The notes beneath the pieces are model-generated. The model did not search any database and was not told where the DNA came from. It saw only the letters and a list, made by a program, of their open reading frames with translations. A stretch of 60,194 nt of DNA, filler included, from Bipalium vagum (Eukaryota): the NCBI GenBank assembly GCA_037834085.1. It is 3 parts of 3 records of this genome, joined end to end, with 100 filler letters (N's around TTAATTAATTAA, not from the genome) between each part and the next. Parts side by side here need not be neighbours in the genome. Positions count along the whole stretch, not along the records: positions 15,861 to 42,568 come from JBBMKC010134027.1; 2 more parts are not named here. The stretch is one strand, 5' to 3'. Position 1 is the first letter of the stretch, and each line of letters opens with the position of its first letter. Positions 1 to 60,194 of the stretch are shown here, piece by piece. A program made the translations under genes and the position numbers.

Positions 1-72
1 TATAGTAATAATGAAGCAGTAAAACAATTTCAATTTATTAAAAAAACGCTAATAACTTTTGACTCAACCTGG

Positions 73-410
73 TATACTTGATAAGGCTGAAAAGCAATTA
101 GACTCTACCAGAAATAATGAAGATAACTGAACAAAAATTTTAGTAACAATATATATAAATGTATATCTCATTAATAATTTCTTACTTGGTAGATAAAAAC
201 CGGATAAAAAGTAGTAAAAACCGGATCACAGTTCGGAATTCTTTATTCGTAATAATTTATCATATCTACTGGAAACAAAAATAAGAATATTTAAGCAAAT
301 CATATGTTTCATACCTATATATGATTATTATTTATGTACAAAATTTTTAAAAAATAAAGTATATTAATTATTTCTGGTAGAGTCTAAGTTTTTAACCTTG
401 CTACGTATAT
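73..410. mobile_element. MITE-like non-autonomous DNA element
   Basis: Perfect 21-bp inverted repeat TTAGACTCTACCAGAAATAAT (98-118) / ATTATTTCTGGTAGAGTCTAA (367-387). It extends degenerately outwards to TA-containing ends. No coding capacity. Confidence 0.55.
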
Positions 411-1149
411 TGTCTTCTTACAATGTATGCTATCATTATCCAAAGGCTGCAAGCTCGAGGTACAATTCGGAGGAATATATTCAATTTCACTATTCGCCAA
501 GCTTTTTATGAATGACAAGTTGCATTATCTATAAATGATAAGATTTTTCTATTTTCTCGAATCATTTCTTGATTCTATTGCTGTAAATAATCTATAAATA
601 GTCATCCATCCTTTTTGTTTGCTTTATAATAAACTGGAAGTTTATCTTTGGATAAAGCAGTGAGAGTCGTTACTTTTCCTAATATCACCAAATCATCAGC
701 AAAAGTTGTTTATAGAATTGAAACACGTTCTTTGTATAATTTCCCTCAGTGACACTTTTTTCCTATAAGATGTATTATTCTACTAGGCATTAACCTAAAA
801 AAGTGCGATTTCATCAGATTTAGCCATGCTTCGAGTTTCACAATTCTTTAATTTACCAGGTAATGTAGATTTCCATTTTATTTTATCATTGGGATCTAAA
901 TCAAAAGACTCTTCACATAGCACTTAAAACGAAATATGTAAATTACATTAAAGAGACTTAAAAAGAGTAAAAATCGAATTTCCGGTGTATAGAAATGTTC
1001 CTGCTTAAACAAGTTCCAGCTTTGAAAGGTTTTAGTGTATTTTATATATTAGGATCTCGGGAAATTTGCTCGCTTTTTACTATATCATAAAGATATTTAG
1101 TGCCAAAAAAATTTTCTTATAATACATATTGACTATTCTGATTAACAAT

Positions 1150-1550
1150 GAGTTATTATCTTTCAGGTAATTTCAATATTTTTTCCCGTTTTCGTAAAAT
1201 TTCTTATTTTCCCAGGAAGAGATATTTTAAGTATGTGTTTTATGTCGCCAGAGAAAAAAGTGTTCCCAACCAACGAGTTCTGTAGAAAGAGAATTGTTGG
1301 TGCCATATCAGACATGCACTATGGATGTGGTAGAGCATCCCAACCAAATTCCATCAGTTTATGATAAGTGATAAAAAAAATCTGAAGACATGCGTTGTCG
1401 TGATTGTTAAGGATTTAAAGATTTAATAAATCTGAAGGCTTCTGTTGCAAAAAACTGTTTGTTGATATTTGCTGACATTTTATATTGGAATCAATTGTTC
1501 TGTTATATGATAAGAACTTGAACAATACCATTGTAATCCCACCATACGGA
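1150..1550 (-). pseudogene. mariner transposase relic (C-terminal part)
   Basis: Minus-strand translation gives HDNAC (cf. HDNARPH) and EFGWDALPHP*CMSDMAPT (cf. [19 protein letters not shown]). Stops and frameshifts present. Confidence 0.7.
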
Positions 1551-1689
1551 TAAAAAACTTATTTTTATTAACTATTAACTATTTATTATTTATTAAATTT
1601 ACTTTATATAAACAATAGGTGACCTTCAAATTTTCAGGTACCTAGTTTATATATTAACCAAATCAGGTATTGATATAGCTTGAGCTCAG

Positions 1690-2350
1690 TGGGACCAGAC
1701 CGTCATCTTTCAAGTGGAATGTTCTTTTTCTATTTATAACGCAAATCTTTTACACTTTTTACGGTACCCTTTGTTTTTAAGAGTTTTCTTTTCATTATTG
1801 CCCAATATTCTTCTATAGGCCTTAGTTACGAGCAGTTTGGTGGATTCATGTCTTTAATTACATATGAGACAACATTTTGTTGATAACTGTTCATAGTTAA
1901 TTTACTATATTGTGAAGATATCAGGTCTGACAAAACAGTACAGATCCGTTGTGCAACTTAAGGAAAGGCAACAGTAACTTCTGAAGGCAATCTTCCACAT
2001 AAATCTTTTAATTAACAGTTCCTGTAGAAATGAAAGATTCATTCTTCTTTCCGCATGTATAAATGTCTTTCAAATTAAAAATTTCTTTAGATATTTATCA
2101 AGGTTGCATTTTTTAAATTTATCGGAAACGTTTCCTCGTCTACTGACCGTGTACAATTTTTGTATCTGCTTAAAATCTGCTTTTACTTAGGTTTTATCAT
2201 CTAAAATCACAGTCGTATTTGTGAATAACTTTATCGTATAATTTATGTGTTCTGGGTTTTTCTAATTTATTCTGCTTTTCTATTTTCTATTTTCTTCTAT
2301 TTTCTACCCTTATTAAAGAGACATTTACCGCTTATGAATTCATAGATCCA
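1690..2350 (-). pseudogene. Tc1/mariner-superfamily DD37E (ITmD37E-like) transposase relic
   Basis: Minus strand reads VILDDKT*VKADFKQI, then VLF-(fs)-DLISSQYS...NPPNCS*LRPIEEYWAIMKRKL. There are 37 codons between D (1925-1927) and E (1811-1813). Confidence 0.75.
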
Positions 2351-3197
2351 AAAATATTCACGGGTGCCTTGTATAAGGAAAAAACGAATACTTTTCATGC
2401 AAATTTTAAAAAAATATTATTTATGTTTATATTTTTAATCAAAAATCGGAATATGAAATTTAGTAAAAACCGCTTTTCCTTTAATTTACGTAGTCACGAT
2501 TTCTTGAAATATTGAAATGTGGTCAACATATAAACAGTCTGGTTTTTGTGATTTCATCTGTTGAAATCCTGGAGTTTATATTAGAAGAAACTAAATATAT
2601 CCTTATTAATACCAGAAGGGCATTTAGATCGAGCTAGACCTTCCTGAAGGAATCTGGGCAAGTTATTTTTTATTGATTCAGGAAGAAGCAAATTTCAGGT
2701 TCTTTAACTTTCTGTAATTTATAGAGAATCATGAAGATTTTTTATGTCCATATTTCAATTACTAAAGAAAGATTAACAATGAGTTTTAAAGCAAAAATGT
2801 TGTCACAGGTGATATTATCATAAGAACATCGTTTCTATCATACAAAAATATTTGTTTTAAAGATCATTTTCTAACATAAAATAAAGTTTCTGAAAATCGG
2901 ACAAACTTTTGCAACGATCCAATAAAAAGACAATATAAACAATATAAAAAAAGAAAAGCCGAATAAACATACTTGCTTTTTCAGCAAGTTTAATTAGAAC
3001 ACTTCACATCAGATATTAGATAAAGTAACAAAATATTATTAAAACAAACAAATTTCATGGTATTAACACTAAAAAAATTTAAACTAGTATTTGAAAGCTA
3101 ATATACTTTATGGTTTATGGCACAGTGGATACTTCACAGCTCAATTATAGGGCTCAATTTTTTGAACAATGAAAATCTGAAAATATAATAATAAAAA

Positions 3198-3226
<29 letters not shown>

Positions 3227-3229
<3 letters not shown>

Positions 3230-3480
3230 GGTTGTCCGGAAAGTTCGTTCTGATTTTTAATATACATAAATAAAACAGTTTATTATAATAGACAGATAGA
3301 AAACATGGTATAATTATATATATTCTGAATGGTAAAAGATACTTTTTATTAAATACTGAAAAGGTATTTGTTTAAATATTCATCTAAATTATTGAAAAAA
3401 TTCAAAGATGGATACAAATAATATACATTTTCGCCATTCAATGCTCTTCTACAACCGGAAAGGTAAAAGTGCCACATAAG
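3227..3480 (+). mobile_element. mariner 5' end fragment (TIR + transposase N-terminus)
   Basis: TIR-like TGGGTTGTCCGGAAAGTTCG, similar to the TIRs at 22652 and 25202. ATG at 3408 reads MDTNNIHFRHSMLFYNRKGKSAT*. Confidence 0.65.
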
Positions 3481-4859
3481 TATAAAAAGATCAATTGAGA
3501 GATGATATTACTTTTTGCTGACACTCCTGCTCGTTGCTCTTCATAATTTTCAATATAATGTTTTCTTGATCCTTGCTTTGTATCCAACGTACCACTTTAA
3601 AAAAAACTGATCCCGCAATTTTTGTTGATATTGAAAGAGTGGTATATCCGGGTATTTTCCACCTTTCCTATTTTGACCAATAACCTTTTATAATTGAGTA
3701 ATAATAAAAAATTTTGATCCTCCGAAAGATTTGACATTTCTTAATTCAAAAGATTATCAATAAAATAAACAAAACTAATTATTTAAAACAATCCATTAAA
3801 GTAAAAAATAGTTATTTATTAAATCTACTTTTTATGACATGGAGTAAGTAGTTTTAATATTATTGAAATAGAATTTCACTTTACATTTTATTTCAATTAA
3901 AAAGTGCAATATTATATAATAAAAGTAATACTCTAATCAGATAAAAATATATAAATAATGGTGTTCCAAATTAATTTTACCTATTCTAATACTGTCACTC
4001 ATTAATTATATAATTTCTACATTGTCATGGTCCTTATGTAGAAAATAAACAATATATACTTTTATCAATGGTACTTATATAAATTTTTATAATATTTTGT
4101 TTAAATCAAATAAAAAAACGGTAGAATAATTATAAAAGAACAACAATAATGTTATTCATATGATATAGTGAAAATATTTCAAAATTATTATACAAATATA
4201 AAGGAACATAAAAGTCTCTAAATATAATGAAATTGTTTTTTTTTGTGGAATTATATAATATTTAACACTGTTATTTGAAACTGAAATCAATACCATCGAT
4301 TTAGAATCGAATCTCAATCTGATTTCACTATTTACATGTATGTGTTGGTTTGTTTCTGGTGGAAAATCATATTTGTCTGGTTAATTATAAATAAAATTAT
4401 ATTTATATGGATATTGTTGTTGAACTAAAATTCCCATTTATTTATTCCCAATTATTAGCAAGAAAATTTCACTTGTTCGTAAAATTATTGACATAATTAT
4501 ATTTATTTTCCCAATATTCCCGGTTAGATTAAGTGTAAAAATTAATTATAATTCCGATCTGATTAAGTTTCACATATAAAGAGAACTAATTAATTTTTAT
4601 TTTCCTACAGGTTTTAAATTATTCCTCTTAATTTAAATGTAAACTTAAAAATTATATATTATTTTTTAATTAATTTAAACGTAATAATAGAATATTATTA
4701 TTGTTCGCGTTGAATTTTAAGAGTTAATCAATTTAAGAAAATTTTCTTTATAAAATATTTTTGACTGTTTTGGTAAAATTGTTGAAGTATATTTTAAGAA
4801 ATTTCTTGAGAATGGTAAAACTTTGTTAGAACTATGACAAGGTTATAAATGAAATCCTT

Positions 4860-5133
4860 TCAGAGAAGATTTTCGCATCTTCAGATCATTACAGAAATTG
4901 CTAAATGGAAAATTTTTAAAGTGTTATGTGGATGTGAAAAATACCTTCCTCGGGAACTTTAACTCAAGCAACCCAATCTTTTTAAAACTGAGATTGAAAA
5001 ATTGATAACCAGATGGAGGAAGGTCTTAGAACTTGATGGTGACTATCTTGTTGATTAAATGTTGGTGTTTTTAACAATATATACATTTTTACATCTTTTG
5101 ATAAAAACAACATTAATTATGAGTAGCCGTAAT
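4860..5133 (+). mobile_element. mariner 3' end fragment
   Basis: IEKLITRWRKVLELDGDYLVD* resembles a mariner C-terminus, followed by a degenerate TIR-like end. Confidence 0.6.
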
Positions 5134-5654
5134 ATTTAAAAAGAAATATCAACAAGGATAAATGTAATTGCTTATGTTCATATGACCTGATTAAATATTT
5201 ATAAATAACGATAAGCTCTCACATCTTCAAATTTTTTACGTTTGTCTGGTAAATACATATTTTATGATTTTTGTGAATTATTAATATTAAATGATAATTT
5301 GCAAATCAAGTAAATTTTATTTTTATTTATTTTTTTTTAATATTTTAAGATAACCTTAATTTTTAAATTATAAAAAATTTAATTAACATTATAAATTATT
5401 ATTTTAAAATTATAAAAAATTACTTTATTAAAAAATAATAATGAAAATAATAATAATAATAAATAAATAAAATTCATACAGCTTTTTACTAGGTTAAAAT
5501 ATTAAGTAAAAAATAAGCAATAGTTTCTGCCTATATGTTAACTTTATTATTATGTAATTACTTAATCAATATTTTGTAAGAATTTATTTTCTTATTATAT
5601 TGAGCAAAATGTCAATTTCAACATTTTTCTTTATTGGTCAACTTATATTTTATT

Positions 5655-5655
5655 A

Positions 5656-5708
<53 letters not shown>

Positions 5709-5722
5709 TAATTAATTAATTA
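5655..5722. repeat. (TTA)n microsatellite
   Basis: Run of TTA triplets followed by (TAAT)n. Confidence 0.9.
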
Positions 5723-6859
5723 ACAAACGATTTTCAGTGATATACTGCCAGATTTGATCTTAAATATTAGATAGTCGTAACCTAGCAACAATAACTAAGC
5801 GCTAAAAGATGTCACTAAGTACTAATAAATATTAATATTATTAGATTAAAGAATGAATATATAATTGATGATTACATTTAAATGATCGAGTTTATGTTCT
5901 TCTTAAAGGAAATTATTTTTTAATTTGAAAAAATATAATTATAAAAAATTTAATATATTAACATAATTTATTAATAATTTAATTTTTATTATGATATAAT
6001 CAGTAAAATAATTATTTTATTAGTTAATTAATTATTAAAAAAAATAATTCTACTATATTGGGAACAATATCGACATAACTTTAGAGCATACGATTTAAAC
6101 GATTTATTTTAAATAAAAAATGTTCATTGTTTTATATTCCAAGGTCCATTTAATTCAATTGTGGACTTTATTAACATGCTCTAAGTTAATTCGCATGTCA
6201 GCTTACGGTTCTAAACATATTAGTATAATACTTGAAGAATGATCAGATCTACTGAGTTTATTTATTTATTATTATTGAGACCATCTTAATAGTAACAAAC
6301 CTTATGATATCCTCACATGCTGATCATACATCTCGAATTAATTATTAATAACAGAAAAATTTAGTCCCGTGATCTCTTGAGGAAGATATTAAAAAGTTTG
6401 ATACAATTACCCAAGTTACATACCTGGCACAAGTAAAAATGACTATTTATGTCACAATTAGGGTGATTATTTTTTAATTCCGGATCTGTTATTTATTTTA
6501 TTTAAAATAATCTCTTGTGATCCAAAGTTCACTTTAAGGACTTTGTTATGCATAACCAAAACTTTGGATTATGGAACAAAATTTATTATTTTATTTTTTT
6601 TTGTTAACATTGTTAATAAGTGAGCAGTAATGACTGAGCTACTTACACAATTAAAATAATTTTGATTGCAGTGAACTTTCAAAAAGATCATTTGATAACG
6701 AACATGCAAAAATCATAAAAATGTTTTCTTAAGTTTTTATATGACCAAAATAGTAGGGAAAATATAATAGGGTCCTCAGGACATCAAGAAAAAGGGTCTG
6801 CCAAAGATAAAGAAACCATCTGTCTCTTGGAAAAGGTAATTTGTTAAAGTAAAAGACAA

Positions 6860-7510
6860 CTTGTGAAATATGAGCAATTATTTAAAAATAATTTTTTCTG
6901 GATTCAGTACAGCTTTGGAAGTGGTCATAAAATTTCCAAAAATGGTGATAATCTTCTTTAGAAAGATGTCTCAAAAACTGTTTGGTCTTTGACTTTGCTC
7001 CTAAATAACCGGTTTAAGTCTTGAGAATAACCAGAAGTGACATTACAAAATTTAAAAAATACTATGATGATGAATCACAGTAATATTCTTTTCTTTCCAA
7101 AAATTCAAACTTTGCCTTCATTTATAGACAGGTACAGTCATGCAACTCGGCCAAGATATTTCATACCGAATTTAATGTAGAGTCACTGAATTCTTTCTTC
7201 CTAGCATGCCATCACATTAACATAATATTTATCGTGAACCGCTTGAGCATCTTGAACAAATTATTTATGAATGATACCTTTCAAATCAAAAACTGTTATC
7301 AATGCCTTTTTTCTACTTCTTTGGAGTGATAATTCTTCGGTTTTTGTTCATCTGAAGAAATTAATTTTCGAGTTTTGACATCATCAAATCTTGAAAGCAG
7401 TTAGAATGTCTTTGATAGTTTTTTGTTTCATGTCAAGACATTGAGCTTCTTCGGTTTCTTTTTGATCATTTGTCAGCAATTGAGGCACAAAACGCACAAA
7501 AATAGTTGTT
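6860..7510 (-). pseudogene. mariner transposase relic
   Basis: Minus strand reads FVRFVPQLLTNDQKE (cf. WVPxxLT) and DLKGIIHK*FV. Heavily decayed. Confidence 0.55.
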
Positions 7511-8384
7511 CAATAAGCTTATAAAATTTTTCATTAATTAAAACATGTAAAATCGATATTTTCAACATTTTAAAAAGTAAAAAAAATTTTTAAAAAATAA
7601 AAATCAATTAATTGCAATTAATTTAGCCTACATCAGTGTTTTATCGAATTATTAGCTGGTTTTTTAGAGAGTGATTTTTTCTAATTTATCAATATAAGAA
7701 GTTCATACAACCACAGGTATTATAATGAAATTATTTTCTTTAAGAAATATCAACAACCACTGCTGAGTTAATTGTGATTAATTAGAGTTGTTTTGTTTTA
7801 AGTACAGATACTTATCCGTGGGATTCTGTGGGGCTGTCGACATCCTCCACGATTATCTCTTATCGTATTTCAAAGTTGGGTTTGAGGCTGCAACGACTGA
7901 TTTTCAAAAGTACTTTATTTCATTCGATAAAGTACAAATTGCAATGTGATATTCTAAACAATAAAAACAATACTCAAAAAGGAAAAATGTTCAAATTTGA
8001 AACAAATAAAAGAGGAAATGGTGGCTTAACGACACTTAAGGGACGAATATTATGAATAAAAATTTAAACGAGAAAAAGACAGTTTGGATGATATTTTGTC
8101 TTCTCTAAAGGTGTAAAAACAATATAAATATCATTTATCAATTCGTTTGGCTGAGTGACAATTCAATTATTAGGATCAGATCACTTAAGTTGAATTAAAA
8201 TAAGAATAATTTTCTTTAATTCATAATATATGAAAATAAAAAATATATATATATCGATTCTTCAAGTTTTTCAAATTTCGAAATAACAAGTTGAACAAAT
8301 AATGGGTCACAAAGATATCAAGTAGAAAGAGAATGTTATGTGATACGATATAGCATACGATATGATTAAAGTAAATAATGATAA

Positions 8385-8419
8385 AAATAATAATAACAAT
8401 CTAATAATAAATAAAATTA

Positions 8420-8453
<34 letters not shown>

Positions 8454-8506
8454 TAATAAATAATAATAAATAATAATAAATAATAATAATAGTAATAATA
8501 ATAAAA
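8385..8506. repeat. (TAA)n degenerate microsatellite
   Basis: Visible AAT/TAA triplet runs. Confidence 0.85.
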
Positions 8507-10160
8507 TGAGGAAAAAAGAAATAGAATTTAAATAAGTGTAAAAAAATTATTAAGTTTTCGTATGTTTTTCAAAAAAATCCTTTGATTTTTTAAATTATTA
8601 GAAAACTTACTAATAATAATATTTTTTAATATTATTATATTTAATTTAATGATTTATTAACATAAATATTTGTTTTTCGATATATCCGAAAATAAAGATT
8701 TTTGTGAAGTCTTTCATATCCAGTTATTTATGCCTGAGTTGCTTGTCAAATATTTTTTCTAAAATGTTTTTAAATTAATTAAATTAAAATTTTTAATGGG
8801 TTGAAGTAATATGAAAAAATTATTACTTAGGCGCTTAAAAATATTTTGTTGTTTAATGATTTTTTGATTTCTCATTACATTTTCTAATATTATTATTTAC
8901 CATAATTTTTGAAAAAATATTTCTGCAATATTTATAATATAAATAAAATATATAAATAAAAAATTAAAATTATTGTACACAATATAATCAATAAAATAAT
9001 CAATTTTTTATTAGAATTTTGTGCTTTTAAGTTATGTAATTAATTTAACTACATTGGATTTTACACATTTTATAAATTAATATTTATAAATTATTATTAG
9101 TTAATATATATTTAGCACTATTATAGTAAATATAGTTTAAGTGAACTATATTTAGTAGAAGATGAAGATAAATGAATAACAGGATAAGATTGTTCAGCTA
9201 TACTATTAAATATAAATTAATAAATAAATTAGGTTGGCAACTTATTCTAAGATGGAAATATTCTTAGTAAAAGACTTACTGAATATAAATATATTTCAAT
9301 TATTATTGATCCAGGTGAAAGGGATAATGAGGTTTATAGTATAAACTTTCTACTGATACATATACATGTTTTACTTTTGAAAACATTGGTTTTTATATAC
9401 AAAGAAGAAAATTAAAAATAAAGATAAATTTCTTTCTCTACGGCATCATGTTACAATCATATAAATGAGAAAAGATAAAAGTTCAGGAATCATCTTACAA
9501 CCGAGAAATTGTTAACAACTCTTATTAACCCCAATAAAGATTATGAAAAAATTTTGTATCATATTTCCACAAAAAATCTATAAGAAAACTATCAGAAAGA
9601 GACATAAAACTTAAGGTGACTTGACTGACCCTATTCTCTAAAATATTAAAATATCCGTCGATTTTCTTATTGTTTTTATATATTAACATCAAATGCCGAA
9701 TTTAGGAAATATTATTATTTTACAACAAATAAAAATAGATATATTAAATGTGGTTTATTAATTGACAATAAAATACCAAAGGATAATAATATTTCTTTCA
9801 GGATAACCATTATAAAGAACCTGTGGAAGTTGGTGTCAACAGTTCTTTCTAAATTAAAGCTTAAATATTTTGGTTTTCAGAGAAAATAATTTTTAAATTT
9901 AAATATTTTACAGTTTTATTCCAACCAATGATATATTCAACTAAAATTATTTTAGATCTCAATGGTCCTAGAACTTTAATAGAAATAGAAAGAAAAAAGA
10001 GTTCTCAACAATATTATTGGCGTCAACAAATCTTTGTATATTAAAAATCTCATGACAATGAAGTTCATTTTTGCAATCTTCGTATAACAATAATAATAAA
10101 ATATCTAATAGGTCTATTTTGTTTTTAAAAAAATAGAAAAAGGAAAATAAAATATTAATT

Positions 10161-10620
10161 AATAATTTATTCTTACTAAATGAATAAAAATAAAATAATA
10201 ATTTATTTTTAATAAATGAATGAAAATAAAATAATAATTTATTTTTAATAAATGAATGAAAATAAAATAATAATTTATTCTTAATAAATGAATAAAAATA
10301 AAATAATAATTTATTCTTAATAAATGAATAAAAATAAAATAATAATTTATTCTTAATAAATGAATGAAAATAAAATAATAATTTATTTTTAATAAATGAA
10401 TGAAAATAAAATAGTAATTTATTCTTAATAAATGAATAAAAATAAAATAATAATTTATTCTTAATAAATGAATGAAAATAAAATAGTAATTTATTCTTAA
10501 TAAATGAATAAAAATAAAATAATAATTTATTCTTAATAAATGAATAAAAAAATAGTAATTTATTCTTACTAAATGAATAAAAATAAAATAATAATTTATT
10601 CTTACTAAATGAATAAAAAT
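10161..10620. repeat. 36-bp minisatellite, about 13 copies
   Basis: Unit AATAATTTATTCTTAATAAATGAATAAAAATAAAAT repeated head-to-tail with few variants and no unique spacers. Confidence 0.92.
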
Positions 10621-11542
10621 TTCAAAGTATTTCAGATAAACTATAAAATTGAAGACATGATAGCAGATAAGTATTTACACTCTTTGATTATAAAATGTCT
10701 AAATTCTAGAAAAATATTCAAATATTAACGGTAGACATTCTCAAATTGTCATTATTTTTAAAAATCTGAAAAAATATTTACATGTCTAATTTTTTTTTCC
10801 AATCAGCTAATTATGAAAAAAAAATTAACATTTGTTAGGAATCAGAAAAAATATTTTTTATTGAAGCCCAAAAAGCAGAAATGTAGATTCAAGTCATTTA
10901 TGTATAAATATTGGTCTGACAATTAAAAGCAGACACCATCTGGTAATTATAAATAACATTTTATTTAGATAAAAAAACTATTCACAAAACGGGAACAGTT
11001 AAAGTGCTATTTTAAAAAAAAGAGATAATTTTCACAAATATCTCAGCAGGATCTTATAAACAAGATCGTAATCACTTTCAATTCGTCTGTAAATTCTACG
11101 ATTAACAATGGTGAAGTCTCAAAATCAGAAAATTAAATAAATAATTATTGAGTAATGGTTTTCAATAGCAAATAAAATTTATCTGCGCGATGACGAATGA
11201 AGCTCGTTGTCATGAGAAATTTTCAGCGAGTTTTGGAGGGGGACTTGTGAACTGACTTGCAGTGGCATGCATGCAACAATTCAATTTATCTCTGGATTTG
11301 CATGTATGTGATTGTAATTCATTTCAACCGGTGTATGTATGTGTCTGTGTCTGAGTATGTGTGTGTGTTAAGCTTCATGAGAGAATGTATATGGTGCATA
11401 TCTGTTAATAGACAATCTCTTCATTAATTTTAGTACGATTCCATTGGTTACAGAAGACAGAATGAAAATTTATATATGTTCTTTGCAATTTGGTTTTGAC
11501 AAACTTGTCACGGAATTTCATTTATGAACAATAAGCATTAGC

Positions 11543-13562
11543 ATGGAATCACATGAATATAATGTTGAAGATTCTTTGAGTAAGTATACTGACATTTTTT
11601 TTATTATCATCTAAAATTTCGGGAAAAATTTTTTGATAAAACCAAATGATGAATGTTCAACTTTTATAATTATTTGGTAATAAAGTCACTTCTTAAAAAT
11701 ATAATTGATTTAAGATTATTTTTTGCCAATAATTATCATCGGTTATTTATTAACCCTCACAATTGATTTTTTCTATTTCTACAGAGTTATTATTGAAAAT
11801 ATTTGAGCATTGTAGAGGAATAATTTTTGTAGACATTTATTCAAATATGATTCGTTTTAGATGAAATTGAATTTTTCTGTGGAGAAAGTGTTTTCAGATC
11901 ACATTATCAATGCCAAGAAGAAATCGGCCAAGGAGGATTTGGAACGGTTTTCAAAGCAATACGTTCATCGGATAATGTAACGGCCGTCGTGAAATTTATT
12001 TCCACAAAGAAAATCACGGAAATATACCATTGGAAAGTAACTTTCTTGTTGATAATATTGAAATATAATAATCAATTTTCATGTAGACCAAACAATTGAA
12101 TATACCTCTTGAAATTGCTCTATTGGCGAAATGTAAACATATTGAAGGTGTGATAAAACTTGTGGGATTTTACCAATCAGACGAAAAGCAAGGGTGGTAT
12201 TTAATAATGAATTTTATGGAGAAAAACGTGGACTTGTTTGATTATATCAGTCAAGCGAAATATTTATCAGAAGAAAAGGCCGCCTTCTATTTCAGACAAA
12301 TTGTAGAAATTCTTAAAGCATGTCACGAAGAAGGGGTTTTACATCGGGATATAAAAGATGAAAATATCCTTGTGGATGAAAGTACGGATTTGGTATATCT
12401 CATTGATTTCGGATCAGGCGCATTTCTCAAACCAGACTGCATTTACAGAGATTTTGATGGTAAGACATACAAAATTTTCGTTTGTAAAATTTAATGCAAT
12501 TATCCAATTAATTATGTAGAATTTTATATGATCATTGACGTTGTCGTTGTTTTTTTTTCACTGAATTCAATCGATCATATGACTGATAAAATGAAATAAA
12601 AATTTTTAATTTTTAACAATAATATCCATAATTGGACTAGTGGCTGAAATCTGAGGGAAAATTGTATGTAAAACGGGAATAAACTGTGTCAAGTTCATAT
12701 CCGAAAATTGGAATCTGAATTAGAAAAAAAATCTCAATGATCGACTAGAGATCGAGGTAATCATGGAAGATAAAATCGATAATTCTAATATTCTATAACC
12801 GATGATACATGAAATGAGTCATAATGCAAGACCAACATCGGTCAGAGTTCGCCTGCATTTATACACACACACGCACAAACACATAGACACATTGACATCA
12901 AATATTTCCTTTTAACCCATGTTTGGGTAAATTACGTTAATAATTTTATTTTGTTTAAAACAATGCAAAATCGTTCTAAGAATTGATATTAATAGATGAA
13001 AAATGTAATGATTGTCATCACATTAATGAAATGATATCATGTGTTTTATTTTTCAGGTACTCGAGTTTATAGTCCGCCAGAATGGATTAAAAACCATTGC
13101 TATAATGGATTTCAACTGGAAATTTGGTCGCTGGGCATATTGCTATTCGATATGGTTTGTGGTGATATACCTTTCAATGCCGATGAACAAATTCTAAATG
13201 GCAAACTCATATATCGACATTGTATCAGTAAAGATTGTCGTGATCTCATTGAACAGTGTTTACAACAAGATCCCGAACAGCGTATCAAATTGGACGAAAT
13301 AAGCTCCCATATTTGGATGGAAAAGCATCAACAAATGACCCAATCCAATTATCTTCACAATGTTCTAACGAGCTCCGTTTCCAATGGTCAACGTTGTTAT
13401 CATTTAACATCTGGATCTTCCTCGCTTTATTCTCCCGCTGAAACCATATCATCATCCTCAGGAGACGAGTCTATAGATGACAAATACAATCAAAACATTC
13501 CATCATATTTTTCCAAACCCCGGGAAGCAGCGAAATTTTATATATCAGAAAATGAAGATTAA
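11543..13562 (+). CDS. PIM: PIM-family serine/threonine kinase; exons 11543-11579, 11861-12036, 12087-12459, 13057-13562; 363 aa
   Basis: GT-AG introns join in frame (1092 nt in total). Motifs GQGGFGTV, AVVK, IPLEIALL, DLFDYI, HRDIKDENIL, DFGSG, DFDG|TRVYSPPEWI and WSLGILLFDMVCGDIPF are PIM signatures. Exon 1 is the least certain part. Confidence 0.92.
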
Positions 13563-14829
13563 CGAAAACAGTGACAGATGTCGTTTAAAACAAACCAATT
13601 TTAAAATTTTTGTTTTAATCGAAAAGATCTCAAGGCTCGCACATTGAATCAGATTAATTTTGACCGACCTTGTAATATAAAGTCCTAATCAAATATTTTT
13701 TTGTGTACAAATTCTGTTTATAAATATATAATATTTACCCACATAAGAGTGGCTTGTTCAGTTTATAGAGCTTATTTATAAATTAATTTCACCACACGTT
13801 AGGTATTTGGGACATTATTAATTATTAATCTTTTAATAATAATCATGACGTCATGATTAATTTGGTCCACAAATTGGGAAATTTGGAGGCGGCGCATATT
13901 GTTGACTCAACGGGAATAAAGGCTCTTTTTCAATGGTTTTGTGGCAAATAAATAAAGTAGAACAAGAAAAATAATATTATTTTAGCCGATTTTTAAATGA
14001 TTTTAGGAACATAAAATGTTTAAAGTATCAGTAAAAAATTAAATATAATTGGATTTGTTTTAATTGTCACTCGATATTTCAATGGATGAAAAAATTTTTC
14101 AATCACATTTTACTCGTGCAGATACTCGATTAATTGAATTTATGGAAGAACATTTTCTGAAATAGAAAATTCCTGGAAGAAATATTTTGAGCATACCTAG
14201 TGCCGGTTTACATGACTACAAATGTAGAATATATAGGAAAAAATTACCTTTGCAAATAGTCTCTGGTAATATTTAAAATTAATTTATAAATATTTAGAAA
14301 TGATTTATTTCTACAATAATTATTCTGGCAGCCAGTAGTCGTGAGAAAGAAAATTCTAGGCATTCTAGATTTTTTCCACTTTTGGAACTGGAATTAAATC
14401 TTGGTAAAGTCAATAATTTCTAATTTCATCTCTTTTATTATTTATAATATATTTAATTTTGTTTAAATACGATTTTTTTATTTGATATTTAAAATTAAAC
14501 ATTAAATAATAAAAAATAATATTTTAAATATATATTTCATTAATTATGTTGGGTTCTATGTTCCAAAATCAATTTAAGGTCTGTTATAATAAAGTCGATA
14601 TACTTCGAATATTAAGGAAGATTGAAATAATAAGAGTCTTTATTACCGATTATTTCCTGCAAACAGGGTTTTCTTATGGATTCAAGAGAGATAAAAATGT
14701 TTTGAATTTTTAGATCCTTGTAGAAAAATATCCTTACTCAAAATTTTGTATAATTCTAGGTGAATTAATATACTCAGTTTTCAATTAATTATTGGTTGTT
14801 TTGAATTTTCTCATCCAGGGATTATTTAA

Positions 14830-15110
14830 TTATGTATAGAATTGTCAAACTGAATGAAAATAGATGGAGAATTATTGCGATTACTGAAAATTTTGATGAG
14901 ATATCTGAAGGAGAATGTATTATTGGCGGACAGACATGATAAGATAATTTTACTACACGATAACGCCAGACCACATGTTCATTCTATTTTACTTAGAATT
15001 TGCAAACTGGGAAATCTTACATCACTTGCCATATTCACCAGATATTCTTCCGATTTCCGATGAAGACCTTCAAAAATGTGTTAAGATCTTAAAATGATGT
15101 AAAATATGTG
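14830..15110 (+). pseudogene. mariner transposase relic
   Basis: ORF 14854-15063 contains [16 protein letters not shown]. Confidence 0.75.
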
Positions 15111-15523
15111 GAGCTTTATGTTTAGATCTTAACGGAGAAGGTTGCTTTTAATTAAGTCAACTGAGAAAAAATTTAAATTTACAAAGTATATTTTTAATAA
15201 AATAATATGATTTTACAAAATCGTGATGATCGTCCTTGATAAATATTTAATTTGGGCTGTTATTATTATTAGGGGCTTTAATTAAGAAAAATTCTCTCTC
15301 TCTTAGGCTCAGAGATCCTTAATAAAGAAAAACAATTTATTTCACCGCCCTACTTAGCGTGTGAAATAAGAACAGAAAAAAGAAAAATTAAAGAAATGGG
15401 AGATTAAAAAATTACTTGATCCTTAAATCCTGGGTTGAGTATTTATTTACTTATTAAGAACAAACTTTGTTTTGTCTAACAAAACAAGTTCGCTTTAATT
15501 TATTGGGTTAAATTATATAAATA

Positions 15524-15760
15524 CAGTATCTGCAAAAAGTATTCGTACGATCACGAAAAACATGTTATATAAATTAACTTTGATTTCTTTCAGCAATAAA
15601 AGCATTTTAATGGGTCGTAGGTCAAAAGAATACTCGATTGACTTCAGAAATGCAATTCTGCAATTAAGAAATGAGGGAAATAACATTGGTCGGATCTCCT
15701 CATTGCTTCATTGTCCGAAGTCAACTGTTCAATCATTGTTGAATAAATATTTCCGTGATG
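15524..15760 (+). mobile_element. Tc1-like element 5' end, cut by the spacer
   Basis: TA|CAGTATCTGCAAAAAGTATTCGTAC TIR-like start. ATG at 15610 reads MGRRSKEYSIDFRNAILQLRNEG...CPKSTVQSLLNKY, a paired-like HTH. Confidence 0.75.
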
Positions 15761-15860
15761 NNNNNNNNNNNNNNNNNNNNNNNNNNNNNNNNNNNNNNNN
15801 NNNNTTAATTAATTAANNNNNNNNNNNNNNNNNNNNNNNNNNNNNNNNNNNNNNNNNNNN
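15761..15860. other. artificial 100-nt contig-joining spacer with six-frame stops
   Basis: 44 N + TTAATTAATTAA + 44 N, identical in design to 42569-42668. Confidence 0.93.
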
Positions 15861-16347
15861 TTTACATAATATGTATACTTCGATTTAACGAAACTTTGAT
15901 ATAACGAAGTAATTTGATCGGTCCCTTGAAATTCGTTTATATTTATGTGTGTGTGTGTGTGTGTTTATAATAACAGACAAACTGCCCATTATAAAAATTT
16001 AATACAAGAAAATCTTATTACTGAAAATTGCAAAATATCTAACTATTTCGAATAGTTATAAAAAGAAGAAGGAATTAAAATTGGAACTAATTTGGACGAC
16101 AGAAGTCAATTTTGAAAGATAATAGTAAGTTATATTTATTTTAAAATCGAGCTTTCTTCAGAAGTTTCAAATTTGAGTACCTCAACAAAATCTTCTGATA
16201 ATGACAAAATTATTCCCATTGATAAAATCAATATTCCAAGTACCACTTTTTGTTAGAGATTCTTCAACATACAAATATGTCTCGCCATTAATTAGAGTTT
16301 TTAAAATCAAGGACAAAGAAAAAAATAAATTATATTCTATTATAATT

Positions 16348-17524
16348 CAGGGTACGGCGCTAGAATCCGGACTAAACACATTTTTTGTTTAGCTTATATA
16401 TTTATCATAGTAAAATAAATAATAAGAAATACTAATAGAATTTTTTTATTCATACATATTTGCTAAACCTTTTATAGTCAAAATATTCATCATTTGCCGT
16501 TATTACCTGCTCAATTCTTTTTCTGAAGTTCGAGCATGCTTTCTTTAGATGCTTATGGTTAATAATTCTGAATTTGGCTTCAATAGTCGCCCAAAGAGAA
16601 TTGGTATTTGGATGCCGGGACTTCTTTATCTGTCTTTCAATTACCCCCACATATGATAATCCAGGAGGTTTAGATCTGGACTGTTAGAAAGCCACAAATC
16701 ACTTGACCAAAAAAGACTAGTCTTCATCCAGGGTGTTACTGTAGTGATAAAACATTCAAATAAACCTACTTGGTGACGTTTTACCCTTCTGAAAAAATAA
16801 TGGTGACATAGCATTACCTTCATTCGAAATCACACTGAGGACATGGACAATAGCTGGAAATTTTGTCTTTTATACCACAGGCACATCCTTAGGGTGTTGA
16901 GCAAGCCACTGGTCATTCCTTCTTTTTACTTTTTCATTCACAGTGAAATTCTTTTCATCTGAGAAAAAACGGATGCGGCATAAAGCTTCGTGTTTAAGAC
17001 AGGAAGGAGCACTTTGTAGCTGGAAACTATTCTTAGCTTGATGGTCTCAGAGATCATCTGTTGGACCTTTCGATTGTAAGAGGTATACCTAAGATCCTCC
17101 TTAGCTAAATGACACATTGTTCTTTCACTCATTTTCAAGATCGATACCATTTTTCGCATTGGGGTTCCTGAGTCCTTCCTTATCATATTGTTAGCTCTTG
17201 TGATAACTTGTACATCCTTTTAGTTTCTTTCTGGTTTAAATCTTCCTTGATGGAGTGGCAGTAGCCTCTTCAGATTTGTTTGAGATCGTGCATTTGTTTG
17301 CTACATTGTACACTGTAAATTTCGCGTGTCTGAAAAATCCAAGCATAAAGAATTTCGATAATCGCAGCTCTTTTATTGTACTCATTCAGATTTCGTATTT
17401 TAAAGGCCATTCGATATAATATTAAAATTATTGATCTAAACAACAAATATTTAAGCAATCCATAATTTCTAATATTATAGATATCTCAATTTTATTTTTA
17501 TCCTGATTCTAGTGCTGCACCCTG
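16348..17524 (-). mobile_element. maT (DD37D-type) Tc1/mariner element, both ends present, decayed
   Basis: TIRs CAGGGTACGGCGCTAGAATCCGGA / TCCTGATTCTAGTGCTGCACCCTG|TA. Motifs FSDEKNF, WLSNSPDLNLLDYHMWG and ACSNFRKRIEQVITANDEYF. Confidence 0.82.
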
Positions 17525-17539
17525 TAGTTTCCCAAACTT

Positions 17540-18500
17540 TTAACAATTAATAATTCTTCATAGAAAAATTGATGGTGTTTGGAAAAATCAATCTTCTATT
17601 CATTATTGAACATCTTCATAATTCTTGAAGCCCTGCTACAGCAGGCTGTTTGCGATGGACCGACACAGTGAGTAATCTGGCGGAACAATGATGTGAGTAC
17701 AACGGGTGAGTTAATACTTCCCAATTTTCATAATCTGATTTTTACAATTTTGGAAAAATCAGACTAGGCTTTTTATGTAGTAATATCACTTTCTCCTCCT
17801 GACAGACTATACTGGTGATTTTGCTCTGAGTTTTTGACTTAAATGTATAACTTGATTTTCATAACGAATGTCGGTGATAGTTTCTCTTGGTTTCAGTAGC
17901 TAATAGTAAATAATACCTTTTAGATCTCACATGCACACAAAATCACTTTTTGTTCATGAAAACTCCGTTTTACTGTTGAAGTGATTGGCTGGTCTGGATG
18001 AACTCACTATCGTTTACGCTTACGATTACTAAAATAAATCCACTTTTCATCTCCAATGATGATGTGGTGAAGAAAATACTTTCTTTTATTTTCTAAATCA
18101 AAATTTCGCAAGTGATTTTTTCTTCTGGTTCCACTTTCATTCCTACTGAATCATTCCCATATCATTTAAGTTGTTTGAAATCGCTTGTTGCGTTACAATC
18201 AGTAAAGCAACTAGTTGTTCTTTTGTTTTACTATTGCCTTCTACCAATATCAATTGTAGTTCAGTGTTTTTAAAATTTTTTGGTGATGTTTTATGATCAT
18301 TATCCTTCACATCAAATTCACCATTTTTGATTATTAAAATCATCCTCGACAGGTTCTTTTAGATAAAACCTGAATGCTATAAGCCTCTATAATTAACTTT
18401 TGTGCATCTGCAATACTTTTCTTTAAACTAAACATAAAATAACAACACATCCAGCAAATAGCGCTGATGCTGAAAAAACGATGTGACACATATTGCTTTA
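17540..18500 (-). pseudogene. mariner transposase relic
   Basis: Minus strand reads VTQQAISNNLNDMGMIQ, IIGDEKWIYF, and EVLTHPLYS..PPDYSLCRSIANSL. Confidence 0.75.
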
Positions 18501-19989
18501 TTCTAGTGAGAAATATTTTACCTTTGAAAAAGTTCGAAATAGTTGAAATGATATACCTGGGGGATGTCCCAGATCACAATGAAAGCATCGGTATCTATTA
18601 TAATATTTGATTGAGTTTTAGACAAGGAACCATGTCCTTATTCTATCAGTTTTGTTTACTCTCACAATCATTATGAAAAATCAACAAAAAATTAGTTTGA
18701 TAATAATCAACCATATATTTCATTAAATATGGTTACAGTGAAAATTCCAATTGAGACCTTTATATAAATTAAATTTATAAATGCTGTCTTCTAACATTGA
18801 ATTTCGCTTATAATTCACAGTTTCGGGTCAACCGTAAATCAGTATAATCAAATAAATGGAAAGAAAAAACTCCGAAATCCTGTAATAATAATTCAATTAA
18901 CATTATCAAACTTATGAGTGGTGAAGATGGTTAAAGTTTTTATAAAATGAAAAATTTTGTTTTTTAAAATTTAAATCCTCGGGAAAAATTATAGATTTAT
19001 TGAAGCATGTGAAATTTTAATTATCTAAGATGAGGTAATGATAAACAAAAGGTATTCTTTAGATAGGGGATTAAAGGAACAAGATTAATGTAGTATGCAT
19101 CAAGAAGGGTCAATCTCGAATAATATAAGCTATTATAATAATAAAATAAAAATGAGATTGTTGAAATAAACTAATTAGTAATTTTTTTCGAATTATATAT
19201 TTTTATTAATTACAGTAAGTTTGAAAATTTGATATAAATCTTCTTAAAAATATTATTTATGGGATCATAGAAATATTAAAACAAAACAATATTAAAAAAA
19301 TAATTAAATTAAAATCAGATTAATTTCTAAAACGTGTTTTCACAAATAAAAAGTTATTTTTGTTCATTAAAATTAATTATGCTAATAATGATTTAGAAAA
19401 ATTATTATTGATTTTTAATTATTTTCACTATTAATTTGATTTGTTTAGAAAAATTATTTTTTTACAAAAGTTGCAAAACGTAAATGTTCTAATGCATAAT
19501 TCTGTCATTATTATGATTGATAATGTATATTTATTATTTATTTAAAAAGTAATAAATTGTAAAAAATTATAAAAAATTTAAAGAAAAAATTATAAATATA
19601 TCAAAAAATATTTTTAAAAAAATGATAACTCTTTCTTTAATTTGATTAATTGATCATAAGACTTTAAAAAATCTGATATATTATTAATTAAAATCGGTTT
19701 CTAGAGCAGACTTGAAGAAGTTTTGAAAACTGAAGTTCAGTGGTTCATCAAAAGTAAAATGTTAAAACTTTTTAAAAAAATATTTTACTTCTAACTATTT
19801 TCTTAAAGAATATTTTGCAAATGATACTTTCAAATCCTTTTGAGAATCAGCTTTAGAATATTCTTAGATATATCAATGAACATGTCATTATTAACATTAT
19901 TAGTATTTATTAATGAGAGCTATTTTTTCTAGCTACTTAATCTAGCAATTTTAAATCTGTGTTTAGCTTACATTTATAACATTTTATTT

Positions 19990-20150
19990 TTTCATTACAG
20001 CACTTGAAAACTTACGAAGATGCGCCAAAATGGGTGTCCGAGTGATTCACTTGGAAATCACAGAAATTCTGTTGGAACGGTATCAATAAGCTGACTGAAA
20101 AATGAGGGAAATATATGAATTGCAATGGATCTTTCTTTGAATACATTATT
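19990..20150 (+). pseudogene. mariner C-terminal fragment
   Basis: FCWNGINKLTEK*GKYMNCNGSFFE. Confidence 0.55.
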
Positions 20151-22651
20151 TTTATACCGTTTAAATTATCACATTATTTATTTCTACCCCCTATATTAAT
20201 ACTGACAAATTAAGTATTTTTTATGTCTCTTTCAAATTATAAATAAAAAATAATCGTTCATTTTTTGGGAGAAAGCAAATATTGATAATTTGGATCAGCT
20301 TTTACTGAATATTCGAATATTTCGGCAATATCCACCGCAAAATGTTTTATGCAAATAAAACCGAATCAGAAAAAGTTCATTTTATAAAATTAAGTAAATA
20401 AATAATTTTCTTAAAAAGTTAAGATCAGAAACTGTTACTCTAAATTGATTAGGAAAATAATTAATAAAAGGTGCCAATTAAGTAGCATTTTAACATTAAA
20501 GGGCGATAAACCTGTGAATATTCAGTTTTCTTTACAAGAACTATTGCCATGTCTACTATTGTAGTTATTTCAAATTATAATATAATTATTTTTATTTCAG
20601 ATTTTGCAACGATTGTCGAGAAATAACGAGAGGGTTACGAAGTTGTAAAAATTTTTTTCATACTTGTTTTCTTGATTCCCATTTTTTAAAATACTGAAAT
20701 TTAAATAATAAGGAGCATAAATTTCTGTTCTAATACTAAGAGACTAAAATGTCCACCTGTTATTTATAACCCAGAAACCCAGCTTTTGAGAGATTGTAGG
20801 AAGTTATGCTTATTAATCAAGTAATTTTTAAACATCTCGAAAAACATTATTTATCCTTAACAAATTAAAAACTTTGCATCTTGAAAGATTCTTTGTAATA
20901 ACATCATCTACAATTACTAAGCTCTGTGATCTTATGAAGAAACTTAACATGATTCTGGATAAGTAAACTGTCATAACTCAAATCGACTATGAAAAGAGTA
21001 TATAAAATTAAGATCAAATTTCAGGGACATGTCTCAGTAGCCATGACTTCAATATTTTGTATCTATATTTTATGCATAATAGTTTAATATTATCGGATTA
21101 TTTACACAGTACAATATTTATGATCATTATTAAGAAGAGATTGTTAAAGTCATTTTTTCAATAAAATGGTAAATCTCAATATTATGGTTTATGGGTTCGA
21201 CGCTTAGTTGATGAAAAATTTCAGAACAAAATTAGAAGTCGAAAAGCAGACAGATTTGAATTTCTATATTTCTCATAAAAATTAAAGAATCCTGTTTACC
21301 GTGATCCAATTGTTACTATTATTAACTTGAACACTCAAGAGTGATCTAAAATCAAACATTAACCAATCATTTTATATTAGAAAACAAGAAAATGTTTTAA
21401 AAAAGAAAATAAAAAGACAAAAATTTCTAGAAAAATTTAGACTCTTAAAAATTGTTCAGATTAATTAAAACAAATTAAAAACATTACTCATGTAAAGAAA
21501 GGTAATAAATTATTTATCGAATGCAAATAAAATATTTAGTGTAACCCTATAATTATTTATAATAATATGGAAAGATTATTGAAATTAATGTCTTTTTTAT
21601 TTGTTGTCAAGAATGTGATATCAGCTTATTTATTTTATTTTTGATAATAAACAACATCTTTTGGCTGAAAGATTATTCGTAAATAACAATAAACTAAACA
21701 ATTATTTGACGAGAAACAAAGTCTACTTTTTATTTACCCAAGCCGCTTTTGCTATTAACTGAGAAATAAAATAACACTCAAATGACATTAAACAAACTTT
21801 AATGTCAGACAAAAATATTTTCAACAATCCTTTTATGAAAAAAAAGGAAAATATAATATGACAAAATAAAAAAAAATTAATTATTCCCTTTGAAAGTTTC
21901 AGATTTTTATTTTAAAACGTTTAATTGGATTTTTTTAATATTTAAAATAATCAATTGTTCACAATGTTGTGGTCTCATTATTATTTCCGAAGTATAATAT
22001 TGAATTTTTATCAAATCAAAGGGAATGGTTTTCCGATATTTTATGAAGAAGAAATAAAAAATATATTTACTAAAAGACTTTTCCGAAAACATGGCACAAA
22101 GAGAAGTTTACATAATAATTCGCTTCACTGATTTTTTACCATTCAAACAGACTTTGAAATTGCAATGAAGAGAAATTCTAATTTTGATATTTGTCCTTGG
22201 TACAATCTACAGTAAAACTTTAAAATACAGAAGAGTTTATTTTAAAAAAAATAATACACAAAAATTTGCCAGATGGCAAATCCAATTTTAGCTCCTTCTT
22301 ATTTTTGCTTCTTTCATCCGTAGTTGATAGGCTAAGTTTATCTTTCCTTGTTTTCTGAAAAAGTTTTCGCAAAGACGCTTCTTACTAAATGAAGTATTGA
22401 AAGCCTGCTTCTTGTTGCTGACTTTTCAGATCTTGGCTTTTTCTTTGACGTCCCCCACTTGACCATTTTTCTTGAATTTATGTTCGATCTGGGGTTTGTC
22501 GATGTCGGTTGATGCGCCGACGATCGAAAGTTTTGCCAAATTAAAGTCAGTTTGGCCTCCATCGCATCTAATCTTTTGATGATGGACTTTTTTCTCCTTG
22601 CTTTACGCTCCTACATACTCCTCACTTCTTCCATTGTTTTAAAATTTTTCA

Positions 22652-25202
22652 CTGGATGATCCGGAAAGTATTTTTCGTTTTTTAAAAAGAAATTCAAAAG
22701 TTTAGAATTTTTAAAATACATTTATTTAATCCAAATATAGCTGCCATTGTTATTTACGACCTCTTTCCATCTATTTGGAAAAGAAAAAAAAATCCGAAGT
22801 TCCAAAAATCGTTTTTCCTGGTATTTAAAAAAACACTTCCAAGTGAAATTTTACATCTTCCACATTACTGAAACTCTGATCCCTGAGTGAGTTCTATAAT
22901 GATCTTAACACATGATAATCTGATGGTGCAAGGTCTTGGGAGTACGTAGATGCTGCAAATTTTCCCAGTCAATCTTCTACAGCTTCGTCTTGGTGATCAT
23001 TGGGATCTGGCATTGTCATGATGGAATACAACACCTTTTCTATTAGGTGTAGGCAAAGTTTAAGTTCATTTTTAAAAAACATTAAATGTTATTAAAAAGG
23101 TAATAAATTTATTTTTATACGATAGGGATTTAAAAAATCAGTCATCAACATAATATCTATTATTGGAAATCACATTTTGCCATCTATCAGGTAATTGTCG
23201 AATCTCGAACAATAAAAAGATATTATTTTTGACCCAAGATAATTCTTGAAAAAATCTCGTATCTGTTCAGTATTTTTGAAACGATATCCGGCTAATTCAT
23301 ATTGCATTTAGCGATACAGATGAAAATCTGTAGAAGCAAGGTCTGGAGAATTAGCCAAGTGAGGAAGAACTTCCCAGCCTAACTGTAAAATTGTTTCTTG
23401 ATTATGTTTCGCTACATGCGGTCTGGCATTGTCATGTAGCAGGACAATCTTATGCGATCCTTGCCCGAAAAAAGGTCTTTTTCTCTATTTGTTTTGCCAA
23501 ATGCAGCAATTGTTTGCTATTTAACGTTCCGCATTAATGGTTTCACCAGTTTGGAGGAGGTCACGATGAATGGGTCCTTTCTCATCCCACCAGATGTAAA
23601 GGAGTACTTTTTTATTGTTTTGACAACTGAAGGAGCTGGCATTCCAGGGTCCACCCACGAATGTTTGTGTTTTGGATTATTGTAATTAATCCATTTTTCA
23701 TCTCCACTGACGATTCTTCATAAAAAGTTTTTCTTTATTTGTCAAGCAATAAGAGATGCGCATGTTGTCAATCGGCATAAAATATTGCTTTCGGAAAGTT
23801 CGTGCGGAATCTACTTTCCAACCTTCTGAATTTTTCCCATGTCGTGTAACCGTCTTCCGACAGTTCTTTGATCAACGGAAAGTTGTTCAGTGAGTTCTGC
23901 TTGCGTCTGTGCTGTATTTTCATTCAGTAGCTCTTCCAATTTGTCTGATTCCAATATCTGTGGAGCACCACTTTTGGGTCGATTGGTAACATCAAAATTT
24001 CTGTCTTTGAATAGACGATACCAGTATTTACATGTACCGCGGGAAACGGCATTATTACCAAGAACGATACATATTGATTTAAATGCCTGGGACGCATTTT
24101 TGCTTTGATAAAATTCATATCTTATTATATTCATTATTCATATCTCATTTTGAAGACTGATATTTTTGTTTTTATACAAAAATTAAGTATAAAATTAATA
24201 TATTTAAAAAATTTAATATATTGATTACCGATGTAAACTTTCACGGTAGTTATTTGATAATATTTTCATTAGTAAAACAACAATGAAAAAATGGTTTAAG
24301 ACTTATGCCTATACCTAATAATTGGCAAATGAATTCGCTTTTCTACAATAGAAGCATGTATTTTTTTAGTTTGTTACAAAAAGCCTCGGAATATATTGTT
24401 TCATTGCTCGGAAGTAGCTCATAATAGAGAAACCATGCCAATCCCACAATAATGAAAACATTAGCTTTTTGGGATGTAATCCCGCCTCTGATATCGGTAA
24501 TGGTGGTTCACTCCTTTTAGCTAGGATCTTTTTCTTGTAACATTACAATATCGGATCCACTTTTCATCTCCTGTTATCAACTATTTCAAAATTGGCTGAA
24601 GCTTATTCCTTTTTAGCAATGATTCACAGATTTTCATGCGGTCAATTAAATGACATTCTGAGAGTGTTTGTGTAATCCAACAATTCAGGTTACTCACAAA
24701 GCATATCCTCCTTAGGTGGTTATTTGTAGTTGTTTTGGAGACTGAAAGTTTCTCACTAATTTCCTGACATGTCAACCCAGAGTTTGATATTACCAGCTCT
24801 CTCAAAATATCATCAACAATGACATTGGATCTACCTGACCGGGTAGTGTTTTTTATAAATGTTTCACCAGAATGAAATTTCTGGAACCAATAATGCACTT
24901 CTCATTCAGATACTACACATTCCCCATAAGCATTACATTTGTAATGAGCTACAACAGTAGGCTTTTTTCCTTTCGAAAGAAGTAGTGCATTTTGCATATC
25001 AGATGCTGCTTTGTGATGTCCATTATTATGTATATAAATAATCAATTTTTAAGAAAAATTACTTGATTAAATTTCATTAATTTATAACCTTACTTATATT
25101 CTTTCAAAATATTCGCACAGAAATTAAATGACGCTCTTATTATTTAAAAAAACAATAAAATTCTAATGATCAAAAAATGAAAAAACTTTCCGGATCACCC
25201 AA
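22652..25202 (-). mobile_element. outer mariner element (about 1.27 kb after removing the nested insert), decayed
   Basis: TIRs CTGGATGATCCGGAAAGT / ACTTTCCGGATCACCCAA|TA. ATG at 25023. Motifs WFQKFHSG, ITGDEKWI, and HHDNAR after the insertion point. Confidence 0.85.
23043..24318 (-). mobile_element. inner mariner element (1276 bp) nested in the outer mariner
   Basis: TA|TTAGGTGTAGGCA...TGCCTATACCTAA|TA. Transposase motifs [32 protein letters not shown], and [11 protein letters not shown]. Several stops. Confidence 0.92.
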
Positions 25203-27258
25203 TATATACATACATGTATAGATAGATTATCGATGAAACTACTTATAAAAATATTAATTCAATCTGCATTATTTAAACACTTATTTGTTCGAAAAAATAG
25301 TCGTCATTAAAACCAATCCAAAGAACAACAAACAGTATTCCGGTACATAATACCAGGCTAACTAACAGGAAAACAAGTTTTACACAGAAATTTGCAAATG
25401 CCGATTTGTGGCTCAATGAAATTTTAGGCATTTTTCCAAATTCAGTCAAGTGTTAAAAATTATCCATGGTGTTACTGATTTGAATGTTATCAGTTGGATT
25501 AACTGAAGATAAAACACAACAGATATTTATTTCACAAAACAAGTTCAGAGAGTTTTATGTGATCTCCATTAATCAAATAATAGAAAAGTTAATATTGCTT
25601 TTAGAAAAATGAGTTATAATAAAATTAATAAATAAATAAACTTTTAAATAAACTTTTTAATTCTCATGTCCACATAATAAGCTCTATTTTATGTGTCTTA
25701 AGCATTTTAGACGATGTCTTATGCCGAGCATCCATACTATTCATTGTCTCCCACTTAAAACTACCTTTACGTGATTTGTTAACCATGTTTTGTTAGTGTT
25801 CTCCAGATATTTTAATAAACATTCGTAAGTGTTTTTTATGTCTCTTTGTGTCTTCATTTATCATACGTCTCTTTCCCTTAAGATTCCTTACATATAAATT
25901 AGAACCTTGTCAAATTTTTGAGTCTTTCAACGATTTGTTAAATCTTAATACAAGACAGAATCTTGACTGATAGAATATATGTCAAATTACCCATACCTTC
26001 TCCATTTTAATGAGTTATGAATCAAATGGTTAGACCAAAATCTCAAAAGCTATAGAATATTGTTTATTCTTACAATAGTAATCATGAATAAAATTATCTG
26101 GATTTACGTGAAGAAAACATATTTTTAGGTTTCATAAAGTATATAACTTTGTAAATATTATTATTTAGCTTGTTTAAACAAAGGTACTCAAAATTAATAA
26201 TCATTTAGTAGAAATAATGAAAAATATTAAAACTTTATATTATAAAGAATTGTTTCAATAGGACATAAATCAGACATCAAAAGAAGTAACATTTGTTTGA
26301 ATTAAAAATAAATGTTACATATTAATTTATGTATTGTAAAACTATGGATACAGAAAGTAAAAAAGAAAAATAAAATCCACAATAAAATTATTAATGGACA
26401 AAGTTAGAATGATAGCGAGACTCCGTCTTTAAACTCTAGAAATTCGAACTTAACGATTAAATTTATTTATACTGAATTTATATTTTATTGTTGGTTAAAA
26501 AATAATTTTTGAGTTTCAGCTTAATACCGAAAAATGAAAAAACCAAATATTTTATTTATTCCCTGATTTCTTTTATTGAAGTTATTTAAACTATGAGACA
26601 TCTAATTCACAAAATTGAGAACTCAAATGTAACTAAAAAGCTTTAAAATTATTTAAACCCTATTTTAATTTTTAAAGCTTGTAAATATTTTAATATTAAC
26701 CAGTTATGCTTTATCTGACTTTTATGGTTAGATTCTACTGTAATACTACGAGTAAAGAAAATAATGAATGACATCAATAAAAATTATTTAGTTTCAAATC
26801 AAAATCAACAGAAAGGTCAATATTAATCATGAAACAACTCACAAACAATAGTCAATAGCCTTCTGAGTGACTCTCTTAAACATCTATCTATCACAAACGT
26901 AAACCGCCAATACATCCAAAATTAACTTTAAGATATTTAAAATTTGTGCGTCTTGAACGATAATTCAGAATGTTACAAAATTATTATTATTATTTTTATT
27001 ATGATTATTATTATGAAAATAGTTTTAAGGCCCAAAATTATTTACAAATAAAAGTTAAGTTTTAAACCTGATAAATACATTTTTAAATTGCAATAATTTT
27101 TTTAAAAATTAATAAAAATTCACAATAATTTTAAAAATCGAGTTCTTCACCAATTTCTTAAGCAGTGGAGTATGTTGTAAAGTATTTTTAATCTTTTAAT
27201 TCGCATATATTTTGTTAATTAATTTATTTAATTTAATATTCTCAAAAATTCATATATA

Positions 27259-28878
27259 CAGTAGCTCTCAAAAGTTAGTTGACACTAAAAATATAAGTGT
27301 TTTTATGAAGTTTCTTTTGTATTATGACTACCCAAAAAATATATAAATGTGTTTTCGTAAAGGCTAATCAAATCAATCAAACGAAAATTGTGTTGAAATT
27401 GATATTAAATAAATGAAATATTCAAGAAAATATTCAATATTAAGAGTTCATATATTAGTTGTCATTGACAATGTAACATGAAAATTGAGAAACCTTAAAT
27501 AATATATTAAACGAATTTTTAAAAATTTATTATTAATACAAGTGATCCAAACTAATATTTAGTAGCATAACCATTGGAAGCGATAACAGCTGAACATCTG
27601 TGAGGCATAGAGTCAACAAGTTTAATCAATTTTAATAAAGGAATTTTAATCCAACTTTCCTCTAAATTTCTAAAGAAATCTTATTTATTGGATATATTTT
27701 TAACTCGGATGGTACAATCAAGCTCCTCCAATAAATAGTCAATCGGATTAAGGTCCGGACTCTGACTAGGTCACTTCATAACACGGATTTTGTTGCGTTC
27801 TAGCGTTTGTTTAATAACGTTGGATGAGTGTTTGGGGTCGTTATCCCTCTGAAATATCCACCTTTCTTTCATGGTTTCATGTGCAAATAGAATCATTGTA
27901 TCCTTAATTATGGTATCATATATTTGCATGTTCATGATGTCGTTTATTTGAATAAGAGGTCCGACTCTATCTCTGGAAAACAACTCCACACCATGACATT
28001 TCCTCCACCGTGTTTAATAGTCGGAACCTGATATCTTACATTAAATCTGTGGTTAACAGATCGACGAACATACAAAATACCATCACTAGATAGCAAATTC
28101 AATTTACTTTCGTCACTCAAGAGCATTTTAGACCAATCTTTAATTGTCCAATCTTTATGAAGGCGAGCAAATTTCAATCGGGTCATTCGATTTTTCTTCG
28201 ATATAAAAGGTTTCATGCTGGGACGTCTTGCAAATAGTCCAACAGATTGTAGACGTCTTTTTACAGTAGAAACACTGATTTTATTTGATGCGTTGGAATG
28301 ACTTTGATTAATTTCTGTGTCAATATCGACAGCAGTTTTTAGTGAATCTGCTTTTGAGGAACAAATAATGATGCGATCTTGATGAGCAGTTGTTTTCCTT
28401 GGTCTTCTAGATATTGGTGCATTAAAAATATTTCCAGTTCTGTTAAATTTGTTGACCCAGTTGCTGATTACCTGTCGCTTAAGCCCAAAATCGCGCGAAA
28501 CACTTGCTTGTGTTTTTCCTCTTTTAACTGCCCTAACAACTCGTTCCTTAATATCATTACTATAATTTTTGCTCTCACTATGATTGAAACTAAATAGTTT
28601 TAGACATTATTTTTAGAAAATCGTTTATATTCTTACTATAAATTGATTTTAATTGATTATAAATAAAATGAAAATTAATTTTTGAGTGCTTGTTTTTAAT
28701 GGTTTATGCTTTTTTATTATTTAATATTTTATAAATTCAAAATATTTTTTAGAGTTCATTTCTTTGCATATGTAGGAAGATTTTTAATAACAAAATTTTA
28801 ACATAATCATCTAGTAACAGCTAAATTTACTTATGAAAATTTAAAATTCGGGTGTCAACTGACTTTTGAGCGCTATTG
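27259..28878 (-). mobile_element. full-length Tc1-like element (1620 bp), transposase disrupted
   Basis: TA|CAGTAGCTCTCAAAAGTTAGTTGACAC...GTGTCAACTGACTTTTGAGCGCTATTG|TA. Motifs LSDESK, KHGGGNVMVW, FQRDNDPKH, PSQSPDLNPI. A frameshift and a stop are present. Confidence 0.93.
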
Positions 28879-30079
28879 TATGTACAACTAATTATTCAAA
28901 GGTAATTGACAACTCCATTTTCTTCTTCTGTTCTTTTTCTATTTTCAGAGTTATTAATTACAAAAATAGAAGGAAGAAAATAGAAAAATAATAATTAGGT
29001 TTTCAATTAGGAGTCGAAAGAAATCACACAAGCCTAGATTTATATAGGAGAGAATTTCAAGGAAATGATTACAAAAAAAGTATGAACGGATCTATAAAAA
29101 CCGAAAGCATTAATATATTTAATATTTACGTTTTGAATGTACTCATAAAAAAGGAATTTTTCAAAGAGATAATGTCAATCATAAAACATTTTTATTATTA
29201 TATATTTTAATGGTTATAGAACTATCACCTGGTTTTGACACTAAATATAGAACCGATCAAAACATGAACGCAGAATATCTACTTTGTTAATTTCAAGGTA
29301 AGAAAAGTTAATTTTTCAATTTTCTGTTTTTAAATTGAATTTATATAAATTTTTAAATAAAATTAAAAAACAGAAATAAGATGTTTAATATTAAATCGTT
29401 AATTAAAATAAAATCTTAATGAAAATCCCCAAGGAATCCGAGATAGGTTTTGGAAATTTTCAGTGTTAGTTTTACATATAAAGTAAAAAGACGATAAAAA
29501 ATAAAAAAATTTCTCAATGTAAAAAAGTTTTTTCACTAATTTATCATTTAAAAAAAAATTCGTGGTCCCTTTACCGAGATAATTAATTTCAAAATAAAAT
29601 ATGTTTAAAATTGGCTCTCGCCTACGGTTTTGTTTGTTACTTGAAAGAATAATAAGTTTAAAAAGACTAACCAATTTAAAAAATAATTTTAGCTCCCTGT
29701 TTCTAGAAAATAAGTATTAAAAAAAATATACAAAAAAGAAAATTTATTATTAATAATATTATATTTTATCAACTCTTTATCAGACATATCACATCAAAAT
29801 TTTGAGAGTCACAGCTACTGCTTTTAGGCCTTTATTCAGTAATGTCTCAATAATACTCGAACTACTGTTCATCAATCATTCTAAACTACAAAATAATTTA
29901 ATAGAGTTTAGAAATATCGGATTTTAAAGTTTACATAAATTCAACTTTTACTAACTGTAAAATGATTCCAATTTTTGTATGTAAATCTAAATTTTAAATG
30001 ATGTGGTTAAACAAATACTTAAGATAACTAAGTAAAAGACAAATCTTATATTCTTCCTGATAAAGATGATGAACACATA

Positions 30080-30526
30080 TATAGCAGATGATGTCTGGAA
30101 ATTGATATCGGATATCGTTTACAAAGGCTCCCAGTTCCATAATAAAGGACAATTAATCGGAGCCATTCAGAATGCTATTTATCAAATAAACAGCCAGGAA
30201 CGTCAAAAATTACAGTGTTTGTACGCATCAATACGATCCAGACTACGCAAGGTACTACAGACCCGTGGAAATTTAAATAATAATTACATTTTTAAATGTT
30301 CGTTTCTCAATAAAATAAATGTTTCTAAAATTATGTCGACTTTTTTAAAAATATTTTTTTAAAATAGTTTCACATGCAGCAACATAATATTATCTTATTG
30401 ATTTTTAACACGGCCACATACATACCACGATTAGTAAGACGTACGAAATTTGAAAAATTAATATAAATTAATTTACTTGAAAATTATAAATTAAGTGCAT
30501 TGTTTCTAAAATTATGTCGACGAGTA
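30080..30526 (+). mobile_element. 3' end of a Tc1-like element with IR/DR-type terminus
   Basis: DVWKLISDIVYKGSQFHNKGQLIGAI..LYASIRSRLRKVLQTRG. A 21-bp direct repeat TGTTTCTAAAATTATGTCGAC lies at 30320-30340 and 30501-30521, followed by GAGTA|TA. Confidence 0.65.
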
Positions 30527-30559
30527 TATATAGATTATCATATGAACTTATGATAATAC

Positions 30560-31000
30560 CTAAATTTGCTGAGTGTGGAGAAAGATAAATGGTTTCTTTT
30601 GGTCAGATAATCACAGGTACTCTGTATGCAGAACAAGTAGATCGTGTACACCGGGCACTTCAATTTCAGAGTAAGGATTCGAAAAAAATATTTTTTGTAC
30701 AAGACAATACCGAACCAGAAGTGATAAAGGTTGTTCAAGAAAAGTTAAAGAAATTGGTTGGCCAGTTTTGCTTTAGTCGCGAAATGGTTTCTGATTTGGT
30801 CCCATAGATCTACCCTATCATTGAGATCAATGGAATACTCTTTGGCTGGTAAAAAACTTCAAAATGTTGAAAAAGTCAGACTTTGGGTGTCTGAAAACTT
30901 CATATTTCATAAAAGAGAATTCTTTGAGAATGGAATTCGTTCTCTTCGTGAACAATGACGAAAAATCATTGACATTGGTGGAAATTTTCTTTAGATTAAT
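30560..31000 (+). pseudogene. mariner transposase relic (C-terminal half)
   Basis: IITGTLYAEQV, FFVQDN, RSMEYSLAGKKLQNVEKV, EFFENGIRSLREQ. Confidence 0.7.
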
Positions 31001-34000
31001 GTTAACATTTGTTGCTTTTCGGCACAAAAATTCGTTCTTTTAGAAAGTGCATTTCTGACTTAACATTTTAATGCTATTTTCCTTTTTGATATTAAAAGTA
31101 CATAAATAGTCAAATATTCCGATATTTCCAGATTAATTCATTCAGATCGTCAAAATAAAAATCTTCAAAACTGAACCTACCGAACATTCGTTCTTTTAGA
31201 ATCGTTTTTCAATATCGTTTTAATCCATTTGGTCTTTCATAAAAGGAAGTTATATTCCTTTTGGAATATTATCAAGAACTCTAAATGTTCGAATTCCTAT
31301 TTCAAGAGATAGATTGCTTTCCTCAGAGAGAATACAGTAATAAAGTATGATGAATGTTTGATCTAGCCACATTAAAGAATAACTCTGCTAAATGATATTT
31401 TCATGTTTCAACAATATTCCGTACTATTTCAACAATCCTATCATCCGTAAACAATTGCCCATCGTTTCACAACGGGTTTCAACAGAAGATTATTGCACAT
31501 TGTATTATTTGCATGATTAGCTTACTTGGTTAAATCTACTGTAAAATCGAATAAATTGAAACAGTAACTCTGCTCCTATTACTTCAAGCATATCTAAAGC
31601 TTTCTAAATTGGAACAACAAATTCTGCTATCACTCAAGCAGTCACTGTTGCATCTATGCTTACTTGAGTACTGAAATTACAGTGAAAACATTTCAATGAA
31701 ACAAAAAATTCTTCGCAATTTTTTAGGTGATTAAAACAAAGTTAAATTTTACATCATATTTATAAATTATTAATATATATTTATAATATTATACATTTTT
31801 TTTAATTAAGACTATCAATTACTCAAAAATAAAACATACACATAGATCAAGTGGCATTAGCATTGATTTTAAAGCAAAGTTCGGTAACATTGAAATTTGA
31901 AGGGTTAAAATTTTTGAATGAAAATACGCTGATCCAAAAGGCACCACTTTCATACTTGCTGATGGAGCCACTATTATCTAAGAAGATGAATTCTGACTCT
32001 AAATTGTCCTATTCAATTATATTCAATTCAATAACATTAGCAGTTGTGGTTCATATTCATTTATACTTCGTTCGGTGAGGTCTCCCACTTGCGACAATTA
32101 GTGCAGCGACTGCTCCTTTGAAAAAGCCATCCTAGTCAACGGACTAACGAAGCCCTATTCTTTCTTTATCCATCTCTACGTAATCATACGTGAGATAAAG
32201 TAATGAATCAATGACTTCATCAAGGAATAATGGATCCCAACAAATGGTAAAGTCATAAATAATAATTTTGTTATCTCAAACTATAAAATTCCAATGATTT
32301 CTTTTCACAATATTTATTTTATTATTATTTATGATTTATCATTACATATCATTAATTTTTNNNNNNNNNNNNNNNNNNNNNNNNNNNNNNNNNNNNNNNN
32401 NNNNNNNNNNNNNNNNNNNNNNNNNNNNNNNNNNNNNNNNNNNNNNNNNNNNNNNNNNNNNNNNNNNNNNNNNNNNNNNNNNNNNNNNNNNNNNNNNNNN
32501 NNNNNNNNNNNNNNNNNNNNNNNNNNNNNNNNNNNNNNNNNNNNNNNNNNNNNNNNNNNNNNNNNNNNNNNNNNNNNNNNNNNNACTGAAAGAATAACAC
32601 AACTTAATATATAATAAATATTTTTATATTAATCTGTTATTTTATTGTGCTTCATTATACGGACAATTATAAATATTCATACAAGCTGCAATGAAAAATA
32701 TTAAAAAAGACAGAAATATTTTTTAAAAATTAATTGCATTAAAAGTTTTCAGACATTAAATGGAAAAGTCAAATTAAATCAATTCAAAACTGGTTTTATA
32801 ATTTTGGATGAATTTGTACATCTGAAATTGAAGTGAAAAAATGCGAATATCTGTCTTGAATAAATTTTAAGACAAAATAAAAAAGTAATAAATAAATAAA
32901 ATATTATTTTTTTATTGATTATCTTTAATTATAAACATTTTTTATTTATAATTTTAATTGATTTAAAGTGTTATAGTAACTGTTAGAGAGTAACAGGCCG
33001 TAATCCAATCATTTCGGAATTTGGAGGAAAATAGCCCTGTCATGCCTAAGAAGGTCGGAATTTATCATGAAACGCTTGTAAATCATTTTTAGAAATCTGA
33101 ATTTAGAAAAATCTAGAGGTTTTCATTAGTTAATAAATAGTGAAAAAGAAAGAATAATATTTTTTAAAAAAACTTTTCATAATAAAGGAAAAAAAATTGC
33201 AAATTATAATACAAATTTATTAGATGAGAATTGGTGATACAGCTAAAATAAGGACAATGGGATTAATATGAATAAAATTGACAGACTCTAAACTCAGTCT
33301 GCTTGAAGTAAAGTCGATTCTTTCCGAAGGTATGATGTTGTTGAATGTCAGTGTCTTTTTAAATAATACATGAATTATTTATACTTCCTAAAGCTTCCTC
33401 ACTTTTTTGGTGTAAATTTTCGAGGGAGCTATACCTCTTCAAAAAAAGACCACATGTACCGATATAGTATACTGATATACATGTTCATGTTACCATCTAC
33501 ATTTATTTTATTATGAACTATTTAAATTATTATATATTTACTAAATTTTTAAATTTCGAAGTACCTCTAAACAAACTGAATTATTTTACAAAACCCATTG
33601 GCCTATCAATACAAAATTCTTTATATTATCTATGAAAAATATGTTTGTCAAGTAAACACTTGAAAATTGAATAAATCATTTCAATAAAACTTCACTGATA
33701 AAAAAGCCTTTGGAATCTAGAGGCTTTTGTCAACGGAAAATAAGCATACTTATTCCATCTGCTTAAAGCTAGTATTAGAAGTAATTAAATGTGTTCCTTA
33801 TCTCCTTTTCGTTTTTGAAAATCTTCACAAGCATAAATGTTCAAGAAAAAGTGTAGTATAATCAGTCTCTTATGTTATTCGTAAGCCTATTTAGATAATT
33901 TCTATTATCGTGAATATATTCTATTTCTGGTGCATATTTAGAACCCTATTACTCTCCATTCTTGTCTTTTTGGCGTGTTGAAGGTTTTGGAGTTGTTTGA

Positions 34001-34974
34001 TAACGTCATACCTGTATCACATTTCTTATCGCTTCCACATCATTTGGCCAAGTTTGAATTCAAGTAACAAAATGATCTGAATTTATCTTTTTAAAGCATT
34101 TATAAATCGCTTACAAATTTAAATGAATTTAAGGAATTAAAACAAGTAACCCAAGTCAGATGATTATGCTGACAATGTAACATTTAATCAAATAAATGTA
34201 TCCGAAAAATAATTATCTGACTAGCTTGAAAACGATTTTTATTCCATTAATATAAAAAATATTTTATTGAATAATTTTATTTTAGAAATTTATTTAAAAA
34301 CCATTTGGAAAACTTATTCTTCAGCCAAAATATTTTAATTAAATAATTAAATATAATATAAAATAACTTTTGATCATTTTTTTGATTTTAGTCAATTTAG
34401 AGCAATATCTCCTAATATTTCTTTATATTCCTATTGTTTAATATATTAATAAATAAAACAATAGCGTGTAAATATAAATTATTTCATTCCACTTGCTAAA
34501 TAAAGTAGTATATCTCTATTTAAATATCTTTTCAACTTATTTTTAAAATTTTTTAAACCATTATTTATATTTTTAAAAAATGTCGAAGTATTATTTATAT
34601 CGTTTTATGCAGGCAAGAAGGATTATTTTTGTGTTTATTCTTAATTTATTCACAATTATTTGAAAAGTTTTATTTTGGAAAAATTCTTTTCTCATTTAGT
34701 TAATTTTAAAGCAAACCCCAAATCAAAGTTCATAAGTTAATTATTAATAAAATTTAATTGTAATTTATTATTAATGTGTGATTAAACATTAATATTTTAA
34801 GTTGTTAGGTAGTTGCATTAATTCTCGCTGTTTGTTTTAATTAACTGTTTTATTAAATATTTTAGCAATAATTTAAATCAATTTTTATGATTTGTTAAGT
34901 ATTTATATTTAATGCTAAAATAATTGTATATATTTATTAGAGATGCACAGCAAACGAAAACGAATCTATTTGAT

Positions 34975-35690
34975 ATGATAAGTTTTATCCTTAAAAACAC
35001 ATTTGCGAGAAGCGTTGTTTTTTTGCTTTTATCTTAAAGGAAGTGTTACAGAAAGTTAGAATGCTGTCAGAAGCTTATGGCAACCATGATATGTCTGAAA
35101 CATGCTGTTGAGGTTGGTATCGGCAATTAAAAATGTGTGAGCTTCATTTGCAGGACAAACAACGACCATGTTAACCAAAGTACTTTTTAAATGAAGATTT
35201 AGAAAATGTGTTGATTAAAGATTGATTTCAAACAATTGAAACAATGTCAGAAGTAATTAATGTAAATAAATATCACAAGTAGACGGTTAAAACCCTTTGG
35301 ATTTAAACAGAAAATCGAGAAATGGTTGCCTCATCAGTTGAAAGAAGCAGATATCGCAAAACGATTATACATTTTTCAGACACTGTTCTGCAAGCAAAGA
35401 ATAAGTCCTTTTTACATCTCATTGTTATGTGTGATGAAAAATGTATTTTTTTGTCAAAATCTGAACTAAATAAAAATCATGTATGAAACCTGCTCAATCA
35501 GGAAAATCAACATCAGAACAAAACTTGCATGAATACAAGGTGATTTCCATTTTTTTAAATCAAATGGGTATTATTTATTTTGAGCTGCTGAAAGGGATGA
35601 TGGTCGGCGTTAACATCAATCATTAATAAAATAATGGCGAATACGACCAGACTAATCTAATAGGCATGATAAAATGTTGTTACAACATGA
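34975..35690 (+). pseudogene. mariner transposase relic
   Basis: HLREAL.., RMLSEAYGNH, KWLPHQLKE, CDEK, RHDKMLLQHD. Confidence 0.7.
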
Positions 35691-35699
35691 CCATAGGTT

Positions 35700-36128
35700 T
35701 GGACCATTTAACTCGATCTCATTTTTGATCAATTGTAAGTATATGCGGTATTCAACGAGAACTTAGTTTTCTGACAACCAAGTGTTCATGTAAAGTAGAA
35801 TGCATTGAAATCTAAGATGTATTTAATGATGTTTGAATTTCATAATATGTTGTCCGACGACCTTCTTCAATTAATTTCCGAACGTCAATATTTTCATCGG
35901 ACATACTTGTGTATAGACGATGTCTGAAATAATCATCCAAAGAGACGCGTTATACTTAAAATCCTGAAATCATCGATAGACTGTAGTGTTTGATAGAGCA
36001 TCATTAGGAATTGCTAAATTTAGACGATCGAGACATAGCTGCTGTATCAGTCCAAATCGAAAATCATGTAAAATCATTTTTCGAAAGTTTTCCTTTGATA
36101 AATTCATATTTTCCGCTTTGTATGCCAT
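35700..36128 (-). pseudogene. mariner transposase N-terminal relic
   Basis: Minus strand reads MNLSKENFRKMILHDFRFGLIQQLCLDRL...TTVYR*FQDFK. Confidence 0.65.
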
Positions 36129-37395
36129 ATTTAAATGTTAATATTTATATAAACAAATGAGATTTTTATTATTAAATAAAGGTAATGTATTAAAACAACT
36201 TATTTTATGATTAAATTTTTAATTTTTTACTAGACCTTCTCATATTCTTCATTCCCGAAACGTTTCTTTTGTCTCTCGTAACCCTTAACTATTAAGAGAT
36301 AAGAGTAATTTTCTTATTGAGACTACATTTTTAAAAAAGACTGATTTATTATTATGAAAGCTTTACTAATTCATTCTCCATATATAAATGTAAAAATTGT
36401 AAATAAAAATTGATTACTTTTACTTTGTCTCTTTTTAGAAACAATAAGTCCTATAAGCTCTTCTCAACTATTTTGTACTTACTATTTATATATATGACCG
36501 GTCTTTTAATAAAATCATTCCGTGATTTTAAATTATTTTATTTTAATATTTTATCGTAGAATTCTTATATATGTTTTCGATACAAATTTGTTTACAACTA
36601 TTTATAAAATAGCATCGTAGCACTATTTTTTACAAATAACTAATAAAATACTAATGACGATTTAAACAAAGTTGAAATCATGCAGACCTTATGTTCACAA
36701 AGATTAAAATGGGTAACCGTTTTTTTAGTTTTTAATATTAATTACTTTTTCCAAGAAAAAAATAGAAAAAAAGCGAATTAATAAAAATGATAGACACAAT
36801 ACATGGACAAAATTTTTCATAATCTGATAGTATTATTCTAATATTAATAAATATTTTTTCATATTTTGTTCATGAATGAAAAATGTTGAGNNNNNNNNNN
36901 NNNNNNNNNNNNNNNNNNNNNNNNNNNNNNNNNNNNNNNNNNNNNNNNNNNNNNNNNNNNNNNNNNNNNNNNNNNNNNNNNNNNNNNNNNNNNNNNNNNN
37001 NNNNNNNNNNNNNNNNNNNNNNNNNNNNNNNNNNNNNNNNNNNNNNNNNNNNNTAATTATACTATATTATTATTAGTTTACATTATTACCTTTATTATTT
37101 TTTTATTGTTATGAATTATATATATTATTTTTATAATTATTTCTAATGTTGCGCGTTTCGCAATTTTAAAATTATTAGCCTAGAATTTTAATATATAAAC
37201 TTTTATTAATTTAAATGATTTATTTAAACTTTACTAAAAATTCATTATTTTAACACATCAAAAACTGCTTCCCAGAATATAATGAAAACCAATTATCAAT
37301 TATAAATTTCCACTCTTTTTCCAAGCAGTAGAGAGATTTTACATATTTTTCTGAAAAAAACATACCGTAATTTAATGATGATCAAAACATTTCAG

Positions 37396-38231
37396 AATAA
37401 GGACAAATTGATAACGTATGTTGTAGCGGCTGGGATCACTTATGGTTGTGGTGAAAATACTTTTCATCCGTATTTCAAAGAAGCTTGGCAGAATTCTCCA
37501 TTTTTAGAAGTCATTGAGTCGGGTCAGAATTTCGTTCCCGTTATTCACATTTATGACTTGGCCGGGTTTGGCAACACTTTTGCAAATGCCAAATATAATT
37601 GTTTTTCATTAGAGTTTTGCAAAATCTCATTGATTCTCATCCCAAAACACGATACGTGCTAGCTACAGACGATTCTAAGAATACGCTGGAAGAAATTATT
37701 CGGGTAATAAATTTCTCGTTAATGCCTTATTTATTTTCTTCTGTCATTGCACGTCATCTAGGCTATTTCTAAAAATTTGAGCACAGGAAAAATAAAGCAT
37801 GTTACAAAAGAAGAGATCCTCACCAATGAGGAAGTAAAGGTAACTTTGTTTATTTTAAGCAGATTTTATTTAATTAATTAATTAATTATTCATTTAACCG
37901 AGTCTGCAAAACTGTCTCAACAGAATAATTAATAATTATCACTTTCCAATCAAATTCAAATTAAGTAAACATTTTGTTTGTACCAGTCACGATTTTTAAA
38001 TAATTTCAATGGTTTTGTCAACTTTCCGTAAAGAACAACAAATATTGCTGTAGCTCTGTCTCAGTGATAAACTGGTGTGGCCGAAAACGTCAGTTTCAAA
38101 CTGGATTTTGCTTAATTCAAAATTAGCCCTGGTATCAAAAAGATAACAAAATTCTCTCTTTTCAAAATCACCCAGAGGTTCTTCAATAAAAAAGTAATAA
38201 AAAACACAAAAAAGTTATAATTATAATAAAT

Positions 38232-38292
<61 letters not shown>

Positions 38293-40096
38293 TTAATAAT
38301 AATAAAAATTTCGTTATGGTATTTTCTATTTGGATGGGGGTCATTTATGTTTAAAAAAAACGTCCTTTAGTAATGTTTATTTTGATTTCTCTAGTCGATT
38401 TTGACACTAAATGTTATCAAGAGAATTTTTAAAATAATTGATCATAAAAAAGCAAAATAGAGGTTGGTTATTTGACGAGCTCGTAATTGTTTTTTTTCTA
38501 AAGCAAATAAATTCTAGGCAATCACAGCATTCATTATTATTTATTTCATTTATTTTGTACTTAGACACCATTGATTTATAGATGGAGTAATATTTCGTTA
38601 AATTTACACTTGACAACAGAATACACTCCATGCTTTCAGATAAAACCATTCCCCGTGCAATCTGAGTTAAATTAAATCAATTTGTTATTAGAAAATATCC
38701 GATTTCTCATTTTTGTAAAATATAAATGGAGTAGTGCTCATTTTAGATTCGTTTTCAAACATGGATCAATATTTTTTAATCTTAAATATTTTTTCTTTTT
38801 ATTTATTTATTTTATTCATAAATAATTTTTTAATATTTAATGGTTTTTTCTTTTTCTAAAAAAATTGAACTGCTATGATTTTTTGTGTTCGTTTTATATG
38901 TTTACATTAATTAATTATTTTAAATCAATTAAACTAATACTTAATGATTTGTGATCCATTGTTGACATAATGTTCATGGATAAAAAGTAATAGAATGGAA
39001 CCTTGAACGAAAGGGTGAAAATAGTTTTATAAATATTAATTTCCATCTATTTTTATAAAAATACTTGATTTAATTACGTTTTTGTTTAAAAATTCAGCAA
39101 CACGAATACGATCAACTACTCATCAATCTTCAAATCGACCCAGTTTTTGTGAAAGAGAGTATGAAGATAAAATGGTACTCTGAAACTGGCTTAGTTGAAA
39201 ATATCAACAAAATCATCAAGGACTTCAAAACTACACGCAATCTTATAGTAAAAACAGATAGTTTTCAATGACTTTATTTTTGGCAATGTAGCCTTTTCGA
39301 GTTTGTATTCTCGGTCCTCCTGCTGTTGGGAAGTCAACGATCGCTGAACAGGTCTGCAATGCTTACCGAATACACTGGATTCAATTAAAAGATTTGATTG
39401 AAGAAACAATCACTCGATTAGAGCGCAGTGCAGCTAAAGTGGAGACGGAAAACGTTGGAGAAGAAGAAGATGAAGCTGACAAGGCAGCTGAAGATGCTGA
39501 ATTACTGGAGAGCATCAATGAAAGTAAGGCCGAGAACAATGGACGCATAGAATCGCAATACATCACAAAGTAAGCTTATACAATGATGATGTTGCATAGT
39601 ATATCTTTCTATTACATTTTTGAACTTTTTCTTTTGTCAGATTTCTCAAAGATAAATTACTCTCTAAGCCATTGAAGAATCAAGGGTTCTTATTGGACAA
39701 TTATCCTAAAACCAAAGAGCAGGCAGAAGAACTTTTCAATGGTGGGTATTGGAAGTTGCGTTTTATTTTTAACATTAATAACTGATGTTAACAGCGGGTG
39801 ACGATGAGGCCGAGGACGAGGAAGAAGAAGGTGAGAGTGAAGAGAAACCGTCATACAACAAAAATTTGTTACCCACTCACGTATTTGTGCTGGAGGCCGA
39901 GGACGAATATCTGAAGAAGAAAATCATGGAGATACCCGAATCTCTGGTCATTGGGTCGCACAATACTGAAGAGGGATTTCTTCGCAGAATCACAGAATAC
40001 AGAAATGTGAACAATGAAGAAGATACAGTTCTCAATTATTTCGAAGACAACGGAGTGAAGATTGTGAAATTGGATTTGATGAAGGACGAGTACAAT
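37396..40096 (+). CDS. AK7: adenylate kinase 7, partial; exons 37396-37565, 37613-37703, 37762-37839, 39098-39247, 39292-39569, 39641-39741, 39795-40096
   Basis: All GT-AG joins are in frame. Motifs YVVAAGITYG, VPVIHIYDLAG|VLQNLID, P-loop CILGPPAVGKST, NQGFLLDNYPKT, acidic runs, and LEAEDEYLK..PESLVIGSH..TVLNYF appear in AK7 order. The N-terminus and the C-terminal Dpy-30 region were not found. Confidence 0.9.
38236..38290. repeat. (AAT)n microsatellite in AK7 intron
   Basis: Visible triplet run. Confidence 0.9.
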
Positions 40097-40629
40097 GTAA
40101 GTTTCATTTTGGTCTCTGTTTCTAAATAATAATATATTATAATCAATAACGGAATTTTGCTGGATAATTTTGATTGAATTCTTTCGATAAAAATCGTATG
40201 TAAATAGAAAAACATTATTTAAAGAAAAAATATATTAGATAAAGAAAAAAATGACGTGAAATTTCTTTTCGTTACTAAAATCAATGTCTCACGATGATCA
40301 ATATTTGCCTGAAATTTTCGTTACGCAGGAAACATTGAAAGTACGAAATAAAATAAATAGATGAAAATTAACATAAATATAACATTAAAATAAATACAAT
40401 ATACAAAATATTATTTAACTATTTCGAAAATGTGAAAATTAATTTTGTCAAGGACTCCATTTCTCCGCTTTTATATAAATGATTTTTTAAAATATTAAAA
40501 TACCAGGTCAACGCAAGTCATTTCGCTTTTTAATAATTTATATTCAACCAATTAATTAATTGTTTAAATATATCTAAAAAAATATTTTTTTGCTGATTTT
40601 ATAAAATAAGTTCAAATAAGGCTTAAATA

Positions 40630-41218
40630 GGTTCTTTTTTGGAATAGGAACGCACTTACTGACAGCCAATAGTAAGTGCGTTCCTATTGAACGACTATTT
40701 ATAGATGTTGAAGAACGGATCGTGAAATCAAATCAATGAAATCAGCTTATTTTATTTCAAATTTCTGTTGGAGAAATAAAACTTACAATGCAAAAATTAT
40801 TTCAAGTTCCTTCAATCATAAAACGTTGGCTTCCCGTTCAATTTAATATATATCAGCTTTTAAGTAATTGAATAATGATTTTAAAAATGTCATTAACATT
40901 GAAAGGCCAATAAATCGTTTATTTGAAAAGAATCATTAATCTGATAAAAGTTTTTGATTCATAGTAAAAAACGCTTTCAAAGATATCACTATGGAATAAT
41001 AACAATATGCTTTTATTGTTTGATTTCTCCATCTTGTCTAAGTTTTCAGAATTGAGATACTGCGTAAATTATATAAAATGAAAACTCACGTTTCTTTCTG
41101 AAATTTGACTTGCATTTCAGAACCGACGTCTAAAATGTTACATCTATAAATAGTCGTCCAATAGGAACGTACTTACTGACAGCCAATAGTAAGTGCGTTC
41201 CTATTCCAAAAAAGAACC
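40630..41218. mobile_element. 589-bp non-autonomous element with 79-bp TIRs carrying internal palindromes
   Basis: 40630-40708 and 41140-41218 are reverse complements with 2 mismatches, except for a 10-nt spacer GACAGCCAAT that is in direct orientation. Confidence 0.85.
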
Positions 41219-42497
41219 GAATGCTTTAATATCAGAAAATATCAGAGATGATTTACCAGCTTCAAAATCAGAAAGTTTGATCTATAAGACGCTTTTACAA
41301 CCTTGCTACAACCTAATGAAACAATAACCGTGAATGTGTATTGTATTCAGTTGTAGAGTTTAAAATGTGAAATTGAAAAAGTTCCCGTCTTTGGTAAACA
41401 AAATTGGAGTCATTATACATTAGGATTATGTACGATTATCATATATACTCAAAAATACATTCCAGAAGATTCAATGTAAACCAACGCCTTTAGTAATTTT
41501 CTGTGCAAGTTTCTAGTAGTAATCGTGATTATAAAAAAATCAGCATTAATTGACAAACTTTTGTACAGGACAGATTATCACTTATGAAAATTACGGAGGG
41601 AATTGTACTCGAAATGGGCCAAAGATCGTATAGGTTAGAATGTAGAAGATTGAGGATTAGTGATCTGATCAATTATGTTACGAAAGAGGCTTTCCAATGA
41701 ATATTGTTGTAAGTTTTTTATGACAGGAAAAGTGAAACCAGAAAGGAAAAACTAATATAAAGATGCTTTGATCGAAAAATAATATTATACGAATAGATTA
41801 AAATAAACATTATGAAATAGGATAGAATAAAATAATGTAAAATCCAACAAATCCAGGAAAATTAATTAATTGTGTAATTTAGTGAAATTGTTAAAGATGA
41901 CTTATAATGTAAATTTCTAGGAAAATGGTGAATATAATAACAGTGGATAAAAATTTCGAGGTATCATTTGTAATTAGTTTTGATCATTATATACATATGT
42001 ATATATTAATAATTTTATCTGTTATTTTTATATCTAAAAAGTTTGAAATATATTTTCTTGAAAACTTTGTATTAATAAACTAAAAAATCTATTGAAAGAA
42101 TAAAAACAATCACCATAACATTTTCGTCGCGCTTAATTCATTTATTACCAGTCTGAAAAGATCTGTTTGGTAATTCTTCTGGCTCAAAAGCGTATTCGAA
42201 GAATGGAATAGACTTTTCGAAATCAATGCTGAATGACATTTGGTATTATTTATTAATTCTTTTCCATCCATTGGGAATAAATTTACTTTCAGTAATAAAA
42301 ATATTGGTAACGGAAATCGCAAATTAACACTTTAAAAATTATTTTGGACTTACATAAATTAATAATTGAAACAAATTCATTGTTTAATACAGAATTTGTA
42401 TTGGGACTCATTAAAAAATTAACTTTGGCATGAATATTTTTTGGAAAATGTTGACAAAAATATTTGCTTAAATAACTGAATGGAAAAAATTTTCACG

Positions 42498-42568
<71 letters not shown>
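42498..42568. repeat. (ATT)n microsatellite at contig end
   Basis: Triplet run abutting the spacer. Confidence 0.9.
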
Positions 42569-42668
42569 NNNNNNNNNNNNNNNNNNNNNNNNNNNNNNNN
42601 NNNNNNNNNNNNTTAATTAATTAANNNNNNNNNNNNNNNNNNNNNNNNNNNNNNNNNNNNNNNNNNNN
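42569..42668. other. artificial 100-nt contig-joining spacer with six-frame stops
   Basis: 44 N + TTAATTAATTAA + 44 N. Confidence 0.93.
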
Positions 42669-42944
42669 TAGTATCTGATTAAACGTTCATTCTGACTATA
42701 TTTGATTTGATTAAACATTACATTTAATTCATTGTAATTATTTTTCTGTTGTGTTTTGATCAGATAGTGTAAGGGTTGTGTAACATTTCAGACATTAGTT
42801 GTAATCCCAGACTTACTTATCTTTTGTAGTCCCGCGTATTTTGTATTTTTGTGGTATAAATACAAGTGTTGCTTTACTGATTGTTTTATTGCACCACCTA
42901 AGATTTGGAGTCAGGTGTAAATTTGATACCCTAAATATTGAACA
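42669..42944 (+). mobile_element. 3' part of an LTR-like repeat (same family as 48082 and 49677), cut by the spacer
   Basis: The end ...TTGCACCACCTAAGATTTGGAGTCAGGTGTAAATTTGATACCCTAAATATTGAACA matches the reverse complement of 48082-48180 and 49677-49780. Confidence 0.65.
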
Positions 42945-44816
42945 ATTATTATTATTATTATTATTGTTGTTGTTGTTTTTATATTACTACTATTATTAAA
43001 TTATTATTATTAGTAGTAGTATGAGTAATAATAATACTAGAATATGTATTTTTAATAATTTTCATTATTATTATTATCTATAATGAAATATTTCATTAAA
43101 ATTTACGAGAATCTCAAATAGCTTAAAGCTGATCTTTTACCAATTAGTACCTCTTTCATTGTGTCAAAAATAATTTCCAGATCAAAGAATCAGCGAGGGA
43201 CTGCTTTCTTTAGTCGGGAACAATTTAGAAATCAGTTAATCATTACTATGGAGGTAATTCAATGAGACATTTCAGCACTATCGGTTGTATTATAGAAATT
43301 CAGTTAAAATTGAGCTAATTAAAAGAGTTTATTGGAATTTTATTTTATTTTCAGAAAAATTAAAAATTCTAATTATTTTTTTTTCGTCAAAAAAAGAGAT
43401 CAGTTCAATTTTTTTACAATATAAAATCAATATATTAAATAATATACATGTATTTCTTGTTCTGCAATAAAATTTTTGCAAAGTTTGTTTTTTGTTGTAA
43501 AAAATCCATATAAAATATTTATTAATTCTAACGTTTTCAATTAACTAATTGATTTCTAATTTATCTATGGGAATCTCGACAATTATTTAATTTTTCCATA
43601 AAACAGTTGAAAATAATTAGATGCCTTAAATATAATTTATTTCTCGATTTTTTGTCATATTAAAACAACATTATTTATGGGAACCATTGAGTAATTTCTG
43701 TATTAATTAAAAATCGATCAATTTATCATTTTCATGAATATTAAGTGGTTTGTTTTAATTATAAGTAAAAATAAAGATTTATAAAAATAGAATAAAAAGA
43801 GTAATTATTTAATAAATAAAATTGATTTATTTTTCTTTATTCCTTTATTTATCATTTATTTTGAAATTAAATATAAAAAAAATTACAAAAAAAAATAAAA
43901 ATAATATTATATATCTAATAAAAATAAATTCCGAAAATATCGATTTGTGTATTTTAGTTTAGAGAAAAAAATCAATTAAAGAAAATTTGAAAATGAGAAC
44001 ATTAAAACAAAATAACGTTTTTTCTGGGTAAAAAATAGAGAAGTACTTTTAAAAAGCACTTCAAAAATTTTCCAGCTAATTTAATTGTTATTCGTTAATA
44101 AAAATTGGAAAATAAAAAAGACTTGAACGATAAAGAATAGAAAACTGATTAAAATCAAAAACGTTTACCGTCTCTAATATCCATTAATCAACTGTATAAT
44201 GGCAAGAGGACACCTTTATCTGAAAATGATTAATGGTCGTAGCTTGATTAGATCTAATAAATTATACTAAACTATTAATAATGGTCAAGATGCAGCTGAG
44301 TCGTCCGCTTCACTTTATGGATCTCTATCAAAGATCAAGAGTCAGAATTGGAGATAAGTTTCCATTTGTTTTGTTTTATTCCTTGCCAAATTTGTTAAAA
44401 TAGCAGCAATTCAATTTTGACATTGACTTTTCCTGATAAAATTTATCAGGATACTGAGCTGAAATATTTTTTATTTTCATAAACTTTCATTATGATTTTA
44501 AATAACTTTATTTTATGTCAAAAAATTTTAATAATTTATTAATATTATTTGTAATTTTCAATGTACTTACTTAAATTGTTTATGTAGGAGAATTTAATGA
44601 GAATAAACTCAATAGGTTTAATACTACTAAAATAAAAAATAAATTATTGTGTATATTTATGGAAAGTGAACATTTTTTAATAGCTGTAATAAAGAAAAAT
44701 TATTCATTTGTTTAAATAAACTATTGGAATATGTATTGTGTATGGATTTTTCAAAAATAATCTATAAAAACATTCCTGATATCTTTAGATATATCTTATT
44801 TTTATTCTTTTATAGA

Positions 44817-45690
44817 TGGCAGTTTGTATACCAAATAAACAACATCTGTGCGAAGTGATGTTATTTCATTTTGCTATAAAATATCTGCAGCAGAAACTCA
44901 CAGAATTCTTGTTGGGGGTTACGGGGACAATGTTCTATCTAAAGCTGCTCGAAAAAATAGATTCCAATTTATTTATGGTGGAAGATAAAAAGCTCCCAGG
45001 ACAAACGAAAGTATTTGAAGACCTGGGAGTATGATGGCTGAAGATCGGTGTAAAATTCAAATTGATCTTGCTAAATCATTAAATGCTTCTTAATCTTCAA
45101 TTATCTGACGTTTTAAAGCCACGTGGAAGGCATAAAGAGTAGGAAGATGAAAGACATAGAGGCACAAGTGATATTTTGCTTGCTCAACAAAAAAGGAAAA
45201 GTTTCCAGAACCGAATTATTATGGGTGACGAAAAGAGGATTTCTTTCAAAAACCCTACAAGCAGAAAAAGCAACTTGCGATCCTAGACAGCATTTCAAAT
45301 TAACAACCAAGGAGAACATCCATGGAAAAAACGGGTCTACTAAGGATTTGGTGGGACCAAAAGGATGTGATCCATCATAGGTTGCTAAAGCTAGGTGAAA
45401 CGGTGACAGGGTGGTTTCACGGAGAACAATTAATACGTCTGAGTCAGGCATTACGCAAAAAAGAAGCGAATATGAAAAAAGACAGCATAACGTAAATTTG
45501 TTGCAACGCCCAGTCTCAGGTCAATAAACGAGTCAAGGAAACATTAGAGTTGCTTTGATGGGAAATGCTACCCTATGTGGTTTATTCACCAGACTGCACC
45601 CCTTCTGATTATCATCTGTTTCAGTCACTTTCCGAGAAGCGCATATCAATGATTATGCACAAATCATGACAAGATATGTTGAAACAATAC
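44817..45690 (+). pseudogene. mariner transposase relic
   Basis: MAVCIPNKQHLCEVMLFHF, IIMGDEKRI, and *EMLPYVVYSPDCTPSDYHLFQSL. Confidence 0.8.
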
Positions 45691-47439
45691 ATTACTGGTA
45701 GTAAAAGAATTAAAGTTTATTTGTTTTATGAAATGAAAATATTATTGTTTTATTTAGAGTTTAATATATTATAATACATATTAAAATACGGAGGTACAAA
45801 ATAATCATTGAAAAAGATAGTATTAATAAATTTTAAATGATGATAAAGATAATAATAGAAACATTAAATAAAATATAAATTATTTTATTTATATTTTTCT
45901 AAAATAAAAAAATATATAATTATTTTAAAGTAGATTCCCACTTTTGATGAAGTTTATTGAAAATGTTTGGTAAATTGTATAATCATAAATGTTGATAAAA
46001 GTATCATAATCAATGTACCTTCACCATATAAAAACAAATATTTTGATCTGATAAAATCTACATAATAAAACAAAATTACTGCAAGGTATTTTCATGTGAA
46101 ATCAAGCCAAACCTTAACATTTTGGTGTGACATTGAAAAAAGTTAACATGTGAAAAATTGAAAACAAAAATGCATCTCAAGTTTTTTTTGTATCTGAAAT
46201 AATTTCGAGAATAAAAATTGTGAAGTCAAAAAATGAAACAATATTTAAACAAAAAAAACCAGAATGATTAATAAAAAAAATTATCGATATTTTATTTTCT
46301 AAAATATTATTTTTAAGAAACATTTTAAGGAAAGCTTAAAAAAAGAAAAGGATCTTTTAAGTACATGGTTGAAATGGGGAGTTGAATTTTAAAAAAAGAT
46401 GTAGAACAAGTTGGAAATCGTTATAAAATGGCCCTGGTTACGGTAGAGCTTAATATTTTCAGTACAAAATCTGATCTTAATTATATAAATCTAACATAAA
46501 AAATTAAATCATTGAAAGAAACTTCAATTTCATTACGGCTTCAAAACATGTTTCTTCAGAACTGGTTTAGACTTCGTCTCGAGTGCAAATATGAATCAGT
46601 ACCGATTTCAGATTTCATGTAGAGATAAAAAGATACCAAAACGGTTGGAATCAATCAAGCATGACCAGTGAGACATGATAAAATGGAATTTTATTGTCCC
46701 GTCGTTTTGTTGACGTCAGGCGCCATTTATCTAAAAACATTGTCTTTGTATTACGTCATAGATGACACGGTTCGTGCATCGTGCGCTGCTGACTCAGGAC
46801 GTGATGAAGAAAGATTATTAATAGAAGACTGCACGGTCGAAATATGCGTATGCATCAATTGATACGGGCCTTTGTTGAAATAGGAACTGGAGAAAATGTT
46901 TGCCGTAGTTTGCATTGTTTCGTTGATGTGAATGAGTAAGCCGAGATGTGATTATTCATTTGTCATTTGACGAAGTGAATGGAAATTCGGAATGGGCAAA
47001 TTGCTCTAATTGGGAATGCTATGACGGCATACGGTGAGGTTCAACAACGTAATTATCTGACAAATATAATTACATAAGAAGATTTTCGGTTGGAGTGAAG
47101 AAACCAAATCTTGTTTGTAAATTGATAATTTCTTTACCATTATTAACAGTCAACTGGGCGGAGAAATCGTACTTGTTCTTTAACAGAAAATAAATTAATA
47201 ACTGAAACTTATTATATTATATTATTTTTTGTTTTATTTTTGAGAGAAAAATATCGCTGTTAACTAAGCGAAAGATATGCATAATTAACTTACTGTATTT
47301 CATGGAAAAAATTGTTTTTTTTCATCGGAAAAATGTTCGCAAAATTATTTTTTCTAATTTATTTTTGTTTAATATATTTTTTATTATTTTTATAGGGATT
47401 TCTTTTTTAATGATAAGTGTCAGATAAATTGAAAATTAG

Positions 47440-47520
47440 TCGCGGATGTGAAATTAATAATCTGTCAGAGCAGTCCATGTGCATGTGAAAGATCCTGGGT
47501 TCGAATCCCGATATCTCAGA
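47440..47520 (+). repeat. tRNA-derived (SINE-like) fragment
   Basis: B-box/T-arm-like CTGGGTTCGAATCCCG. No complete cloverleaf. Confidence 0.3.
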
Positions 47521-48081
47521 TTAATTTTCAACTAACAATAAGCATCATTGATTTTGTTGAGATAGAATTAGATTTGACAAACTGTTGTGAAATGATGACC
47601 TGTCAGATGGAACTTTTCAGCTGTGACTTCAAAATGATAATGAAACAGATAATTCAGAGATAATTTGTAAATCATATATGTTTGGTGAATATTGTTTTGA
47701 TAAACTTGAAGATTTCGTTATTGCTTTCTCAACCTCCTCCGTTGTGAATCATTTTATTCCTAGCCAATATACAATTTATTTATCTCCTTTGGGATATCTC
47801 CAAAATATTTTTATTTGTCTACTGCATAGGGAAATTGAAATGAATATTGTCAGAAAATAATTATTTTATAAACCCAAAAGCTCGGAAGAACATAGGGTGG
47901 GTTTATGTTTCCGTGCGTAAATTATATTAATTTTAATAATATATTTCAGTTGACTGTACGAGTACTGATATATTAAAATTTGTATAAAATTGAAATTATT
48001 AATAAAAAAGTATTTGGGTAAAATCTGCACGAATCCCACATTTTTTCAGTTTTATATATGTGACTCAAGGATATATCCCTT

Positions 48082-48958
48082 TGTTCAATATTTAGTATAT
48101 CAAATTTACTCTAAGTCCAACTCTTAGATAGTGCAAAATAAAGACAATCAGCAGAGAAATCATCTGTATTTATATCACAAAAGGTCACACAAAATCACAA
48201 TTTAACAAAAAATTCAAAATCAATAAAACCATCACCAAAAAAATAATGTCTCAAAGGTCTTGGATAATATTAGTCAATAAAATCAATCAATTCAAACAAA
48301 ATGTCTATTAAAGTAAACGGTTAATTAAAACAATTAATAAATAAAACAGAAATCAAATCATTTTCAATTGAAAATAAAGAACGTTAAAGAAAAATTTAAA
48401 AAATTACAGAATTTGTTTAAGTTTCCCGAACTATCATGTGAGCCTTTACAGTTGCTCAGAGATAGCCATCTGGTAGGGAACTTAAATATAATCCCAAAGA
48501 AAAGGAAAATATTAATATACATGTGATAATTTTCGTATTGTTTTAAAAATGATATCTGCTTTTCGAACTTCACACAATAAGCTTCTTCACAATAATAATC
48601 TGCGTAATAATTCAAACTGGAATCTTCCTCTCGAACTGTAAACAATAAGTTTCTTCAGAAGCAATAATAAAAATGACTTTTTAAAACGCTTTTTTTTGGT
48701 GAAATATTGGGGAAATACTTCTCCTTATATACTGATTCTAAACTATTCCATTTGGAGACGAGCACCATGCAAATTCCCAAATTTGCTCCTTGATGATTAT
48801 TTTTGGGGATCTAATTGCTTCGTTTTCCGCATGTTAACCAAAATTTTTCTCTAATTGTCTTTTATAAATCCTCAACAATAAATTAATTATTATTAATTAG
48901 ATCAGGGTCCACAATTAGGGACTGATTTAAGTTTTAGTACCTAAAAAGGTTTTTGACA
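48082..48958 (-). mobile_element. probable solo LTR
   Basis: On the minus strand it runs TGTC...AACA, with TATATAAGGAG near 48721-48731. It shares blocks with 49677-50477. The 5' boundary is uncertain and no clean TSD is seen. Confidence 0.55.
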
Positions 48959-49169
48959 TTCCCAATTAAGAATACTGGTCTACGTTTGAAAAGTATAAAA
49001 GGCACAGAAATGCTCACTAGATTGCCACAAAAATAGAGCTAGCAAAAATTTTGTTTGATTAATTGGAATGTCAGAAGAAGTTAACAGTTTGGGAACTATG
49101 AAATTTATTGTCAGAAACAAAATCAATTTGTAAAATTTATTATGATTATGCAAATTTTTATGCAACAGT

Positions 49170-49569
49170 AGCCAACGAAAGGTCTTGTGCTGTTATGTCG
49201 TTTTTAGGCGACCCGGCTCGTGCTCATCAAACCAACCTAGGAGCCATCATTTCTTAAAACGGTGTGAGTTGTACTTGATTTTTTGTTTTCTTTATAAATT
49301 AACGTTTATCTGATTAAATATTAACTATACCTTTGAAAAGTTTATGTAACTCTTATTGATTATTCGATTTTTTTTTAGTATTGTTTTACTGATTCTTAGC
49401 ACTTGAGAAATTTCAGACTGTATACGTGTTTTTTTCGACACATTCGTGTATTTGTGTTAGAAGAATAAAGTATTATTGAAGTCGTTGTGATTCAATTATT
49501 TGTGAATACCTTATTGACTGAAGTGACACGCACAGTAAATTTACGACCTAAGTGTTACGAAGTGTTTCA
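49170..49569 (+). mobile_element. possible LTR fragment of another family
   Basis: GC-richer block, then T-rich tract, AATAAA and a CA end. Architecture only; no second copy seen. Confidence 0.25.
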
Positions 49570-49676
49570 TAGTAATATGAAGCCTAACAATATCTTTGAT
49601 TAATAACTTTCTTCTATAGTTCTCACTCTTATTTCTTTCCATCCAAAACTTCTCTAAGATTTTCAATGCATCTAAT

Positions 49677-50477
49677 TGTTCACTAACTAGTGTATCAAAC
49701 GTTAAACCTGACTCCAACTCTTAGGTGGTGCAAAAATAATAACAACCAGTAAAGCAAAACTTGTATTTATAACACAAACTTCACACTAAATCACAGTGAT
49801 AACAATTACACAAAATCGTCAAATCAAGGATCACAATAAGATCTGAAATGTCTGCAATTGTCTTTATCAATCAAGCACAAGATGTTTATAAAATATAACA
49901 AAATAAACACTTAAATGATTCAATAGTCAAATTATGATAATAATTAATTAATAATTATATTAATAATAAAGTAAACTGTTAAGCAAGAAGAAGATAAAAA
50001 AAACGAGCCTACAGGTTAGCTTCGTTTAAGCTTCCCGGTCTATTAGCTGAGCCTTTACAGTTGCTCAGAAATAGCCCTCTGGTGGGGAACTCAAACACAA
50101 TCCCAGGGTTTGGTACATTAAAAATATACTTGGAATTCTCTGATAATTTCCTACGAATAGGGATTGTCTTTTCCGAATAACAATTGTCTTCTCTGAATAG
50201 CGATTGTCTTCTCCGATTAACGATTGTCTTCTCCGAATAGCGATTGTCTTCTTCGAATAATGATTGTTGTCGTCTGCTTGTTGATGGCAAATTTATGGAG
50301 AAACCCTTCTCCTTATATAGTATTTTGGTCGACGACTAATCAGTCGTAGACCAATTTTATTAATGGGAAATGTCAATTCCCCTTTTAGGATCATTTATCC
50401 TAGATCGGTCTCTCCTTGCTGACCCTGATCTAATCTTGGCAATTTAGGTTCGCCATTGTCAAGATTAGACCCCAACA
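49677..50477 (-). mobile_element. probable solo LTR with TGTT...AACA termini
   Basis: Terminal 4-bp inverted repeat, TATATAAGGAG near 50310-50320, and the block GAGCCTTTACAGTTGCTCAGA shared with 48440-48460. Confidence 0.6.
50161..50270. repeat. 20-bp tandem repeat (about 5.5 copies) inside the LTR
   Basis: Unit CGATTGTCTTCTCCGAATAG with variants. Confidence 0.85.
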
Positions 50478-51530
50478 AAAAAATAATTTTTTGCCTTTTT
50501 TTCCATTTAATTAACTTTTGTACTTTTTAATTAGCTAAAATTATTATTTAATTATTATTCTTAGTATTATTTTTATGATTATTATTATTTGTGTTCTTTT
50601 GGGCCCAATTTCATAATAATAACACTATTTAAATTAAGTCTTAGAATTAATTTCATTAATATATTTTAATAAAATTTTATTTTTGAGGTCTTTAGTTTGG
50701 TGTATTTTGATACATAAATTTAATAATTATTTGTGAAAACAATTATTTCATTATTTTATGATCATCCTGAAATCACAGCAAAACAGATTTTAATTAATTA
50801 TTTGTTTATCTGGGTCAATATCATTAATGGAGTTTTAAATAAAACGAAGTTATCTGTACACTTATTGATAATAAAATCGTGTTTCTCTCTGCAATTAACT
50901 TAAAAATATTATTTATAATTGTTATAAAAACGTAAAGATATACTACTTACTAATATAAGTCAGTTTGATAATTGATATCTTAAGTTTTGATATTTAATAA
51001 TAAATTGATTAAAGGACACCGGAACAACTATTATTGAAGGTCTAATCTGTCTTGAGAATTTTATTATTATTTTTTTTAAATAGTATAATAAATGTATTTA
51101 ATTATGTATAAAATTTATATACATATTATTGTACATTATATATAAAATTTTTAAAAAATTATTTTAGATTTTAATGATATTCTCTTTACGTTCCTTCGCA
51201 TTAGATTCTCCAATGAAATCTCAAGTCTTTCGTAAATTAAGCGATTTTTACTTCTGCTACCTTTACTGAGCCTTGAATAATAATTAAAAAATTGTGAGAT
51301 TTAATGAAATGCTTTTGAATAACATAGTTGTCACAAAGGCATCCTATTCTGCAAACTTATTATATGATACAAAAATACAGTTTAAGTCCTGAAGTACTTA
51401 ATTTTGGTTTTTCTATGGAAAGACTCACACACCTCTTCATCTTAACCTTTTATTTTACAATAAGATACAAGCATACAATTAAATTTTCTAATAGGAAAAC
51501 AATGTTTTTATCAAAATTGAATTTTACAAG

Positions 51531-51619
51531 AGTTATGTTATTTATTATTGATTTGTTTGAATAAATACTTTTCACCTTCACGTGTTATATTTCCTACTGT
51601 TATGAAGAACGAATTAACT
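51531..51619 (+). repeat. 5' LTR (89 bp)
   Basis: AGTTA...TAACT ends, contains AATAAA, and has 5 mismatches to the 3' LTR. Confidence 0.9.
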
Positions 51620-51636
51620 GGCGACCACACCGGAAA
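51619..51636 (+). promoter_or_regulatory. primer-binding site, probably tRNA-Arg
   Basis: TGGCGACCAC overlaps the last LTR base. It is complementary to a tRNA 3' end ...GTGGTCGCCA. Confidence 0.6.
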
Positions 51637-54600
51637 TGACAATGTTGTCAAAAGGAGACAAGACAGGAAAATAATTATGGATGCTTTGCCGAGTAAAGCC
51701 CGAGATTTAATAAACTTTAATGTTCGCCGATTCAATGAACGAAGTTCAGATGATGGTTCAAAGATGTCTCAATGGAGTATTCGATCTCTTGCTGTCCGAT
51801 GAGGCTGCAATTTAGTGGCGAAATTTCAAGACAGAGACTACTACAAAAGTGGAAGCAAACCCTGGTTTCAAGAGACTTTTATCATTAAAAAGTCGATTTC
51901 TGAACTGATAATGGAACTTGGTGAGGTGAAGCAAAATAGTGATGAAAGGTTTGCAACCTTTGAAATCTACTGGTCAAGGTCCTGGACTCCGGGTTATCCA
52001 GAGATGAAATTTTAGCTGATTTCTTAACAAAAAGAGCCAAGAGCACGGGTCTTAAAGAAGCTATAATACCAATGCCGAAAAATGAAGTTAAGGATATTAG
52101 CGATCTGGCCAAGTCATATAAGAATAGAGAACAAGCTAACGAGATGGTTCAAGTCAGCGCAGTTATGCAGAATCAAAGAGTACAACTAAATACAAATTTT
52201 TTCGACCGGGACCATTCAGAGATGACTACTGAGCCGAAAGATCGAGTCTTAGATCAGGAATGAATCCTTTTCATATTGTTGGGAAATCTTACAGAGCGAA
52301 CCAACGACAAGAGAATCCAAGAATCTTGAATGAACATCGAGGCACGCATCACAGTCGAGTAGATTTCCATAGAAGAGCACCACCTAGGTATTCAATGAAA
52401 CACATCCCGAAACGGGTGTACAACTCATCATGTGGTTTACCACCATCTAACGACGAACAGCTGAGGTTGGGTCAATGTTATTGTTGCGGGTCAAACGATC
52501 ATTTGCGCTCTCATTTCCACTGCAGAATAGATACCTGATTTGTGACCAGCACAGACATCAATTTGTTAATTTCAGCTCCCACTCATCAACGCCGATCTGT
52601 GATGTGTATTCACGAAGAAGCAGATGAGATAATACAAAACATTAGCAATCAGGAGGAATTGGACGAAAAAATCCATGTGGATCCCATAGCTTACATCTCG
52701 TCTGTGGGATTGACTTAATGAACATTTTAGGAAATCGAAATGTGGATGATGTAGAAATTTTTAAGACAGATGATGAAAGACAGTGGAGTTGGATGCAGAT
52801 AGAAGGAAGAAAGTTGAAAATGTTGTAGGATTTGGGAGCGTCGTTTACGGTTATGAGTGAATTTTACTGGAGACAGATGGGTAGCCCTAAGTTGAGTAAC
52901 ATCAATGTTCTCTTAAGTGGTGTATTCTCAGTTAGAAGCAAGCGGAGATTGTGGTCATATGGAGATTGCAACCAGATTTTTTTGGTGGCGTTAATTTTAT
53001 GAAGGAGTTTGGAATCCAGCTGTTCCAAATTAATAACATTGAATCAACAGATCTACAAAGGAAATTTTTAAGTTTCGATAGAATTAATTATGCAATGGAG
53101 ATTTTTAAAGATGTGTTCAGTGTGGGATTGTGCAACATGATAAGACGGTATTGAAATGTTTTCATGGCCTCAACCTTTGACATTGACCACACGAAGTTAG
53201 TTCAACATAACATTGACATAACAGGCACACCGATCTTACAACATCCAAGAAGGCACCCTATGCATCTGGAAGCAAAGTTGGACGTGATGGTATCCAAATT
53301 GATGGCTGCTGGGGTCGTGTCCAACTGCAAGAGCCAATGGAACTCACCATTGGTGGTAGTGAGCAAAAATGACAACTCGGTTCGGATGTTTGTAGATTTT
53401 ATAAGAGTCAATGCCATTACAGAGAAGTATACTTTTCCAATTCCTGATATGCAGATGTTACTCGATTTCTTGGCTGGGTGAAAATATTTTTCGTCAATCG
53501 ATCTGGGTCAAGCCTATTATCAAGTAAACCTATCAGAAAAGTGTCGCTTGATAACGACGTTTAGCACCAAACAAGATCAATTCTGTTTCAATCGCATGCC
53601 TTTTGGGTTGGCAACGGAACCGGCGACATTTCAAAAGCTGATGCACGAACTATTGGATGGTCTGATTTTTAATGGTGTTCTGGTATATCTCGATGATATA
53701 CTCCCATACAGCCTCTCGGAAAAAAAGCATGTCGATGTATTAGAGAAGTGTTAAGAAGGTATATCGAATGCAGGTTTAAAATTGAATCCCAACAAGTGCA
53801 AGTACCTCGAGAAAGAGCTTGTTTTTCTTGGTCACACCCTGTGTTCGGACGGCATTCGCACCAACTAAAAGAAGATAGAGGTAATATTGAGGACCAAACC
53901 ACCTGGTTGTGTGTCACATTTGCTTTGTGTCTTTCCTAGGATTGACAAACTATTATCGTCGTTTCATCGATAAGTATGCCGAAGTCGCAGCTCCCTCATA
54001 TGCGGCTAAAGGAGACAAAGGTCTGCAGTGGACGGACAAATGTCAAGAAAGTTTACAAAATCTCTTTGAAAGACTGTGCAAAGCCCCTATCTTGGATTTC
54101 CCGCGGAAGGACCGTACTTTCATGTTGGATACTGACGCTAGTTTTGGGGCTATCGGTGCCGTGTTAAGTCAGATCAAAGAAGATGGATCGGAGACCGTGA
54201 TTGCTTACGGTTCCAGGCATTTGTCGACTCACGAATTGGGTTATTGCGTCACAAGGAAGGAATTATTAGCTCTGTACGAATTTGTTTTGCATTTCAAGCA
54301 ATACCTATATGGCAAACGGTTCAGTGTAATTAAAACTGTCCACGATATACTGACTACATTTCTAAAGGAGGTTGTTTAGAAAGAAAATGGTCTGAACTAC
54401 ATCAGTATCAACGCAACGCAGCAGAGCTCTACAAAATTCTAACCGTTTGAAATTGTATTTTGATATAGAGTTAACTTATACTCTGGAAGGAATGGAACTG
54501 TCGTTCCAGAAACAGAGATCACGGCTCAGATGAAGAAAAATTTAGATTTTGCTGCTGACAAAATGAGTGTTTTTGAGAAGGACAAGAGAGTTAATCGAGA

Positions 54601-54802
54601 ATTCAGAATTGGTGAAGAAGTGTTAGTGAGAAGGGAACCGCAGAACAGAAAGAAAAATGAATTCTTGAATGAAAATGAAAAAGGCCCCTATAAGATAACC
54701 AAATTTATATCGCCACACTAGATCGAACTTAGGGTCCAGATGGAACAAAATTATGGAGAATCGAGTGATTGAAGAAATACCAATAATCTTATACAACAGC
54801 GG

Positions 54803-54891
54803 AGTTATGTTAATTATTGTTGATTTGTTTGAATAAATACTTTTCACCTTAACGTGTTATATTTTATACTGTTATGAAGAACGAATTAACT
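54803..54891 (+). repeat. 3' LTR (89 bp)
   Basis: Direct repeat of 51531-51619. Confidence 0.9.
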
Positions 54892-54949
54892 ACAACAAAT
54901 CATAATTTACATAGTAAAGTTGAGATTCAAAGCTTGAAAGCTGATAAAA

Positions 54950-55330
54950 ACTATACTGTTCGTATTCTTTAACTCCATTATTGGAATAAAGGATTCAGTA
55001 GCAGATCTGCTGCAGTTTAAATATGTGAAGTTGAAGGAGACAAATTTTTCAGTAAAAGCGCAGCTATCAAATGGTTTACAAGATTTTATTCGGATAATAC
55101 GGATCTTAATGGTGAGTCAAGTTCTGGAAGACCCTCAACAGTTGATTACCAAGAAATTATGTATGCTTTGGGTAAAAATCCATGTACCAGTGTCAGAAGT
55201 CCAGATGAAGTTCAAATTCCGAAATCTTCAGTGCACTGCAAACTTCTGTCTCATGGCAAGAGAAATAGGAGATACAAAGTTGTACCGCATGATCTAAATC
55301 CCGAACAAGAGGAAAAACGTTTGCAAATCC
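54950..55330 (+). pseudogene. mariner transposase N-terminal relic
   Basis: WFTRFYSDNTDLNGESSSGRPSTVD, in a frame not shown in the ORF track. Confidence 0.6.
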
Positions 55331-55636
55331 TAAAATAATTACTTTTTTGAAAATTCTTTTTGTGATTCTTATTATAAAAATTTTGTAATATGGGATTATC
55401 AAATTAAAGATTAGTACAATTATTTTTATATTATTTATTATTAATTATTAAATTAACAGTATAAAATTAGCAAGAAAATAAATAAAGAATTTGTACATAA
55501 ATTAAATATAGAAATAAGAAGTTACTTTAAATAGAAATTAATGTAAATAAAATAATATGAATTTATAAAAATAGAAATTAAATGTTGATAAAAATAATTA
55601 TAGTCCAGAAAATTTATATATATCCTAACAAGAATT

Positions 55637-56583
55637 AGTTAACAAAGGCACATAAACCACTATCAATGAGTACACAGAATGACAAACTACAAAAGAACGC
55701 GCTGTGGTCAAACAATTATTTCTAATTAATACTATTAGTAAATTTCTTATAAACTATAAAACTCTGTGCGATTATCGTCACATAAGTTTTATTTTATATA
55801 TCAAACTATATTATAAACTATCAAGAAATCTTAACTTATTGACTTGGTAATATTATTCTTAAGTCCTTATAAATAAGTGCTCGAAACTTTTTCGAGAATT
55901 AAATAAAATTTTTTTCCCTTCTTTTTTACTTTTCACAATTAACGCAGCCGCTACCTGGTTAATTGCTGATGGTTTTTGAGCATTAAACTAAGTTTGGGCC
56001 AAAAGATTGTTTAGACTTTGATCATCCCATAAGAGTCAAATTGTAAAAATCATAATTTCAAATAAATATTTTGAAATCAATTGCGTTATCTTAGTTAAAT
56101 TGAATTTTTATTTGATCGTTTATATTTTACATTGTTATACTAACATTTTATATTTCTGCTTTGAACGTTCATCCGTAAACTCTTTTGATCAAAGTTATTT
56201 TGTTAAGTCCCTAAATAGATTTTCTTAACCCAATTAAACTCATATATTTTAGGAATTTAACATTTGGTGAGCCCAACGTGATTACATTCAGAGAACTATT
56301 AAAAGTTAATAATAAAATCTTTAATAAACAGAAAATATAATTCACAAAAATCAATTAAAACTAATTAAAACACTTGATCTAGCAACAAAAACAGAATCAC
56401 TACAGAGCAAGTCAAGACAAATCATAGTAAATCACCAAGAAGGTAAAAAAGTTAAACTCACACTTCCACAAACTCGACAGAGAATTACAGAAACAATAGA
56501 TAATATAATAAAAAACAATATGGCAACAAGAGAAAATCAACCCGATGAAAAATTCAAAATCAAAATCTGGCTTTCAATGTAGA
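55637..56583 (+). mobile_element. truncated LTR retrotransposon 5' end: LTR (about 55637-56262), PBS, leader and possible gag start
   Basis: ...TTAACA|TT|TGGTGAGCCCAACGTGAT (PBS 56265-56282), an A/C-rich leader, and ATG at 56520 (MATRENQPDEKFKIKIWLSM*). The LTR 5' boundary is approximate. Confidence 0.6.
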
Positions 56584-57799
56584 CCGTGGTTTTTTCCTTG
56601 TCTAATATCAATTGTCTCTTGGAAAAGTATGTAGTCACGCATCTTGACCTTGTGTGATGATTGTGTAACGGGTGCCTGATGTGGTCATGAAAATTAATTA
56701 ATATTTGTATTATTTAATAATTCACAATTCTCAATTATGATTAATTTATATAAATTGCTACTTCACTTTTTATTGTTAATAACTTTATTATTTACGGTTA
56801 TATTATTACTATTACTTTAATATTGCTTTGTGCACAGAATTTAGTGTTATTTCTATTTTGTAGATGATAAATTGTAGATATAATTTTAAATATTATTCTT
56901 ATGATCCTGCTGACCTAAGCATTATAGGGATATTAGCTAAATTACTTTATTAAAAATTTTGCAATTTACGGAAACTGATTTTTTCATTTAATTGATTAAA
57001 ACTATTACGAGGGTTATATGTTACTGTTATTATCGTCAGATGTTATTATTATTATTTTGATTGTAATAAATTTTTGCTTTTCTATTGGTGATTAAAAACT
57101 AATTATGGATAGTTTTATGTCCCCAGCGGTTAACAACCAATCAAAGACGTTTAATTAGTCATAATAATTGTGTAATAATTGATATAACAATTTGGATTTA
57201 AATTAAAAATGAGAAGTTTACGGAAAAAAACTGCAGCATTATTGAGTATTGTTATTAACCTCACAAAATATGATTCGCTTGCTATTATCAACATTAAAAC
57301 TTTGAATTTTGAAGCTTGACAAATAAAATAAAGACAAACATTGAATGATTAATAAATGCATATTTTTACAAAGTAAAATATAATCTGCCAAAATCACACA
57401 ATCATCATAATGACAAAACAACCAACGAATACTTTAAAAGCAATTTCATGCACACAGAAATCACTAAAAGGTTATTGTCAATTTTGTGTTATCTATTCAA
57501 TTTATTTTCATCTTGAACTGTAGAGCCTGGTTCAATCAGGGTATCCATAATATTTCTCTTTTTAAATCGTCAATATTATTATGAAGTGGGAAGGTTGTGG
57601 AGATATCTAATCTAACATTATTGAGACATTGTGTTATAACTTGTGATACCTTCAAATAAAAGTTTTAGACCTACTTGTTGTTGATTTATAGTGCTGGACA
57701 ATAACGAACGGTTGGGTTTATATAATATTCATTTTAATTATAATTCAAAGTATTAAAATCATAATAATAATAATAATAATAAAATAAAATTTTAAAACC

Positions 57800-58340
57800 C
57801 ATAATAAAATAATAAAATGAGTTGACAGCTCTGTGAGCTCAGACTGGTCACTTGAAATCAAAACCGAGCTAAAAGAATAATTGTTCACGAAAATAAAAAG
57901 CTGTTATTGGTTATTTTTGAGGATGGCCGGAATCCTTGGAGTTTGACCCACCACGGATGACTCAAAGGGGAACTCGTGTAGGTCAAGGAGCTGGATCCAA
58001 TTCCCAATGAGTGAGACATATTTTTTTTGTTTTCTTGTTCTTGTCATTTTGATTAATATCTTAATTTTATCAGAAGTCATTATTTGATCCTATTTTGTAA
58101 ATTTTAATTTTAAGTACAAATTGTTTTAACTGAAATTAACTGTTTGATCATTATCATTGTTTTTATCACCAGTGCTTTGCTTTGTGCAGCGTTTTTTCTT
58201 AGAAATTGTCATTTTCGTGATTTTATGTTGACGTTTAATAAATCTAGTGTTATCATACGATTTATTTCACACATTAAAGTATAATATGACATATTACAGT
58301 TACATAATCTAACCATGCTGAAGATTTAGGAGTCAGATTA
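57800..58340 (+). mobile_element. possible degenerate solo LTR
   Basis: GC-richer block, T-rich tract, AATAAA, and AAGATTTAGGAGTCAG resembling AAGATTTGGAGTCAG at 42900-42914. Confidence 0.3.
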
Positions 58341-60029
58341 AATGTATGTGGTTAATGTTAACATATTAACACACCATAAAACGACATTGGAGTCAAGTCT
58401 TTAACGGTTTGGTTAATATCAATCTTAAAATTATCACTGATACGATTTAAAACTGAATAATGAAAAATTATTCCATTTATTTTTTAATAATTTCTATAAC
58501 CTTACACAAAATGTGGAAAACAATATGCGTTAATTTTTATGAGATCAATATGGATTCAAAAACTTTAGAAATCACTGTAAATCTTCTTATATTTGTCCAA
58601 GCATTCCAATAAGCCAAGAAAATTGAGTCGACTTTGATTTTATTTCAGTTAATAATTTTTTGTTTTAATTCAGAAATTCATGTGAACTTAGAAATTGATA
58701 ACGGCATTTGTGAGAATACAGACTACTTTCAGTTGTAAATGTATAGAGAAAGATAATATAATATTTAGAAATAAAACAATCTAAAACCGTTAAATTAAAA
58801 GTATTAAAATAAAATAAATATTATGAATAATAATATTTTAGTTATTATCAAAAATAAATTATTAGAAAAATAACTTTAAAGTTTAATAAGTTAATCAAAG
58901 GTAGAACAATCAATATAAGAAGCATAAGCAATTTTAAAATCATAATGAAAACAATTGAAATAATGAAGAATTAACAGTCAAGTAAAATTAATAAAAGTTC
59001 CATTTTAAATATTACAATTTTAATAAAATCAATAATTACACAAACAAATGTTAATAATAAATAATTATTATTTTAATTATTTTAAATTAAATTATTAAGA
59101 TTTGAAAAAATGAAAATTTGAAAATCTGATGGTAAATAAAAAATTTAATGGTCTTCAAATCTCCCGGTCTTAATATGGCGACATCCAGTAAAATAAAAAA
59201 ACTTTTTATATTTATAAACAATATTATAAAATGATTCTAAAAATTATTATTATTTCCAAAACATTCTATGGAGTAATTCTAATAGGATCGGGTAATTGAT
59301 TCTACTTTTGAAAATTATATTTCGAAAATTAAGTGTAAATAATATAAATATATAAAAACCTAAACCACAATTGAATGGATCTTATAAAAATGTAGTATTT
59401 GTTAATTTATGAAAAAAATTATATTAAATAAACAAACAATTTATTTTCGCTCATATTGATAATTTTAAGTTAAATTATTCGGTTAAAAATTTAATTTCTT
59501 AACTTTCTTTAAAAATTAAGAGCAATCAATTTTCAATAATCAATTCTACAAATAATAATATTTATCACAAATTCAAACAAATTAATACATAATAATAATT
59601 AAAAGATTTCTTCATTTTGTTTTAATTTTCAATATTATTTTATAAATATTATTTTCTTTCTACTTTTTCTCAATATAAATAAAGCTGATTTCCTTTTTAA
59701 GCATTTTTTTATATGGTTAACAATTTGAAAAAAATGAAAAATGTTGAATTAAAATAAAATATTGCAAAATTGTAAAATACAAATTATATAAAAATATATT
59801 TTATAACAAATTTTTAAAAATTAAAGGTTCACGTAAAAGTCAAACTGACACAAATATTAACAAAATACAATTACCACAATTATTGTTATTTACAGAGAGA
59901 GTTGGAACAATGGTTTTGCATATTGCATGAGAATAAAAATTTTGATTTTGGATTACAGAAGGGAAATAGAAAGTACTTTGTTGCCATTACTCCCACTTTG
60001 TTCTGACTGTTCGAAGCTAGAAACGTCTG

Positions 60030-60194
60030 AAATTAAAATTTTGGTGATTATTAATTAATATTATTAATAAATTAAAATTTTGGTGATTATTAATTAATAT
60101 TATTAATAATATTATTATTAAAATTAATATTATTATTAATATTATTATTAATATTATTATTAATATTATTATTAATATTATTATTAATATTATT
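60030..60194. repeat. local ~39-bp tandem duplication grading into AT low-complexity
   Basis: AAATTAAAATTTTGGTGATTATTAATTAATATTATTAAT occurs twice, then (TAATAT/TAT)n. Confidence 0.75.

Follow-up and report, generated by a model that had tools for sequence, protein, structure and literature searches.

Architecture of the element and its surroundings

The window, i.e., the whole analysed stretch of 60,194 nucleotides from Bipalium vagum, contains a non-coding repeat element that begins at position 40630 and ends at 41221 or 41222, spanning 592-593 bp. An adenylate-kinase-like exon has its splice donor about 530 bp before the element, and the DNA around the element is AT-rich and non-coding, so that a position within an intron is probable. 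The exon itself gave a weak pointer to adenylate-kinase-like clusters (Atlas), and we assume that it belongs to AK7.

Several other features accompany the element in the window. A 36-bp tandem array (13 copies, 93% identical) occupies positions 10146-10620 and is followed by a two-exon protein kinase gene (12087-13562; Pfam Pkinase), presumably PIM-like. Fragments of Tc1/mariner transposases are found at 15499-15759, 23811-24137 and 27944-28606 (Pfam HTH_SB, HTH_48 and HTH_Tnp_Tc3_2), and similar Tc1/mariner-type frames at 24581-24901 and 55021-55338. A second, older dispersed repeat family is represented by direct and inverted copies at 42848-42948, 48081-48496, 49676-50105, 48896-48984 and 50345-50434 (68-85% identity), together with a 20-bp tandem array at 50154-50267. 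A decayed LTR retrotransposon extends over 51530-54891, where two 90-bp direct repeats (51530-51619 and 54802-54891; 94% identical) surround broken reverse transcriptase and RNase H frames. Finally, the segments 15761-15860 and 42569-42668, each composed of 44 N, a 12-nt stop-codon linker and another 44 N, are assembly linkers and not biology.

Comparison of the window with itself revealed two inverted arms of 79 nt each, 40630-40708 and 41140-41218, which we treat as terminal inverted repeats (TIRs). On the plus strand, the left TIR consists of an outer part of 13 bp starting with GG (40630-40642), a perfect hairpin (40643-40688) and an inner part of 20 bp (40689-40708). The hairpin is built of an 18-nt arm (40643-40660), a 10-nt loop, GACAGCCAAT (40661-40670), and the second 18-nt arm (40671-40688). 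The inverted-repeat comparison delimits the same parts of the right TIR, on the same strand and in reverse order: an inner part of 20 bp (41140-41159), a hairpin with one mismatch (41160-41205; arm 41160-41177, loop 41178-41187, arm 41188-41205) and an outer part of 13 bp ending with CC (41206-41218). Such hairpins are far from what chance would provide, as the 18-mer arm has four matches in the window against 0.05 expected, while about 0.001 perfect 18-bp stems are expected in 60 kb.

What makes these TIRs unusual is the direction of the loop. When the two ends are compared as inverted repeats, two mismatches fall outside the loop, and 8 of the 10 loop positions disagree; the latter mismatches arise because the loop is direct. 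Read in the same direction, the left and right loops are identical at all 10 positions, and the two 46-nt hairpin units as wholes are direct repeats with 98% identity, 517 bp apart. The architecture described in an earlier, sequence-only reading, that of inverted termini each carrying a loxP/FRT-like site with a direct spacer, is thus borne out, as 79-nt arms containing 18 + 10 + 18 hairpins. A short likeness of the hairpin arm to what we take to be the FRT arm faces outward and was not counted.

Other copies of the element were surveyed in the contigs of a single sequencing run, X1, which holds this region and may be the source of the window. Both mismatches between the TIRs turned out to be private to the window copy: other contigs have G in place of A at 40690 (1398 of 1441 depth) and C in place of T at 41170 (2597 of 2774 depth), so that the TIR of the family is perfect outside the loop.

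Between the TIRs lies an AT-rich non-coding interior (40709-41139), and the longest stop-to-stop frame overlapping the element has 52 codons. Towards its right border, the interior contains, on the plus strand, a small subterminal hairpin (41096-41122; 9-bp arms, 9-nt loop) and a right-end-specific subterminal stretch (41114-41139), which is common to copies with otherwise different interiors. Inside this stretch, AGAACCGA (41119-41126) is a direct copy of the terminal 8-mer at 41213-41220. Each TIR also carries what we take to be CCAAT and TATA-like motifs (40666-40704 and 41144-41187), the stretch within the left inner part being TATA-like in the same assumed sense; these motifs may have a promoter role. 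An Rfam search of the element returned six rows, all of them microRNA-type hairpins far below the gathering score, and we rejected such an identity.

No second copy of the element was found in the window. A pattern scan of metagenomes gave no matches, and a looser pattern gave two, which we attribute to chance: in both, the match is confined to the 10 outer bases of the arm and the surrounding DNA is richer in GC, with bacterial genes around one of them. Pattern scans of viral contigs and of plasmids gave no matches either. The element family may already be catalogued in Repbase or Dfam.

Termini and target-site duplication

The sequence-only reading saw no clean target-site duplication (TSD) and offered TA/GA or AAT/AAT as candidates. 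A duplication of 9-10 bp is nevertheless present, though degraded; it escapes notice unless the right end is taken to extend 4 nt beyond the TIR. In a search of the flanks over different end offsets, the best repeat was formed by GCTTAAATA at 40621-40629 and GCTTTAATA at 41223-41231, both on the plus strand and identical at eight of nine positions. The same register permits a duplication of 10-12 bp with two mismatches (for 10 bp, starting at 40620 on the left, 8/10 are identical). With the boundaries fixed, 170 of 200,000 random flank pairs matched as well as this one; when all offsets of 0-6 and lengths of 2-15 were allowed, 44 of 1,500 were as good. Overall, the chance of such a match is 0.1-3%, for a duplication that is imperfect and seen at one locus only, this being the only copy with both flanks.

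The 9-bp reading implies that the right end runs 3-4 nt beyond the TIR (41219-41222, plus strand; GAA or GAAT), an extension that has no counterpart on the left and is also found in other copies. The contigs of X1 independently support such an end. Their depth falls from 2087 at 41215-41219 to 243 at 41220-41224 and to 21 beyond; five contigs end at 41221, one of the listed pieces aligned to the right end (piece 7, see below) also reaches 41221, and the loose-end consensus of nine contigs reads GAAA after the tip of the right TIR. Against a universal extension, four contigs stop at 41218 and four at 41215, possibly because their ends are of left type or diverged. The other left-type copy begins at 40630, exactly as in the window, and the base before it matches neither end.

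Other registers were considered as well. Judged by the mutation load of the window copy, the 9-bp TSD fits best (P = 0.20), and a 13-bp TSD placed right at the tips of the TIRs (P = 0.004) is unlikely. A TA duplication was rejected in the flank-offset search, and AAT/AAT was outscored by the 9-bp repeat (2.5 against 6.9). Duplications of 9-10 bp arise when a DDE transposase makes a staggered cut, and we therefore infer that the element was inserted through a staggered double-strand cut. The AAT/AAT reading would have pointed to the PHIS group (Pangu, Harbinger and ISL2EU), described with TSDs of 2-3 bp, ANT in Pangu, and with a Pangu TIR of 11-40 bp (PMC4482050); besides its low score, the TIR of the present element is 79 bp long and the nine-contig consensus at the right end is not ANT.

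Direction of the loop in other copies

The 150-bp right end of the element is matched by 116 contigs of X1. Their summed depth reaches 5741, while the unique flank has 21; this figure is not to be read as copy number. Such a multi-copy family, with no coding frame longer than 52 codons in the element, agrees with the earlier suggestion of a non-autonomous family member. One single-copy contig connects a left end, at 40706, with the greater part of a right hairpin, from 41174, through 23 other letters and is likely a very short, internally deleted family member.

The alignment of the right end to X1 comprised 119 pieces, eight of which were listed and are numbered here 1-8. Pieces 1-5 start at 41114-41132, within the right-specific interior, and span the whole loop without gaps, differing from the window at 7, 6, 9, 8 and 7 positions, respectively. 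An inverted loop alone would cost eight differences or two gaps, so pieces 1, 2 and 5, with fewer differences in total, must have a direct loop. Piece 3 was placed on the right end in the whole-element alignment, with a depth of 30.4, above the 1% floor for listing a variant; its change at 41177 is listed, none of the inversion-specific changes (41181 and 41184-41187) is, and its loop is therefore direct too. The loop of piece 4 is probably direct, being inverted only if this piece shares the private base at 41170. Piece 6 is a left-type copy that matches 40630-40742 with six differences and no gap, which gives it the left-type loop direction. Pieces 7 and 8 come without interior and count for neither direction. 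Thus, among the eight listed pieces, five are certain (four right-type and one left-type), one is probable and none speaks against a side-specific direct loop. If direction were random, such a tally would arise with a probability of 0.5^5 = 0.03, which is an upper bound on the surprise, as the copies share descent.

The surveyed copies differ from the window by 6-10%, and in at least pieces 1 and 3 the upstream sequence did not align to the window interior, even when the entire element served as reference. Direct loops in copies so diverged and with different interiors indicate that the arrangement is old and extends across subfamilies. No weight was given to the apparent scarcity of variants among the outer 31 bp, since end clipping and depth thresholds bias it.

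These observations bear first on the suspicion that the direct loop is a one-off inversion in the window copy or a misassembly of two near-identical ends. It is true that the two listed X1 contigs carrying the window copy's own flanks (0 differences) end before the loops, so that the loops of this copy are not directly bridged. However, four other right-type contigs (pieces 1, 2, 3 and 5) have a direct loop for certain, which largely refutes such an accident and leaves us giving it hardly any credence; the direct spacer recurs and is not peculiar to one copy.

Only slightly more credible, and still very improbable, is recurrent flip/flop of the loop through hairpin-primed replication, either of the parvovirus type, as raised by the sequence-only reading, or of the poxvirus type. 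Both loop isoforms are indeed abundant among the ends, as seen in the change 41178 G>A (1125 of 4050 depth, 30 contigs; summed contig depth cannot give an isoform ratio) and in five loose ends of left type at 41205. Yet flip/flop predicts either direction at either end, whereas direction is side-specific in the five certain copies and the probable one, with none against. Moreover, the hairpins lie inside the ends, the element has a TSD, and the scan of viral contigs returned no match.

A third possibility is that the 46-bp units are tyrosine-recombinase sites of the loxP/FRT type which, being direct, would excise the interior as a circle. In favour of it are the arm-spacer-arm geometry, the identical directional spacers and the family-wide direct orientation, and in these inverted arms around an asymmetric, directly oriented spacer the element does resemble Crypton, loxP and FRT sites. 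The dimensions do not agree: the arms are 18 bp and the spacer 10 bp long, against arms of 11-13 bp and a spacer of 6-8 bp given for tyrosine-recombinase sites in PMC3212892. Cryptons, which lack TIRs according to the same source, have at most terminal direct repeats of 4-6 bp, while the present element has 79-bp TIRs and a 9-10-bp duplication. The position of the units is equally awkward, as they lie 13 bp inside the left end and 16-17 bp inside the right one. If the units recombined with each other, a 72-bp footprint would remain, and such an event could not carry the outer ends to new AT-rich sites. The duplication left by the staggered cut lies outside the units. Among the 12 listed joints in X1, there was no clean skip of 517 bp, although this is a weak test, since the repeat and the collapsed contigs make placement ambiguous; joints 40668-41198, 40671-41184 and 40689-41173, which might have passed for solo footprints, were dropped for the same ambiguity, each being found in one contig. 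Overall, we consider the recombinase reading quite improbable.

Probable origin of the direct loop and relation to known systems

The duplication of 9-10 bp, the GG start, the TIR of about 80 bp and the mixed interiors together suggest a non-autonomous element of the cut-and-paste type, with Mutator (MULE) as its closest likeness. The explanation that we consider, on balance, probable is that this is a non-coding member of a multi-copy inverted-repeat family, moved in trans by a MULE-kind DDE transposase, in which the loops are direct as a result of a template switch in a founder. The scenario starts from a multi-copy element with 79-bp TIRs, hairpins, direct loops and no coding frame; followed inward, the loop has one direction at left-type ends and the opposite one at right-type ends in diverged copies. 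Insertion would proceed by a staggered double-strand cut, as suggested by the duplication at one site and its modest statistics. The transposase supplied in trans would bind the outer TIR and the arms of the palindrome and ignore the sequence of the loop. A single event of inter-strand template switching, with the perfect 18-bp arms as partners, would then have turned one loop around. Such a flip would be costless, as the arms remain unchanged, and all derivatives would have inherited it; one founder event, invisible to an arm-binding protein, leads to the fixed, side-specific pattern.

Published observations offer precedents for the separate parts of this scenario. Inter-strand template switching between inverted repeats is described as inverting the spacer and leaving the arms intact (PMC5453318), and loop-only inversions have been reported in rRNA genes and in a microRNA as well (PMC8794818). 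In the MULE Muta1, the differences between the left and right TIRs are reported to be confined to the linkers between the bound repeats, and a palindromic pattern to help transposase binding (PMC5499845).

The neutral origin nevertheless carries a condition: the last homogenisation of the TIR, perfect apart from the loop, has to be older than the inversion, and no later correction may have occurred. Selection on loop direction would account for the family-wide pattern just as well. We therefore weighed a second reading of the same cut-and-paste family, in which the ends are not equivalent and the same loop is required on the same strand at both of them. The extruded hairpins might be read on one strand, or the loop might be a directional promoter element; the offset of 3-4 nt at the right end would reflect the same asymmetric recognition. 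Three asymmetries do coincide, namely the direction of the loop, the extension found only on the right, and the right-only subterminal stretch with its copy of the terminal 8-mer; the loops are fully identical, and the pattern persists across diverged subfamilies. End hairpins also act as recognition signals in single-strand (HUH) transposons, according to the Replitron preprint (bioRxiv 2022.12.15.520654). On the other hand, inheritance from one founder explains all three asymmetries without selection, and a G>A change within the loop at 41182 (364 of 3778 depth, eight contigs) shows some tolerance of change. As for the HUH analogy, Helitrons and Helentrons are described as making no TSD (PMC4067079) and Replitron-1 as making variable ones (bioRxiv 2022.12.15.520654). 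We thus regard a functional loop direction as possible but rather unlikely.

A bolder version of a functional loop, which we find less plausible still, is a eukaryotic TIR transposon family with built-in end polarity, in which both ends would expose an identical loop on one and the same strand and cutting at the right end would be offset by 3-4 nt. The hairpins, extruded as single strands, would be read by the transposase or by a second enzyme of an autonomous partner, telling the donor end from the acceptor end, so that IS200/IS605-like recognition would be combined with 9-bp staggered integration.

The mobilising enzyme may also be other than a MULE transposase. With the neutral account of the loop left as it is, the element might have been moved by Merlin (IS1595-type) or another DDE transposase making long TSDs. 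Merlin elements are described with TIRs of 24-462 bp, terminal GG, TSDs of 8-9 bp and commonly imperfect TIRs, and a Schmidtea family is known (PMC8101967). The present element is alike in its GG start, in the length of its TIR and, if the 9-bp reading holds, in its TSD. However, although the TIR tips are GG and CC, the right terminus apparently lies 3-4 nt further out and would then not be CC, so that terminal GG would hold on one side only, and the scanned window frames contain no IS1595-type transposase. We consider Merlin or a similar enzyme unlikely. For MULE, Merlin and tyrosine-recombinase families alike, no match was found in 25 of the 33 window frames of 90 or more amino acids (9, 15 and one shorter frame). 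The ends and the TSD make the element a candidate member of Mutator/MULE, and "Mutator-like" is the label that we have chosen for it.

Taken as a whole, the locus holds a family-wide structural oddity in what is likely an ordinary cut-and-paste element. If our preferred explanation of a Mutator-like element with an inherited flipped loop is true, the TIR is not a true mirror, and a flipped loop has become fixed throughout the family of an ordinary non-autonomous DNA transposon. Such a family would represent a natural experiment that tells which bases of the TIR are ignored by a transposase, and would call for care in annotation based on TIRs. If, instead, loop direction is required, the element would carry a directional end signal of a kind that we did not find for any eukaryotic TIR element in the literature searched; among the papers listed by full-text searches of a library with few subscription titles, none has a title or opening of its abstract that describes a TIR family with direct hairpin loops.

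Among known systems, the non-autonomous derivatives of Helentrons (HINE/DINE-1) share with the present element palindromic subterminal inverted repeats at both ends and a lack of coding capacity, but they are described with sub-TIRs of 12-15 bp, insertion at TT and no TSD (PMC4067079), unlike the 79-bp TIRs and 9-10-bp duplication found here. Replitrons, with the short direct ends reported for them (bioRxiv 2022.12.15.520654), differ in the same way from an element with long TIRs.

Non-autonomous MULEs, such as Muta1NA of Aedes and MuDR_SM of Schmidtea, come closest, having TSDs of 8-11 bp, a GG start, TIRs of tens of bp, a palindromic TIR motif, and common ends around heterogeneous interiors. 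Phantom elements, MULEs with inset sub-TIRs, may be a further parallel. MULE TIRs are described as 14-500 bp long and their TSDs as 8-11 bp immediately outside them (PMC6446971); the 79-bp TIR and the duplication of 9 bp (or 10 bp) at one locus fall within these ranges, but while the duplication adjoins the TIR on the left, a gap of 3-4 nt separates it from the TIR on the right. Seven MULE families are tabulated for Schmidtea, with TIRs of 20-130 bp and, in one family, a 9-bp TSD. The non-autonomous MULEs of Aedes are reported to have the TIR and subterminal sequence in common around heterogeneous interiors (PMC5225508), as do pieces 1-5 here. What sets the present element apart from MULEs, in addition to its extended right end, is the 46-bp hairpin within the TIR, with a loop that is direct between the two ends; the tandem subterminal repeats described for Muta1 are also absent. 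With regard to the loop itself, the closest parallel is template-switch inversion (the Ripley model; Loytynoja and Goldman 2017), in which a spacer is likewise inverted between perfect inverted repeats and the arms stay intact. Whereas the template switches described there are single mutations in genomes and rRNA genes, here the inversion would be fixed in one TIR of a whole transposon family.
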